Both the position numbers and the translations under genes were made by a program. 64,000 nucleotides of DNA from Neodothiora populina. Its lineage: Eukaryota. The stretch covers positions 310,001 to 374,000 of the forward strand of contig NW_027191419.1 of NCBI RefSeq assembly GCF_041146345.1, in the 5' to 3' direction. Shown piece after piece: positions 1 through 64,000 of the stretch (its first letter is position 1; the number at the start of each line of letters is the position of its first letter). The notes beneath the pieces are model-generated. The model ran no database searches. It saw only the letters and a list, made by a program, of their open reading frames with translations, and was not told where the DNA came from.

Positions 1-644
1 GCGATGACGGAAGACGGACGACGGGCGGGGATGACGAAAGAATAGGGTAAGATAAGGTAGGTACCTTACCTTACCTGCCTTGCCTTACTTTACTACAGAA
101 TAAGAAAGTCCTGGCTCTGGCTGCAGCAGTATGCCTCTGTACAGTAAAGTCGGTGAAGACAGGAGTACTGCTTCCATAGATAAAGTTGCAGGTGTGGATC
201 AGGACTAGTTATCACTACTACTTGTATCACTAGATGCCCTGTACTGTGAGTGCCTCGCGCAATATACAGTAAAGTAGCACAGACTCGTCGCCTTGTCGCT
301 GGATGCTCCGTACCTTGCACTTATCCGCCGTACTCGCTATTATTCCCCCTCATTCCATTATTGTTCCTGGTTCAATTTCACAATTGACTGTCGCGCGATC
401 CAGGTCCAACCAGGTACAAGTACTGTTACAACAACAATAACACCTCAAGTCCGCATAATCCATTTGAACACCGCTTTGGACATTTGATCGCCCACACGTT
501 CATCGGAGATCAGAGACAAAGACCAACAGGCACAGAGGGATAGGCGCCCCTTCCCCACCCGTCCATTGCGCCGCCATCCCTCAAGTCTCCCTCATCCTTT
601 GATATCTCCATCTTTCGTCACAGTGCTGTCCGACTCTCCCTTCC

Positions 645-3455
645 ATGGGTCCGCGAAACAAGAAGCACAAGCCAAACCACCCGGCATCAGCAGGTCAAGA
701 CCATGATCAAGTCCAATCACATGAGAACGCCGTCGCTGCCCCGCCCGCCAAGCCAGAAGAAGATGCGGCTCCGGATGATGACACTCAGTCCCAAAAGCCA
801 GAGCGACGGTCCAGCAGGGCGAGTTGGTATAACAAATCAGGTTCATGGCGTGCCAAAGCATCTCCCGTAGCCCAAGCGACGCGCGAGAGCATCTCGGTTG
901 CCGGTGGAGCGACTTCAGAGGCTCTGGCTGAAGGATCCGCCCAGGTCGCCAGATACATGCACAACACGCTCAAACGCAGCAGCAAATCCATCCCGAGTCT
1001 GCCTTCTGAGTCAAGGGTCAACGTGACAGGCATTCCTTCGGATCTCGACAGACCCAGATCCAGAGAAGCCAAAGAGGAGACCAAGGAGATAAAGGAGGAC
1101 GACGTGCCGGATATGAAGGTCAGAGAGGGAGGAACGACGACAACGACCGAAGATGATTCTCGACCGCCAGACGACGCCCCTCTGCCGCCTGATCCCATCA
1201 AGGACACTGCATCACAACCCGACTCCACCCAGACTCAACTGACCTCTTCGCAAAGAGGCTGGTGGGGCTGGTGGTCAAGACCTGACGGATACAACACACA
1301 GCCCGAGAAGGCCGACGACAGCAACAAAAAGCCAGACCATCCCGACCAGAACGAGACCAGCAACACTCCATTACCCACATCGCCTGCTCAGGAAAATCCC
1401 CCTGCAGAAGAAAACGCCGCCACTCCAGCCCTCCCTATTGCCGACCCGCCCAATGCACCCGTCGTAGCAGCCAACAAAGACTTAGGCTATGGCTCAACCA
1501 GATCGTGGTTTGGTCTCTGGAGTAAAGCGCAAAACACACAGCAGAGGCACGATGAATCGTCTACTCTCCCACAACCCTCACCACCAGAGAACACTGTCTC
1601 TCCGGAGCCCACGCCGCCACAAGCAGTCGAGAGTACGATCCCAGGAACGCATGAGCCAGAGCACCCTGCTCCCTCGCCACCCACAAAGTCGGCAGCAGGA
1701 TGGGCCTTTTGGTCAAGAGAGCAAAAGCCAGGGAACAGTTCGACGCCGAACGGCACTCAGACACAGCGACAGATTGGAGAGTTGGCCGTAGCAGACACTC
1801 CCTCACAGTCTCATCCCGAGGCTGCCCAGTTCAATCAAGAGCGCGAACAGAAATCAAAGGCCAAACGCATCGCCCGCTCCGCTTCTCTCAAGACTCCCAA
1901 GAACGCCACATTTTCTGCCAGCCCAAACATTGCTTCAGCTCCTGATACGCCGACGACGGCCAGCCCAGCCCAGACCCGCGCCAACACTCCGGAGCCTGGC
2001 ACTGGCAAGACGAACGATGCCTCCAAGAGCACCTCCGCTGTCAAGGCCACGAAACCTTCAGATCGACCGGCCAATATGGTATTGCCCGCGTTCCGCGATA
2101 CCTATACCATGGCTCAAGTTCCCTCATATTGGGAACGCGCGACACAATATGTCGCCTCTTCGCTAAGAATCATAGACGCTCCTGTCTCCAAGAACCACGT
2201 CGCCATCTCTCCGACCCTTCCCAAGATCAAGAACGCTGTTGCCATTGGCGTCCATGGCTACTTTCCTGCGCCGTTGATTCAGAAAGTGCTTGGTCCGCCC
2301 ACTGGTACATCCATCCGTTTCGCGAACCACGCCTCTGCTGCTATTCGAGCATGGGCCGAGAAGAACCAACCGGACATCGACTGCGAGATCGAGACTGTCG
2401 CTCTCGAAGGCGAAGGTTTTATCGCTGATCGTGTCAACACCCTCTGGAAGCTTCTCCTGAATTGGCTATCGCACTTGCGGACCGCAGACTTGATCTTTGT
2501 TGCATGCCACAGTCAAGGTGTGCCCGTCGCCGTCATGCTCGTCAGTAAGCTCATACAGCTGGGCTGCCTGAGCCCGCATGCCAAGATCAGCATCTGTGCC
2601 ATGGCAGGAGTGAATCTGGGTCCATTCGCTGATTACAAGAGCCGCTTGCTAGGCGCAGGCTCCGCCGCCGAGCTTTTCGACTTCAGCCGACCTGCAAGCA
2701 AGGTCAGCATGGAATATGCAACGGCGCTGGATGTGGTCCTGCGTCATAACGTGCGCATCACTTACGCAGGAAGCATCGACGACCAGCTCGTGTCTCTCGA
2801 GTCTTCTACCTTTAGCACTCTCACCCACCCATATGTCTACCGCTGCGTTTTCGTGGATGGACGCGTGCACGCACCTGACTTCATCACTCATCTCGTCGCT
2901 TTTGCGCTGAAGCTCCGCAACCTAGGCATCTCCGATCACGGTCTGATCCGCGAGCTCTCGCTGCCGCTAGCAGGCTCACTCTATGGCGGACAAGGCCACA
3001 GCACCGTCTACGATGATCCGGCAGTCTACGACCTCGCCCTCGAGTTTTGTCTCGAAACCACCGACGTCGTCCCTGGAAACAGCAACAACACCATGACGGA
3101 ATCCGAACAGCAAGCTAGGCATGAAGCCGCTCTGCGCCGCAGCAGCCGTGGTGGACCTCCTTCTTCAATCGATGCCGCCAACGCCCTGCGCAGGGGCAGC
3201 ATTTCTAATTCGTCACTAGCCACGACCGGCATTCCTCCCGTGCTCGCACCGTTCGAGTTACCAGCCAGCGGCAGCAACGCAAACCCGTACTTTCTGCCCT
3301 GGGCTCTGCGAGGAATACTGGAAGAGGATGTGGTGAAGAAGGACATGGGCGACGAAGTGCGCGAGATCGTCGGCGAGTTCGAAGAGTGGCGACCTGTGAG
3401 TAAGGTGTTGAAGGACGTCCGCTTCAGACTGGAGGGGGTGAGGAGTAAATTGTGA
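645..3455 (+). CDS. YML020W-like conserved fungal protein; disordered N-terminus, C-terminal alpha/beta-hydrolase-like domain
   Basis: Single 936-aa ORF; motifs AIGVHGYFP, GPPTGTSIRFA, ACHSQG, GSIDDQLV, NPYFLPWALRG recognised as the yeast YML020W family. Confidence 0.8.
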   Translation: MGPRNKKHKPNHPASAGQDHDQVQSHENAVAAPPAKPEEDAAPDDDTQSQKPERRSSRASWYNKSGSWRAKASPVAQATRESISVAGGATSEALAEGSAQVARYMHNTLKRSSKSIPSLPSESRVNVTGIPSDLDRPRSREAKEETKEIKEDDVPDMKVREGGTTTTTEDDSRPPDDAPLPPDPIKDTASQPDSTQTQLTSSQRGWWGWWSRPDGYNTQPEKADDSNKKPDHPDQNETSNTPLPTSPAQENPPAEENAATPALPIADPPNAPVVAANKDLGYGSTRSWFGLWSKAQNTQQRHDESSTLPQPSPPENTVSPEPTPPQAVESTIPGTHEPEHPAPSPPTKSAAGWAFWSREQKPGNSSTPNGTQTQRQIGELAVADTPSQSHPEAAQFNQEREQKSKAKRIARSASLKTPKNATFSASPNIASAPDTPTTASPAQTRANTPEPGTGKTNDASKSTSAVKATKPSDRPANMVLPAFRDTYTMAQVPSYWERATQYVASSLRIIDAPVSKNHVAISPTLPKIKNAVAIGVHGYFPAPLIQKVLGPPTGTSIRFANHASAAIRAWAEKNQPDIDCEIETVALEGEGFIADRVNTLWKLLLNWLSHLRTADLIFVACHSQGVPVAVMLVSKLIQLGCLSPHAKISICAMAGVNLGPFADYKSRLLGAGSAAELFDFSRPASKVSMEYATALDVVLRHNVRITYAGSIDDQLVSLESSTFSTLTHPYVYRCVFVDGRVHAPDFITHLVAFALKLRNLGISDHGLIRELSLPLAGSLYGGQGHSTVYDDPAVYDLALEFCLETTDVVPGNSNNTMTESEQQARHEAALRRSSRGGPPSSIDAANALRRGSISNSSLATTGIPPVLAPFELPASGSNANPYFLPWALRGILEEDVVKKDMGDEVREIVGEFEEWRPVSKVLKDVRFRLEGVRSKL

Positions 3456-4048
3456 GAGCCTTCCTCTCCTGCTCGTGGCATTGTTATCAGCTTCCTCTCC
3501 GGTCGTCGTTTCTTTCTATTGCATTATACATATACCACTACGAGTGCGCATTCGAGGGACATTTCTAGCGTGGCGTTCTGAGCGAGCAAAGCGACCTATA
3601 TGACCATGAATCCTGGATTTTCTTCTTCTTCTTTTCTTACCTTCTTTGCTCGGCGTTTACTCATTGATGCGCGTCTCGGGGCTTGTATGTATTATTTTCT
3701 ACTGCTCATGTAGAGGGAGGGTGGGACCAGAGGCGTTTGGGCTTGAATGGAAGGGAGAGAGGGAAAGCGGAAGAGGATGCCTTCCCGTAGATGGTCCGAC
3801 ACTTAGTCTAATGTTATATATATATAGAGATATTGAAATTTCACAATCGATGGATTGATGGAGAAGACTTCCTCGGACAGGGGTCTAAGAAGCTTGATCG
3901 ATTCTCTTTATTTTTATAGCGGTTTTTCTTTTTTCCTGTTGGTAGTTCTCAGTTCGTTTCAAAGTGGATTGCTCGCCGCCATTTTTCCATATAACTTTGA
4001 TTTGTCACAAAAAGGAAAACCTCGGTGTGATGTTTGCACAAGTCATCA

Positions 4049-4634
4049 TTATTCGGCATCATAGAAGATCTCCCTGCATCTATGCGTCGCCTGCACCACA
4101 GCTTCATATGCCGAGAAATCTATGACATCCGTCAGATCTCATTCTTCTCATCCAAGTCTTGCATATCTTGTGGGAAAAAGGAGACAAGAGACAGAGGGCA
4201 GGAAGAGGGAAGAAACATACCGATACCGGTGCCGAAATCCGTAGACACCAAGACACGGACGGACAGGTCCCCTTGCACTTTACCGATGATTTCCACCGCG
4301 TGGTCCATGGTCAGGTGTGCTTCCTGACGATCGCTGCATCAGTAACTTCTTCTCTGCTGTTGCTGGATCCAAATTTGATATAGGGACAATAACAACATCA
4401 AGACCAGGCCGAAGTGGCGAGCCTGAGGTCCAGCGCACGAACGACCAGGAAAAAGGGCAAAGAACAAAAAGGAAAAAGAGAACACACCCGGTTCAAGTGA
4501 CAAGTGACCTGGCCCGCGCAATCGATTGTCGCCGTCTCGCCTCTCAGCTGCGTCACTTTGCCTAGTATGCGCACTGTCTTGTGCGAGAACTGCTGGAGGT
4601 GCTCTGCTGTTATGCGGGGGGTGGCTTCGGACAT
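4049..4634 (-). CDS. RFA3: Replication protein A 14-kDa subunit (RPA3/Ssb3)
   Basis: Exons 4634-4488, 4323-4221, 4119-4049 splice to MSEATPRITAEHLQQFSHKTVRILGKV...EAHLTMDHAVEIIGKVQGDLSVRV...EAVVQATHRCREIFYDAE*, an OB-fold RPA3 pattern; GT-AG introns with CTGAY branch sites. Confidence 0.9.
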
Positions 4635-4805
4635 TTTTTTTTCTTTTTCTTTTTCTTTGCTTTCGTCCTTGTGGGTGAGCTTTAGTGAGTTTGTAGAGCG
4701 GGCGTCGAAGGGAGAGAGCTAGGGCGTTTGTTATTGGATTTGTGGACTGAGTAATATGGATTTCTTGAAGCAGGTAGGTAAGGCAGGCAGGCGAGTGTGA
4801 GGAAG

Positions 4806-4844
4806 ACGCGATAGAGGCGCGTTCTCGCCGCGGATGACGCGCGT
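4806..4844. promoter_or_regulatory. Cluster of MCB-like (ACGCG/CGCG) elements upstream of RPA3
   Basis: CGCG cores at 4807, 4818, 4829 and 4838/4840 (ACGCGCGT), about 170-210 bp upstream of a DNA-replication gene. Confidence 0.6.
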
Positions 4845-5727
4845 GGGGAACGTGATCACTTTGGGATTGTAGGTACAGATACCCCGTACTCGATCTATAA
4901 TAGGCACGTTTCACGACGCTGTCTGTGAGTTGTGCACTGCGTGTTCGTGTACTTGTATCTGTCATCAGGGAGCGAGTAATACAGAGGGAACGGTATAATC
5001 ATTCCACTTAGCCCCTTTGACTGACTAAGGTACCTTATATTGCTTGTGTGCTGATGACTGAAACCGAATATGCTTTGTGCTCCCTTGTTGCAGGTACAGT
5101 AAGGTAGTGGTCAGTATTAGCAGTCGGCCCAGGACTGGCTGGACTCGGGACAGTCCAGATGTCAGCGCACCCGACGCCCTGCCTTGCCCGCCGTGGCGTA
5201 GCGTAGCGCACCTTAGCCTTAGCGTAGTAATCGTTGTTGTCTCGCTTTCCTCCCCTCCTGTCACTTGACTACTGCCACACCTTTGTCTAACATACTGTAA
5301 GTTTAATTTCCCCTCCCCCCAACCAAATTATCCTCAGTCCTGCTTTGTATGATATAGCAAACCATCTTGCGTGTAGAGAGATGCAGTGCAGTCCTGCTCT
5401 GCTCGAAATTGTAAGTGCCATCTTCACCGTCCATGATTCTCAGAACGAGTAAGAGTCGGCAGGGTTGGGCAAACGTCATAAGTCCGGGTTGATCACTTGC
5501 TATTATTACCTTATACCACGATCCTGCCCGCCCAGTCCCTAGATGCAAAGGGCAAACACCAGGAAACCCGCCAAGTCCATTGCATGTGCCTCACTGACAC
5601 AAAGACGTCTCTCGTAGCACGCTCTCCAGTCCTTGTACGCATGACATAGCAAACACGTCGAGGTAGCGTCTGCTTGGATGTTACAAAATTGATATAACAA
5701 CACCACCCCAGCATCTGTTGATACAAC

Positions 5728-8471
5728 ATGGCATCGTCGACGATGACTTCGACCATCTTTCTGCGGGGAGCCCCCGACGCTGGCGAGGACGTGCGAGTCC
5801 AGTCTTCTTGGTCAAAGCGACCGGCCATCCTGGTCAACCTCAACGAACATGTATTGTTGCAGCTGCAGCAATGCTGCCAGCAGGGCAAAGTTGTGCAGTT
5901 TTTGGGCGGAGTAGCACCGGTAGGGCGTTCTGGCATGCCACCATGACATGGGGCCAGTGTTGTTCTGATTCTGTGGCAGAAACTACGTTATGGCAGCAAG
6001 ACCTTGAATCTCAACGTCAGGCCTGAAACCTTCCGCCACGAGATCTACGAGGCCAACAAGGCCAGGACCGGCAGTCTCGACTTCAGCACTCTGGTATCGT
6101 ACGAGGCACATGTCAAACCGACAGAGCAGAAGAGTGAAAGCAGTGCCGCCGGTGCTGACGCCGCATTGGCCGCCTTGAAAGAGTCGCTGGCCTCGATGGC
6201 CCAACAGAAGGAAGCGAGAAAGTGCGTACATGACCCCAGCCTCTTCGCTTTGCTTGTCATTGTCGTCTTGCCCTATTGTCCGCGCTTGCATGGTTCTGAC
6301 ACTTTGAACAGAGTCACGATAAGTAACTCAGTCATTCCAAACACCAAGAACGGCAGCCTCCAGTCCCATCGTCACTCCAGTTCTCTACTGCAGCGCCCTT
6401 CATTCAATTCGTCAAGCTCGACACCGAGATCAGTCGCTGCTCCAACGTCGGCACCCCAGACCGACTCGCAGAACGCCGCTGTCGAAAAGGGCATGCGCAC
6501 CGCCCTCATTCACCTTCTCGCCACTGCTCCGACCACCGAACGAGAGCTTCACTCGAAGACTCGTGTCCCGACGCCACAACTGTCATCCATCCTTCCCAAG
6601 ATTGCCGAAAAGACCGGTTCTCAGTGGGAATTGAGCAGCAAGTCGTTCAAAGAGCTTGATCCTTGGACCTTCAGATATCCGAGCGAGAAACAGAGACAAG
6701 CTGCCATCGACAACGCAATCCGCGCTTTCGATCGAATCAGGGTACCAAAAGACGACCGACTCTGGCAGACTCTGTTGCCGAAAGAAGACCGTGGAACCGG
6801 CAAAGTCCTATCCAGGCTTCACCTGGGCGTCGAGCGCCGCGAACAGACTGGGACACCCGCACTATCACCACTTCCCGCTCAAAACACCATGGAAGGAACA
6901 GAAACAGAGACAGCGACACCTAAGCTCGGACCTGCGTCGACTCGTCGAAATGGCGCAGTCGCAACCGGCCGGTCTGCCGCAGGCATCTCCATCGAAAAGC
7001 GCTTGAGGGAAGCAACCAAGAAGCAAGTACAGGACAAGAAAAAGAAGGACAAGGACAAAGAGGCGGTCACGAGTGACAGAGAATCAAAACCGAGAGTGAC
7101 CAAGCCTAGACCAACAGTGACCAAGAGGGTCGTCGCTCCGAAAAGAGTCTCGGAGAAGATCAAGTCAGCCGAGCTTGTGCACGACTCTGACGAGGATGAA
7201 GAAGGAGAAATCACCGACAGCAAACCAGCCAGGAAGCACGAGACACCACTTGCCGACTCCCACAGACTGGGAACCAGGCCAAAGACAAGCACGATGCCGG
7301 GGAAGGGGGGCTGGACCCCAAACGCACGGTGTCGGCTCAACAGGGAACCAAGGCTCCTGCAGCAGTGATCAAAAGGGTGGCCGACGACAGCACACCGTCC
7401 CAACGGGAGAAGAAAATCGAGAGCGGCGCGACCGTCAAGAGGAACGGCACTTCAGGAGGCAGTGCTGCCACCAGTGTGAAAGCCAAGCCCGGTGCAGCAG
7501 CATCAAAGTCTGCCTCGGAGGAGCAGCCTGGCAAGGGTTCCAATTCTTCGTCGTCTTCTAGCGAACGCCAGTCCAGCCCGAAGAAGGACACGAAACCCAA
7601 GGTTCCATCCCCGCTGGGTACCTGGAAGCCACGCACGGCTTCCGAGGAGACGGACAAGACGAACAAGCCTGGACCCCCGGCGAAAGCAGCAAAAGCACCC
7701 GCCTCTTCCTCTGTGTCTGCCAAGAGTGATAGCATGAAAAAGGCCAGAGCAGACCTCTTTGGCGGAGCCACCGGACGTCAAGCGCCTGTGATCAAGAAAC
7801 GTACTCTGGAGTACGCAGATGGCGACACCCCCCGCAAGGCTGTCAAGCCCAATAACACCAGCAACACCACCAATAGCAAAGCTACGACAGGAAACTCTAC
7901 CAAGCCGGCGTCCAAGACTTCACCAGCTGCTCGTTCTGGTCCAGAGCTCAAAGGCAAGCGCCCGCCAGCCTCATCGACACCCGCTGTAGACAGAACGGAT
8001 GCAAAGCTAAAGCGCAAAGCCAACGACATGTCGTCTGACATGCACAACCACGACGTTCCGCTCTCGAAGCACCGCAAGACAGACTCATCATCCACACATT
8101 CCCTGGATCCCACAAGTTCCTCGCTGACATCCCTAACCACGGCACCAACCGCCTCACCCGGCTCGGCATCCCCAACATCTCCCGCGCAACGAGCGTCTCC
8201 ATCGTCGCAAGACACCAGCAACGCGACAGAGGTGATCCAGATGTTTCTCAACGACTCCGAGGCGTCGCCCAAGACCCAATCGACTTGGGAGGCAGCTCTC
8301 GACAAGGCAGCCAAGTTCCGCACGCAGCTGTACCCGGCGTATCTAGAGCTATACGACCGACTGGAGAACATGGCGCCGGAAGACGTGGCCGAGGAGGATC
8401 GTAGAAGGCTGTTTATGATGCACAGCAAGCTCAAGGCTTTCAAGAAGAACATTTACGATGCGGTGGGTTGA
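5728..8471 (+). CDS. RNA polymerase II elongation factor ELL-like protein, with an apparent frameshift at ~7200-7368
   Basis: Exon 1 5728-5919, introns 5920-5979 and 6222-6311; central IHLLA...FKELDPWTFRYPSEKQRQAAIDNAIRAFDR block and C-terminal occludin/ELL-like helix (KFRTQLYPAYLELYDRL...MHSKLKAFKKNI); coding continues in another frame to 8471. Confidence 0.7.
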
Positions 8472-9172
8472 AGAAGAAGATGAACGAAAAGAAAGACCCC
8501 CGACAGGACATTGCATGATTTTTCCACAAATATGCATGTGCGTGGAGGAAGGAGTTCTGGGCGGCGTTTCCTGGAATTAATGGATGGATGGATGGCACAT
8601 GAAAAATGGCGAATGGTTCTACTTCTTTTTTCCTTTTCATCTCCTCCAAGTTGTAGTAATCAGTCGGATAGTCGAAGAAGACCATAACAACGAAATTAAT
8701 GAAATCATCACTTTTTTTTTAAGAACACACTCGTTTTGCCACCCCCCTTTTCATGAGGTGAAACGTGATGCATGCATCATGCGACCCGTAATTTTCTCTC
8801 AGTGACTAATGAAAAAAGTAATGGCATAGCTCAATAAGTGTGATATCTACCATTTCTTGTGCAGGCTTGCTCCGGTGTGTTGAATTTCACGCAAGGTATG
8901 AAAGTTCAGTAGTTATCAACAGGGTATTTACTTACCTTCCCCTACCTCACATTTGCTTCTTTCCTGTTCCTGTTCCTGATCCTGTTCCTGACTAACAGCG
9001 AGCGAGGTAGGCAGGACAGTAGGTAGGAAGGTAGAACGGTAGTGCTTTCATGCGGAAATCTTGTAGACAAGACACATCACATCACTTTTTTGAATAAGTG
9101 GTAGATGCATATACACAGTAAGTACACTGGACTCCATGGGATCCTGTAATTTGTGGACGATCAGCGAGTGAT

Positions 9173-9217
9173 GCAGAATTGCAGGATTGCAGAATTGCAG
9201 AATTTCAGGATTTCAGG
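9173..9217. repeat. 8-bp tandem minisatellite, (G/T)CAG(A/G)ATT x ~6
   Basis: gcagaatt gcaggatt gcagaatt gcagaatt tcaggatt tcagg seen directly. Confidence 0.8.
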
Positions 9218-9487
9218 AAATGAATGAGAAATGGGAGACGAGAGAGGCTTCCGCTTGCTTTGCTGTGACCAGGAAATATAAAAAGTGAAGGTTCCTTTTT
9301 GGGAAGATTGCTAGAAACCATTGGTTTTCTCATAGGAGCAGGCAGGCTGTAGATGCAAAAAGCGATGGGAAAGAGATATGCTGTAGTTGTGTTTTTGCAG
9401 AAATATATACATGCACTCAACTGTGCGAAAGAAAGAAAGAAAATGAGAAATATGGACAGACAGCTGGTGATGAGCGAGGCCCTGCCC

Positions 9488-9602
9488 CTCTCTCTTCTCT
9501 CTCTCTTCTCTCTCTCTTCTCTCTCTCCTTTCTCTCTCCTCTCCTTTCGTCAGAGACTCCGTATTCCAGTTCATAGAGACTAGGTGATAGGAGCTTGCTT
9601 TT

Positions 9603-9637
<35 letters not shown>
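9488..9637. repeat. CT-rich tract and (CT)n microsatellite between convergent genes
   Basis: Imperfect CT tract ~9488-9545 and perfect (CT)n ~9606-9637. Confidence 0.9.
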
Positions 9638-9641
<4 letters not shown>

Positions 9642-10644
9642 GTTCATCATAGCCCAACTAGCCCACAACTTGGTCGGACTCTCACCCAGCGGACTCGTAT
9701 TATCCGCGCTGCCATAATAGAACCCATTGCCGCCTCCACCACTACTATAACCTGACTCATCGTGAGCCTTGCCGTTTGCGCGAGGGATGTTCACAGCGAG
9801 GGGTAGCGAGGCGGCAGGAGCAGGAGGGGGCGCGGGGACCAGCTCTTCGCTCGCGAGACCGAAGCGTAGGCCCTGCGAGGCTGGGTGGGATGCGAGATGG
9901 TGGAGTAGCGCTTCGTGGGCGGCGCTGTCGAGGGGTGATAGGGTCATTGAGGAGTCGAGACAGAAGAATGGTGAGGGGTGGAGGGGGGCGCGTCGGAGGA
10001 GGGGCACGGTGGTGCGCGCGAGAGTGTGCAGAGTGGAGACGTTCTTCTGTGATTGCAGAGGTTAATGCGTGGGAGCAGGAAGCGAGTAGGTGGTTTCTAC
10101 ATACCCGCCATGAGTCCTCGAGCTCCGCCTCGTCATAGTCTATTATGTCGCGAGGGGTCTTGGGGAGCGCATTCTCGCCTTCCGAGACTGCGGTCGTCTT
10201 GTGATGCTGGCAGCAGAGCACACCGCACAGAGTTTTGCTCTCCAGCATGCGCGCTGCGTCGGCCAGCTCTGCAGGCACCATGGGAGCATTGATCTTGGTC
10301 GGCGACACGAGTATGTCCTGTCGCAGCCTCCCCGCCGCCGTGTACACGTCCATTCTCGTGACTTTTAGTGCTTCGTCATTGGTGGCTATTATCGACACTT
10401 CGCTGATCGAGTAGCGGCTGAGGATGGTGGACAGATACAGGTGCATGTCCTGCGAGGGCAGATCGGACATGTAGATCAGAAGAGTGTTGGTATGGGACTG
10501 CAGAGAAGCAGGCGGTGGCGGAGGAGGCGGTCTGCGGCCCGGTGACTGTGGCGGCCGTGGCAACGTATCCTTGCTGCTGCTGTTGGTTTCATTGCGGTAG
10601 TTGAGATATGTCGGAGGGTTTTGTCGGTCTGTCATGCTTGCCAT
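9636..10644 (-). CDS. Hypothetical protein, two exons
   Basis: ATG 10644; intron 10104-10047 (GTATGT...CACAG) joins the two overlapping ORF-track frames in phase (...LEDSWR|KNVSTLHTLARTTVPLL...ESPTKLWASWAMMNE*). Confidence 0.7.
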
Positions 10645-12099
10645 GGACAAAAAGGGGGTTGGTATACTATGTACAGTGAAGCGATGGACCTATGTCGAAC
10701 GTGCTCGAGTGGTGGAATTGATATTATAATATTAAGAGTCTCCCTGGTGTCTGTACAGAGCGGTGCCGTTGATTGATGAGCGAAAGGTGGCACACAAGTC
10801 AAGTAATGATGTTTAGTTGTGGAAAAGGACAGCTGCCGACGAATATAATTTGATCCGATGTGATGACGAAGAAATAATAATAACTTTTGGACAAAACAAA
10901 CTCGAATGGAAAAAAGAGACTCCAGAGCCACTGCTACTCGAACCAATTATCACAATTTTTTTTGGCCTCAACAAGGAAAAGATGCAAAGAAGATAGATGC
11001 GGAAGGATCGAAAACGAAGAAAGCGAACGGCCAAAACGTTCAAAGGAAACAGACGAAACGAACTTGTGGGGTTGAAACCATTCCCTCAGATTCAGGGACT
11101 CCCTCGGTCGGCTATTGACATTAATGCCTATCTTCCCATTGTGCAATCAGAACTCGCAAGAAGGGGCAGTGTTGTGGAGATTTAGTGTCATGTTGTGATG
11201 TTGTTACTCCTGCTCATGCAAGGTACAGAGCCAGGCGTGCATATAACAACAATACCTAGATACCATAGGGTTGTACCATGCAGAGCATTGGCTGTGTACA
11301 GAACAGCCGAGTCGCTATTATTACCAACACCACTCACTACTCCTGCACAAGTGCCGAGGAAGTGCTCCGTACAGCACTGCACCTGAGATCTTATTGCCAC
11401 TGTACCCAAGTGGACAGTGCATCTGTGTACGCAACATCTAATGAGAAATTACGGTACTCCTCCGTAGAGAGTGCCGTGATGCCTGAACGTTACCTAAGGT
11501 GCCTTATCCAACTCCCCCGCAGCACGCGTACAGCACCTATTATAGTCCGTCCGTTCTGGAACTCGATTCTCAGCCTCATTATTATTACAACATACTAGTA
11601 AGTACATCAGCGCCGCAATTCCATCCGTACAGCTGCACACCTGACCATCATGCTATTCAAGCGTCACTTGCGCATGTTGTTGGCGAAGAGACGTCTTCTG
11701 GTATTTTTGTCCTTTTAAGTGTAAAATACAGCATCAGAGAAAGTGATCGCTTGCCGCCCCTTCTTACCCCTTCGTCGCTGCTTTTCCCAAAACGAAACCC
11801 CCCCCCCCAAGAAAAATTCAAAACCCAGAAGCCCTTTCGCTCAGACACCCTCTAATTACGCGATCTGGGTATGCTCCTTTTCCAACCCATATGTTTTGCA
11901 GTTGACGCCACCTCTCCCATATCGGCGGCTGCGGATCAGCGGCTGCACGCCATGAATTGCTGCATGTGCTGTGCCTTGGATTTACACATCGTCTTGCACG
12001 ACGCCGGAGGATTTTAGATAGTGACGAGGATGCTATCTTGCACGTCGCTTGGTCGTGAGAACACGACGCAAGCTGCATGATGCTCATGCTATAATTTCC

Positions 12100-12837
12100 T
12101 CACCACTCAAATTCTCCCGTGGCTTTATGGAAAAGATATCTGATCATCATGTTAGCGTAATTGTAAACTCCGAATGCCAATACACTTACTCTTTGCCGTT
12201 CGCCTTCAGCACGCCATCTTTCAGCACACACTTCCACTTGTTCTTGACCCGCTGCACCTTGTCATAAGTACACAGTATCGAGTCAATGTCTTCGTCATCG
12301 TCTTCTTCTTTGTTCCCTTCGTCGTCCGAGGAATCAAGATCGGAGTTGATGGCATCCTCGTCATCTTCATCTTTGAGGTCTGCGTCGCCATCGAGTTGCG
12401 GGATCTGAGTGCTCACTTCCACTGCTCTGTGCCCTGTCTGGTCCCTAGTCTGCTGTCCAATGGCTGCGTATAGCCTTGCACGTGGTCGCGCTTGCCTTTC
12501 CAAGGGCATCATCAGTCCCTGCTCCAGGCTACGAGCTAGTCTGTTCACCTCGCCTCTCATCATGTGATCGTTTCTCGCAACCTCGCTGGCGCTGACCATG
12601 CGTCTTTGCGCCATGAAGTTTTGCCATTCCTCCATAGCTTCGTCCGCTCCATCCGTCTGTGAGTAACTCAACCCGGAAGCCCCGCTGTTTTGAGGCTGCG
12701 AGTATTGGCCGTTCTCCTGACCGCCCTCGACCTTGACTTGGGGTTGCTGCTGACCCTGATATTGTTGTCTCATCTGCTGCGCGTATTGCGCTTGGCTTTG
12801 TTGCTGCGGCGGCTGCTGCTGCTGCTGTTGCTGCTGC

Positions 12838-12877
<40 letters not shown>

Positions 12878-13919
12878 GCTGCGGCTGCTGCATTTGCGGC
12901 TGAGCCTGACCAACGTGATGCGCATTCTGCCCGGGCAATTGAAGGCCTTGTGGTCTCTGAGCTCCTGGCAGCGCCACTCCCCTCTGCTGCATTGAAGCGA
13001 GAGATGCATTGGCCTGGCTACCAAACTGTGCCTGTAGAAGATGTGCAGCCCGTTGTTGGGCGAGCATATGATTGGTGCCCTGCTGTCCATAGTTTTGCGC
13101 TTGAGGGACATTTTGAAAGTGAGTATCGTTACCAGGTTCAGTCTTGATCCCTGGTGCTACTGCATGATTCACTTGCTGTCCATTCGCGGGCGCTTGCCCT
13201 GGCGTGCCCACAGCTGCGGGGACCTGTGGAGAAGCCGGCTGTGTGGACTGTGTCTGTTGTGCTGGAGGTGGTTGAGGCGTTGGCTGCGGCTTAGGATCCC
13301 ATGGCATCTGCGCGACTCCTGGTTGCGAGAGTTTGTGTTGCCATACCTGAAGACCATTAGTATGTAACAATATAGTACAGACCAACAAGCGATGAAATCA
13401 TGTGACTTGTCTTAAAGGGGACTAGCTTCGGAGAATTCGGACGACAGACGCAGAGACCAACTCGAAGGCGAAGCCGAGGACAAAAGAGGACGTGATCCCC
13501 CCAGCCGCTCCCAACCTTTAAGCCCCGCCCACGCCGCCCTGGATCGTCTCGTTCGTCTCGAGCTTTACAGCAAGTGATGCCATAAAACCAACAAACGCAT
13601 TTCTCGTACAGCAGAGGACTGTACAGCAGCAGAAGCCTCATCGAAATCGTTGTCATTCTTCCTTTATTCAAGCAGGCGCATGAAGGTCGAAAGGACGAAA
13701 TGATACTGACCTGCTGGAGCTCCTGGAGTGCCTGAGCTTGTACACCGTTCTCTTCAAAGTCGTTCTGCGATGCTTGACAGACGTCTTCGATGATTTTCTG
13801 AAAGATGTCGCCCTACATGTGAAAGTATTAGCCCAGGCCAACTCCTCGGCGTGGCGGCTTGCACAGCAGGCTGAATCGCAACATGCTCTGGGAGGACGAA
13901 CAGCAATGATGTTAGACAT
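12100..13919 (-). CDS. TOA1: Transcription initiation factor TFIIA large (alpha/beta) subunit
   Basis: Exons 13919-13902, 13812-13711, 13346-12190, 12139-12100; N-terminal IFQKIIEDVCQASQNDFEE and C-terminal QLDG, DAINSDLD, LCTYDKVQRVKNKWKC, KATGEFEW*. Confidence 0.97.
12813..12881 (-). repeat. CAA/CAG trinucleotide repeat encoding polyQ (~23 Q) in TOA1
   Basis: (TGT/TGC)n run on the + strand. Confidence 0.95.
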
Positions 13920-14525
13920 GACGGCGGTCGCTTGATCTAAATGATGGCAAGTATACAATATCCGTCCGGCAAGAGCGTAATACCGAATCGATAGAGATGT
14001 TGGTACCCTTTGCGTTCGAGGTGCTGAGGTAAGGAATGGTTGCCTTCTATCCTTCTAAGCCCGGTACGAATGTGTCGCGTGCTGCGTGCAATTCAGGTCC
14101 CTGATACTACGGCGCTCTATCGTATTCTTATTCTGGTCTCGTTATATTATTGTTATCTGATCACTCGCTGTGCTCTGATACCTCTGGCAGTCGGTTGACT
14201 GATGTGCTGAGATGCCAGCCGTGCGATGTCACGGGCGAAGTTGCAGCGTGGCGGGCAAAGTTGCAACCCCTCGGCCTGACGGAATTTATGTTTTCCCGAT
14301 CCTCCGAGATACTTGTAGATTCGAACACTCAGGCATCCACCTCAAGTGAGAAAAGAGTCAACATCTGCTCATAGTTATTGTGCATCATCGAATAGTTTTC
14401 ATCAGTATCTCAGATTTGCATCCATCAGATTTAGTCTAATCTACATATCTTGCTCGAAAAGAAGGTTGGAAAGTGAACACTTAGTATCCTAATCACTTGA
14501 ACCAGAACAATTGCTTGTGAACACT

Positions 14526-16147
14526 TCAGGACTTCTCATCTCTACCCAACAACGGATCTTCAGCTGCAGGCGGAGGAGCATAGTCTCTCCTCATTCCATG
14601 CTCAGGCTCAAGAGTTTCAGCGACCTCGTGCGTAATTGCATCTTCATAGCTCGGAGGCGCTTCACTGTAGAGCGGTGGGGCGTCCCCATTGGCTCCTCCA
14701 AGGCTGTGTGAGGCACTGTGAGAAGCACCTTGAGATGCAGTTGTGCTTGGCTTGGGTACAGGTCGACGAGTTGGTAGCGGTGGCATCCTCTCGGACGACT
14801 TGGAGTCTCTTGCGTGTGGTTGAGCTCTGTTCAGAGCTTCAAGTAAACCTTTCGGCGGCGTCACGCCAGAAAAGACTTGTACGGGCAGTCTCAAATCCGC
14901 TGTTATGAATTGCGGCTATAAGAGTTAGAGCTTGTCCTTAATGAGTAGTGATTATCCATACCTGAGAGCCCACCGATTCGTACTTGATACATGTTCTGGT
15001 AACAATCTCATACGAACGGCTAATGTTACATGCCACAAATGACGGAGGGATAGTGTTGGGTAAGACCTGGGTATGCCACATTCGACTGTCGATCTCGGCC
15101 TCATCGCTACCCTCTGGAAAGTTGATCGGAGTGCCAATATTACTCAAGCTTGCGATGATCGTACTGCTTTGCTCTGTCCGACTGATGTCATGCGCCCTCA
15201 CGACTGTTATGCTTATGAGCTCAACCTGTAGAGATTGTAGACTCATCGATTGCTTGACCCCATTTGTAGATATGATCAGTATTCTCAGTGGGAGTTCGCG
15301 CGCGCAGGTAAGAATCGCCGGTTCTGGGAGTCGCATGTCAATTGCTATCGAGGGGTGTTTCGGCGCTGCCGCTTCTTGTGCACTTTTGTCCCTTCCGAGA
15401 AAGCTCTTCATCCGAGATTTTGATGGACCTTTCTCAGCGTGACTGTTGAAAAATTCATGTCTGCGCCGCGCAAAAACTTGTGCATCCGTTACTGGCGGCC
15501 GTGGGGGTTCAATCGGACAGAAATTGAAAGGTACATATGCTCGGGCGTTCTCTTTGAAGAGACTCGGTCTGTTGACAGTGGTCTTCAAGTAATAACGAAT
15601 CTCTGCTTCTCCAGGAAAGCCTGTCAAGGTGGGCGGTAGCGTTCCTTTCACATGCTTAGGTGGGATCCTCGCGACATCTACGTTGAGTCCGCCGAACAGG
15701 CTGACTGTCGGATTCATACTTGACGAAGCCGTGCAATCGTTGTTGAATGGGAACTTGAAACGGAATGGATACTCATGTTGACCCGGGGGAAGCGTGAATG
15801 TGGTTTTGCCTGCGATGATGGTACTCTGCTTTTCTTCGAGTACATCCGGTGGAGGAAAGACTATCTGTATTTTGTATAATATCTTCCCGTTTCCATGGTC
15901 AGGAGATGACACGAGAAATATTGAGTGCTCATTGAAAATCTACCTTGTGAAACTCGAGCTGTGCTCTTTGCCGGTCACCATTGGGATTCGGCGGCGGTAA
16001 CAATCTGGTTCTACTTTCTCCTTCAAGCTTCACTACGATTGAGGAGATGTTCGTAGAACTCGGTGTTTTGACGACAACTCTCCCACTTATGATATCGAGA
16101 TTAGTGTAGTGCGAGAAATTTTGATCCAGCTCTATGTGTGCAAGCAT
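14526..16147 (-). CDS. Alpha-arrestin family protein (Arrestin_N domain, C-terminal PY motifs)
   Basis: Exons 16147-15944, 15882-14962, 14915-14526; YTNLDIISGRV, IVVKLEGESRT, LPPGQHEYPFRFK, LPPTL, EIRYYLK; PPLY and PPSY motifs. Confidence 0.88.
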
Positions 16148-16733
16148 GTCGCCGATGATCAAATTTTGTAGATGACTTCTATCACTTCTTAGCGCCTTCG
16201 TTTATTCCGCGCCCCAACCTGCGATCTGCTGTGCATTAGATGATAACTAGCAGATGTCATTTGCCGCTTTTGAGCGTGGATGGTATCAGTTGGCGGAGGT
16301 GCCGGCCCAGCCGATTGGCCGCCAAGGACTTCATATCCCGATCCCACAGCCATCCGTCCAAGACAACCTCACCAATTTGGCATCGCAGATTTGGTCGCAA
16401 GTGTCATCTAGGATGATCCACCAAATGGAAACAGTAGTCATTCTGATATTGTATAATGGGAAAGAACTTGTTCGTTGAGGATCTATCTAACATTTACTTC
16501 TCCACGTAAGCAGTGCTACATGCTGTCGTGATACACCATCGCGTGTACTATATATGGAGTCTGATGGGTGATTCAGTGACCGCCCATGAGTGTCACTTCA
16601 TGTTTCCGTGAACAAGCATGATGAGAACGGACTCATGGTTGTACGCGTCCGCGGGTTATGCTTGGAGCATAATCAGTATGTTGTTTGAGATGTACTATGT
16701 TGTGCTGCGCAAGTGCTATCGGCTGGCTAATAC

Positions 16734-18195
16734 TTATAGCCCTTCCTTTGCGAGCATGTCTGTTGATCTTTAGCTGCAGCGCGCAAAGTGTACGATACGA
16801 TCGCCTTACCTGCAATGTCCAAGTAGAATGCAACAGCATTAAATCTAAGCGACCGTTAGTGGTATACAACAGCATCGCAGGATTGACAAGCACCTACGTT
16901 CGCTTGTTTCCCTGTGCCTCCCAAAACCACCACCTGAGTCGGTTGGTCCTGCAGCGCGTCGTATTAGTATAGTACAAGGGCAAGATGCTACAGTATTATT
17001 ACCAGTTAATCATGTCAAGGTGACTGACGTCCTTCAAAGTTCCTTTGTATGTCCCCCATCGGCTGCTTGCAACGCTGACCAAGCCATCGTTATCTCCTTC
17101 GACTCGTTGGATGATCCGGTGAGATTGTCTGAACATAGACCAGAATCTCGGATTACAAGATGCGCCGTAAGAATAATATTGGACTCCTGGCTCGTCGAGT
17201 ATCTTGGGATTGAATTCTTCTTTCATATACTTCTGTGTCAGCTGACTGAAAGCTCCGGTTTCGAACCCGACGAAGTCGAGCATTTTGTATAACTTTGGTA
17301 TATTAGTCGCTACAGCTGTTAGCGATTTAGTAAAGTAAAGTGAGATCTGGAGCCTCACGTCCGATCCAGGCGAACATGTAATCCGCGAAAGCCGATCCTG
17401 CACAAAGGTAAGTATATGCCATTGGGCACATGTAAGATATAAATGTTACCTCTGTGAGGAGTGGCAATCGAAGTCAGTGACAACACTTTGACGTTCGAGG
17501 TCTTTAGTTGAGAGATCATGTAGCGTGAGTCAAGGCCCCTCCACGACTGATTAGTTGCTTTTCGTAGGATGGACACGTAGAATGATTACCCCTAATCGAC
17601 CTTAATAAGTACACTTGGATCGATACGGAGTTGTCATACCATGCTATGCCTGCAGAGATGAATGTCAGTACCTACCTATATAGTCTTATGACTTTGGTAG
17701 ACTTACGCTATGATATTGACGCTTTTACCTTGAGCCTTTGACTCAATATCCTCTGCTAGTTTAGCGGCCCTAGCCTCTATCGAGCCAGAAGGCGGAACTG
17801 TGGCAGTAATGACCTCGATATTCTTAGCGGCAAGTGCCTCGGTGATGCCTCTCCAATAGTGAATACCACCCATGAGTTGTTTGGGCACAACGTTGAATTC
17901 ATCAAATCCCAGTAGCCCGTGGGCAAGTATTACGGGGTTCTTCGGTGTTTCTGAAATGTCAGAGCACATCATTCAGACAGTAAATAGAAGGCTCACGATA
18001 GTCATCTCGAATGACTGCGAATTGATCGCTGATTACATCACTATCCGATATGTCTTCGATTCTTGGATCGGATGCTTGGGCTTGCCTGGCGAAAGCATTG
18101 TGCAGACGTGAAACCCGGATATCTGAGCAATGTACTCGATACGGAAGGACTTTTCGACAGGCAAGACCACGCCGCACAATCCCGTTCGAGCTCAT
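16734..18195 (-). CDS. TGL2: Triacylglycerol lipase, TGL2-like (alpha/beta hydrolase)
   Basis: Multi-exon; PVILAHGLLGF, HYWRGI, IIAHSMGGLDSRY (via micro-exons), IATPHRGS, NDGLVSV, HLDMINW, FYLDIADMLAKEGL*. Confidence 0.9.
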
Positions 18196-18711
18196 GAGCG
18201 AATGGCGAAGAGGAGACAACTCAAACGAGGGAACCAGCCACGGACACTCTGCAAGTGATCAATTTGGAAACAACGATAGATCGCAGTGGTCGTTAAGAAT
18301 AACACACTCTTGGTAGGGTGGATTGGAGGATAGGTCACGGTTCGGTACCTTGATATCCATACCATGAGCCAAAACAATATAACGGTGACGTCAGGCTTCG
18401 AGCGTGCCTGAGGTACCTGGGTAAGAGTATCACTGCAATTGGGATTTGAGTGTACCGAAAAGATATGAGGCATGTGAAAGATGGATTTGGTTGGATTGTT
18501 GCATACAAGGCACTTGGATGAGCAAGGCTTAATGATGAGCTATTGTCTGGTTGGAGGTGTACCTGATCATCTACACACCGTCCTTCGTCAAAAAGAGCTC
18601 GGGGTCAGTGATTTCGGACAAGATAGCAAGCAGGAGATGTATGCTAGGGATATCTACATTTACTAGGAAGAGAAGAAGGGATCATCGTGTGAAGCAGCAA
18701 AAGCCTCGTCC

Positions 18712-19376
18712 TCAGATGACGGGTTGCGCAACTCTATCTGGAACGATTGGCTTCACATCCGTGACAGCCTTGAGCAGGTCCTCGACAACTTTCTGTCCTT
18801 GCTTTCCACCGATCTCCTTGATCTCCTTGAGCTTCTCCTCGTTCTCCTTCTCGGCGTCCTCCTCGGCTTTCTTGTTTCCGCTGGTGTGCTAGAGGAGGTC
18901 ATCAGTAATGGTCAAATGGCTGGCTGGAATGGTGCTATGTATCAACACACCTCCTTCTCAAAGCTCTTGAATTCTTCTTCCTTCTTTTGGCGGTATTCTT
19001 CAATTTCTTTCTGTGCCTCACTTCTCGCGTCCTTTACTCGTTTTGTGCGGTCTGCCACGGTCAGGATGAAGCTGCTAGCTTGGGGGATTTGAATCAGTAT
19101 GTCATACACTCGCGAGCTATAGAGTGGTCAGCATTTCAGTCACTGAATCACGAACTTGGAGACTCGGTACCTTTCTGGACAATCTTCTGGGCCTCACGCT
19201 CCGCCTGTTCACGAGAAAGTCAGCTATGATTTCGAGTTGGAAGGCACCCATGCGCCCAGCGAAGACAAGCCATACGTCGAGCAGTGTTTGTATGCCAGCC
19301 GAGTTTTGTGCAGCCTGGAGTATGAATTAGTTATCTGTGCCACATGTATCCAGATCTACCGTTATATTCCTACCAT
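18712..19376 (-). CDS. VMA10: V-type H+-ATPase subunit G
   Basis: Spliced MAAQNSAGIQTLLDAEREAQKIVQKAREYRTKRVKDARSEAQKEIEEY...; ATG-only first exon 19376-19374 and 9-nt exon 19116-19108. Confidence 0.95.
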
Positions 19377-19638
19377 CTTTGTGAATTAAGTACTTGTTAT
19401 TGTAATACAAGTTGATCCCTCAACCATCTGGAGATGTCGTGAGTGACTGCGGCCTGTGGAGTCGGCCATTCGGGGTTGATGACCGACGCCAAGCTTGGCT
19501 CTAGCTTGCTCTACGCGAGTCATGCATATCAAGCCATGGAAAACATCACGAGCATTTGGAGTCCGGGCAGTAGTATAACATTCTACTGGACCAGTCGCTC
19601 ATAGACATATTTTGTGGAATCTTTCATCAACCAGCAAA

Positions 19639-19930
19639 ATGTCCACAAAAGCTAAGCTTACACTCGCTGGCACCTCGCTAGGTGCGTTGGGAATTATTGT
19701 ATTCGTGCATTACGCACAAAAGAGCGAGAAAGCTGTAAGATCCTACTTGGCTGCTTCACCGGAGTTTTGACTGTACTAACCTTACTCAGGCTATGCATGA
19801 AGGCGTCATTCATGATATGGAGCGGCAACGACTGAAGAAAGAGAGGCAATTAGATTTTGAAATGCAGGCTGCGCTCGAAGCCGAATACCGCAAGATACAG
19901 TCCGTCTCGGACGGCCGCACGAAGACGTAG
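19639..19930 (+). CDS. PET117: Cytochrome c oxidase assembly factor Pet117
   Basis: Exons 19639-19734 and 19790-19930: MSTKAKLTLAGT...FVHYAQKSEKAAMHEGVIHDMERQRLKKERQLDFEMQAALEAEYRKIQSV. Confidence 0.92.
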
Positions 19931-20347
19931 TCCATCACCAAATCTCATTCTGCATCCGCTTTGCGTATGTGTACTCCCGAATGGTATACACCGAGAGTAT
20001 ACCTGCGCCAGCACCTCCGATGGCATCACAGCGCCTCTACACATGCTTCCCGCAAACATGTCTCGGTACACAGTGTCAGGAGAGCTCCGCTCTCGATCTA
20101 GCCATTCCTGAAGAGCTCGCCACTCTCCAGCAGTGTTGGCATTTGATGTCAAAACTACCTCAAAATCGCGAGCAAGCTCAGGGGTTGGGAGTCTATGGGG
20201 CACTTCCGAAACATCTGCAATGTCATACATGTAGTGTTCACATGAATGGACGACGGACTGCTCGGATAGAGGAAATTCACCGGCTACATACAGCACGATT
20301 GCGCACTTCCCGCACCGATATCTGCATCATCTTCTCATCCCTGGCTG

Positions 20348-20824
20348 TCAAGTCTCTTCGTCCGCCGCAAACATTTTCAAGTCGGCTAGGGATACCTTGT
20401 TGAGTGCTTTTTCGTTCGTTGCGTTTAGAAAGATCCTGTGGTTCATAAGTGTCTAGCCGACGAATTTAAAAAGTATGGATACGTACTTTGGCACGATCTT
20501 ATCTCCTTCTTTCCCTCTGGCGTCGAATGCCTCCTTCCACCGCGACACGCAGAGGCACCATTTACAGCCACCTTTGAGGCCAATGGTACGCAGGTCATTA
20601 CCTTGCTCCGCCGAAAATTTGAGAAACTCGTCTGTTACTTCAGCAGCAATGGAGTGGTTGCCAAAGTCTGATGCCGGTACATCGCAATAGCCATTGCGCA
20701 AGAACCCTGTGACGGGGCTTGTTGAATGGATAGCCAGAGGCTTCTTGAAGACTGTGGTACAACCATCAATAGACTATATCAAGCGATATGTACTTAATTG
20801 CTGACCATTCAATGATTTGGACAT
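20348..20824 (-). CDS. DUF2237 family protein
   Basis: Three exons: SLNVFKKPL...PVTGFLRNGYC...GNHSIAAEVTDEFLKFS...GNDL...GLKGGCKWCLCVSRWKEA...PKIFLNATNEKAL. Confidence 0.9.
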
Positions 20825-21746
20825 GCTTGCAGCTAGAACTCAGTGAAGACACGAATGGTAGTGATGGCAAACTGAAATATCGGGTTTAAGTTATCAGGTG
20901 GTATGAGTGTATAATAGGCGACAATATAATAGGAATATGGAGCTCGATGAAGTATCTTGACGTGGAATAACGTCAAACGATGATCGAATAGCCCTGCGAT
21001 CTAGGTAGGTACACAGTGTACCTGTAAGTAAAAGAGTGCGCGACCGATCACACGCAGTTTATTGTGACATTACCTTGAAATCCCAGGGGTACATCACTGT
21101 AGTTTACCGAATATGAGGGTGGTGCTTTAGCTCGATCTAAATCAAGCGGTCATGACGTTATAACTCTGGAGAAAGCAGCGCTTTGAATGACGGGATACAA
21201 GATACAGTAGGTACTGTGAGATACCGCGTTATCGCGACGACCCTCGCTCTCGGTCTCAAGGTTCGGTCGAGTCCAAACATGCGGGCCGGCACCGGCCAGT
21301 ACTTTGTCCACTTTGGTATTGGAGATCTGGGGCAGGTGGGGTATCGTACTTGTATTTGTACAGTAATACCACAGCTTAGTCCTGTATCACTATACTGTAC
21401 ATGTTCATCAATCATGGCTGCAATACATGAGGTTCAAGTTGTTTGATGCAGATTTAGCCTGTAACCTCTCAATGACCAGGGGCCGTAATTCCTAATCATC
21501 GATTTACACTTTACTATGAGCAAGTAGGTGTGCTACAAGTTGATCACCACTAGCTAGAGAACGGAGCTTGCCGATTGTCAACAACTTCCGCCTCGCGATG
21601 CCGTTCCAACCGGTGGGTGCGACATAAGGTATGGTCTAGATAATAATGATGCGTTTTCCTTCTGATTGCCTATTTGCCGATAATGCCTTAATATGAATAC
21701 TCCCTCCTGTCGCGACCGAGTGTTGTGTTCGCAGTCTATCGCTACA

Positions 21747-23559
21747 ATGTCTTCAGCCAGCAGAGATCCAGGGCAAGCAAACCCTGCTGTGGCCCTGCAA
21801 CCCCAAGATCGGCCTCGGCAGACTTCTTCAATGTCACATTCGACGGACGAAGAGGCTGCTAGAGATGAGAAAAAGATTGACGAATTTCTTGTCGACTGGG
21901 ATGCCGGAGAGAAGGCCAATCCCAGGAATTGGTCTCTCGCTTACAGGTCTTTCATTACATTCCAGCTAGGCATGCTCGCCTTGGCTGCGAGTCTTGGTTC
22001 TTCGATCATCTCGCCTGCCGAGAATGCTATCGCTCAGTACACTGGCATATCGGCCGAAGTCGTTGTCCTTGTGATCTCGTTATACATTTTGGGGTAAGCA
22101 GGACGACCAATCGCCGCTTATACTTTTAATTGATTGATCTTTCAGATTCGCATTCGGACCCCTGTTGTGGGCTCCTGTCAGCGAGGTAAGCAGATTTCTC
22201 TGATCATGCAAGATCGAGACAATTAGGGAAGGAGAAGATAGCATTGGTCTTGACAATGTGTAGCTATGCTGGACGCTGACACTTCTCCAGATCTGGGGCC
22301 GTAGATGGAGTATGATACCAGCGATGGTAGGACTGGGTCTTTTCAGCATAGGGACGGCAGTCAGTACAAACGCACAGTCCATAATCATTTGTCGCTTTTT
22401 CTCTGGAGTGTTCGGCAGCGCTCCTGTCAGTAACGTCTCTGCCGCATTGGGCGATATCTGGATGCCAAAAGCCAGGGGAATCGCTGTCACTTTCTATGCT
22501 GTTGCTGTTGTTGGAGGCCCGACCCTCGGGCCGGTAATAGGTTCTGCACTCACAGTCAACAAGCACCTCGGCTGGCGCTGGACGGAATACATCCTGGCCA
22601 TCTGGGTCTTTGCAGTCGCTATAATGGCTTACTTCTTGCTACCTGAAGTATACGCTCCATATCTGCTGAAGCAGAAAGCACAAAGGCTACGCAAAGAAAG
22701 TGGAGATCAAAGATGGCATCATTCACATGAAGAAGTTCAACTTGACTTCAAGAGCATTGTGACCAAGCATTTCAGCCGTCCGATACGTATGCTTGTCACG
22801 GAACCCATGGTCACTTGCATAGCTTTATATGCTTCTTTCGTATATGGCCTACTCTACACAACCCTTGAGGTTTTCCCCATCGGTAAGAAAAGCAGTAGCA
22901 TGCTCACTGTCGTAACCCAATGCTGACACAAGAACAGTTTTTGAGCAGAATCGCGGTTGGCCGTTGGTGACATCCACATTGCCTTTCATCGCTCTATTCG
23001 TGGGTGTTCTAGCCGCGGTAGTTGTAAATCTAGGAAATCAACCCAGGTATGCAAGATGTGTGGACGCCAATGAGGGTCGTCCAGTTCCTGAAGCACGCCT
23101 GCCTCCAATGGTCCTTGGTGGCGTTCTCTTTGTCATTGGACTTTTCTGGTTCGGGTGGACTGCAGACCCATCGATTCACTGGCTGTCCCCTGTCTTTGCG
23201 GCTGCTTTTATCGGTGCCGGATTCAACATCATCTTCCAACAGTGCATCAACTTCCTAGTGGATACATATCAACTCTACGCAGCCTCGGCAGTCTCGGCCA
23301 ACACCTTCCTCCGGTCTTTGATTGCTGGCGGACTACCTCTAGCTGCACGACCAATGTTCCACAATCTTGGCGTAGGTGCGTACCTATCTTCCCCAGCGTT
23401 GATCATCGCCAACAACTACTGACTTATGCATGCTTAGGCCCGGCAATGAGTATACTCGGTGGTATTGCAGTCTTGGCACTTCCGGTACCCTTCCTCTTCA
23501 TAAGATACGGCTTACGATTGAGGAAGATGTCGTCGTTTGCGCCAATCTCTGATTCTTGA
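21747..23559 (+). CDS. MFS transporter, DHA1 (drug:H+ antiporter, 12-TM) family
   Basis: VDWD...NPRNWS, GPLLWAPVSEIWGRR, RFFSGVFGSAP, GPTLGPVIG, WRWT, PEARLPP, YAASAVSANTFLRS; four introns; start codon uncertain (21693/21747/21831). Confidence 0.92.
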
Positions 23560-24254
23560 ATTGTCTGGCGAGAGCTTGGTTCTACATGCTGATGGGGTGA
23601 TCATTCGAGCCACCGAAGAATGGTAGACTTGTTCACAAAGGGAATGGCATCGCTTTTGGCAAAGGATTATATTTTCCGATATCCGTAAATACTCGGAGAC
23701 CTTCTAATTTACCTTCCTAGACAGCGTGTTCGCACGTATGATTATGATAATGATGAAGAATGATAAGACTTGTAATGACGAGGGGCGGTCGACATCATAC
23801 AACATGAATCGTGATATTTTATACCTTTGCCTCCCCATTGCTCGTTGCAAGTGCTCCCACAAATGAAGCATATCTTCCGGCTACAACAGCTACGCTCATT
23901 CATAACTCAATCACGACTACCATAAGCAGGTTGACGTTAAGTTTGGCTCACAGTCGCAATATGGAACGTGCCTTGTCAAGACTCGACTATGAGCGTCGGC
24001 AGCGCGCCCATGACTTTTGAAGCAACGTGCAATATCGGGGATCCCGTAGTGCCTGACGTGTGCATACTCGCAACACACGTAGAAGGCTTTAGAATGCGGT
24101 CACTGGGCCTCTGCACAAGATAAAGTATTACTAAACTGCAAGATAAGGTATCAAACACGTGCAGGAAGACAACAAGCAACCTGCCCTGCGATGTAAGTTT
24201 CCAAGACATACGGTCCGAGTTGCCGTCCTTATCTCTACAAGTAGGTCTTCCGCC

Positions 24255-24934
24255 CTTGGCGTCGATCTTGGGAGCTTCCCCAGTGCCTGTGCGTATCCCC
24301 AGATATGGGGACACCCAAGACCTTGGGCTTCTTGGCCAGTTCATTTCTTACCACGCTGCTTTCCAGAATACGAATACAGTTGCCCATCTCGTTGGCCGGC
24401 CCCCCGCCACCTACTGTATGGATGATATGCTCACCTGAGGCAACTCGTGAGGCACTCCAAGAGGATTTCTAACATCTTGGCGCCATTTGCGTCATTCGCT
24501 TGGCATCGATCGGACGTCGTTCGCCAGCAGTGGTGTAGACTGAATGAATTGTTACAATTTTGGTCACCATGAGATGGTGCAAGACGAGGAATTGTCTGCC
24601 AGCTGGGATGATAGCAGCCGTAATTATCCAGTCGATCAGTATCCGGATCACACTTGCGTTCCTAGGCAGTGCAACAAGCATCTGGAATGTTGTTGAGTTT
24701 TGCCGAGGACTTATGGTACAACATGCGATGCCAATACCGCCAATAACTTTAACGTGTCTTGCGTTCTTCACGTCCCATACTCGTCCCACGCAGAAGTAGG
24801 TTGAAAGTTCTGTTGGACTTACTCAAGTAGGTTTTGTATATCATGTACATGTTCGTCACATCTTGGTCGTGATCTTGGCGAATAATGGCCAAGAAGCATC
24901 ACAACGACATGTAGCCATGATGGCTAGATATAAA
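24255..24934. promoter_or_regulatory. ENA promoter: six PacC/Rim101-type GCCAAG sites and a TATA box
   Basis: CTTGGC at 24255, 24331, 24476, 24499, 24874; GCCAAG at 24888; TATAAA at 24929. Confidence 0.7.
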
Positions 24935-24999
24935 GGACAGCCTTTCGCACCCAATAAGTGAAGAAGTAAGGATCAATCAATTATACTCAGGTCACAATC

Positions 25000-27900
25000 A
25001 TGGGCCAGAAGGAGACTTCAAACTTGCAAGATCATGTCTCTGGCCAGTCCAATGAGCCACTCAGCAAACCTGCCCATGCTTTACCCTACTCCGCTGTGGT
25101 AGAGGAGACGAAAGCGAATGCCGAAGATGGTATTACTGACGATGATGCGAAGGCTCGACTGGAACGCTTTGGACGTAACGAGCTCGGGGAGAGCGCAGGA
25201 CCACAGCCACTGAAGATCTTAATCGGCCAGGTTTCTAATGCTATGACACTGGTAAGACATCTTTATACCACTTATCAATTGAAAACAATTGACATTATTT
25301 AGGTCCTAGTGATGGGAATGGCAGTCAGTTTTGGCATTCAGTCGTGGATCGAGGCTGGCGTTATTGCAGCAGTCGTCATTATCAACGTTACAGTTGGTTT
25401 CTTCCAAGAGTATAACGCGGAGAAAACCATGGACTCCCTAAGATCACTTAGCTCTCCAACTGCAAATGCCGTACGTGATGGAAAGACCATCAACATTCCC
25501 ACAGTCGAAATCGTTCCTGGTGATATGGTCGAATTGAAGACTGGGGATACTGTGCCCGCAGATATTCGGTAGGTCTTGAAGGGACGAAGACATCAGTACT
25601 ACTACTAACTCTGAGCTCAGATTGGTCGAGGCAGTCAACTTTGAGACCGATGAGGCACTGCTCACTGGTGAATCTCTGCCAGTTCGTAAAGATGCCGAAG
25701 CCACCTTCGAGGAGGACACCGGTCCAGGCGATCGCCTCAACGTGGCATACTCATCTTCTACTGTGACTAAAGGTCGCGCTCGAGGTATTGTTTTCGCCAC
25801 TGGCATGTACACAGAGATTGGTACCATTGCAGCTGCATTGCGAAAGAAGGATTCGAAGACCCGTCCAGTGAAGCGCAAAGCTGGTAAGTGTAAAGCGGTG
25901 GACATCTGCGAGAATTGTTTTACTGATGGTTTGTAGACGGTTCTGCCAACGTTCATAGTTACATTCGAGCCTGGACACTTACTCTCAGTGATGCCGTTGG
26001 CCGATTTTTGGGTGTCAATGTAGGCACTCCGCTCCAGAAAAAGCTTTCACGTCTAGCAGTTCTCCTTTTCGGTGTGGCAGTTGTCTGCGCGATCATTGTC
26101 TTAGCCGCCAACGATTTCCGCAACGACAGAGAGGTCATCATTTACGCTGTTGCTACCGGCCTCAGTATGATTCCTGCTTCGCTGGTGGTGGTATGTTGAA
26201 AATTCATATAACAACACTGGGTCTAATTTCAAGCTAACACTTATCAGATCCTCACAATCACCATGGCTGCTGGAACCAAGCGAATGGTAGAGCGACATGT
26301 CATTGTCAGAAATCTCAAATCTCTCGAAGCACTCGGTGCGGTCACAGGTAGGACATTCGCATTTCTCCAAGATTGCGCAGCGCTAATTTCGTTCAGATAT
26401 TTGCTCTGATAAGACTGGAACTCTTACCCAAGGCAAGATGGTAGCCAAGAAAGCATGGATTCCCAGCAAAGGGACATACTCCATCGGATCGTCCAACGAG
26501 CCTATTAACCCAACTGTGGGTGATCTATACTTTGATGCGCGGCCTCCACGCAACTTGCCCAAGGATTCTGAGAAATTGAGTTCTCTGTCTTATGCCGAGT
26601 CATTGAACGACAACCCACAACTAGAGAGCTATCTGCGCGTTGCCACCTTGGCCAACTTGGCCATTGTGCACAAGGATCAGAACGATGAATGGACAGCAAG
26701 AGGTGACCCGACCGAGATCGCAATCCAGGTCTTCGCATCAAGATTCGACTGGAACCGCACAAAGTTCACTTCGGGAGAAGCGCCCGCCTGGAAGCAGCTG
26801 GCCGAGTTCCCATTCGACTCGGATGTCAAGAAGATGTCCGTCGTGTTCGAAGAAACGGGAACTGGAGAACAACAAGTTTTCACCAAAGGTGCGGTAGAGC
26901 GGGTCATCACGTCCTGCACTTCAATCTACATGGAGGCTGATAAGCCCACCGAAATGACCGAGGAGATTCAAGGACAGATCCTGGAGAACATGGAGTCTCT
27001 GGCAAAGCTTGGACTTCGAGTCCTGGCTCTGGCTAGTAAGCCTTACACGGGGACTTTGCCTAAAGCTGGAGAGGAGCAGGACAGAAATGCCGTCGAATCT
27101 GACCTTATCTTTAGAGGACTCATTGGCCTCTACGATCCCCCAAGACCAGAGACCGCAGATTCCGTTCGTCAATGCCACGAGGCTGGCGTAGCCGTCCACA
27201 TGTTGACTGGAGATCACAAAGGCACGGCCCAAGCGATCGCGCTCGAAGTCGGCATTCTCCCTCCGAGAATGCACGAACTCAGTAGTGAGGTTGCGGAAGC
27301 CATGGTCATGACTGCGGGTCAGTTTGACAAGCTGAGCGACGATGAGATTGATGCTCTGGCTGTTCTACCATTGGTGGTCGCTCGATGTGCGCCCAACACT
27401 AAGGTCAGGATGATTGAAGCTCTGCATCGCAGAAAGAAGTTTGCCGCCATGACCGGCGATGGTGTCAACGACTCGCCATCGCTCAAGCGATCCGACGTCG
27501 GTATTGCCATGGGACAAGCAGGATCCGACGTAGCCAAGGACGCCAGTGACATTGTCCTTACCGACGACAACTTTGCCTCGATCCTCAACGCTGTGTGCGA
27601 AGGACGCCGCATGTTCGACAACATCCAAAAGTTTGTGTTGCACTTGCTCTCGCAGAACATTGCTCAAGCATGCATTCTTCTCATCGGTCTTGCTTTCAAG
27701 GATGTGGACGACCTTTCCGTCTTCCCCATCTCCCCGGTGGAGATCCTATGGATCATCATGATCACCAGTAGTTTCCCCGACATGGGCCTCGGCTTCGAAG
27801 TAGCAGCCCCGGATGTCCTCCAGCGCCCACCCCAAAGTCTCAAGACCGGTATCTTCTCTTTCGAGATCATGATCGACATGGTCGTCTACGGGCTCTGGAT

Positions 27901-28492
27901 CGCCGCACTCTGCCTCTCCTCCTTCGTCATCGTCCTCTACGGCTTCGAAGACGGCAACACCGGACGCATCCCAGCCCAAGGATGCAACAACACCTACTCG
28001 GCCGAATGCGACGGCGTGTTCCGCGCCCGCGCGACCTGCTTCGCCTGTCTGACGTGGTTCTCGCTCTTCCTCGCATGGGAAATGATCGACATGCGCCGCA
28101 GCTTCTTCCGCATGCAGCCCGGGTCCAAACGCCACTTCACACAGTGGATGCTGGACGTGTGGCGCAACAAGTTCCTCTTCAGCGCCGTCCTCGTCGGCTT
28201 CGTGACTCTGTTTCCCGTCCTCTACATCCCCGTCATCAACCGCAAGGTCTTCCGCCACGAGGGCATCTCCTGGGAGTGGGCCATCGTCTTCATCGCCAGC
28301 CTCATGTTCTTCGTCGGCGTCGAGTTCTGGAAGTGGTGCAAGCGCGTCGTCTTCCGTCGTCTCGACGCCCGCAAGAACGCTAATGGCCAGGCTGATGATT
28401 TGGAAAACAGTGCTTTCAGCAGCTATATGAGGGAGTTGACGCCCGCTACGAGCGAGGCGCTCTCGACTGAAAAAGTACCGCGGCAAATGTAG
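25000..28492 (+). CDS. ENA1: P-type IID Na+/K+-efflux ATPase (ENA)
   Basis: DEALLTGES, ICSDKTGTLTQG, EFPFDSDVKKMS, TKGAVE, YDPPR, MLTGDH, MTGDGVNDSPSL; several 5' introns. Confidence 0.96.
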
Positions 28493-28947
28493 AGTTGTTC
28501 GCAATTTTTTTTTGGGGGGGGGGGTGGGTTTTTTTTTCGGTCTTATTGTTTGAATGACTGTGATTTCTCTTTTTCTTATATAGATAATAATTTACATCAC
28601 ACTTTCGAAAATGAATCCTTTTTGAACACTTCAAGTCTTCGGAATGTGGCTCGATTGGTCGAACATCACTGTGTGATTCTGCTTCTACTACAATGGGGCG
28701 ATGTATGTGCAATTTTTTGGGAAACCCTAAGCGTAATGTCTTCAGAGCGTTTCGTCCTGATATTCGTCTTACTGGATCATACAGGAACATCTCTGACCAT
28801 CCGCTCGCACTGATCGCTCGAAAACACTTGTGAAAACGATCGTCTGTGGAGTCGGGACGATCCACGTGCGTCAATCGATCAGCAGCCCCATCCGCCGCAA
28901 TCTCTAGTACTATTTTATGTGAAAAGAATAACAATCAAAAAGATACA

Positions 28948-31200
28948 TCAATCGACTTTGATAGCCCCGTATATCCTGCGTATGAAAGCATACGCCGTCA
29001 GGAATCCGACGGTGCCCGTGAGCAGCGCGTACACCGTACAGGCGAGTCCGGAGTATGCGAAGAAGAGCAGTGAGGAGACGAAACCTTGGATGTGCAGGTG
29101 GTTGAAATAGTAATAGACGCAGTAGAGGAAGATCCAGAAAGTGCTGCTCGCGCCGACGGCGAAAGAGTGCCACCACCAGTGGTAGTTCTATCATCAACAT
29201 TAGCGGTGGGACGAAGTGATGGAGATGTGTAAATATTACCTCGGAGCAGAGTTGGATGTAGACAGCAATGACGGTGACTTCCATGATGACAGCGACCAGG
29301 ACCACACCGATGACCGCCAGGAATCCAAAGACATAATAATATCCGCTCTTGTCCTGCCACATACTCTTGAACACGAAAAGGAGCTCAATGAAAATGACCG
29401 CGAAAGGTATGAGACCTGCCAATAACACACTTTGCACGCTCCTCGAGTACCAGCTGTTCCGAGGGATCTGGCGCGGGATGACGGTAGCCTTAATGGGATG
29501 CTGCCATGGACCGACTTTGACGAATCCATACCATGCACCCAAGTACACCAGAGGAAGTTGTATGAGGAGCCATAGAGCGACCAGTGCGACGAGTGTACCG
29601 AAGGGCAGAGCGGTGCTAGAAGCCTGAGCCCAAACAAAGAGATTGAGAATAAAGACTGTGATGAATAGAAGACCCGGGAAAAGGGTGGCGGTCACAATGG
29701 CATTCTTCTGCCAAAGTTGGCCGCCAAAAGTCCTGTAAACTCGAGCGGAGAAGTAGCCAGAGAAGACGCCTGCGATGACAAAGAGAGTAATTCCGACGCT
29801 GATATATCCGCCACGGAAACTGGGGTTCAGGAAACCAAAGCAGGAAAGGGCAACGAGGCCAGAGGCCATGACTACAAGCTGCATGCCGGATCCAGTCAGA
29901 GAAGCTAGAATGCCACCGTACGCAGGAGCCCGGAAGACATCGCCATGCACGAGCTTCCATCCAGTCGTATCTTCAATAGCGTCTTCATCCGAAGATACGT
30001 CATCTTCATGCTCACCGTCACGACCGAGCAGAGATGGTTTTTCCTCGGCCTTCCTTGGTGTAGAAGCATTCTTGGGGCGCTTGGGAGCAATCTTGCCATC
30101 CTCCATGCTTCCATCTCGATAGTTCTTGATCTCACCACGTATGGTTCGGGTGAAGATGACGGCGACCACGGCTGTGAGCAGGCCAGAAATGATGAGTGAG
30201 TTGATGATTGCAAGCCAATGAATCTTAGTATTGTCCTCTTGATCAACAAAGAACAAGTCCCACCGGTTGGCCCATTCGATACTCTCCTCATCACGAAAGT
30301 AGACAGAGTAGGTGTAGGGGATGGTGAGAGTGGCAGCCGCATCGCCGTCGTCTTCGTCCTCGGAAGGCACATAGGAAGAATCAGGAAACTTCTCAGCAAG
30401 TGTAGCATTTGACCTGGGGAATGCCAATTCCATGCCATTGTGAACATGCTGAATGCTCGACGGCAAACCGTTCTTGTCCCTGTTCTCGGTCCCAATACTC
30501 TTCGCATAGACTTCGAAGCCTACTATGACTTTCTTGCCCTGTTGTCCGTCCTTTCCTGGGGCACGATGGGTGCGAATGACGATTGTGACGTGGTTGTTGA
30601 TAAAGTACCTTGGTCTGCCAGAAACAGGACTGTACTCTTTGTATCCCAGCTTGAAGCCGGTCGCATAATATTTGCGACTCTTGTCGGCCGAGACGAACCT
30701 CGTTGCGCCTGGGAGGTTATCTACAATCCACTCGGCAACATATCCATTGTCGATGACCTCTCTTGCCCTCTGGAGTCCAGCTCGGTCGACCTTGTGGCTG
30801 CAGAGATATCTCGCCTCTTCATCCTTACCCATCTCAAGTTCATAGTCGGACATGATGATCCGGTCACCTCTCAACACTTCTCCAAGATTGAGGGCCACAT
30901 TAGACCCGCTGACAAGGCCGCCAGCTCCATATTTTCGACCGCTTGCTGGACATACAAAGGGCAGTTCCGCATAGGCGTATTGTAGTTGTGTGTTATCCGA
31001 GTATACTTTGTTCACGAAAAGAGGAACCACTTCGCCATCGCTGTAGCTCCTGATGGACCAGCCTGTTCGCGCAGTCAGATTAGAGTACCAAATAGCCTAC
31101 GAGATCTTGTCATACCAGGAATATAGAATGCTTGCGCAAGTGATATTAAAGATACTACAGCAAACCATGTGAGATGGCCAAGCCGATAATCGGCTGCCAT
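28948..31200 (-). CDS. Nonaspanin / endomembrane protein 70 (TM9SF) family protein
   Basis: Signal peptide then AFYIPG|WSIRSY, NLGEVLRGDRI, IHWLAIINS, TGWKLVHGDVFR, C-terminal RIYGAIKVD* after removing the intron at ~29239-29187. Confidence 0.95.
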
Positions 31201-32140
31201 GGACGTCTAAAGACAAAAAAATTCAAGAGCTGAGATGGCAATGGAATGTACGATTAAAGGTAGATAAGGTAATTCAGAAGTAGCGCTCACACGGCGTCTC
31301 GTGTGTATGTCTGTAAGAAGCCAGCCAGACCCAGCCTTGATAGTCCGCCTTTATTCCGGATTTGAGGGGTCTGCGAATTGCAGAGATGTCGCTCCTACCA
31401 CTCAACGAAAGTAAATGACACTTGACGGAGTATCAGTGGCTCACAGGGGGCTGATGTTCTGACAGAGCCGGACACACGAGAGTGGATAGTGGGGGGAAAG
31501 AGAGATGAGAAGAGGGAGGAAATCACAGTACGAGGACAAGGAACGACAGTCCAGAACACAGAAGGATGGAGAAACAGAAGAGGGGGAGGAATGGTTTAAC
31601 GCGGGTCATGTCATATTATTGTCCGGTAAGGTATTGATTGCATCGATTATTATGGGACGCGCATTTGCATGGGGAAGGCCTGGCCTAACCCTGACTCCAA
31701 CGAATTGTGAAGCTGCCCCAATGCTTCTCTTGGCAATATTGCTAGTCACCTCCGAGTCCTCCGCACAGGAGAAAAGCAATGCTGTAATAAAGAGCAGCAT
31801 AATTACATTCGATCACCCTTAGCAGGACATACGTAACGCGATGATCAGACTAGTGCTTGCACTGACATTTAATCTACAATGATGCGTGGCAGTAGAGTCA
31901 ATCATCGCTCTTCTAGAAGTCCACCACGGGCAAGACGAATAGATGAAAATGGCAAGGCTGTGGCACGTTTGAATTTCAATCATCAGATATTGCACATGCA
32001 CCGTTTCATCGAACTCTAGTCATTTACTTCTCAACAAGTGCTTGACTCGGGCTGTTGAATGCATCGCCCATCGTACTTGCATCAAAATTATGTCCTGAGC
32101 TTCGAATTGCATAGTCTACCTACTCGTAACAATTGTAAGT

Positions 32141-33717
32141 TCATCGCTTATCAGGAATGGTTTGACCTTGCAGCGCCTGACCGCCCAGCGGTTCACCGAT
32201 ACCTCCCTGCCCTGATGGGGCCATGTTGCCATATCCTTCTATGCCTGGACCAGATGAGCCATAGGGCCCTGAGCCGTAATTGTTGTTCATCAATCCAGCT
32301 TGCTTGAGGTCGTTCTCCGGAATCATGCCTCCATCTCCTCCACCAACGACGACCTGGCCACCCCCACGAACTTTGCCTACGACCATACCCTTGGCCACGC
32401 TCTTGATCACGGCGCGTCGACTCACACCAGTGACATCAATGTAGACTAGACCCACGTTCTTGACTCCTCCGGCAAGACTTCCTGTCAACGAACCCGCCTC
32501 TTCGCCGTACCTGTGGCCCACCACGGTCGACGCCGCGGTTCCACCCTGCTCTAGCAGATGCTTTCCTGAAGCAGCAAGGCCGTCGGCGAGGGTGCTAAAA
32601 GCGATCATACTCTTATTCAGCAGACCAGGCTTGTAATCCTGGATCGGCTGTCCGTTCTTGTCATAACCTTTGAATGGACGATCGTCTTTGTGGCCGCCAA
32701 AGCGAGCTCCAATATTCTGTGCATACTTGCTGGCCTGGCCGACCGTCTTGGCGCTGAGACCTGCTGCTCCTGCGGTGAAATTGTTGATCTTTCGGACGCG
32801 GTCGTGGGTAGCGGGAGAAAACTCCATGGGCTTGGGGTTTGGCTTGACTTTTTTCGTAAAGGAATCTGCACCTTGTGTGAGGATGTTGCCAATATATGAC
32901 GAGCCCGTTACAATCAGACGAGAAGCAGTGGCCGAGTTCTGGACGATGCTAGAGTCCTTATACGCTGGGTGTCGCGCCAATTCGAGGTAGTCCTCGCTGA
33001 TCGGACGGACGTCGACTCTCGAGCCGTCAGCCGATATCTGTATTTCGACAGGATCTGTAGCACCAAGTCAGCCAGCGCGCATTAGCATATAGTTGTCTCG
33101 GACGCACTCTTGTTTCCAGGCTGTAGTCTAGAATCCTCGACCACGTTGGCGTCCGCTGCGAGTTCCCCGACCACGCTTCCATTGTCCTCGTCAATTAGAA
33201 CGATCTGGCCATGGTTGTGAGTCTTGCCGCCTGTGAGCTTGCCCGCTGGGGCATAGTCTCTAGGATCGTATTTTGGAAGTGGTCTGTCTGGCTTTGGTGG
33301 TGGCGCTCTTTCCAGGAATGCTGTGCACTGTGCCAGAATTGTTTCAAAGGTGTCTCTGTCCTCCTCGCTCACTCTCTCGGAGAATTCAATGCGTGTGAAA
33401 GCGCCACTGTCAGGACCTAGATCCCAGCGAGGTATGAGATATGCATGAGGTGGCTGATGGTAGACTTGGGCAGTGGCTGGCATGGAAAGATCCAGCTCGG
33501 GGGGAAGATTCAGGTGAAGATAGAAGTCTTCGTCAGGGATCTCGTTCTGCGGAATCGTGGTGGAAAGATCGGCGAATGGAGAGGACGTTGGGACCATCAA
33601 CATAGAGAGGGTTTGAGGGCCCGAAGGAGTGAGATCTTGCTGCTCGCCGTTCTGGATGTGATACGCCTTGACATTGTTGATCGCATATAGCAACTTTGGA
33701 TCATGATGGCCAGCCAT
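32141..33717 (-). CDS. Senescence/spartin-associated domain protein
   Basis: Exons 33717-33108 and 33054-32141; DTFETILAQCTAF, KPGLLNKSMIAFSTLADG, VVGHRYGEEAG, NVGLVYIDVTGVSRRA. Confidence 0.85.
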
Positions 33718-34893
33718 ATTTGCCTTGATCAATGGGGTTTCTGTTATGTGACTATTGTGGGGAATGAAGATGAAACACAGCAGAGCACAGGGAGAGAACA
33801 GGAAAGATAAGAACTACGATGTGATGATGCGCAGACATCGAGACGAACTTACCCTCGCGCTTATAAACGTGACTGCCCAATAAACTGCACCTGCACCACC
33901 AAGAATGGTGATCACACATTCCTTGTCTGGGCAGGTCCGCGCTGTGGGGAAGGTGCAGGTCAATTTGGTGATTAACTGCTGATACGTCAGAGATCTGTGG
34001 CTGTGCAGTGGTGGCAACGAGCCTATCTGGTGGCTGAAACCATGCATTTCTCTCGATACAGCTATAGCAGCCGACTCAGAGCCTCTTTCTCTGTCATTAT
34101 TGCGATGCCTCGAAGTGTGTTTGTACTTCCAAGATCTGATGCATTTGAGGTACCCAAGGGGTCCTTTCCGTAACCTAGAGCAGCATGACGTACGTTGCTT
34201 GTACTTAGGTTGCTTCCAGTACCCAGATGGAAATGCCAGGTATAGCACGAGGGTACGAGGGAGTCATTAGAGTTTGTCCAACTAAAGGTCCAGTGCCTCC
34301 AAGAAGCTAAAGTAAGATTGCCCCACGCTGCATCACAGCGTCCCTGGCGACTTTGGTACGACTGATGACTTGCATAGCAGTCCAGACTCTCCACAGCAAT
34401 CTCGCAGTAAGTCAAATCTTCGCCCTCCACTTTCTAATTATGCATCTCAAATAAATTGTCTCCGAAAGCCAAAAAATCTATATCAATACTGCCAGTCGTA
34501 GTTGACCCACATGCTGTAACCTATGGAAGATTTCGCCGCGGCACGATCCGCAGTATAAGCCCATATAGGTAACTTTTACTCTTTTTTTTCTGGCTTCACC
34601 GCAAGGTTCACAAGAACAATGGCCACACGGTTCTTCGCTGCTCCATTCGGCAAAGCAGCTGTTGCTTCTCGTCGCCATCGATCTTCCTCGCTTTTTGTGA
34701 GATGCACATCTGAACACGAGGTTAGCAACAAGTAGCCTGGGTTGATCGCAGACCTTGCGATATGAAAGCATAGTATCAGGCTTATGCACAGTACTACCAA
34801 CGCATCAGGCCAACCCGTGCGCAAGTATAACAGAGAATAAGTCAATTCATTCTACCAAGACGACAGAAGGTGGCCCTGGCAGACATTGGTGAA

Positions 34894-37173
34894 ATGCTGG
34901 CTCATTCTCCATCTCGCATCAGGTTCGGGCAATTGGCTCGACCATTGCGAGCTCTATACCTCATTCTGCCTCCTGTCAACTTTATCACCCTGCATTACAC
35001 ATATTTCATTACTACCTGCCTGATCTCCGCTGTAGTCTTCTGGGGTTCTTCTACACCCGCTCAGAATGTGAGCTTCACGGATTCGCTCTTTCTTTGTGTG
35101 AGTGCCATGACTTTAGCGTAAGTACTCGGTTCAGGACGCATTCTCTCTGCACATACTGATCAAGCAAAGAGGTCTGAACACGGTGAATCTGAGCCAGCTC
35201 AATACATGGCAGCAATGCATGTTGTTCTTCCTCATCATCATGGGCTCCGCCATATTTGTCTCCGCATTCGTCGTGTTGGTGAGGAAACGTGCGTTCGAAA
35301 GGAAGTTCCGGAGCATTATTCAGCAAAGAAAGCAAAAGAGCCGCCACTCTCGTAGCGGATCGCAACGTAGTTTCTCCTTGAGACGCCCGCTTTCTAGAGA
35401 TCGACGTAACACCTCTGAGCTCGAGGAAGTTGTTATGACTGGATTTGAAAGGAGTCAACTCGGTGCGAAAACACTCGATGATTCCACTAAGCCGGGCTTT
35501 GAAACAACGTCCAAGTCTACGTTGGGTCTCCGCCAAGGTGCTGCGATGCCTGTTGATCATCCAGAAGATGACCTCGACTCGATTCATGCGTCAAGTCAAG
35601 CTGACCGCATCACATTCAGCCCCGATACACGCTTTGCTTCGGTCCAGGTTCAGGAACCGCATCGGCGTCGTGGCTCTGTCTTCTCAGCTCACGGTGTGGG
35701 TGCTCGACCAACGGCTGGGCTATATCCCTCTACCTCCCATCACTCCTCTGCGTCAAAGTCAGACATGTCTGAGCTTGCCCAAGGTCGCACCAATACCTAC
35801 TTCCCTTCCTCTGGCTTCATAGCTCGCAACTCTCTTTTCTATGGCCTCTCAGATGCTGAACGCGACGAGCTTGGTGGTGTGGAATACAGGGCTGTCTCTT
35901 TCCTCGCCTGGGTGGTCCCACTCTATTTCGTCCTTTTCCAGCTCTTGGGCTGCTTGGGTCTGGCAGCGTATGTAGCCAAGAACCGACCTAGCACCGCGCG
36001 CACCAACGGACTCAATCCATATTGGGTTGGCGCCTTCAATGGTGTCAGCGCGTTCAATAATTCGGGCATGAGCTTGCTCGATGCTAATATGACCGCATTT
36101 CAGACATCCTACTACATGATGTTGACTATGGGTCTCATGATTCTCGCAGGAAATACCTGTTATCCCATATTCCTGCGGCTTGCGATCTGGACTATGCTGA
36201 AACTCATACCAAAGTCAGAGTCGTGGAACGAAAGACGGGCCACGCTCACATTTCTCTTGGATCATCCACGCAGGTGCTATACCAATCTTTTCCCCTCCAA
36301 GCACACCTGGTGGCTTTTATTCGTTGTTGTTGTACTGAATGGCACGGACTGGGCTGCATTTGAGATATTGAACGTAAGTTCTGCCGTGCGCTGCATGTTG
36401 ATACCTCTGTAGCTGACTCTTTTCAGATTGGCAACACCAAGCTTGAATCCACACTACCGGTTCACATACGTGTCATTGACGGACTTTTTCAAGCGCTTGC
36501 TGTACGAAGTGGCGGATTCTATGTAGTGTCGATTCCAACCCTTCGTATCTCGCTACAGGTTCTGTATGTCATTATGATGTACATCTCCGTCTACCCCGTT
36601 GTCATCACAATGCGGAACAGCAATGTATACGAAGAGCGTAGTCTAGGCATATATGCCGACGACCCAGGCTATAACGGTCCAGGAAGCGATGCGGCGAGCG
36701 AGCGACCCTCGAGCATCTGGCGCGGCATCAAGGAACGACTAACAAGTACTGGAAATGCCCCAGAAAGCGCTCGTTATTTTGTGCATCAGCAGCTCAGAGC
36801 GCAACACGCCCACGACGCATGGTGGATCGTATTCGCAGTATTCTTGATCATGATCATCGAGGGTGGTCAATTCGAGAAGGATCCCGCGACCTTTAGTGTT
36901 TTCAATGTCATCTTCGAGGCGGTGAGCGCTTATGGATGTGTTGGTATCAGCGTCGGCGCACCCGGTGTTGATTACAGCTTCAGTGGATCCTTGCGTACTC
37001 TGAGTAAGCTGGTGCTTTGCGCAGTCATGATTCGAGGCAGACATCGAGGTCTTCCTGTGGCGCTGGATAAAGCAGTTCTGCTACCTCACGAACGACAGAA
37101 CATCGCCGAGGAGGAGGATGCCATGATCAGACTTGAAAGAACGCGATCTCACAGGCAAGATGACGTCGTCTGA
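34894..37173 (+). CDS. TRK: TRK-family K+ transporter (TrkH domain)
   Basis: NFITLHYTYF, SFTDSLFLCVSAMTLAGLNTV, LGGVEYRA, SAFNNSGMSL, AVRSGGF, IFEAVSAYGCVG, IRGRHRGLP; introns 35118-35169 and 36374-36427. Confidence 0.94.
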
Positions 37174-38553
37174 GAGCTTGTATTGGTGATCTGGGGTTGA
37201 GACCATACTGCGGCTCTCAATGTCCACCACCATACAGCTTACTTACCTCTAGCGGCATAGTGTCAACACTTATCGCTTGTCTTCTGTACACGATCTGTTC
37301 TGCAGACTGAGTCTGTCAGTCTGAGCAACACTGGCAGAGTCGTACGAGGCACCAGACGATCACGTTGCATGGCTTACGAGGGGACACACTGTGAAGTCGA
37401 CCTGCAAGCACTGGCTCAGCCAATTATCCGCAACAAATCGCGTGTAGCGATGTGCTGTTCTCATAGCATGGGCGGCCTACTTTCGTCGCTGTCTGAGACC
37501 TGTGCTTAAGACTGCATTGGGCCGATCACAAAGTCAAAAAGCCGTTTGCATGGAAAGTTGCTATCGCAGGTGTCACCTCACTTCCACTATCTTTCTGAAA
37601 GAAACACAGGGGGCTCGTTTGGCGAGACTAGGCCAACGTTGACTTTGCATCTGTCCGCAGGATGAACACTCATGACTCGAGATGGCCACTTCACGACGAA
37701 GATTCTGGATCGTCAATGTCCATTCTCTGTCTGACTGTCTAAGGAATGAAATGTCATGATAATTATTGCTCGAGAAGATGAAGATGAAGATTTAGATATC
37801 ATCACGAGGCCCTCATAATCAGGGATATATATCATACAGAATAAATGACTCAGCAGAGCAATTGGTTGCGATTAGACGATGGTTTGGTTGATCCATAGCA
37901 TCTATCGAAGCTTAATGAGGGCCCTGTGTTCGTAGTTTACCTGAACGCGACTATATCCTTCATCTTGTTTCCTCACTTTCTCCGATCCTGTCACTATGAT
38001 AGACCGGTAATGGAACTTTTACATTTCGACGACGAGGACGAAGACGACGACGGTACTTTCTTGTCTTTGGGGGTGATAATCATGTTTCCCTGAAGACTCT
38101 ATCTGGAGAGCACAATCCGAAAGAATATCCTTGTCCAGGGGGATCAGATGATTGGGTTGGACACTTGAACGAACGGACGTGGTCGTGAGAGCTGGGATTC
38201 GAGGTCGACCCTGTCTCGTATGCATAGCCATGTCTATACCGGAGATATATCATTTTCTCTCCTCCCCAGCCTGGCTGGTATATATTTCGTATGGTCTCCA
38301 ATGGGGACTCATCAGACATGCTGAGCTGACGATATCACGACTCTCAGAGACCAAAATCACCCCGAGGAAGTGGGAGGAGATACCATTGCTCTCTGTACCC
38401 GCAGTGAGTAAGACATAATCTAGTCCTTGCATTTCAATTCTACTATATCCCACGCATATATACCACAGACGAGCACCCCACATTCCGCATCATCCGCCCC
38501 TTCCATCGCGCCCCCCTCCCGGACAAAATATACCCTACACTCTCTGAGCCAAT

Positions 38554-39834
38554 CTATAGGCTATAAGCCCTCGCCACGGCCCCTCTCCAAACTTGTGCCT
38601 TTTCGTCCTCGGAAAACCCCCTGCTCTCCATGGCCGCGCTAACCACATCCCTCCAAACAGGCCACGACTTCTCGCCCGCAGGTCCTCGAATGTTGCATAC
38701 GGGCCAGTCACTGCCGAACATGACGCGCTGGGTCGTGAAGTGGTCGAAGACGTGGTCGAGCCAGGGGGATGTGGAGGTTGCTATTTGCGTTGCTGTTGTT
38801 GTTGGTGTGGAGTCGTCGTCGTCGGTGGTTGATGTCGTCGTTTGCGAGGCTGAAGAAATGGAATCGCCGAGTTCGGAGAATGCGCCCGAGAGTTTCATGT
38901 ATACGTTCGGAAAGCTCGAGAATTGCTCGATGCAGGTCTTCCAGCGCGAGAAGTCCTCGGGGGACGGGGCCGAGGGAGCTTGTGTTAGATCGGGTTTGCA
39001 GAGGTGGTCTGGAGATGGGTTAGAGAAGGGGGGGGGGGTCTTTGAGTTCTTCGTCTCATTCTCAAGGATGATGGAAAAATGATGGTTTAAGGAGACGGTA
39101 AGGGTAACTTGATATCCTTCGTGTCTTCTTTTGATGTCAAAGAGCGACTCACCTAAAACAAAAGTAACTCTCTCCTCTTCGCGCGCGCCATCATTGACTT
39201 TCTCGATGACTTTAACCATAGCTTCCAACTGCCATGCGCCTCCCGAATGCTGATCAACACCGACGTCAAAAGAGAACCTCTTGCTCCTCGTCCCCAACGA
39301 CTTCAGAATAGCGATAAAGTCATCGCTGAACACGAGGTTTTCGAATTCAGTCTGATCATGGATGGCCTGCAGCAGCATTCGAAAGCCCTTGACTCTAGCC
39401 CACGTCTCGGCACCGGCTACTTCTTCCGCGTGGCTCAGCCAGGACTCGAAAGCGGCGAGTCCTTGGTCCAGAGGCGCCCAGAGGACCAACCCCAAGAGCA
39501 TCTGTGAGTCTGGCTCTCCGTAGTCGCCCTTGATGATTGATCGTAGAAATCTGACTTCCTCGGTGGGCTCGGCCGCCCATTCTTGAATCGGTCTGTTGTG
39601 CTTGTTGGCTGCCAAGCGGCGGTCGGTTTCCACGTAGACTATTCCTTTCACGACTGATTCGTCGTCTGAAGAAGACGGAGACGAAGACAATCCGCTGCAG
39701 GCTTTGCGGTAGTCTGATAGTATGTGTTCCTTGGTCAGCATGTGGCCTGGTTTCATCCATGAGTGGCCCGCGGGATTCGCTGCTGATTGTGGCCATAAGT
39801 GAACATGACTGTCAGTGATTACCGTCGGCGCCAT
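38554..39834 (-). CDS. L-rhamnono-1,4-lactonase-like amidohydrolase (LRA2/LrlA-like)
   Basis: DSHVHLWP, YVETDR, VKGFR, FDVGVD, DHLCKP, YMKLSG, MFGSDWPVC; one 144-nt intron 39152-39009. Confidence 0.8.
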   Translation of the reverse strand: MAPTVITDSHVHLWPQSAANPAGHSWMKPGHMLTKEHILSDYRKACSGLSSSPSSSDDESVVKGIVYVETDRRLAANKHNRPIQEWAAEPTEEVRFLRSIIKGDYGEPDSQMLLGLVLWAPLDQGLAAFESWLSHAEEVAGAETWARVKGFRMLLQAIHDQTEFENLVFSDDFIAILKSLGTRSKRFSFDVGVDQHSGGAWQLEAMVKVIEKVNDGAREEERVTFVLGESLFDIKRRHEGYQVTLTVSLNHHFSIILENETKNSKTPPPFSNPSPDHLCKPDLTQAPSAPSPEDFSRWKTCIEQFSSFPNVYMKLSGAFSELGDSISSASQTTTSTTDDDDSTPTTTATQIATSTSPWLDHVFDHFTTQRVMFGSDWPVCNIRGPAGEKSWPVWRDVVSAAMESRGFSEDEKAQVWRGAVARAYSL

Positions 39835-40490
39835 GCTCGTGATATCCGCACAGCTCTTCCGTCACGACTAGAGTATGGAGATTATCAGCGAGTATGATAT
39901 TGCACGTTTCTAGGCCGTATAGACGCGGCGGGGGACGAAAATATGTTTATAATTGTGTTGTGACATTGTGACACGCCATATTTCCGCAGAGACGTATTTC
40001 TCATAGCGAGAGTGCTGCTGTATCAGCCAAAATGCCTACCATGGGTCCCTTGGATTCTGACAACAAGCATTTAGCCGGTCAGCGATTCGCTATCGCGAGC
40101 CCACGAATCGTGGGAATATGGGCATACTCCTCTCGTATTCCATAACTTTGTACCTACTTATCAACGATAAGGCTCTCTCTCTCTCGGGGCAGGTATTGAC
40201 CCGAAACGTGCTGGAGTCGTCCCCAGAAACGTGGGCCTTGTGGGGCGCCGCTGTGGGGTAATACCATCACTATCGCTGTGCACGGCTGCTTTGCCTGTAC
40301 CATTCGTTGGAGTTGAGGGTGACAGTGAGAAAGTAAGTCATCACTGCAGAGGCTATTTGTATGTAGGTGCTCGTTCAGCCTGCTTGCTCTTCTTTTTTTC
40401 TCTGTCCACATCTTTTCGTTTGCCAATACTCAAGATACAATATCCGAACTCTTCAAAGTCCCACGCGTTGTACCAATGAAAAAAGTCATC

Positions 40491-41606
40491 ATGGTAACAT
40501 CACCACCACGAGCTGGCATCTATGTCCCGGTATGAATTCTCGGACGCATCATATTTATCTAACAGAAAACAAATTAACGTTGGTGGCTGTCAAGGTGCCC
40601 ACGTTCTTCGCTGCTTCGAGCGCGGCTGACTACGACCCCGTTCACACCCCTCTCGATCTTGCAACCCAGACCAAGCACTCGCTCTTCCTGCTCAAGGGTG
40701 GGGTGCAAGGACTAGTGATCTTGGGGTCCACCGGCGAGGCGATACATCTCACCAACAAGGAGCGCAATGAGCTACTCAGCAGTCAACGACAAGAAATGGA
40801 CAAGGCGGGCTACAAGGACCGGGCCATCATCGCCGGCACTGCAACACAAAACGTCGAGGAGACTCTGATTCAGCTCAACGATGCAAAGGCTGCGGGAGCA
40901 GAATACGGCATGGTGCTTGCGCCAGGATACTTTGCCAGCGCAGCTAGCCAGCAAGGCATCATCAAGTGGTTCCAGGCTGTGGCAGACAAGAGCCCCATCC
41001 CCATCATGATGTAAGCGAGCAAGCGTCTGCAAGGAATGCAAGAGTATGGCTGATTGATATAGTTATCACTACCCTGGAGTGACGAACGGCCTTTACATTG
41101 CCCCGGCGACATTCGAGGTACTTGCACAGCACGAAAACATTGTGGGTTGCAAGCTCTCGCACGGCGATATTCCCGACCACACTTTGATTGCCTCGAGTCC
41201 CAAGATTGATCCCTCGAGCTTCGCCGTATTTTCTGGGCTGGGACAGAACCTCCTACCTGTGCTCACCGTTGGCGGACAAGGCGCGATCGATGGTCTCGCT
41301 GGCGTCTTTCCACGCACAGTGGTCAGGCTGTTCAACCTATTCCAGGAGACATCGGCCAAAGGCATCAGCAAGCAAGACAGCAAGGAGATGCGCGAGCTGC
41401 AGTTCAAGATTTGCGAGTGCGAAAGGTTAGTAGGCAAATGGGGCACTGTGGGAATCAAGGAGGCAATCGCAAGGGAGTGGGGTATCGGCGACAAGGAATC
41501 TGCCAGATTGCCACTGCAAGGTGGTTTCCAGGACGGCGAAGCAGAATGGAGCAAGTGGAAGGATGTGTTTGACGGGCTCAGGACGGTCGAGGAGTCACTT
41601 CAGTAG
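40491..41606 (+). CDS. DHDPS-family class I aldolase (candidate 2-keto-3-deoxy sugar-acid aldolase)
   Basis: Exons 40491-40529, 40595-41010, 41063-41606; GIYVPVPTFF, LGSTGEA, IYHYPGV, Schiff-base lysine in VGCKLS. Confidence 0.88.
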
Positions 41607-42451
41607 TCACTTCATTAGAGCAGAGCACGACTAGCCGGCAAGAATAACCGTCAGCTTCGTCTCGTAATCTAATTCAAAGCAGTCTTGTAGCGCAAGAGGA
41701 AGAAACGAGGTGATCAGACAGTATGAGAAGAATTGAATATGACTGGATTGTGAAATCAAGAAATCGCCCAACTCGCGCCGAGACAGGAAGGACCATTGCC
41801 TCGAGGCTGCTAGATCGAAAGGGTCATATGGCCCCAGCTTGGTCATCATAGAAGAAGAAGCAGGTGAGAAGAAGGTTGAAGAAAGATGGAACTCACACTG
41901 TTTACGCATCGTCTGGTACTGTATATCGTGGTATCTAGAGTTGTGGTATCTAGCACCGTGGTAGGTAAGCAGGGAGGGAAGATGATCGAGGGGATGAACA
42001 TGGACTGTTGCAGCGAGTGTAAGTGGTCTGAGCTTTGGTTCGGAGAGAGATTCAATCAATCAACCAAGAAAGATTAGATCAAAGCACTTTATTGCACTCA
42101 TTAACTGTAACTGTACTTATTCCTTATTGTTTGCGCGCGTCAAGCTCAAGTCCAGAAAACAAGAAAGAAACAGATTCACTTTTAGCTCTACACTTTCATC
42201 AACCTTGAGCACAGCACTCTATTTTCCATCTCATCCAGCAAATCCAAAGACTTTATTCATCATTCGCAGATGCCAACCACAATCACCACAAATTAGGCGC
42301 GGCAAAGCAGCAAGAGCATCACCACCATCATCATTAGCATCATCATCGTCATCATCATCATCACAGACACCTCATGTCCGTGTGGCAGCTTCACCATTGA
42401 CCGACCTCGCATCACCGGGATAATCAGTTTTAATCAAACACAAAACACACC

Positions 42452-45400
42452 ATGTTCGCCGTGCCTTCCTCGGACCCGCCGTCGACTCCAGACTCCAGAC
42501 GCGCCAGTCACGGCCACAGTCAAGCTCCGTCCACGACACCTGCTGAACCGCCGCCCACTGGCTACACCAACCAATCCTTTACCCCTGCTGGACGACCGCC
42601 GGCTTCTTCTCTCGTGGGCGCCGCCTCCTTCAACTACGCAGATCCCAACGCTTTCGCCTTTTCCAGCAACATGGCGACCTTTGCGCCGCACAGTGCTGCC
42701 TTCGCGGTGCCCAGCAGTCCGCCACAGCGCTACATGGACGGCAACATGATGGACATGATGGGAGACGGAGGCGACATGGGCGACGAGTATTCCAACTACG
42801 CCGAAGCCGACGACGACATGGACGCCATGTTTGGCATTCGACAGCCCGCCTTCTCTGCCGCTGCCGCCAATTCGCTTCCTTCGAAACACGCCATGGTCGA
42901 CTTCCAGACCGAATCGCCGCGAGCCCTTAAGAGATCCCGTTACGGTCGGGTCATGAACGAGTCGCTCCACTCGTCGCGTGCTGCGCGTCTCGAGTCGCGG
43001 CAACCAGCCATGCCGGCAATAGCAAAAGGTCTTTCCACGCCGAGTCCAAGTGCGCTGAAAGAGCCGGGCGATGTGATACTCAAGACCGAGCAGCTGTTGA
43101 GCAGCCTCGACGCCTCTGTCACCACCCAGTCCGCCCTGGATCCTCATCTTCTACTTCACTCGACCGCCAGCCAACTCACCGATCTGTGGAGGAAGCATTT
43201 ATCTACCCAATCCTTATCAGGAGGCATTGGTCCCAAGAACCGCGACTCCCCCTTTGAGACAGCAAACTACCTGGCCTCGCTCCTCTTGCGCCTCTACCAC
43301 CCTTTCATCAGCCAACACAATCCGCGCAGTGCCTCGAATCCCTTTGCGCAATCCTCTTCGTCCGTGTCGCTGGTCCTGCAACGAGATGCCGTCGCCACTA
43401 TTCCCAGGTCTCTCCTCGATTGGCTCAACACCTACCACAATCCCTTCCCTCAAGATCTCCCCGAAGTCCTTGGCAACCGACCTGCACCAATCGCGCACGA
43501 GAAGTACTGGGACATGGTCTATGCCACCACTCTGCGCGGCGACCTCGCCACGGCCATTTCGCTTCTCGAAGCCGCCGACTTCACCCAGGCTGACACCGCC
43601 ATGGATGACGGCTACGACGAGCCCGGTTACCAAGGTAGACAAGCAGACGCCGCCCACTATGTGACATCGAGGTGCATCGACCTTTTGCGATCGTGTCCCG
43701 CATACACGGACGACGACTGGGATGTCAAGAACGCCGAGTGGGCCATTTTCCGTAATCGCGTGCGACGGGAGATCCAGCACCTCGAGGCGTTTGCCGAATC
43801 CGACAGCAAAGATCGCGACACCGCCATCGATGGCTCCAATGTCTTCCAGTCCTCAGCCATGGGTTCGGGCCGAGGTGGCATGTCCTTCAGCACCGCCAGT
43901 AGACGCGCCGAGAGCAAGGTACCGTGGACCGTCTATCAGAACCTCAAGATCCTATACGGTCAGCTCCAGGGTCTCAAGGATGAGATTGCTGTGTGCACGC
44001 AGGACTGGTTGGAGACAGCGATTTTCATGACTGTGTGGTGGGACGGAGACGACGACGATCAGTTACCTGGTACTGCCAGCAGACACTCCCTGCGTCCGTC
44101 GCATCAGGTGAGATCTGTAGACGTATCACCGACTTCATCGTACCGGCGACAGCTCTTGTTCGCCTTTGCTACCATCACCGACGATCCAGAGGACACTGTC
44201 TTTGCCGTGAACACAATGGATCCGCTGCAGGTCGGCTTGGCTTGTATCTGCGAAGAGGATATCGAGGGAGTTGTAGGCATCTTGCGGGGCTGGTCTCTGC
44301 CAATCGCCGTGGCCGTTGTGGACATTGCAAGCGCGGGAGGCTGGCTGCCGCAAGGACGCGCCGGTGCTCAGGGACTGTTGGACGGCTTCGATCAGGACGA
44401 TCTCATGGTCTTGAGCCATGGACAGCCCAACAACCAAGACTCCTTGAGCCGGGATCAGGTCCTGACTGCGTATGCCGATATCCTCGCCAAAGAAGACAGC
44501 ATCACGAGTAGTGATGGCAAGACTTCGAAGGAAGGTTGGGATATGGCATGCCGAGTACTGAGTCGCCTGGATGATCTGGACGCTGCACAACGCAAAATCG
44601 GCGCTATATTGGCTGATATACCGCTCGACTCGGCGGAGCGTGTCGATAAGCTCCTTGCTGTTTGCATAGACATAGGTCTTCCCGAACAAGTTCGCGCCAT
44701 TGCAGAAGTGAGTGCAAGTCAATTCTTTTATTGTTATCGTTCCACTGACAGCTTTATAGCGTTACGCAGATACTCTGGCCGAGACGTCGCAGTCTTACGG
44801 CAGCGCTTTGATCTACTATGCTCGCGCACACTCCCAGCAAAAGCTCAAATCGACGATAGACCTACTTATATCCATGTGCCTCGTCCAATCTGCTGCTTTT
44901 CCACCAAGGTCCTCTCTCGACCCCCAGCTCGACATGATCCTCAACGACCAGCGCGCCGCCATTACGAAGCTCGCCAGGGTCGATCCCGAGGCGGCACAGC
45001 TGATTGCAAACTACCTGAGTGGTTATGCCACTCTGCGAAGGTTTTATGACTTGCGAGACGCTGCCATGGACGCCTCGACCGGAACAGCACAGCCATCTGG
45101 ACCCGGAAGAATCGCTACCATGAAGCCTCATACGCGAAGACGTGAAGCCGCAAAGGCTTTGGTGGCTCTGATAGAGAGCGCTGCAGATAGCATCCGCGGT
45201 GGTCTCTACGATGCGGATAACGAGACTGTTCTGCAGGTGGATACGTTGATGGCCCTTCTCTGCGAGGCACTACCTCTTCTGAACCGTAAGTAATCAGCTA
45301 GCTGCCTTGTTTATGAATAAGGACTGATTCATTATTCCACACAGATCGCACAGCAGTCCTCAAAGCTCCTCAACTACTAGTCCTGCTGCGCGCAGTCGAA

Positions 45401-45751
45401 GACCTACAATCCGTCACACCTCTCGTCTACGACCAAGCCGAAGCTCTATTCAGATCCACCGTCCAAAACTACTGCGAGTCACCATCACATCTGATCGCAT
45501 CCCAGGACCTGGCGAAATCCGTCATGCTATCCAAATCGACGACGATTCTCGCCGCAAGCAGCTACGGAATGATTGGCAGTGACGGCAGTCTTCTTCCCGA
45601 CGACGCCAACAGCAAAGTGGAGGTTCAGAGGGGATGGGACTGGAGAGCCGGCGCGGCGCATCTGGGCAAGTCGGTCAAGGGCGAGGAGATGATGAGGGTG
45701 CTCAGGACTCAGGTTGCAAAGGAGATGGCTACGGCGTGGATGCAAGTGTGA
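42452..45751 (+). CDS. NUP85: Nucleoporin Nup85-like protein
   Basis: Exons 42452-44707, 44760-45285, 45344-45751; LLDWLN, YWDMVYATTLRG, LLRSCP, DWLETAIFMTVWWDG, YGSALIYYARAH, YLSGYATLRRFYDLRD. Confidence 0.75.
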
Positions 45752-46779
45752 TGTCTCTTCTTCGGCCGTATGATCTATTCTTCATGCTCTCGAGCCATGA
45801 ATCTTCGGTGTGATTTGCAAACCCTAGATCCTTTTGAAAGACCTTCAAATACCAGGTTATTGCCACATTGGTGGCTTTGTTACCATTACAGTACATTACA
45901 GTACAATACACCCAACCAAAAACCGCAGCCCATCTACTATTACCTAGCCCCGTGTCTTCTAATACATCGATAAAACCCCCCAGATCACAGATCAAGTGAA
46001 CCCCAAACAACTTGCCACCTATTTATCTCGAGCAAGACACCTACGTAAATCACAAAGTAGACTATTTCCAATTGTTCTTCTAATGTCTGTATAACGCAGT
46101 ATTGCTTAGTATCGTGAGGCACAGTAGTGATGCAGCAGTAGTAGTACAGTACAGTAGTGTAATATACCCACCCCAGACTATAACACACTTACCTATCTAC
46201 CTTGAATAAAGTACAGTCGGATATGCAAGTCTTCCACACCGCCCTGATTCTCCCTTACCTTACCTTGCTCGACCGAATCAAACGCCAACCAGCTGCATGT
46301 TCATGCAACATGACATCAATTTCATACAGGCTTACTCGCAGCTTTTCAAGTTCCCTGCTTCTCTATACCTTGACTACCTCTAATGTCTATGCATACGGTA
46401 GGTGATAAACAGGTTGCTAGGTGGGCGGGTGGGTGGGGTCGAATGATAATAATAATATTGTGGGTTGACTTGGCTGTATCTTTCTTTTTCATCTCGTCTT
46501 CGTTGCGCTCTTCTGTGTTTATATACCCTTTGGATCAACTTTATCGGGTGGGCCATCGTAGTAGGATGCGATAGGGCTAGACACTTGTGTTCTATTACAT
46601 GTCTTTTGTGATATACTTGTCTCTCGGATTGCATTTGACGCGACGCCAGGCTCGGGAGAACGATATATCATTGACTTTCTCTTGACGAGCGACAAAGAGG
46701 ACGAGGCGGATCGAGGTGTACGACGTTCGAAAACTGCCTCAAGCAAGGTAACAAGAGAAAAGAGGAAGAAGGAAAAGAA

Positions 46780-47410
46780 ATGGGTGCATTCTGCTACCGC
46801 GTCCTGCTGACCCTAATCAACATCTTCTTCCCGCCACTCTCCGTCGCCATGCTGGCTGGTTTCGAGTGGGACTGCATGCTGAATTGCTTCTTGTTCCTGT
46901 GTGGCGTCTTGCCGTCGCATGTGCATGGGTTTTATATCAGTTGCGTGTATTTCCATCGGAGGGGAAAGGTCAGTCTTCTCTCTTTCCTTTTTCTTCTGCC
47001 ATCTTCGCGCGGCAAGATGGACAAGGTGTTTGGTTTGAGGCGGGTCCTTGTCCTGTGTACTTGCCTGTCTGCCTACCTGCCTACCTTGCCGAGACTATAG
47101 CACGCACGTACATGACTGATGCCTCTCTCTTGCGTCCATACAGGGCAAAAAGGGTCGCTGGCCCGGCGGTCCAAAGCCCATGATCCACAGCCCAAACGTC
47201 TTGAATGGAGGCGCCACTGTTCGTCAAGCGGAAGCACTGTACTACAAAGAGTTCGGGATGCCAGAGAAGCGAACACCGTCGAGCAGGAAGAGTAAATCTC
47301 GCCATCACCGTGGTGGTGGAGGTCGAAGTGGTGGCAGCAGTCATTGTTCGCATAGACAGGCTAGTCCGAGACCGGCGTCTGTGTACAGCGGTTCTGCGAA
47401 TGGGCGGTAG
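46780..47410 (+). CDS. Pmp3/UPF0057 proteolipid family protein with basic C-terminal extension
   Basis: Exons 46780-46968 and 47144-47410; INIFFPPLSV...MLNCFLFLCGVLPSHVHGFYI two-TM signature. Confidence 0.8.
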
Positions 47411-48875
47411 TGTGTACTATGCGCACCATCGAAGAAAGAGCTGGCCATAAGTTTCGATGAGCGGAGTGTTGTTCAGATGTGTCTGTTCTCCACGGATGGC
47501 CTTTGCTATCCGGACTCTTCTTCATTGCTGGTCCTTCGACTCGCAGGGCGACCAAGAGAAAAGCATATTGTCAAGCATGGTGTTGTCCATCCACACGGCC
47601 TTCTCAAGCTTGCACGTTCGAACGAAATGCGACTGGCGTCTCTTGCGCCGCACATCCGCCTGCTGTGAATCGGTTCCCCACGTGCGCATTACTCACATGC
47701 TACACAAAAACGCAGGTATAGTCGGACATTGGTAGACATGCTCGACTGTCCAGTACGAAGCAGCTCGGCTCCTACATCCGACGCCGTGGCTGCAATTTGT
47801 TCGCTGCTTCGCAAATGCAATTGCCGCTTGCGAGGGACGAACGCTTGTACCATGTGTAGCTCGCTGCTCGTGCTCGTGGCTGTGTGAAGCTGGACATGCT
47901 TACAATGTTCCAATCGTTTCAAACCAAAAGTTCGATAACCTTATCGAAAGCATGAACTTTACAGGGGTGCGCCTGAAAAGACGTTAGATCAGTCTCAGGC
48001 TGAGCCGGAGTTATTGAGCCAAGCTGGAAATGTCGACGGTTAATTCGTATAATGAGCCAATAGTGAAATTGCCCAACATTGTCCAGACGGACAAGACACA
48101 ATCTGCGGGACGAAATACGGTATTGCTTTTTCTTGAACAAAAATATGAAGCAGTGACCAGCAGGCATGATGACAGCCCAAAGATGATCAGACATTTAGTG
48201 CTGGTCTCTTGTCTCACATCTCGCCATGATGTACGAGTACAAACTCGCTTCGGCTCCGCGCGCTGGACCCAGCCCTTCTGGCGCGGCGCCCGGTAGCAGC
48301 AGCTGCGGCACAGCGGAGAGCGGGTGCGATGGTAATGTCAAGATCATGGAGTAGTACAAACATCTATCTAGCAGGGGCACAGCAGGAGACATATATGCAG
48401 AAAAGCAGATTCTGCCCATGACGCTTTCTTTCTTGTCCTAACTCAAGCCTCTGTGGACATGGTACGGATAGATGCGGAAGCCGTGCATTCTCATGGAAGC
48501 AGCGGAATAGGATCTTTGTCAGGTTTTGGAACATGGGATGAGCAGAAACTCCCGCTCGCTCGCCGCAAAGGAGCAATATGGGATGACCGTGCACTTAGCT
48601 TTTATGACATAACAGTCCCTAGTTCCATCCATAGACGGACTCAAGTAGTACGCAAGCCTTCGCTCTTCGCTCCTGGTCTGTCTGATTACAATCTTTCTGC
48701 GCTTGCTTCTTGCGACTTTGTCAGCTGTGATACCTGCGTTCTTGCTGTCTTTTTGCTTATTGTTCTGTCTCTGCCGCTGGCCTCTCTAGGCTGGATATGG
48801 ATGGTGTATCATCCTGATCTGCTCTGATATCTCCAGCTTCACAGCCCCGCTTCTGCGCATACCACGGCGACCAAC

Positions 48876-51055
48876 ATGTCGTATACATATGGTAAACAAG
48901 CGGCGCCTGCCCAGAAGAGCTGGTGGGACAAAACTCGGACTGGCGGGAAAGCTGGTGTGTGGATAGCCAACATGTAGTGTGGGTTTGCTTACTGACAACG
49001 GAAAAGGCTTCGATAAGATATATAACCTGGTCGATAAACTCGGCGCTCCCGTGAACAGATGGACCAACAAAATAGGCTCGGAAGCGTTCTGGCCTACTAC
49101 CTTGGACAAGGAGAGCGACAAGGCGGCCCGTATCCTGCGCAGTTTCTGCAGTAAGTTCTGTCGGCGTGTCTGTGGATTCAAGTGAATGGCGCTCACAGTT
49201 TCGTAACAGAGGATGGATTCTATCAAGAAGAGAAAGTGCAAACCGCGGATGGCCCAACCGCGAAGCAGCGTGTATTGAAAAAGATCCCTGCCGAGGTATG
49301 CGATACCCGTATCGTTACCCTTGGTCTGTTTCGCTGATGTCATATCTGCAGGTCATCAAAAACGCAAAGGGTCTCGCCATCTTCACAACGATGCGTACTG
49401 GTCTCTGGGTGTCTGGTGCCGGTGGCTCAGGTATCTTAGTTGCACGCACCGCTGATGGCGGCTGGTCTCCTCCTTCCGGCATCCTGCTGCACACCGCAGG
49501 TCTGGGGTTCCTGGTCGGAGTAGACATCTACGACTGCGTGGTTGTGATCAACACACAAAAGGCCTTGGATGCCTTCTCCAAGGTCAGATGCACCGTGGGA
49601 GGTGAGATCAGTGCAGTCGCTGGTCCAGTCGGTGCTGGTGGCATACTGGAGACCGAGCTACACAAGAGACAAGCACCGGTGTTCAACTACATGAAGTCGA
49701 GAGGCTTCTATGCTGGTGTCCAGATTGATGGCACAGTCATCATCGAGAGAACTGACGAAAACGAGCGATTCTACAACGAGAAGATCTCCGTAGGCGACAT
49801 CTTGGCTGGAAAGGTCAGGCATCCTCCCTACGAATGCCGCGGACTACTCGAGACCATCAAAGCGGCGCAAGGAGATCGAGACGTCGACCAAGCTCTAGTC
49901 CCGGAGGAGCCGCCGCCGGGTGACTATGAGGTCGACGATACAGGCCATCTCTTCGGTGTACCCGACAAAGAGGATCCTGATCCATACGGTGTTCTTGCAC
50001 TTGAAAAGGAGGGCATGTCTATCAGGGAAGCCGGAACACACAAGCGCGCAAGCTGGGAACAATTCGCATTCCAGCCTGCTCCTACGAGTCCAATCTACAG
50101 CACTTACAGCCGCTCGAGTATGGACAAGGCAAACAGAAACAGTACCAGAAGCAGCTGGAATCAAAGTGCGCCCGCTTCACACCTCAACAGCCCGGCAATT
50201 GATTCAGCCAGCACTATGGAGCCAAAGCGAAACACGCCATCCAGATCCATGACCGATATGTCCACGCAGACCGACGATCACGACGAGCCTCATTCGAGCC
50301 GGAGCAGTGTGCTCAGCGGACGACACAGCAACATGAATGACATCCCGGAAGACTCTGCCGCTCCAACCTCTCCTAGACCGAAGCCAACCAAGTCGGACTC
50401 GAATTCGGGTCGCCCTTCATCTGCCCGCATCAACACCTCAAACCCAAGCTCGCCAGTTCATTCTCTGCCGCCCAAGCCCGCGTTGCCAAAGCGAAGCTCA
50501 GAAGAGCACGAGGCAGAGGACGAAGCCGAGGATGGTCTGGAGGCTGGTGGAGATGATACAGCTGATGAGGCCGATGCGATCATTGAAGAGCCGGTCATAC
50601 ATGCGGTGCAAAAGGCCACGGCGCCACAGTTCATCACTCGCGCGCGCATGGTTGAGGTTCCAAAGAGGCTGCCGCCAAAGCTCCCTCCACGCAACCCGAA
50701 CCGTCGCGGCCCCATCATCATCAACGCCGAGCCAGGTGCCGAAGAGACATCAGAAAACGGCTCGGTCAGGTCTGGAAGCGCGTCTCCTACGCTGTCAACG
50801 CACAAAGCCGAGCTAGAGACCGACACACCAACCAAGGAGTCCAAGGACGACTTCACGGAAAAGTTCGAAGACATCACCATGTCATCCGGAGAGACCCCGG
50901 ACGAGACTCCTGATGAGACTCCCGACGAGTCGAGGAACCCGTGGAGCAACATCATTGCGAAGCACAATGCAAGCCAAGAGTCCGTGGACATCCCTGGAGC
51001 ATTCCACTCGCTGCCTCCCACTCCAGGCGAGAGCACCGAACACACCAAGGCATAA
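48876..51055 (+). CDS. Ysc84/SYLF actin- and lipid-binding domain protein (no SH3 seen)
   Basis: ATG 48876, three introns; ESDKAARILRSF, KIPAEVIKNAKGLAIF, SGAGGSG, WSPPSGI, AVAGPVG, KSRGFYAGVQIDG, ERTDENERFY. Confidence 0.9.
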
Positions 51056-51884
51056 ATGCTGCAAACTAATATATCATAATACACGCTTACGAGGTGGATC
51101 AAGAACGGTTGAGGAGTTTGAACGATTTGACGAACTATCGGGGGTTGCGGGCACAGCGACAAGTCAAAGGTGTTGTCCGTTGCATGGAATTGTTTTGTTT
51201 TTCTGGATATACCATTTATTATGCGACCCGCTCAAAATGTAGCATTTGTTGCTTTTTCGAAGATCCTGAATCACAGATCCTTTGCATGAGGGAATGCACT
51301 ACTCCGTATACACAGTCGTCTTGCCTCGAAATATTGTAGAAATATTGCCGATGAAGCCGCACAAGTGGTAGTCCATGTGTTGGATGACCCCGTGACTCTG
51401 CGACAATACTGATGTCAGTGGCTATGCACGCCTTGCATTAAGGCTTAGCAGGGCTCAGCAGCTGCACAGGTCCGTACCGATCATCGTCACAACATATCCT
51501 TTGGTCACGATATATTCCTCCGCATGACAGAGGAATGCTGCCATTGGCCGCTCATACTTCCAGGCATCGTGCAAATCATTCTAGAGTCATGCGGAGTGTT
51601 AAGGTTCGGTTTTTAAGCATTCTGTCGCATCTTCCATTGTCTTCGCCCCCCAGAACGTGCCGCATTACCCTTTGATCCTTTACCTGAAATTGAATTGTAC
51701 AAGTATCAGAAAGTACTTAAGTACCTGCCATTCCTTGCAACGCCTCTATTGTCAATGACATAGTCGCCTTTTGTGCCCAATTCAAACCAGCTAAATACCC
51801 ATCAACAATCCATCTAATCATCAAATACACCATTAAGCATCTGATCCGACTTTGCATATACACTGCATTACCCTCGTCTCAATC

Positions 51885-52781
51885 ATGAAGATCACCAGCG
51901 CCATTCTCACATTTGCCGCGATATGCACGACGGCGCAGAGTGCTGCTATTCCTGTCGAAGATGTATCATCACTCTCCCTTCGGTCTACCGTTGGCGAATT
52001 GATGGTGCCGTATGAAAGCGAGAACACGCTCGAGAAGCGCAAAGGGGGAGGCGGCGGTGGTGGTGGCAAAGGCGGCGGCTCTTCGAGCAGTAGCTCCGGT
52101 AGCAGCTCCAGTGGATCAAGCAGTGGCAGCAGTGGATCGAGCAGTGGTTCCAGCTCTGGCTCCAGCGGTAGCTCTAGTGGCGGCCGCTCAGGAAGTGGCC
52201 TGTCTTCCGGCTCTTCCAACACTGGCGGCCGCACATCATCAGGCAGCGGAGTCGCACCAGCTTATGGAGGCGGTCGCTACTACTCAGGCGGCGCTGCTGC
52301 TCCTTACCGCTCCGGAGGTCGCTCTCCCGGTGGAGTCGCTCCTTACCTGATTGGTTTCGGCGCTCTTGGTTTCGCAGGTGCCTATGCCTACGGTGCTTAC
52401 CTCTACCCATACGGCCACCCTTACAGTTTCCGCAATCAGTCGAACCCCAACAACTCAACCAACACCACTCTCCCGGTCAGCTGCTTCTGTCAGGAATACC
52501 AAGAGTGCGGCTGCGACAACAACACCGATTCGAGCTATCTCGACTCAATCATAGGTAACGGCAGCGCAAGCGCCCTGAACTCCACGGTCGCCAAAATCGC
52601 CGACATCAATGGAACAAGCACACTTCTTGTCAACGGTACTCTACCCAATGGAACTACGGCTTCCGGAGGTAGCGATGACTCTTCTTCTTCGAGCTCTACC
52701 TCTAGTGCTATTCGACTAGCCGAGTCGAGTGGATGGTGGTTCATTGCTGCATCCGTTTCTCTCGCTGTATTCAGCATGTAG
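51885..52781 (+). CDS. Secreted Gly/Ser-rich, probably GPI-anchored protein
   Basis: Signal peptide MKITSAILTFAAIC, LEKR dibasic site, G/S tract, CFCQEYQECGCD, NGTLPNGTTA, hydrophobic C-terminal tail. Confidence 0.85.
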   Translation: MKITSAILTFAAICTTAQSAAIPVEDVSSLSLRSTVGELMVPYESENTLEKRKGGGGGGGGKGGGSSSSSSGSSSSGSSSGSSGSSSGSSSGSSGSSSGGRSGSGLSSGSSNTGGRTSSGSGVAPAYGGGRYYSGGAAAPYRSGGRSPGGVAPYLIGFGALGFAGAYAYGAYLYPYGHPYSFRNQSNPNNSTNTTLPVSCFCQEYQECGCDNNTDSSYLDSIIGNGSASALNSTVAKIADINGTSTLLVNGTLPNGTTASGGSDDSSSSSSTSSAIRLAESSGWWFIAASVSLAVFSM

Positions 52782-54166
52782 AAGGACCTTGCCATTGTTT
52801 TCTTTTCTTTCTTATATAACTTTTCATGGTCTGACGAGACCACTCATCTTACGAAGTCTATGACGTTGGGGATACGCTTGCTGCCATTGAATGGCGGTGT
52901 ATGATCGGATGCCGATGCTCTCGCATAATATGCAGAGGCTTTCTTGGTCACCCTGGTTTGATTGTATATACGCTTGTACCAATATGAATATATGCCGACA
53001 TTTCGCTTATCAATGGCCTGCTGCATTATGAGATAACAAGAGTTCAACATATCCCATAGAAGTCAAAGTGCATAAGATATGGGAGTAAGCATGCCGGCTG
53101 TGCCCTACTCTATGGCAAGCCATGACGGCGACCACTACCAGTCCCCAGGGCTATAGTTGTCTGCAATGATCAGAGCTATGTCGATCAGGCACGATGATCT
53201 GGCATGAAAGCCTGTTAGATCAATCCACCAATCTCATAGTAACAATAACACTATTATGAGCCGAACAGGGTCGCCCCATGTCTCGACTGCTGTGCCTTAC
53301 CACAGCATATATTATTGTAGGGTGTGTTCGATACTACCAATCACAGTAGCATTATTGATGGTTCTTCTGTATCTGTATCATTGTGGTCAAGAGGCACCGA
53401 ACACTCTCTAAGACACTTGCATTTGTGTCGAGTCCAACCCAGGCATACGGATCTGATACGATTGACTTTGTTGCATACTCGAACACCAAGTACTACACGG
53501 GACATCCATGGCAGTCTTTACTGTATAATATTGGGATTGGCGGGATACCCGTCACGAAAGGCACCAATAGCTATTCGCAAGAAGGATGTCTCATCCCCTA
53601 ATTCAATGGCTATATCGAGGCATGCATGTATTACATCTCCAACAACTTAGAATAGTCGCAAAGTCCCAGCCTGGGAATCAAATATCACTAAACAAAAGCT
53701 GCAGGGACTGGCCTTATACAAGGACTCTCACCAGTCTGCTCCCACTACAAGGCTGAAATGCCAATCCGCTTCTCACCTCAGAAAATTGCTTTACTCATTC
53801 GCTGAAACACATCGTTTGCGCTTCCTTCGCCACCTGAGGTAAGGTAAGGTACTCTATTCGAGAGCGTGACCTCCAAGACCCGATCGCTGCACAAGTGACG
53901 AGCAGGCCAAGCCGAATTCGCGCGCGGCGCAGGGGTCCCAAGCAGGCAACGTACAAGCCCAGACAGAGCAGCAGTCATTGATTTAATAATACCCAAAGGT
54001 GCTGCGGTACGCAATAACATTACCATTTCACCATCACTTGCCACTTTTTTACCCCCAGCCTGGACCTTATAGTCACCTACTGTTACGTCTTACCTACCTC
54101 TCTTATTGACACGCGCAGCAAAGTCTCTCGGCTCTTCTCCATATCGTCTTGACTACTACCTGCCTC

Positions 54167-55072
54167 ATGGCTTTCTTCTTCACGTGCGGAACGCATACGT
54201 TCAAGTCTTTGCTCCAAGGATACGAGAACATCACAGCGCAGGTAAGCAAACAGCCATCTCAAGCTTTCGACCAGCGGAGGAAGACAAGGGCAGGGCAGGG
54301 AGTCTCGCGCTGCGCTGCGCTGCGTTGCGCTGGGACATTTGGAGAATTGATTGTTTGACTGATTGTTTGGTGAACACAACAGTGCCAGAACTGCGGCAAT
54401 TTCTCCGCCAAAGGTTAGTAGTGAGGCAATGCTTACCTACCTTAGGCAATTGTTTGTTTTATTCTTGTTAGCAGTCGGATTTTTTGCTAACAGTTCATTG
54501 TTCATAGTGTACAAACGTTGGTCAGTGATATACCCTTTCTATATGCACAAACCCGTCGATTTTCTCGTTGCCGCTGCTGCTGCTGCTGCGACTGGGTTGT
54601 TTTTCCAGTAGTGAGTAACTAGGGCGGGCTGACGAGGGCGCGTACTTTAGGCAATGGTTCACCTTTTGTTTCATCGTAAGTGAAAACATGCGACCACCAT
54701 CAGCACCGCACGAATTTCCCCATATTAGAGGCACCACAGGGCTGGCTGGCTAACAAAAAGACGCGCGCGTTTAGCCGGTGGTTCCCTTCTCGCTCAAACC
54801 CTATCACGACGTTGGATGTCATATATGTAACTTCTTTCAAGATGTCAAGTAAGTCATCAGTTTGCGACGCCGAGTGCTTTAAGTTTTGTTCATTTTATTA
54901 ATGATGTTTTTTTTCGTTCAGGTATCGGCCGGACGTGCAGGCTCAAATGAATGGTGGTGGTGGTGGTGGTGGTGGTGGGCAGCAGAATATACCCATGCAG
55001 CCATATCCACAGCAGGGTGGTCCACCTGGCGGTCAACAGGTCAACGCGGGGAAGCCTGCGCAGTACGTGTGA
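54167..55072 (+). CDS. Small zinc-ribbon protein, YBL029C-A/UPF0768-like; six exons
   Basis: Exons 54167-54241, 54383-54413, 54508-54520, 54651-54675, 54775-54848, 54922-55072 splice in frame to MAFFFTCG...AQCQNCGNFSAKVYKRWQWFTFCFIPVVPFSLKPYHDVGCHICNFFQDVKYRPDVQAQMNGGGG...YV*. Confidence 0.88.
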
Positions 55073-55636
55073 AAGTATAGGTACTTTTCTTTCACTGCTT
55101 GTCCAACAAAAGACGCAGCCGCCAGAAAGGGACCTGTGGAGAGCGGGCTGTTTGCTGGACTGTCGCGTAACAGCGATTGCGCGTGGACGATCAGCATATT
55201 GTGTTATTCGGAGGTTTGGGAGAGGAGTACTGCGATTGCGACACTCAGAATTATACCATTATCGAGCAATTCTTTCTAATACACGTAGTATTTGTTCGTT
55301 TACTTTTTTAAACCATGCAAGGAGCTCAAACAGTCATCGTCATCCAAGTCGTCGCAGGATTCGACCAATGGAATGGTCTCACGGACCAGGCGCGCTCTTT
55401 AAGCAAAGCTCGTTAGTGGACGCAGTTTTCCTTTGAACGCTCGCCCAGCCTTTCTGCCCTCCCCCTCCCTCGCTCCCCAGCCACCCGAAGGAAGAGTGAA
55501 TCCCTCCACACCTTCTTTACCTATCCTACCACAATTTTCGGTGCCTCGACTTCTTATCCAGACCCTGCAGAAAAACACTGAGGGGAATTTTTCCTTCCTT
55601 TGACATAAATCTTGTTTATTTAAGGCCGGAGCATAC

Positions 55637-57027
55637 ATGGCCAAACCCAAGCAGACTAAAGCCGCCGAGGCGAAACCTGGGCAATTGACCATCCAGGTCG
55701 ATCAGCAGGAGTTCGTCCGCACGCGCGACGCGGTATGAAATCCCTTTTTTCTCTTTCCTGTGGCTGCCAATGTGGACAAGTATTTATGGCGATTGTGCGC
55801 GCATATGAATCTGCAGAGAACACTGTGTTGTAGTGATGAGATGATTGCATCGTATCCGTCATGGTTGTCACCTCTGTGTTGACCACGGCGCGTCGCGTCG
55901 CGTCGGAATGTTTTTTTGGTCGTCGCTTGTAGGAGCAGCAGAGCGCAAGACAGCGCAAACAAAACCAATAAACACGAACTGACTTTTCTCTCACCTGTAG
56001 TTGATCACGTCGTGGGTCACTCTCGAGGGCGCGCTCAGAGACGCTACGCGCGCGTACATCAGCCACTCCAATGCCGTCCTCGCAGGCACCAAGTCGGTCC
56101 TGGACACGAGCAACCTCGACCTCACAACCTTTGTCGTCAACCAGCTTCCCCCCGTCGCGGCTGATGTCAAGGGAGATGAGCCAACCGAGGCAAAGGCGAA
56201 GCTGAAGCGTCAGCGGAAGCCCAAGGATCCCAACGCGCCTAAGCGTCCGCTCACAGCCTACCTTGCTTGGTTAGGCGACAACCGTCAGAGGATCCACGCC
56301 GAACTCGGCTCCGGTCAAGGAAGAGGCGGCATCTCTTCTGAGGGTACCAAGAGATGGCACGCCCTGTCCGACGCGACCAAACAGGTTTGTCAGAGATAAA
56401 ACCTCGTGACTTTGCATGACTGACGAAATTGTCCAGGACTACAAGGATAAGTACGAAAAAGAGACCGAGAAGTACAAGGAAGAACTTGCCGCCTACAAAG
56501 CGCGTGGTGGCGGCGCGTTGCCCGCAGAAGACGAGGATGAGGCGGAAGACGAGGTGGACGCCGACGAACAGCTTGTGGAAGCTGCACCTGCCGCAGCAGC
56601 TGCTGAGACCGCTTCGCCAACCGATTCCGATTCGGACAGCGACAGCGATGCGGACGGTGAGAAAGCAATGCCTCCCCCGAAGGCGCCTACCCCTCCACCC
56701 GTCAAGACCCCTCGCTCTGCAAAGAAGGCGAGCGCCAAAAAGGCCCCAGCAGTCCCTGCTTCGTCTCCTCCTCTTCCTGCTTCTTCTCCGGCTAAGAACG
56801 CCGCTTTCACTGCGGTCAACGGAGCCGCAAAGCGTAAGAATGCCTCCAAGGCCGAACCTGCCGAAGAGCCCAAGAAGAAGAGGACCCGAAAGGAGGTCAC
56901 CAAGGATGCTGCGCCGGCTTCCACTCCTGTAGAGGCGGCCAAGGAGCCCGAAGAGGCACCCAGCACCACCAAGAGGGAGAAGAGGGACAGGAAGAAGAGC
57001 CGCAAGAGTCAAGGCGGAGACGCCTAA
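55637..57027 (+). CDS. HMG-box non-histone chromatin protein (Hmo1-like)
   Basis: Exons 55637-55732, 56001-56384, 56438-57027; KDPNAPKRPLTAY...WHALSDATKQDYKDKYEKE; acidic stretch and Lys-rich tail. Confidence 0.9.
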
Positions 57028-57996
57028 GCTCTCGGGGAACTTGAAGTCATTCGAAATTACTGTTGTCCGTGTAACCATGGGAGGTCAATCCGTGTTAGTT
57101 GTCATTGTGCTGTCCCCTCCAGGCGTTTGTTTGTCAGTATCGGGTGTTATATTGCTAGGCCGACTGTATAAGTGTACACAAGAATGATGTACAATTACTC
57201 GCATCTATCACCAATTGGAGACATGTTCGGGAGCGTAAACATCAGTTTTGACTAGCTATAAAACTTGTCCCTCTAGTTTGTTTTGCTGTAAGATGACGCA
57301 CTCCCCATTTGGCCTGCCTTAGAGAAAGAAGAGTTTCCATAAGCGTTCAACGACTTTCGTGTCGTTTTGTAGATGCTGCGGTAAAGTAGAATGAAGAAGG
57401 GCACTCTCGTCGTTACCGTATGCAGAGAAATTCCTACTTGCATCAGAGACGTCTACGTATCCCCCTTACATCTCGTTTAAAAGTGTGGAAACGAGCTTTG
57501 TCATTGACACTTTACCTTACCTTGGCCTGTCCGTTAAAGTCCGTGAAGCTTTCGCCTGTAACTGGACAGCAAGGTACAGTATGCATAGCGGGGGCTTCCT
57601 GGCGTGGGGTCATCGCAAACAGGCTGTGAGTACCTTAAGAAAGTGGAAGCTAATTGTTCACATCTTGGAGAAGGCCTGTGGCTGACAACCGTGCACCCCC
57701 AAAATCGATGATCCGTATCAGTAGTGACGTGACCTACGCAGCGGGGACTTTGTTGTCATCAGTGGATCTAACGAATCAGGCGCAGCCGATTACCAGTGCT
57801 TCCATCATAATGGTAGGAATGCAGTCCGCATTCAGATGTCGACGTAAACACTTTTTGTGTGCGAGTGAGGGGTTGGGGGGCTTTGAGCGGGTTCTTGCTG
57901 TAATCTCAGTGGATAGATAGCTATTATTGCCCATTCCTTCATGCAATCTTTCCCACCTTTTGAACCGTGTGTGTATCGAGACATTAATTGTGCCTT

Positions 57997-59903
57997 ATGC
58001 TTCTCCTCAGACCTTTCCAAGCAGCATCTCAATCTCGACAAGCCTCGTTTGTAGTAGGACAATTCAAGAAGACTCTATACTTTAGACGTCAACAGCGAGC
58101 CGCCTTCTCCGCATATACTCCAAGAATGGCTGCCACCGAGTACAAGCTCAAGGGGTTGACTTCCATCGACCTGAAGAACGGGGACAAGAAAGAGGCAGAA
58201 GTCGAAGGCATTGAGGGTGGAAAGATCCTTCTTGCCAAAATCAAGGATGAGGTTCATGCCATGAGTGCCAACTGCACTCATTACGGTGCACCACTCGTCA
58301 AAGGTGTCCTGACCAAGGAGGGAAGAATTACTTGCCCATGGCACGGAGGTCAGAAGAACTGCAGAATCTATTTGGAAAATTCTCGACTGACACAACTCAC
58401 TCAGCCTGTTTCAGTGTTGCCTCTGGCGATGTCGAAGACGCTCCGGCCTTGGATCCTCTTGCCAAGTTCAAGGTCTACGAAAAGGACGGCGGCGTCTACA
58501 TCAAAGGCGAAGAGAAAGTCATCAAGGCCAACAGACGCAAACTCAACATCAAGTGTGCTTCTGTCAAGGCTGCTGATAAGGTTGTGATTATCGGAAGGTA
58601 CGTCAGCGTTAGGTGGCAAATCTCATCAAGTACAGACACTAACCCGCACGACAGTGGCAGCGGTGCTTTGGGAGCCATGGAGGGTCTCCGTGCTGGCGGA
58701 TACACTGGAGAAGTCACCGTCATCTCGAGAGAAGGAATGCAACCAATCGACAGAACCAAGCTATCCAAGGCCTTGATCACTGATCAATCAACACTGGAAT
58801 GGCGAACTCTGGACTTCTACAAGGAAGCCTCAATCAACTTCGTATGGAGCAACGTGACCTCTGTTGATTTCGACAAGAAGAGTGTCAGGACGGACGATGG
58901 CAAAGCCTACGGCTTCACTAAGCTCATCATGGCTTCTGGCGGTTCCCCGAACCAGCTGCCCATGGACGGGCTGAAGGGTGACCTGGAGAATGTTTTCCTC
59001 CTTCGCTCCCTGTCTCATGCACAGGCCATCATGAAGGCCGCTGGCGAGGATGGTGGCAAGAAGGTCGTCGTCATCGGAAGCTCCTTCATCGGTATGGAAG
59101 TAGGAAACTGTCTCGCCTCAAAGAAGCACAACGTCACCATCATCGGCATGGAGAAGCAGCCCATGGGTAGAGTCATGGGCGACAAGGTCGGCGCCATCTT
59201 CAAGGCCCTTCTGGAAAAGTCTGGCGTCAAGTTCCTTATGGAGAGCTCCGTGGAGAAGGCCTTGCCGTCCAAGTCCGATTCTTCCAAGGTTGGCACTGTG
59301 CAGTTGAAGGGCGGAGAAACCCTGGAAGCAGACATCGTCATTGAGGGTGTCGGTATCAAGCCTTCCACAGACTACCTCAAGGAATGCAAGGAGATCAAGC
59401 TGCTCGACGATGGCTCGGTGCGAGTGAACGAGCTGTTCGAGGTCGAGGGTCTCAAGGATGTGTTTGCCATTGGAGATATCGCCACTTACCCATATCACGG
59501 TCCCGGAGGAAAGGGCACTCCTGTCCGTATTGAGCACTGGGATGTTGCTCAAAATGCAGGACGTGCGGTTGCCGCAAAGATCAACGATCCGTCTTCGACT
59601 CCTAAACAATTCATCCCCGTGTTTTGGTCGGCCTTGGGCGCTCAGCTTCGGTACTGCGGAAACACGGTCAATGGCTACGACGATGTCATTGTGCAAGGCG
59701 AGACTGATGCCCAGAAGGGTCCCAGCTTCGTTGCCTACTACTCATTGGGAGAGGAGATTGTTGCAGTCGCAAGCATGATGAAGGACCCATACATGACTCA
59801 GGCAGCAGAGCTGATGAGAAGATGCGCCATGCCTTCCAAGAGCGACATTCAGAATGGTGCCGATATCATGGGAATCAGTGTGCCATCCCAGATCAAGATA
59901 TGA
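57997..59903 (+). CDS. AIF-like Rieske [2Fe-2S] / FAD-dependent pyridine nucleotide-disulfide oxidoreductase
   Basis: Rieske CTHYG...CPWHGA, IIGSGSGA, DRTKLSK, VIGSSFIGME, AIGDIA, RIEHW; introns 58349-58404 and 58598-58653. Confidence 0.93.
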
Positions 59904-60556
59904 TGGCTTTCATGAAAACTGTAATGTTGTCTATGGAATATTAATAATAATGATTAGCACCACTTTTGACAAGAGCTGCACAGGTGAGAGCCCTAAGACA
60001 CTACTTTCAATTCAAACACTATCGTGATTATAGCAGGGGTTCTCGGTCCCTTCCAGGTGCGCAGCATATGCCGTGACTTCGCCCCACATGCGTCTCTCAA
60101 TCTCGCTGCTCTATTCGGAGCAAATGTGCACGCTCGATGGTATCCGTTTCGGCAACTACGGATAGTTTTTAGCCCCAATGGTGCTCGATCATTTGCAGAA
60201 CTTGCTCCTTCCCCGCTTATTTAGCACCAGCATTCAAAACGTTTGTGTAAAGGCGAGATACAAATGCTATATTATTGAAACGGAAAGCCACGCCGCTGAC
60301 GATCTCTCAAGACACGAATCGAGTCCCAGTGTTGCCGGTCGGTGATACGGGTCTTGGCATAGATGGTGGGCTGGAGATGATATGCACTTCCCCAGGCCCC
60401 CATTCGTCCTTCCTGCAAGGTACAATCGGGGCACGACAACAAAGAACAAAGAATACAGAGTAACTATGAGTTTCCTTGTAGTGCTGGAGTTGAGCCAAGA
60501 TCGTACAGAGCGTCAGTCTATCACCGAACTGGCGCTAGAGCTTGTTGACAGCAGAA

Positions 60557-63123
60557 ATGACAACCAACGGTCCTGAACCGTCGTCCCCGACCGCTCGTAG
60601 CGGGCGAAGTAATGACTGCTGTCCATCGTCGCCCATCAGCATTCCTGACTGCTTGCCACAAACTTGCTGCTGTGGAAACAGCAATTGCACATTCCTGCGG
60701 CAAAGCTATGCAGTAGTCGAAGGGTTAGAGGAAAGTCTTCGAACGGCAGGATCATTGGGTCAGGTACGTTGGTTGGGCGCTTACTTTGCGTGTTCGAGTC
60801 TCTTTCCTTGTCTGTAGTTCTCGTGCAACCATGACCGTTTCACCACAATTTCTGTAATCTCCCCACACCGCGGCAGGCCAAACACAAGAACCATGTCACT
60901 TCCATTCTGATATACAGAGAGTGCGCGCTGCCGAATTTGTGTCTCGGACCTTTACCTGTCTCAGAAGTGTTGTCGCCCACCATGTCGCTGACTTGGTCTC
61001 TACAGGCACTGCTGGTTCGCCACGAGGCGTATGTGGCCGAAGCAGAGAAGGAAAAGTCCAGAATGGGTGCAGAGATCAAGCAATTGTCGACGGAAAAACA
61101 ACAGCTCGAAGTCAAGAATGCTTCGATCACGGAAGAAAATCAGGGTCTACTGTTCCAACTCGAGAGCGTAAACGATGCTGTTACCGAGTCGGACATTCAC
61201 ATACAATCGTTGAATGCTACCCTTCAATCAACGCAGGCTGAACTTCATAAACTCAACAACCTCGCATCTCGGACGGACAGACTCGAGAGAGAGTTGGAGT
61301 TGTATGAGCAAGAACAGGCCAGTCTACAGGCCGCTCTTGCATGCAAAACGGAGCAAGAGCGGTCAGTGACGCTGCGATGGCAAGAAGCCGAGCGTAAATT
61401 AGCCACTCTGGAGGACCAGCTGGATGAAATTCACCGTGAAGCCAAGGAGGAACGGGAACGACATGTGGAAATAGTAGGGCGAATGGAGAGACAAAGAGTG
61501 GTGGAGAAAGAGCTGAATACAGCCAGTGGTCGTCTGCGAGGTGCTGCTGCTGCTAAGACTTCAAATCGTGACAAACATGGCAGCACCGTTGTCTCTCACT
61601 TCGTCAAGGATATTCTACAGGATAACGCAAATCTGCAGATGGGAATCGTCGAACTCCGCGATCTTCTCACCAGCTCTAACGACGAAGTCGAACGGCTGAG
61701 AGAACAGCTCGCCCAGTTTCAGCCCCAGGAACAAGAATTTGATCCCGAGGAACAAACGCTGGACTCGAGGAGACAGAGCAGCCTGGGCTTAGAGATGTCC
61801 AGAGCAAGCACACAGGAACTTCATGTTCACCATCACTACCACGCGCCTTCCGATACTTCGTCACGGAGGCAGAGCCAGACTCTTCGTCGACCTAAGAAGA
61901 AGCGTCAAGGGTTGACACCTGGCGCCTTCGCCCCATCGCTGGGCGCACGAACCCCTCGATCATCAATATCAGCAATCATACCCTTTTCCCCATCTTCTTC
62001 AACAGGACTCGCACCGACGTCGTCGTCGTCCTCCGCTACTATCCTCTCACAAACTGCAGTCACCGTCCCGACGTCCAAGAATCCACCTGCGCGTTGGTCG
62101 ATGCAATCTGCTTACACTTTTGATTCATCCATAGCCAGCTCGCCGCCTTCTACCACCTGTCGAGCCCCGTCGTTGTTCGATCGTGGTTTCAGCGATGCTG
62201 GCATGGACTCTTCCCGACCCACAACCCCCGACAGCGAAGACCTGGGATCACCACTTTTTCTTCCTACGCAGTACCAGTCGAAAAGGGGTTCCGCGGGTTA
62301 TTTTCGGAGCATTCCCGCGCCTCCTTTTCGTCATGGCGGTCAAGATGATACTACGCCGTTCGATCAGTCATCGGATACCATTTCTTATGAAGCTGATGGA
62401 GATATTTCTGCGATGGACCATGGCACCATCCTTGAAGAAGATGAGCCAGATTTGCATGCTGCTGATGATCCAGCGTCTCCTGACCGGCATGCTTCTGACT
62501 TTGCCAAATTCCAAAAAGACAGTAATACACCGCCCAGGACAGACCAGGACATCCCTAATCGCACACATCGCCGAGTTGGGTCCCATGAATCTCTTATATC
62601 GATACATGGCATGGACATTCACACACTGAAATCTCGCCCTTCTCAGCTGCTCACAGCTCGGAGCCCGCGGCCATTCACAGGCGGCCGATCGTTCTCCTCA
62701 CAGCCAGTAGTCAGCGCAACAATGGCACACGCTGCGCGACCTGCCATGACACCCAGAACTTCCGATCCAAGCCACAGCTTACTCAGCGGCATGGCGGCCG
62801 ACCAGAGAGCCATCTCTGCCGGCGCATCCGCAAATAAAGCCCCGGCAAGCAGAAAAGCAGGTGGTTGGTTGTTTGGAAGATGGGGCTTTACTCCGACACC
62901 GACAGTCACGGTGTCTACACCTCTCGAGCACATGAAGGTGCAAAAGGTGCGGGAAACCGCAACGACGACGAAAGCAACTGCGTCACCAACGAAACTACGT
63001 CCCCCGGGCATCAATCAACCAGGCCCGATTCTCGGATTTCGAACACAGCCTGTGAGGGTGCCGCAACCCGTCCTGGTTACCTTGGACGAGGAAGCTCTGC
63101 GGCAAAGCCTTAGCGAGGCTTGA
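60557..63123 (+). CDS. Fungal coiled-coil protein of unknown function
   Basis: Exon 60557-60763 (CCCGNSNC...AGSLGQ), intron 60764-61005, then ALLVRHEAY, a long coiled coil, VVSHFVKDILQDNANLQMGIVELR, ELHVHHHYH, RPPGINQPGPI. Confidence 0.8.
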
Positions 63124-63711
63124 TTTTGTTTTACTGATTGCGAGCGAGCGAGCGTAGCCAACCTACATATGTACCTAAACTTCTGCGTTCTCTTTTGTCT
63201 TGATACCCGGTGCAGGCACTTTGCCTTGCACCTATTCTTGTCTTGCTCTTTTCTAGCCTGTTTCTTGGTACAGTCGCCCTTCTTACTGTAGACGCTCGTT
63301 AGTTCTATCTTTTTCTCAGTTGAAGTTTGCCTATGGTGCGCACTGCAGGTTGAGCGCAGTGGGCTGCGGCAAAGCGCTGGTACATAAGAGTTAGATATAA
63401 TCACCGCTCTATCTATTCTCACTAATGAAATAAATGTACAAATAAAGGAATTTTTTTTGGTTTGGAATACATGCAAGTGATGTTTCTTTTTGGGTGCCGG
63501 TATTGTTGTTTGGGTTACGATGAGAGATGGAAGAGAGTTCTTTCTTCCGCTTCTTGTCAGATGATTTACTTTCTCAGCCACTGTAACAACGACACTGTTT
63601 CAGCCGATTATTCTATTCAGTTTCTTGTCTGGCAAAATCGCATCCTGATCTCCACTGCGGAAGAAGAACCTCTGACGTGACATTTTACAGCAGTTGTGAA
63701 CGTCTCCAGCC

Positions 63712-64000
63712 CTACAACAAATCCACAATAGCCGTGTAAGCTGCCTTGGGCTTAAAGCTGCCATCGAACAGCAAAGGAGTAGACGATGCCCTCCACGAGT
63801 CCGTGTCACGCACACCCCACTCGGTGATACCGATACAGTTCTCGATGTCCAAGCACGCCTGCACGACGGTCTTGTAGTCGGCGGCAGCGGCGCCAGCGAC
63901 GTCGAGCTCGGTGATTGCGCATTCGGGCGCGGCGGCGCAGACGGCCTTGAGGCCCGCGGGCTCGTTGGCCGCGGTCGGGAAGCTGGAGGACTGCAGGTGG
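63712..64000 (-). CDS. Endo-1,4-beta-xylanase, GH10 (3' end only; gene runs off the window)
   Basis: Manual translation HLQSS...CAITELDV...[23 protein letters not shown]...[14 protein letters not shown]...LL*; ITELD carries the GH10 nucleophile. Confidence 0.92.

What the first reader, a model, noticed from the sequence alone, without database searches (positions are those of the whole stretch)
17538..17706. Lipase catalytic motif assembled through a 10-nt and a 2-nt micro-exon
Seen: on the minus strand the sequence reads IIA|intron 17706-17650|GCATAGCATG (17649-17640)|GTATGA..TTAG (17639-17592)|GG (17591-17590)|GTAATC..ACTAAT..GAG (17589-17539)|G GGC CTT GAC. Among the routes I tried, only this one gives A-H-S-M-G-G-L-D. 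Known: G/A-x-S-x-G is the lipase nucleophile elbow. Inference: a 2-nt exon and a rare GAG acceptor sit at the active site, so ordered splicing would be required. Skipping the GG exon frameshifts the mRNA. Using the nearer CAG instead gives an in-frame HSM-SWR-GLD product that is probably inactive, a possible splice-controlled switch.
Basis: partly seen in the sequence, partly recalled or inferred. Interest (0 to 1): 0.75.

Follow-up and report, generated by a model that had tools for sequence, protein, structure and literature searches.

The report
Two-base exon inside lipase active site
A fungal lipase gene encodes its catalytic serine motif across three tiny introns that leave exons of only ten and two bases, a layout shared by many related fungi and often missed by gene-prediction software.

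Summary
On the minus strand, 18195-16734 is an intact 10-exon gene for a Tgl2/'lipase 2'-type alpha/beta hydrolase. An exhaustive search found 198 stop-free splice routes. Only one gives IIA-HSMGG-LD: introns 17706-17650, 17639-17592 and 17589-17539, leaving a 10-nt and a 2-nt (GG) exon.

This is not a quirk of this assembly. Of 75 related metagenome loci that could be anchored, 44 have the same three-intron layout, each with a single productive route. The other 31 have no intron here, and none is intermediate. One intron-free contig (L044) matches a split genomic locus (L073) with 6 mismatches in 1557 nt once 10 introns are removed. It reads straight through both micro-exons, so the joins are real in a relative.

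No RNA from this organism could be examined. Its GAG acceptor is unique (1 of 36 distinct loci), so its use is inferred. The proposed SWR 'splice switch' gets no support from conservation.

Exons of 1-2 nt are already documented in fungi (Fusarium CYP621A, Coprinopsis). This is therefore a new, deeply conserved member of a known kind. Its practical consequence is that many public gene models of this lipase lack the catalytic serine.

The parts
16734..18195 (-). Coding region of a Tgl2/'lipase 2'-type alpha/beta-hydrolase gene. It has 10 exons and 9 introns of 46-57 nt, with a CDS of 1002 nt (333 aa).
   Evidence: no internal stop; collinear with P0002 (251 of 332 residues identical, no gaps). 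HSMGG lies at residue 149, NDGLVS at 268 and SHLD at 290.
17997..18195 (-). Exon 1 (start codon at 18195)
17707..17950 (-). Exon 2, ending ...GKSVNII + GC (the first two bases of the Ala codon)
   Evidence: It is 80-81% identical to the Dothideomycete proteins P0001-P0004.
17650..17706 (-). Intron (57 nt), GTAAGT..CAG, phase 2. The CTGAC branch motif is at 17668-17664, 15 nt before the 3' end.
   Evidence: An intron sits at this position in all 36 distinct split loci.
17640..17649 (-). 10-nt micro-exon GCATAGCATG. It supplies the last base of Ala plus His-Ser-Met, and the Ser is the nucleophile.
   Evidence: It is conserved as NCAYAGYATG in every split locus.
17592..17639 (-). Intron (48 nt), GTATGA..TAG, phase 0. 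The likely branch motif CTTAT is at 17609-17605, 14 nt before the 3' end.
   Evidence: CTTAC-type motifs also occur in relatives and in this gene's intron 17449-17398.
17590..17591 (-). 2-nt micro-exon GG, the first two bases of the first Gly of HSMGG
   Evidence: The equivalent GG in L073 (2846-2847) is present in the intron-free contig L044.
17539..17589 (-). Intron (51 nt), GTAATC..GAG, phase 2. The CTAAT branch motif is at 17554-17550. A proximal CAG lies at 17549-17547 (4 nt after the branch A). The productive GAG acceptor is at 17541-17539 (12 nt after it).
   Evidence: GAG occurs in 1 of 36 distinct loci; the others have CAG (26), TAG (5) or AAG (4).
17450..17538 (-). Exon 5: (G)GGC CTT GAC..., encoding G-LDSRYMISQLKTSNVKVLSLTSIATPHR-G
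17003..17309 (-). Exon 7, carrying the other two triad residues (Asp of NDGLVS, His of SHLD)
   Evidence: These residues align with NDGLVS and NHLDEIN of solved Burkholderia lipases through the orthologue P0002.

Best explanation
The window carries an intact, selected gene for a Tgl2-like lipase. Its nucleophile elbow (Ala-His-Ser-Met-Gly-Gly) is interrupted by three ordinary short U2-type introns packed side by side. Constitutive removal of all three joins exon 2, a 10-nt exon, a 2-nt exon (GG) and exon 5 into ...IIAHSMGGLD....

Each intron has its own donor, branch motif and acceptor, so each can be recognised by intron definition.

Shown: the architecture itself, its conservation, and its correct splicing in one relative.

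Inferred:
- That this organism uses the same joins, including the unusual GAG acceptor.
- That GAG is chosen because the only nearer AG (CAG) lies 4 nt after the branch point.
- That the two spliceosomes flanking GG cannot sit on the RNA together and therefore act one after the other. The most likely order is 5' to 3' as the RNA is made, which also stops the upstream donor from pairing with the downstream acceptor and skipping GG.

The cluster is old and was repeatedly lost as a block, leaving no intron.
For: - **Unique route.** 1 of 198 stop-free routes gives AHSMGGLD.
- **Intact gene.** The full model has 333 aa and no stop. It is collinear with P0002 (251 of 332 identical, no gaps), and all nine introns are 46-57 nt.
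- **Purifying selection.** Against L002, differences by codon position are 17/5/62, and 52 differing codons are synonymous against 14 non-synonymous over 104 codons. The three introns match in only 32-36 of 52-60 aligned columns.
- **Conservation.** One search kept 80 loci, of which 75 could be anchored. Of those, 44 show GC | intron | NCAYAGYATG | intron | GG | intron | NGGN with exactly one productive route each, and 31 have no intron here. None is intermediate. Of the 5 loci that could not be anchored, L074 and L034 show the whole structure by eye, L006 shows it as far as GG|GT, L032 as far as the 10-nt exon, and L007 ends too early.
- **Splice signals.** Intron sequences differ freely between loci, but GT, a branch motif 7-21 nt upstream of the acceptor, and AG are kept.
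- **Spliced product in a relative.** L044 (1557 nt) aligns end to end with genomic L073 after removal of 10 GT-AG introns, with 6 mismatches. These include introns of 53, 49 and 48 nt around a 10-nt and a 2-nt exon.
- **Skipping of a branch-proximal AG.** In L073 the acceptor used is a CAG that lies 6 nt beyond a TAG. An AG between the branch motif and the used acceptor occurs in 6 of the 29 intron-3 sequences that have a recognisable motif.
- **Lipase identity.** P0002 matches solved Burkholderia and Pseudomonas lipases at E 1e-15 to 1e-20, with the elbow, NDGLVS and HLD aligned. The same three positions form the Ser-Asp-His triad of yeast Tgl2, modelled on LipA 1EX9 (PMC11889585, passages read).
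Against: - No RNA from this organism was seen (one search listed no run), and no whole genome is held. Splicing in this species is therefore inferred.
- The GAG acceptor is unique among 36 distinct loci, and GAG is the least favoured acceptor (general knowledge).
- The branch motif of the middle intron is non-consensus (CTTAT).
- An in-frame alternative (SWR insertion) exists formally.
- That L044 is RNA-derived is inferred. It lacks all 10 introns and is collinear with the transcribed region. I did not look up the sample type.
- The evidence comes from a single transcript/genome pair.
Confidence: 0.85

Rival explanations
1. Splice-controlled switch. The organism alternates between the active HSMGG message and an inactive, in-frame HSM-SWR-GLD message. 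It makes the latter by skipping GG and using the nearer CAG.
For: The route 17706-17650 plus 17639-17547 is in frame and stop-free. The GAG acceptor is weak, which could let another acceptor compete.
Against: In-frame GG-skipping routes exist in 14 of 36 distinct loci, about the chance level, and the inserted peptides are unrelated. The CAG lies 4 nt after the branch A, whereas acceptors in use lie at least 7 nt away in nearly all loci. The one transcript-like contig shows full inclusion. No RNA evidence is available.
Confidence: 0.05
2. The window's copy is impaired. Either the gene is decaying and poorly spliced (GAG acceptor, CTTAT branch motif), or the assembly has a small error at this site.
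For: GAG occurs in 1 of 36 loci. The branch motif of the middle intron is non-consensus. There is no transcript evidence.
Against: The rest of the gene is intact and collinear with orthologues. Substitutions against L002 are mostly synonymous. The GG exon and its flanking AG and GT are as in all relatives. Another intron of the same gene has a CTTAC-type motif. An indel that repaired the frame with a single intron would depart from the layout found in every split relative.
Confidence: 0.07
3. Both micro-exons are normally skipped, so the main product is the Ser-less protein IIA-GLD, as many public gene models predict.
For: The exons total 10 + 2 = 12 nt, so joint skipping is in frame in every locus. 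11 of 120 listed database proteins read A-GLD or G-GLD.
Against: The 10-nt exon is conserved so that it encodes His-Ser-Met in every split locus. All 31 intron-free versions encode [AG]HSMGG. L044 includes both exons. The A-GLD models can be explained by gene-prediction software missing tiny exons.
Confidence: 0.02
4. The second and third introns form a nested 'stwintron', in which one intron interrupts a splice signal of the other, rather than two introns around an exon.
For: The two introns are adjacent, and stwintrons are known in Pezizomycotina lipase-like genes (lipS; PMC5639578, passages read).
Against: Both introns have complete donor, branch and acceptor signals of their own, and the GG stays in the message. 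lipS belongs to a different family (PF07859).
Confidence: 0.01

Closest known systems
One-nucleotide exon in Fusarium CYP621A P450 genes (Nelson & Syed 2026, PMC12940212; whole main text except the last part read)
   Same: An ultra-short exon made of G lies between AG and GT inside a conserved motif of a fungal enzyme. It is needed to keep the frame, is conserved among orthologues and is missed by automatic gene models. An intron-free relative and transcript reads served as the ruler.
   Different: Here the exon is 2 nt and sits beside a second micro-exon of 10 nt, so three introns lie within six codons. It is at the catalytic nucleophile. It is spread over several classes rather than one genus. 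Transcript evidence here comes from one relative only.
Exons of 3 nt or less in the long-read annotation of Coprinopsis cinerea (PMC12230235; passages read)
   Same: That paper reports 57 exons of 2 nt in 50 genes, 13 of 1 nt and 27 of 3 nt. This shows that fungal spliceosomes handle 2-nt exons.
   Different: That is a basidiomycete genome-wide tally, with no analysis of conservation or active-site location in the passages I read. The present case is an ascomycete gene followed across many taxa.
Stwintrons, e.g. the [D1,2] stwintron of lipS in Aspergillus (PMC5639578; passages read)
   Same: Two adjacent short U2 introns are removed in consecutive reactions. They are ancient in Leotiomyceta and are lost as a block, leaving no intron.
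   Different: In a stwintron the inner intron splits a splice signal and no exon lies between the two introns. Here both introns are complete and 2 nt remain in the mRNA. The gene family also differs.
Yeast Tgl2 and bacterial family I lipases (P. aeruginosa LipA 1EX9, Burkholderia 1YS1/1HQD)
   Same: Both have an alpha/beta hydrolase fold with an (A/G)HSxGG elbow and a Ser-Asp-His triad. The Asp-to-His spacing of 22 residues matches (Tgl2 D259/H281; window positions 269/291 derived). PDB hits score E 1e-15 to 1e-20.
   Different: I did not align the protein directly with yeast Tgl2. The name 'lipase 2' comes from database records. Enzyme activity is untested.

Membership tests
Ultra-short (3 nt or less) spliceosomal micro-exon | An AG directly before the exon and a GT directly after it | tested here: met
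   Window: TTAG|GG|GTAATC. The same holds in all 36 distinct split loci.
Ultra-short (3 nt or less) spliceosomal micro-exon | Each flanking intron is complete in itself, with a branch motif and a typical length | tested here: met
   Window introns are 48 and 51 nt, with CTTAT and CTAAT motifs 14 and 12 nt before the 3' end. A CT[AGT]A[CT] motif is found in 33 of 36 sequences for the middle intron and 29 of 36 for the third.
Ultra-short (3 nt or less) spliceosomal micro-exon | The exon is needed to keep the reading frame and the conserved protein sequence | tested here: met
   It is the only route to AHSMGGLD. Omitting it gives a stop three codons on. The intron-free homologues encode the same six residues.
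Ultra-short (3 nt or less) spliceosomal micro-exon | The exon is present in mature RNA | tested here: inconclusive
   Met in a relative: L044 against L073. Not testable for this organism, because no RNA run was listed.
Stwintron (spliceosomal twin intron) | An internal intron interrupts the donor, branch point or acceptor of an external intron, and no exon bases lie between them | tested here: not met
   Both introns have intact signals, and GG is retained in L044.
Tgl2 / bacterial family I-type triacylglycerol lipase | An (A/G)-x-S-x-G nucleophile elbow aligned with that of solved lipases | tested here: met
   In the orthologue P0002, HSMGGLDSRY aligns with HSQGGLTSRY of 1ys1 and 7cof at E about 1e-20. 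The window protein is 76% identical to P0002.
Tgl2 / bacterial family I-type triacylglycerol lipase | Asp and His of the catalytic triad are present | tested here: met
   NDGLVS and SHLD are present in the window protein and align with NDGLVS and NHLDEIN in the solved lipases. That these are the triad residues follows the Tgl2/LipA assignment in PMC11889585.
Tgl2 / bacterial family I-type triacylglycerol lipase | Lipolytic activity and mitochondrial location | not testable with these tools
Pfam gives only weak general alpha/beta-hydrolase matches (DUF676, Abhydrolase_1, Lip_C).

The most novel reading that the evidence does not exclude
The three-intron cluster may be more than a tolerated relic. 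Its two micro-exons always sum to 12 nt, so joint skipping gives an in-frame protein that lacks exactly His-Ser-Met-Gly. Fungi that keep the cluster might use regulated skipping, or the weak GAG acceptor in this species, to make a catalytically dead form of a lipase. The yeast counterpart of this lipase forms dimers and larger complexes, so a dead form could act within such complexes. This would explain why the cluster has been kept across several classes while the other lineages lost it as a whole.
Probability: 0.06. Interest if true: 0.75.

Novelty: new member of a known kind. Interest (0 to 1): 0.5.

Why it matters
This adds a deeply conserved 2-nt exon, next to a 10-nt exon, at the catalytic serine of a conserved fungal lipase. 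It is a natural test case for how two spliceosomes deal with splice sites 2 nt apart, and for whether branch-proximal AGs are skipped.

It also has a practical consequence. Of the 120 best database relatives, only 40 carry an intact elbow. Another 11 have it deleted and 12 have wrong joins after or around AHSM. Named genome annotations of Aureobasidium, Elasticomyces, Venturia, Elsinoe, Plenodomus and others therefore describe this enzyme without its nucleophile. Anyone inferring lipase repertoires or pseudoenzymes from these models would be misled.

Tried and rejected
- **RNA evidence.** The look-up of sequencing runs on 16800-18250 listed no RNA holder (none was listed, which is not the same as none existing). 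Read laying could therefore not be used.
- **Own genome.** Not held, so I could not survey GAG-acceptor use or paralogues genome-wide.
- **Pfam on single exon translations.** No hits. Full-length orthologues had to be used instead.
- **Literature.** The searches were micro-exon/fungi/intron/lipase, stwintron, six phrasings of '2-nt exon', six more and smallest exon/fungal/micro-exon/Aspergillus. None returned a paper on micro-exons in this lipase. The 'lipase' stwintron paper concerns another family. Supplements of the papers were not opened.
- **Earlier-findings look-ups.** By place, by several words and by sequence gave nothing.
- **Ungapped codon comparison.** The comparison with L001 and L002 was thrown off by an indel, so I redid it with an alignment. 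Only the L012 and L018 rows and the intron identities are usable.
- **Anchor pattern.** It missed 5 of 80 loci. I read these by eye instead.
- **Tree.** It was built on 107 columns from 70 rows. I left out L004, L058, L073, L078, L076 and L079 as too short or because they ran into an upstream intron. It needs at least 5 changes of the split/intron-free label, 2 of which are the transcript-like L044 and L061. Only 5 of 42 inner branches are well supported, so it cannot count losses.
- **Stwintron and recursive-splicing readings.** Considered and rejected (see rival explanations).

Full report
**What is there.** On the minus strand, the window carries a fungal gene from the ATG at 18195 to the stop at 16734. 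I assembled it by hand from the sequence. It has 10 exons and 9 introns of 46-57 nt. Its 1002-nt CDS gives 333 residues with no internal stop. The product is collinear with the database protein P0002 (332 aa, 251 identical, no gaps). The best relatives of exon 2 are Dothideomycete proteins, 80-81% identical, from Aureobasidium and an unnamed Dothideomycete. Their sources call them 'alpha/beta-hydrolase', 'lipase 2' or 'triacylglycerol lipase'.

**The observation.**
- Exon 2 ends ...ATC ATA GC at 17707.
- A 57-nt intron follows (17706-17650, GTAAGT..CAG).
- The 10-nt exon GCATAGCATG is at 17649-17640.
- A 48-nt intron follows (17639-17592, GTATGA..TAG).
- The 2-nt exon GG is at 17591-17590.
- A 51-nt intron follows (17589-17539, GTAATC..GAG).
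- The next exon begins GGGC CTT GAC at 17538.

Joined, these give ...GKSVNIIAHSMGGLDSRYMISQLK....

I then enumerated every combination of one to three GT/GC-AG introns of 40-250 nt in 17730-17520. There are 25 donors, 16 acceptors and 109 candidate introns. Of the combinations, 198 are stop-free and rejoin the downstream frame. Removing 17639-17539 as one intron gives ATG GGG CCT TGA, a stop. Removing 17639-17547 gives an in-frame IIAHSM-SWR-GLD.

**It is a lipase elbow.** Single exons were too short for Pfam. The full-length orthologues P0002 and P0004 give only weak general alpha/beta-hydrolase matches (DUF676, Abhydrolase_1, Lip_C, PGAP1). Against solved structures, P0002 matches Burkholderia and Pseudomonas lipases (7cof, 1ys1, 1hqd, 1cvl, 1tah, 1ex9) at E 1e-15 to 1e-20. 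In those alignments niiaHSMGGLDSRY lies over nlvgHSQGGLTSRY, NDGLVS over NDGLVS, and SHLDMIN over NHLDEIN. These are the positions given as the Ser-Asp-His triad for P. aeruginosa LipA (1EX9) and yeast Tgl2 (S144, D259, H281) in PMC11889585 (passages read). The window protein has the three motifs at residues 149, 268 and 290. I did not align it directly with yeast Tgl2.

**The architecture is conserved.** A scan of metagenome contigs with an alignment of exon 2 found 318 confirmed relatives, of which the best 80 were kept. I anchored each locus on the end of exon 2 and on the LDxRY of the next exon, which worked for 75 loci. The distance between anchors fell into two classes only. It was 18 nt (no intron) in 31 loci and 166-215 nt in 44 loci. 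For each of the 44, I enumerated all routes that reduce the interval to 18 nt. Exactly one route per locus encodes [AG]HS-x-GG, and it is always the same: GC | intron | NCAYAGYATG | intron | GG | intron | NGGN. The 31 uninterrupted loci encode AHSMGG (29) or GHSMGG (2).

The five loci that could not be anchored were read by eye. L074 and L034 show the whole cluster, and L034 has a GC donor on the middle intron. L006 shows it as far as GG|GT before the contig ends, L032 as far as the 10-nt exon, and L007 ends 22 nt into the first intron.

Among the 36 distinct split sequences (window included), the intron sequences differ freely while the signals are kept. All donors are GT. First-intron acceptors are CAG (26) and TAG (10). 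Middle-intron acceptors are TAG (29) and CAG (7). Third-intron acceptors are CAG (26), TAG (5), AAG (4) and GAG (1). A CT[AGT]A[CT] branch-type motif occurs in 35, 33 and 29 of the 36 sequences respectively.

**The joins are made in a relative.** Locus L044 is a 1557-nt contig with an uninterrupted 331-codon frame. It matches the genomic loci L073 and L078 at 99.5-100% in blocks. An exact spliced alignment places all 1557 nt of L044 on L073 with 10 GT-AG introns removed and 6 mismatches. The removed introns include 2734-2786 (53 nt), 2797-2845 (49 nt) and 2848-2895 (48 nt). These lie around a 10-nt exon (2787-2796) and the 2-nt exon GG (2846-2847). L044 reads straight through...ATTGC ACATAGCATG GG GGGCCTCGAC.

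L044 lacks every intron, including one beyond the stop codon, and it begins and ends inside the collinear region. I therefore take it to be derived from spliced RNA. I did not look up its sample type. Even a retro-copy would have come from that message. It is one pair, from a relative whose protein resembles Pleosporales models (RPTNFK signature), not from the window's organism.

**Public gene models stumble here.** The 120 best database proteins break down as follows:

| How the elbow reads | Proteins |
|---|---|
| Intact [AG]HSMGGLD | 40 |
| A-GLD or G-GLD (elbow deleted) | 11 |
| AHSM followed by something else | 10 |
| Other wrong joins | 2 |
| Stop at the Ala codon | 23 |
| Run from Ala into intron read-through | 30 |
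| No upstream anchor | 4 |

Many of the truncated ones are plain ORF calls on contigs. Named eukaryotic annotations are affected too:
- Aureobasidium pullulans, Elasticomyces, Venturia, Elsinoe, Polychaeton and Plenodomus tracheiphilus read A-GLD.
- A. melanogenum reads AHSMVCGLD.
- Neocucurbitaria reads AHSMARGLD.

Plenodomus biglobosus (AHSMGYLP...) and Peltula (AHSMGYHD...) read G-Y after AHSM. That is what GG followed by GTAC... gives if the third intron is read through. This is indirect evidence that the 2-nt exon exists in a named Pleosporales species and in a Lichinomycete. Models ending at the Ala codon also occur in Candelina and Sarea, but that shows only the first intron.

**Is the window's copy working?** The surrounding exons are under purifying selection. 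Against L002, 104 aligned codons differ at positions 1/2/3 in 17/5/62 cases, and 52 differing codons are synonymous against 14 non-synonymous. Against L012 the figures are 26/9/72. The three introns match L002 in only 32-36 of 52-60 aligned columns.

Two features of the window are weaker than in relatives. First, the third intron ends in GAG, unique among the 36. Second, the middle intron's best branch motif is CTTAT. Two observations soften these concerns. CTTAC-type motifs occur in relatives and in another intron of this very gene (17449-17398). In addition, GAG is the first AG at a workable distance, 12 nt after the branch A of ACTAAT, whereas the CAG is only 4 nt after it. L073 gives a transcript-backed precedent, because the acceptor used there is a CAG lying 6 nt beyond a TAG. 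No other acceptor restores the frame. I therefore infer that GAG is used, but no RNA from this organism could be examined.

**Mechanism (inferred).** Fungal introns of about 50 nt are recognised across the intron, and each of the three has its own signals. The acceptor of the middle intron and the donor of the third are 2 nt apart. Two spliceosomes can therefore hardly occupy them at once, and removal must be consecutive. Either order gives the same message, and the donor context (GGG|GT) is the same before and after removal of the middle intron. Removal in the order of transcription would also keep the middle intron's donor from pairing with the third intron's acceptor, which would drop GG and shift the frame. 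No partly spliced form was seen among the 80 loci, so the order remains open.

**The switch idea.** An in-frame GG-skipping route through an AG inside the third intron exists in 14 of 36 distinct loci. That is about what chance gives, and the inserted peptides are unrelated. One property is conserved by construction: 10 + 2 = 12 nt, so skipping both micro-exons is always in frame and deletes His-Ser-Met-Gly. Whether cells ever use this is unknown. I keep it as the most novel reading, at low probability.

**History.** A tree of 70 rows on 107 columns puts the window with L001 and L002 inside a clade in which every genomic locus is split. L044 and L061, which lack introns throughout, fall in that clade next to the split locus L060. 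Elsewhere split and intron-free loci are interleaved, but support is poor (5 of 42 inner branches well supported). With no intermediate state in 75 loci, the simplest reading is an old cluster lost as a block more than once. Some long genomic contigs carry entirely intron-free genes (L046 and others).

**Novelty.** Exons of 1-2 nt are in print for fungi. A 1-nt exon in Fusarium CYP621A has read support (PMC12940212). The long-read annotation of Coprinopsis cinerea reports 57 exons of 2 nt in 50 genes (PMC12230235). The earlier scan finding e1-7589194 pointed to that second paper. Five literature searches found nothing on micro-exons in this lipase. The stwintron 'lipase' lipS belongs to another family. 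This is therefore a new, widely conserved member of a known kind, not a new mechanism.

Noticed in passing
L073:2397-2500: In this relative the intron before exon 2 is itself two 48-nt introns around an 8-nt micro-exon (2445-2452). The intron-free contig L044 confirms this. The window has a single 46-nt intron there (17996-17951).
   Followed up: partly
L034:1054-1243: The middle intron of the cluster starts with GC (GCACGT) instead of GT. This is the only such donor seen among the loci read.
   Followed up: no
L046, L049, L050, L053, L055, L059 (about 2155-3295 in each): Orthologues on long genomic contigs (up to 1.6 Mb) have one uninterrupted frame of 330-380 codons, so all introns of this gene are gone in those lineages.
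   Followed up: partly
Database proteins P0020, P0030, P0033, P0034, P0037, P0076, P0084, P0093, P0096, P0111, P0112: Public gene models of this lipase lack the catalytic His-Ser-Met-Gly. P0096 also carries the unrelated name 'T-complex protein 1 subunit gamma'.
   Followed up: partly
PDB chain 6z1p_BK against P0002 residues 119-294: A protein labelled mS79 in a solved structure matches this lipase family at E 4.7e-10, which suggests a lipase-like fold serving as a structural subunit.
   Followed up: no
window 17398-17449 (minus strand): This intron of the same gene has a CTTAC-type motif rather than CTRAY before its acceptor. That fits a relaxed branch-site consensus in this organism.
   Followed up: no
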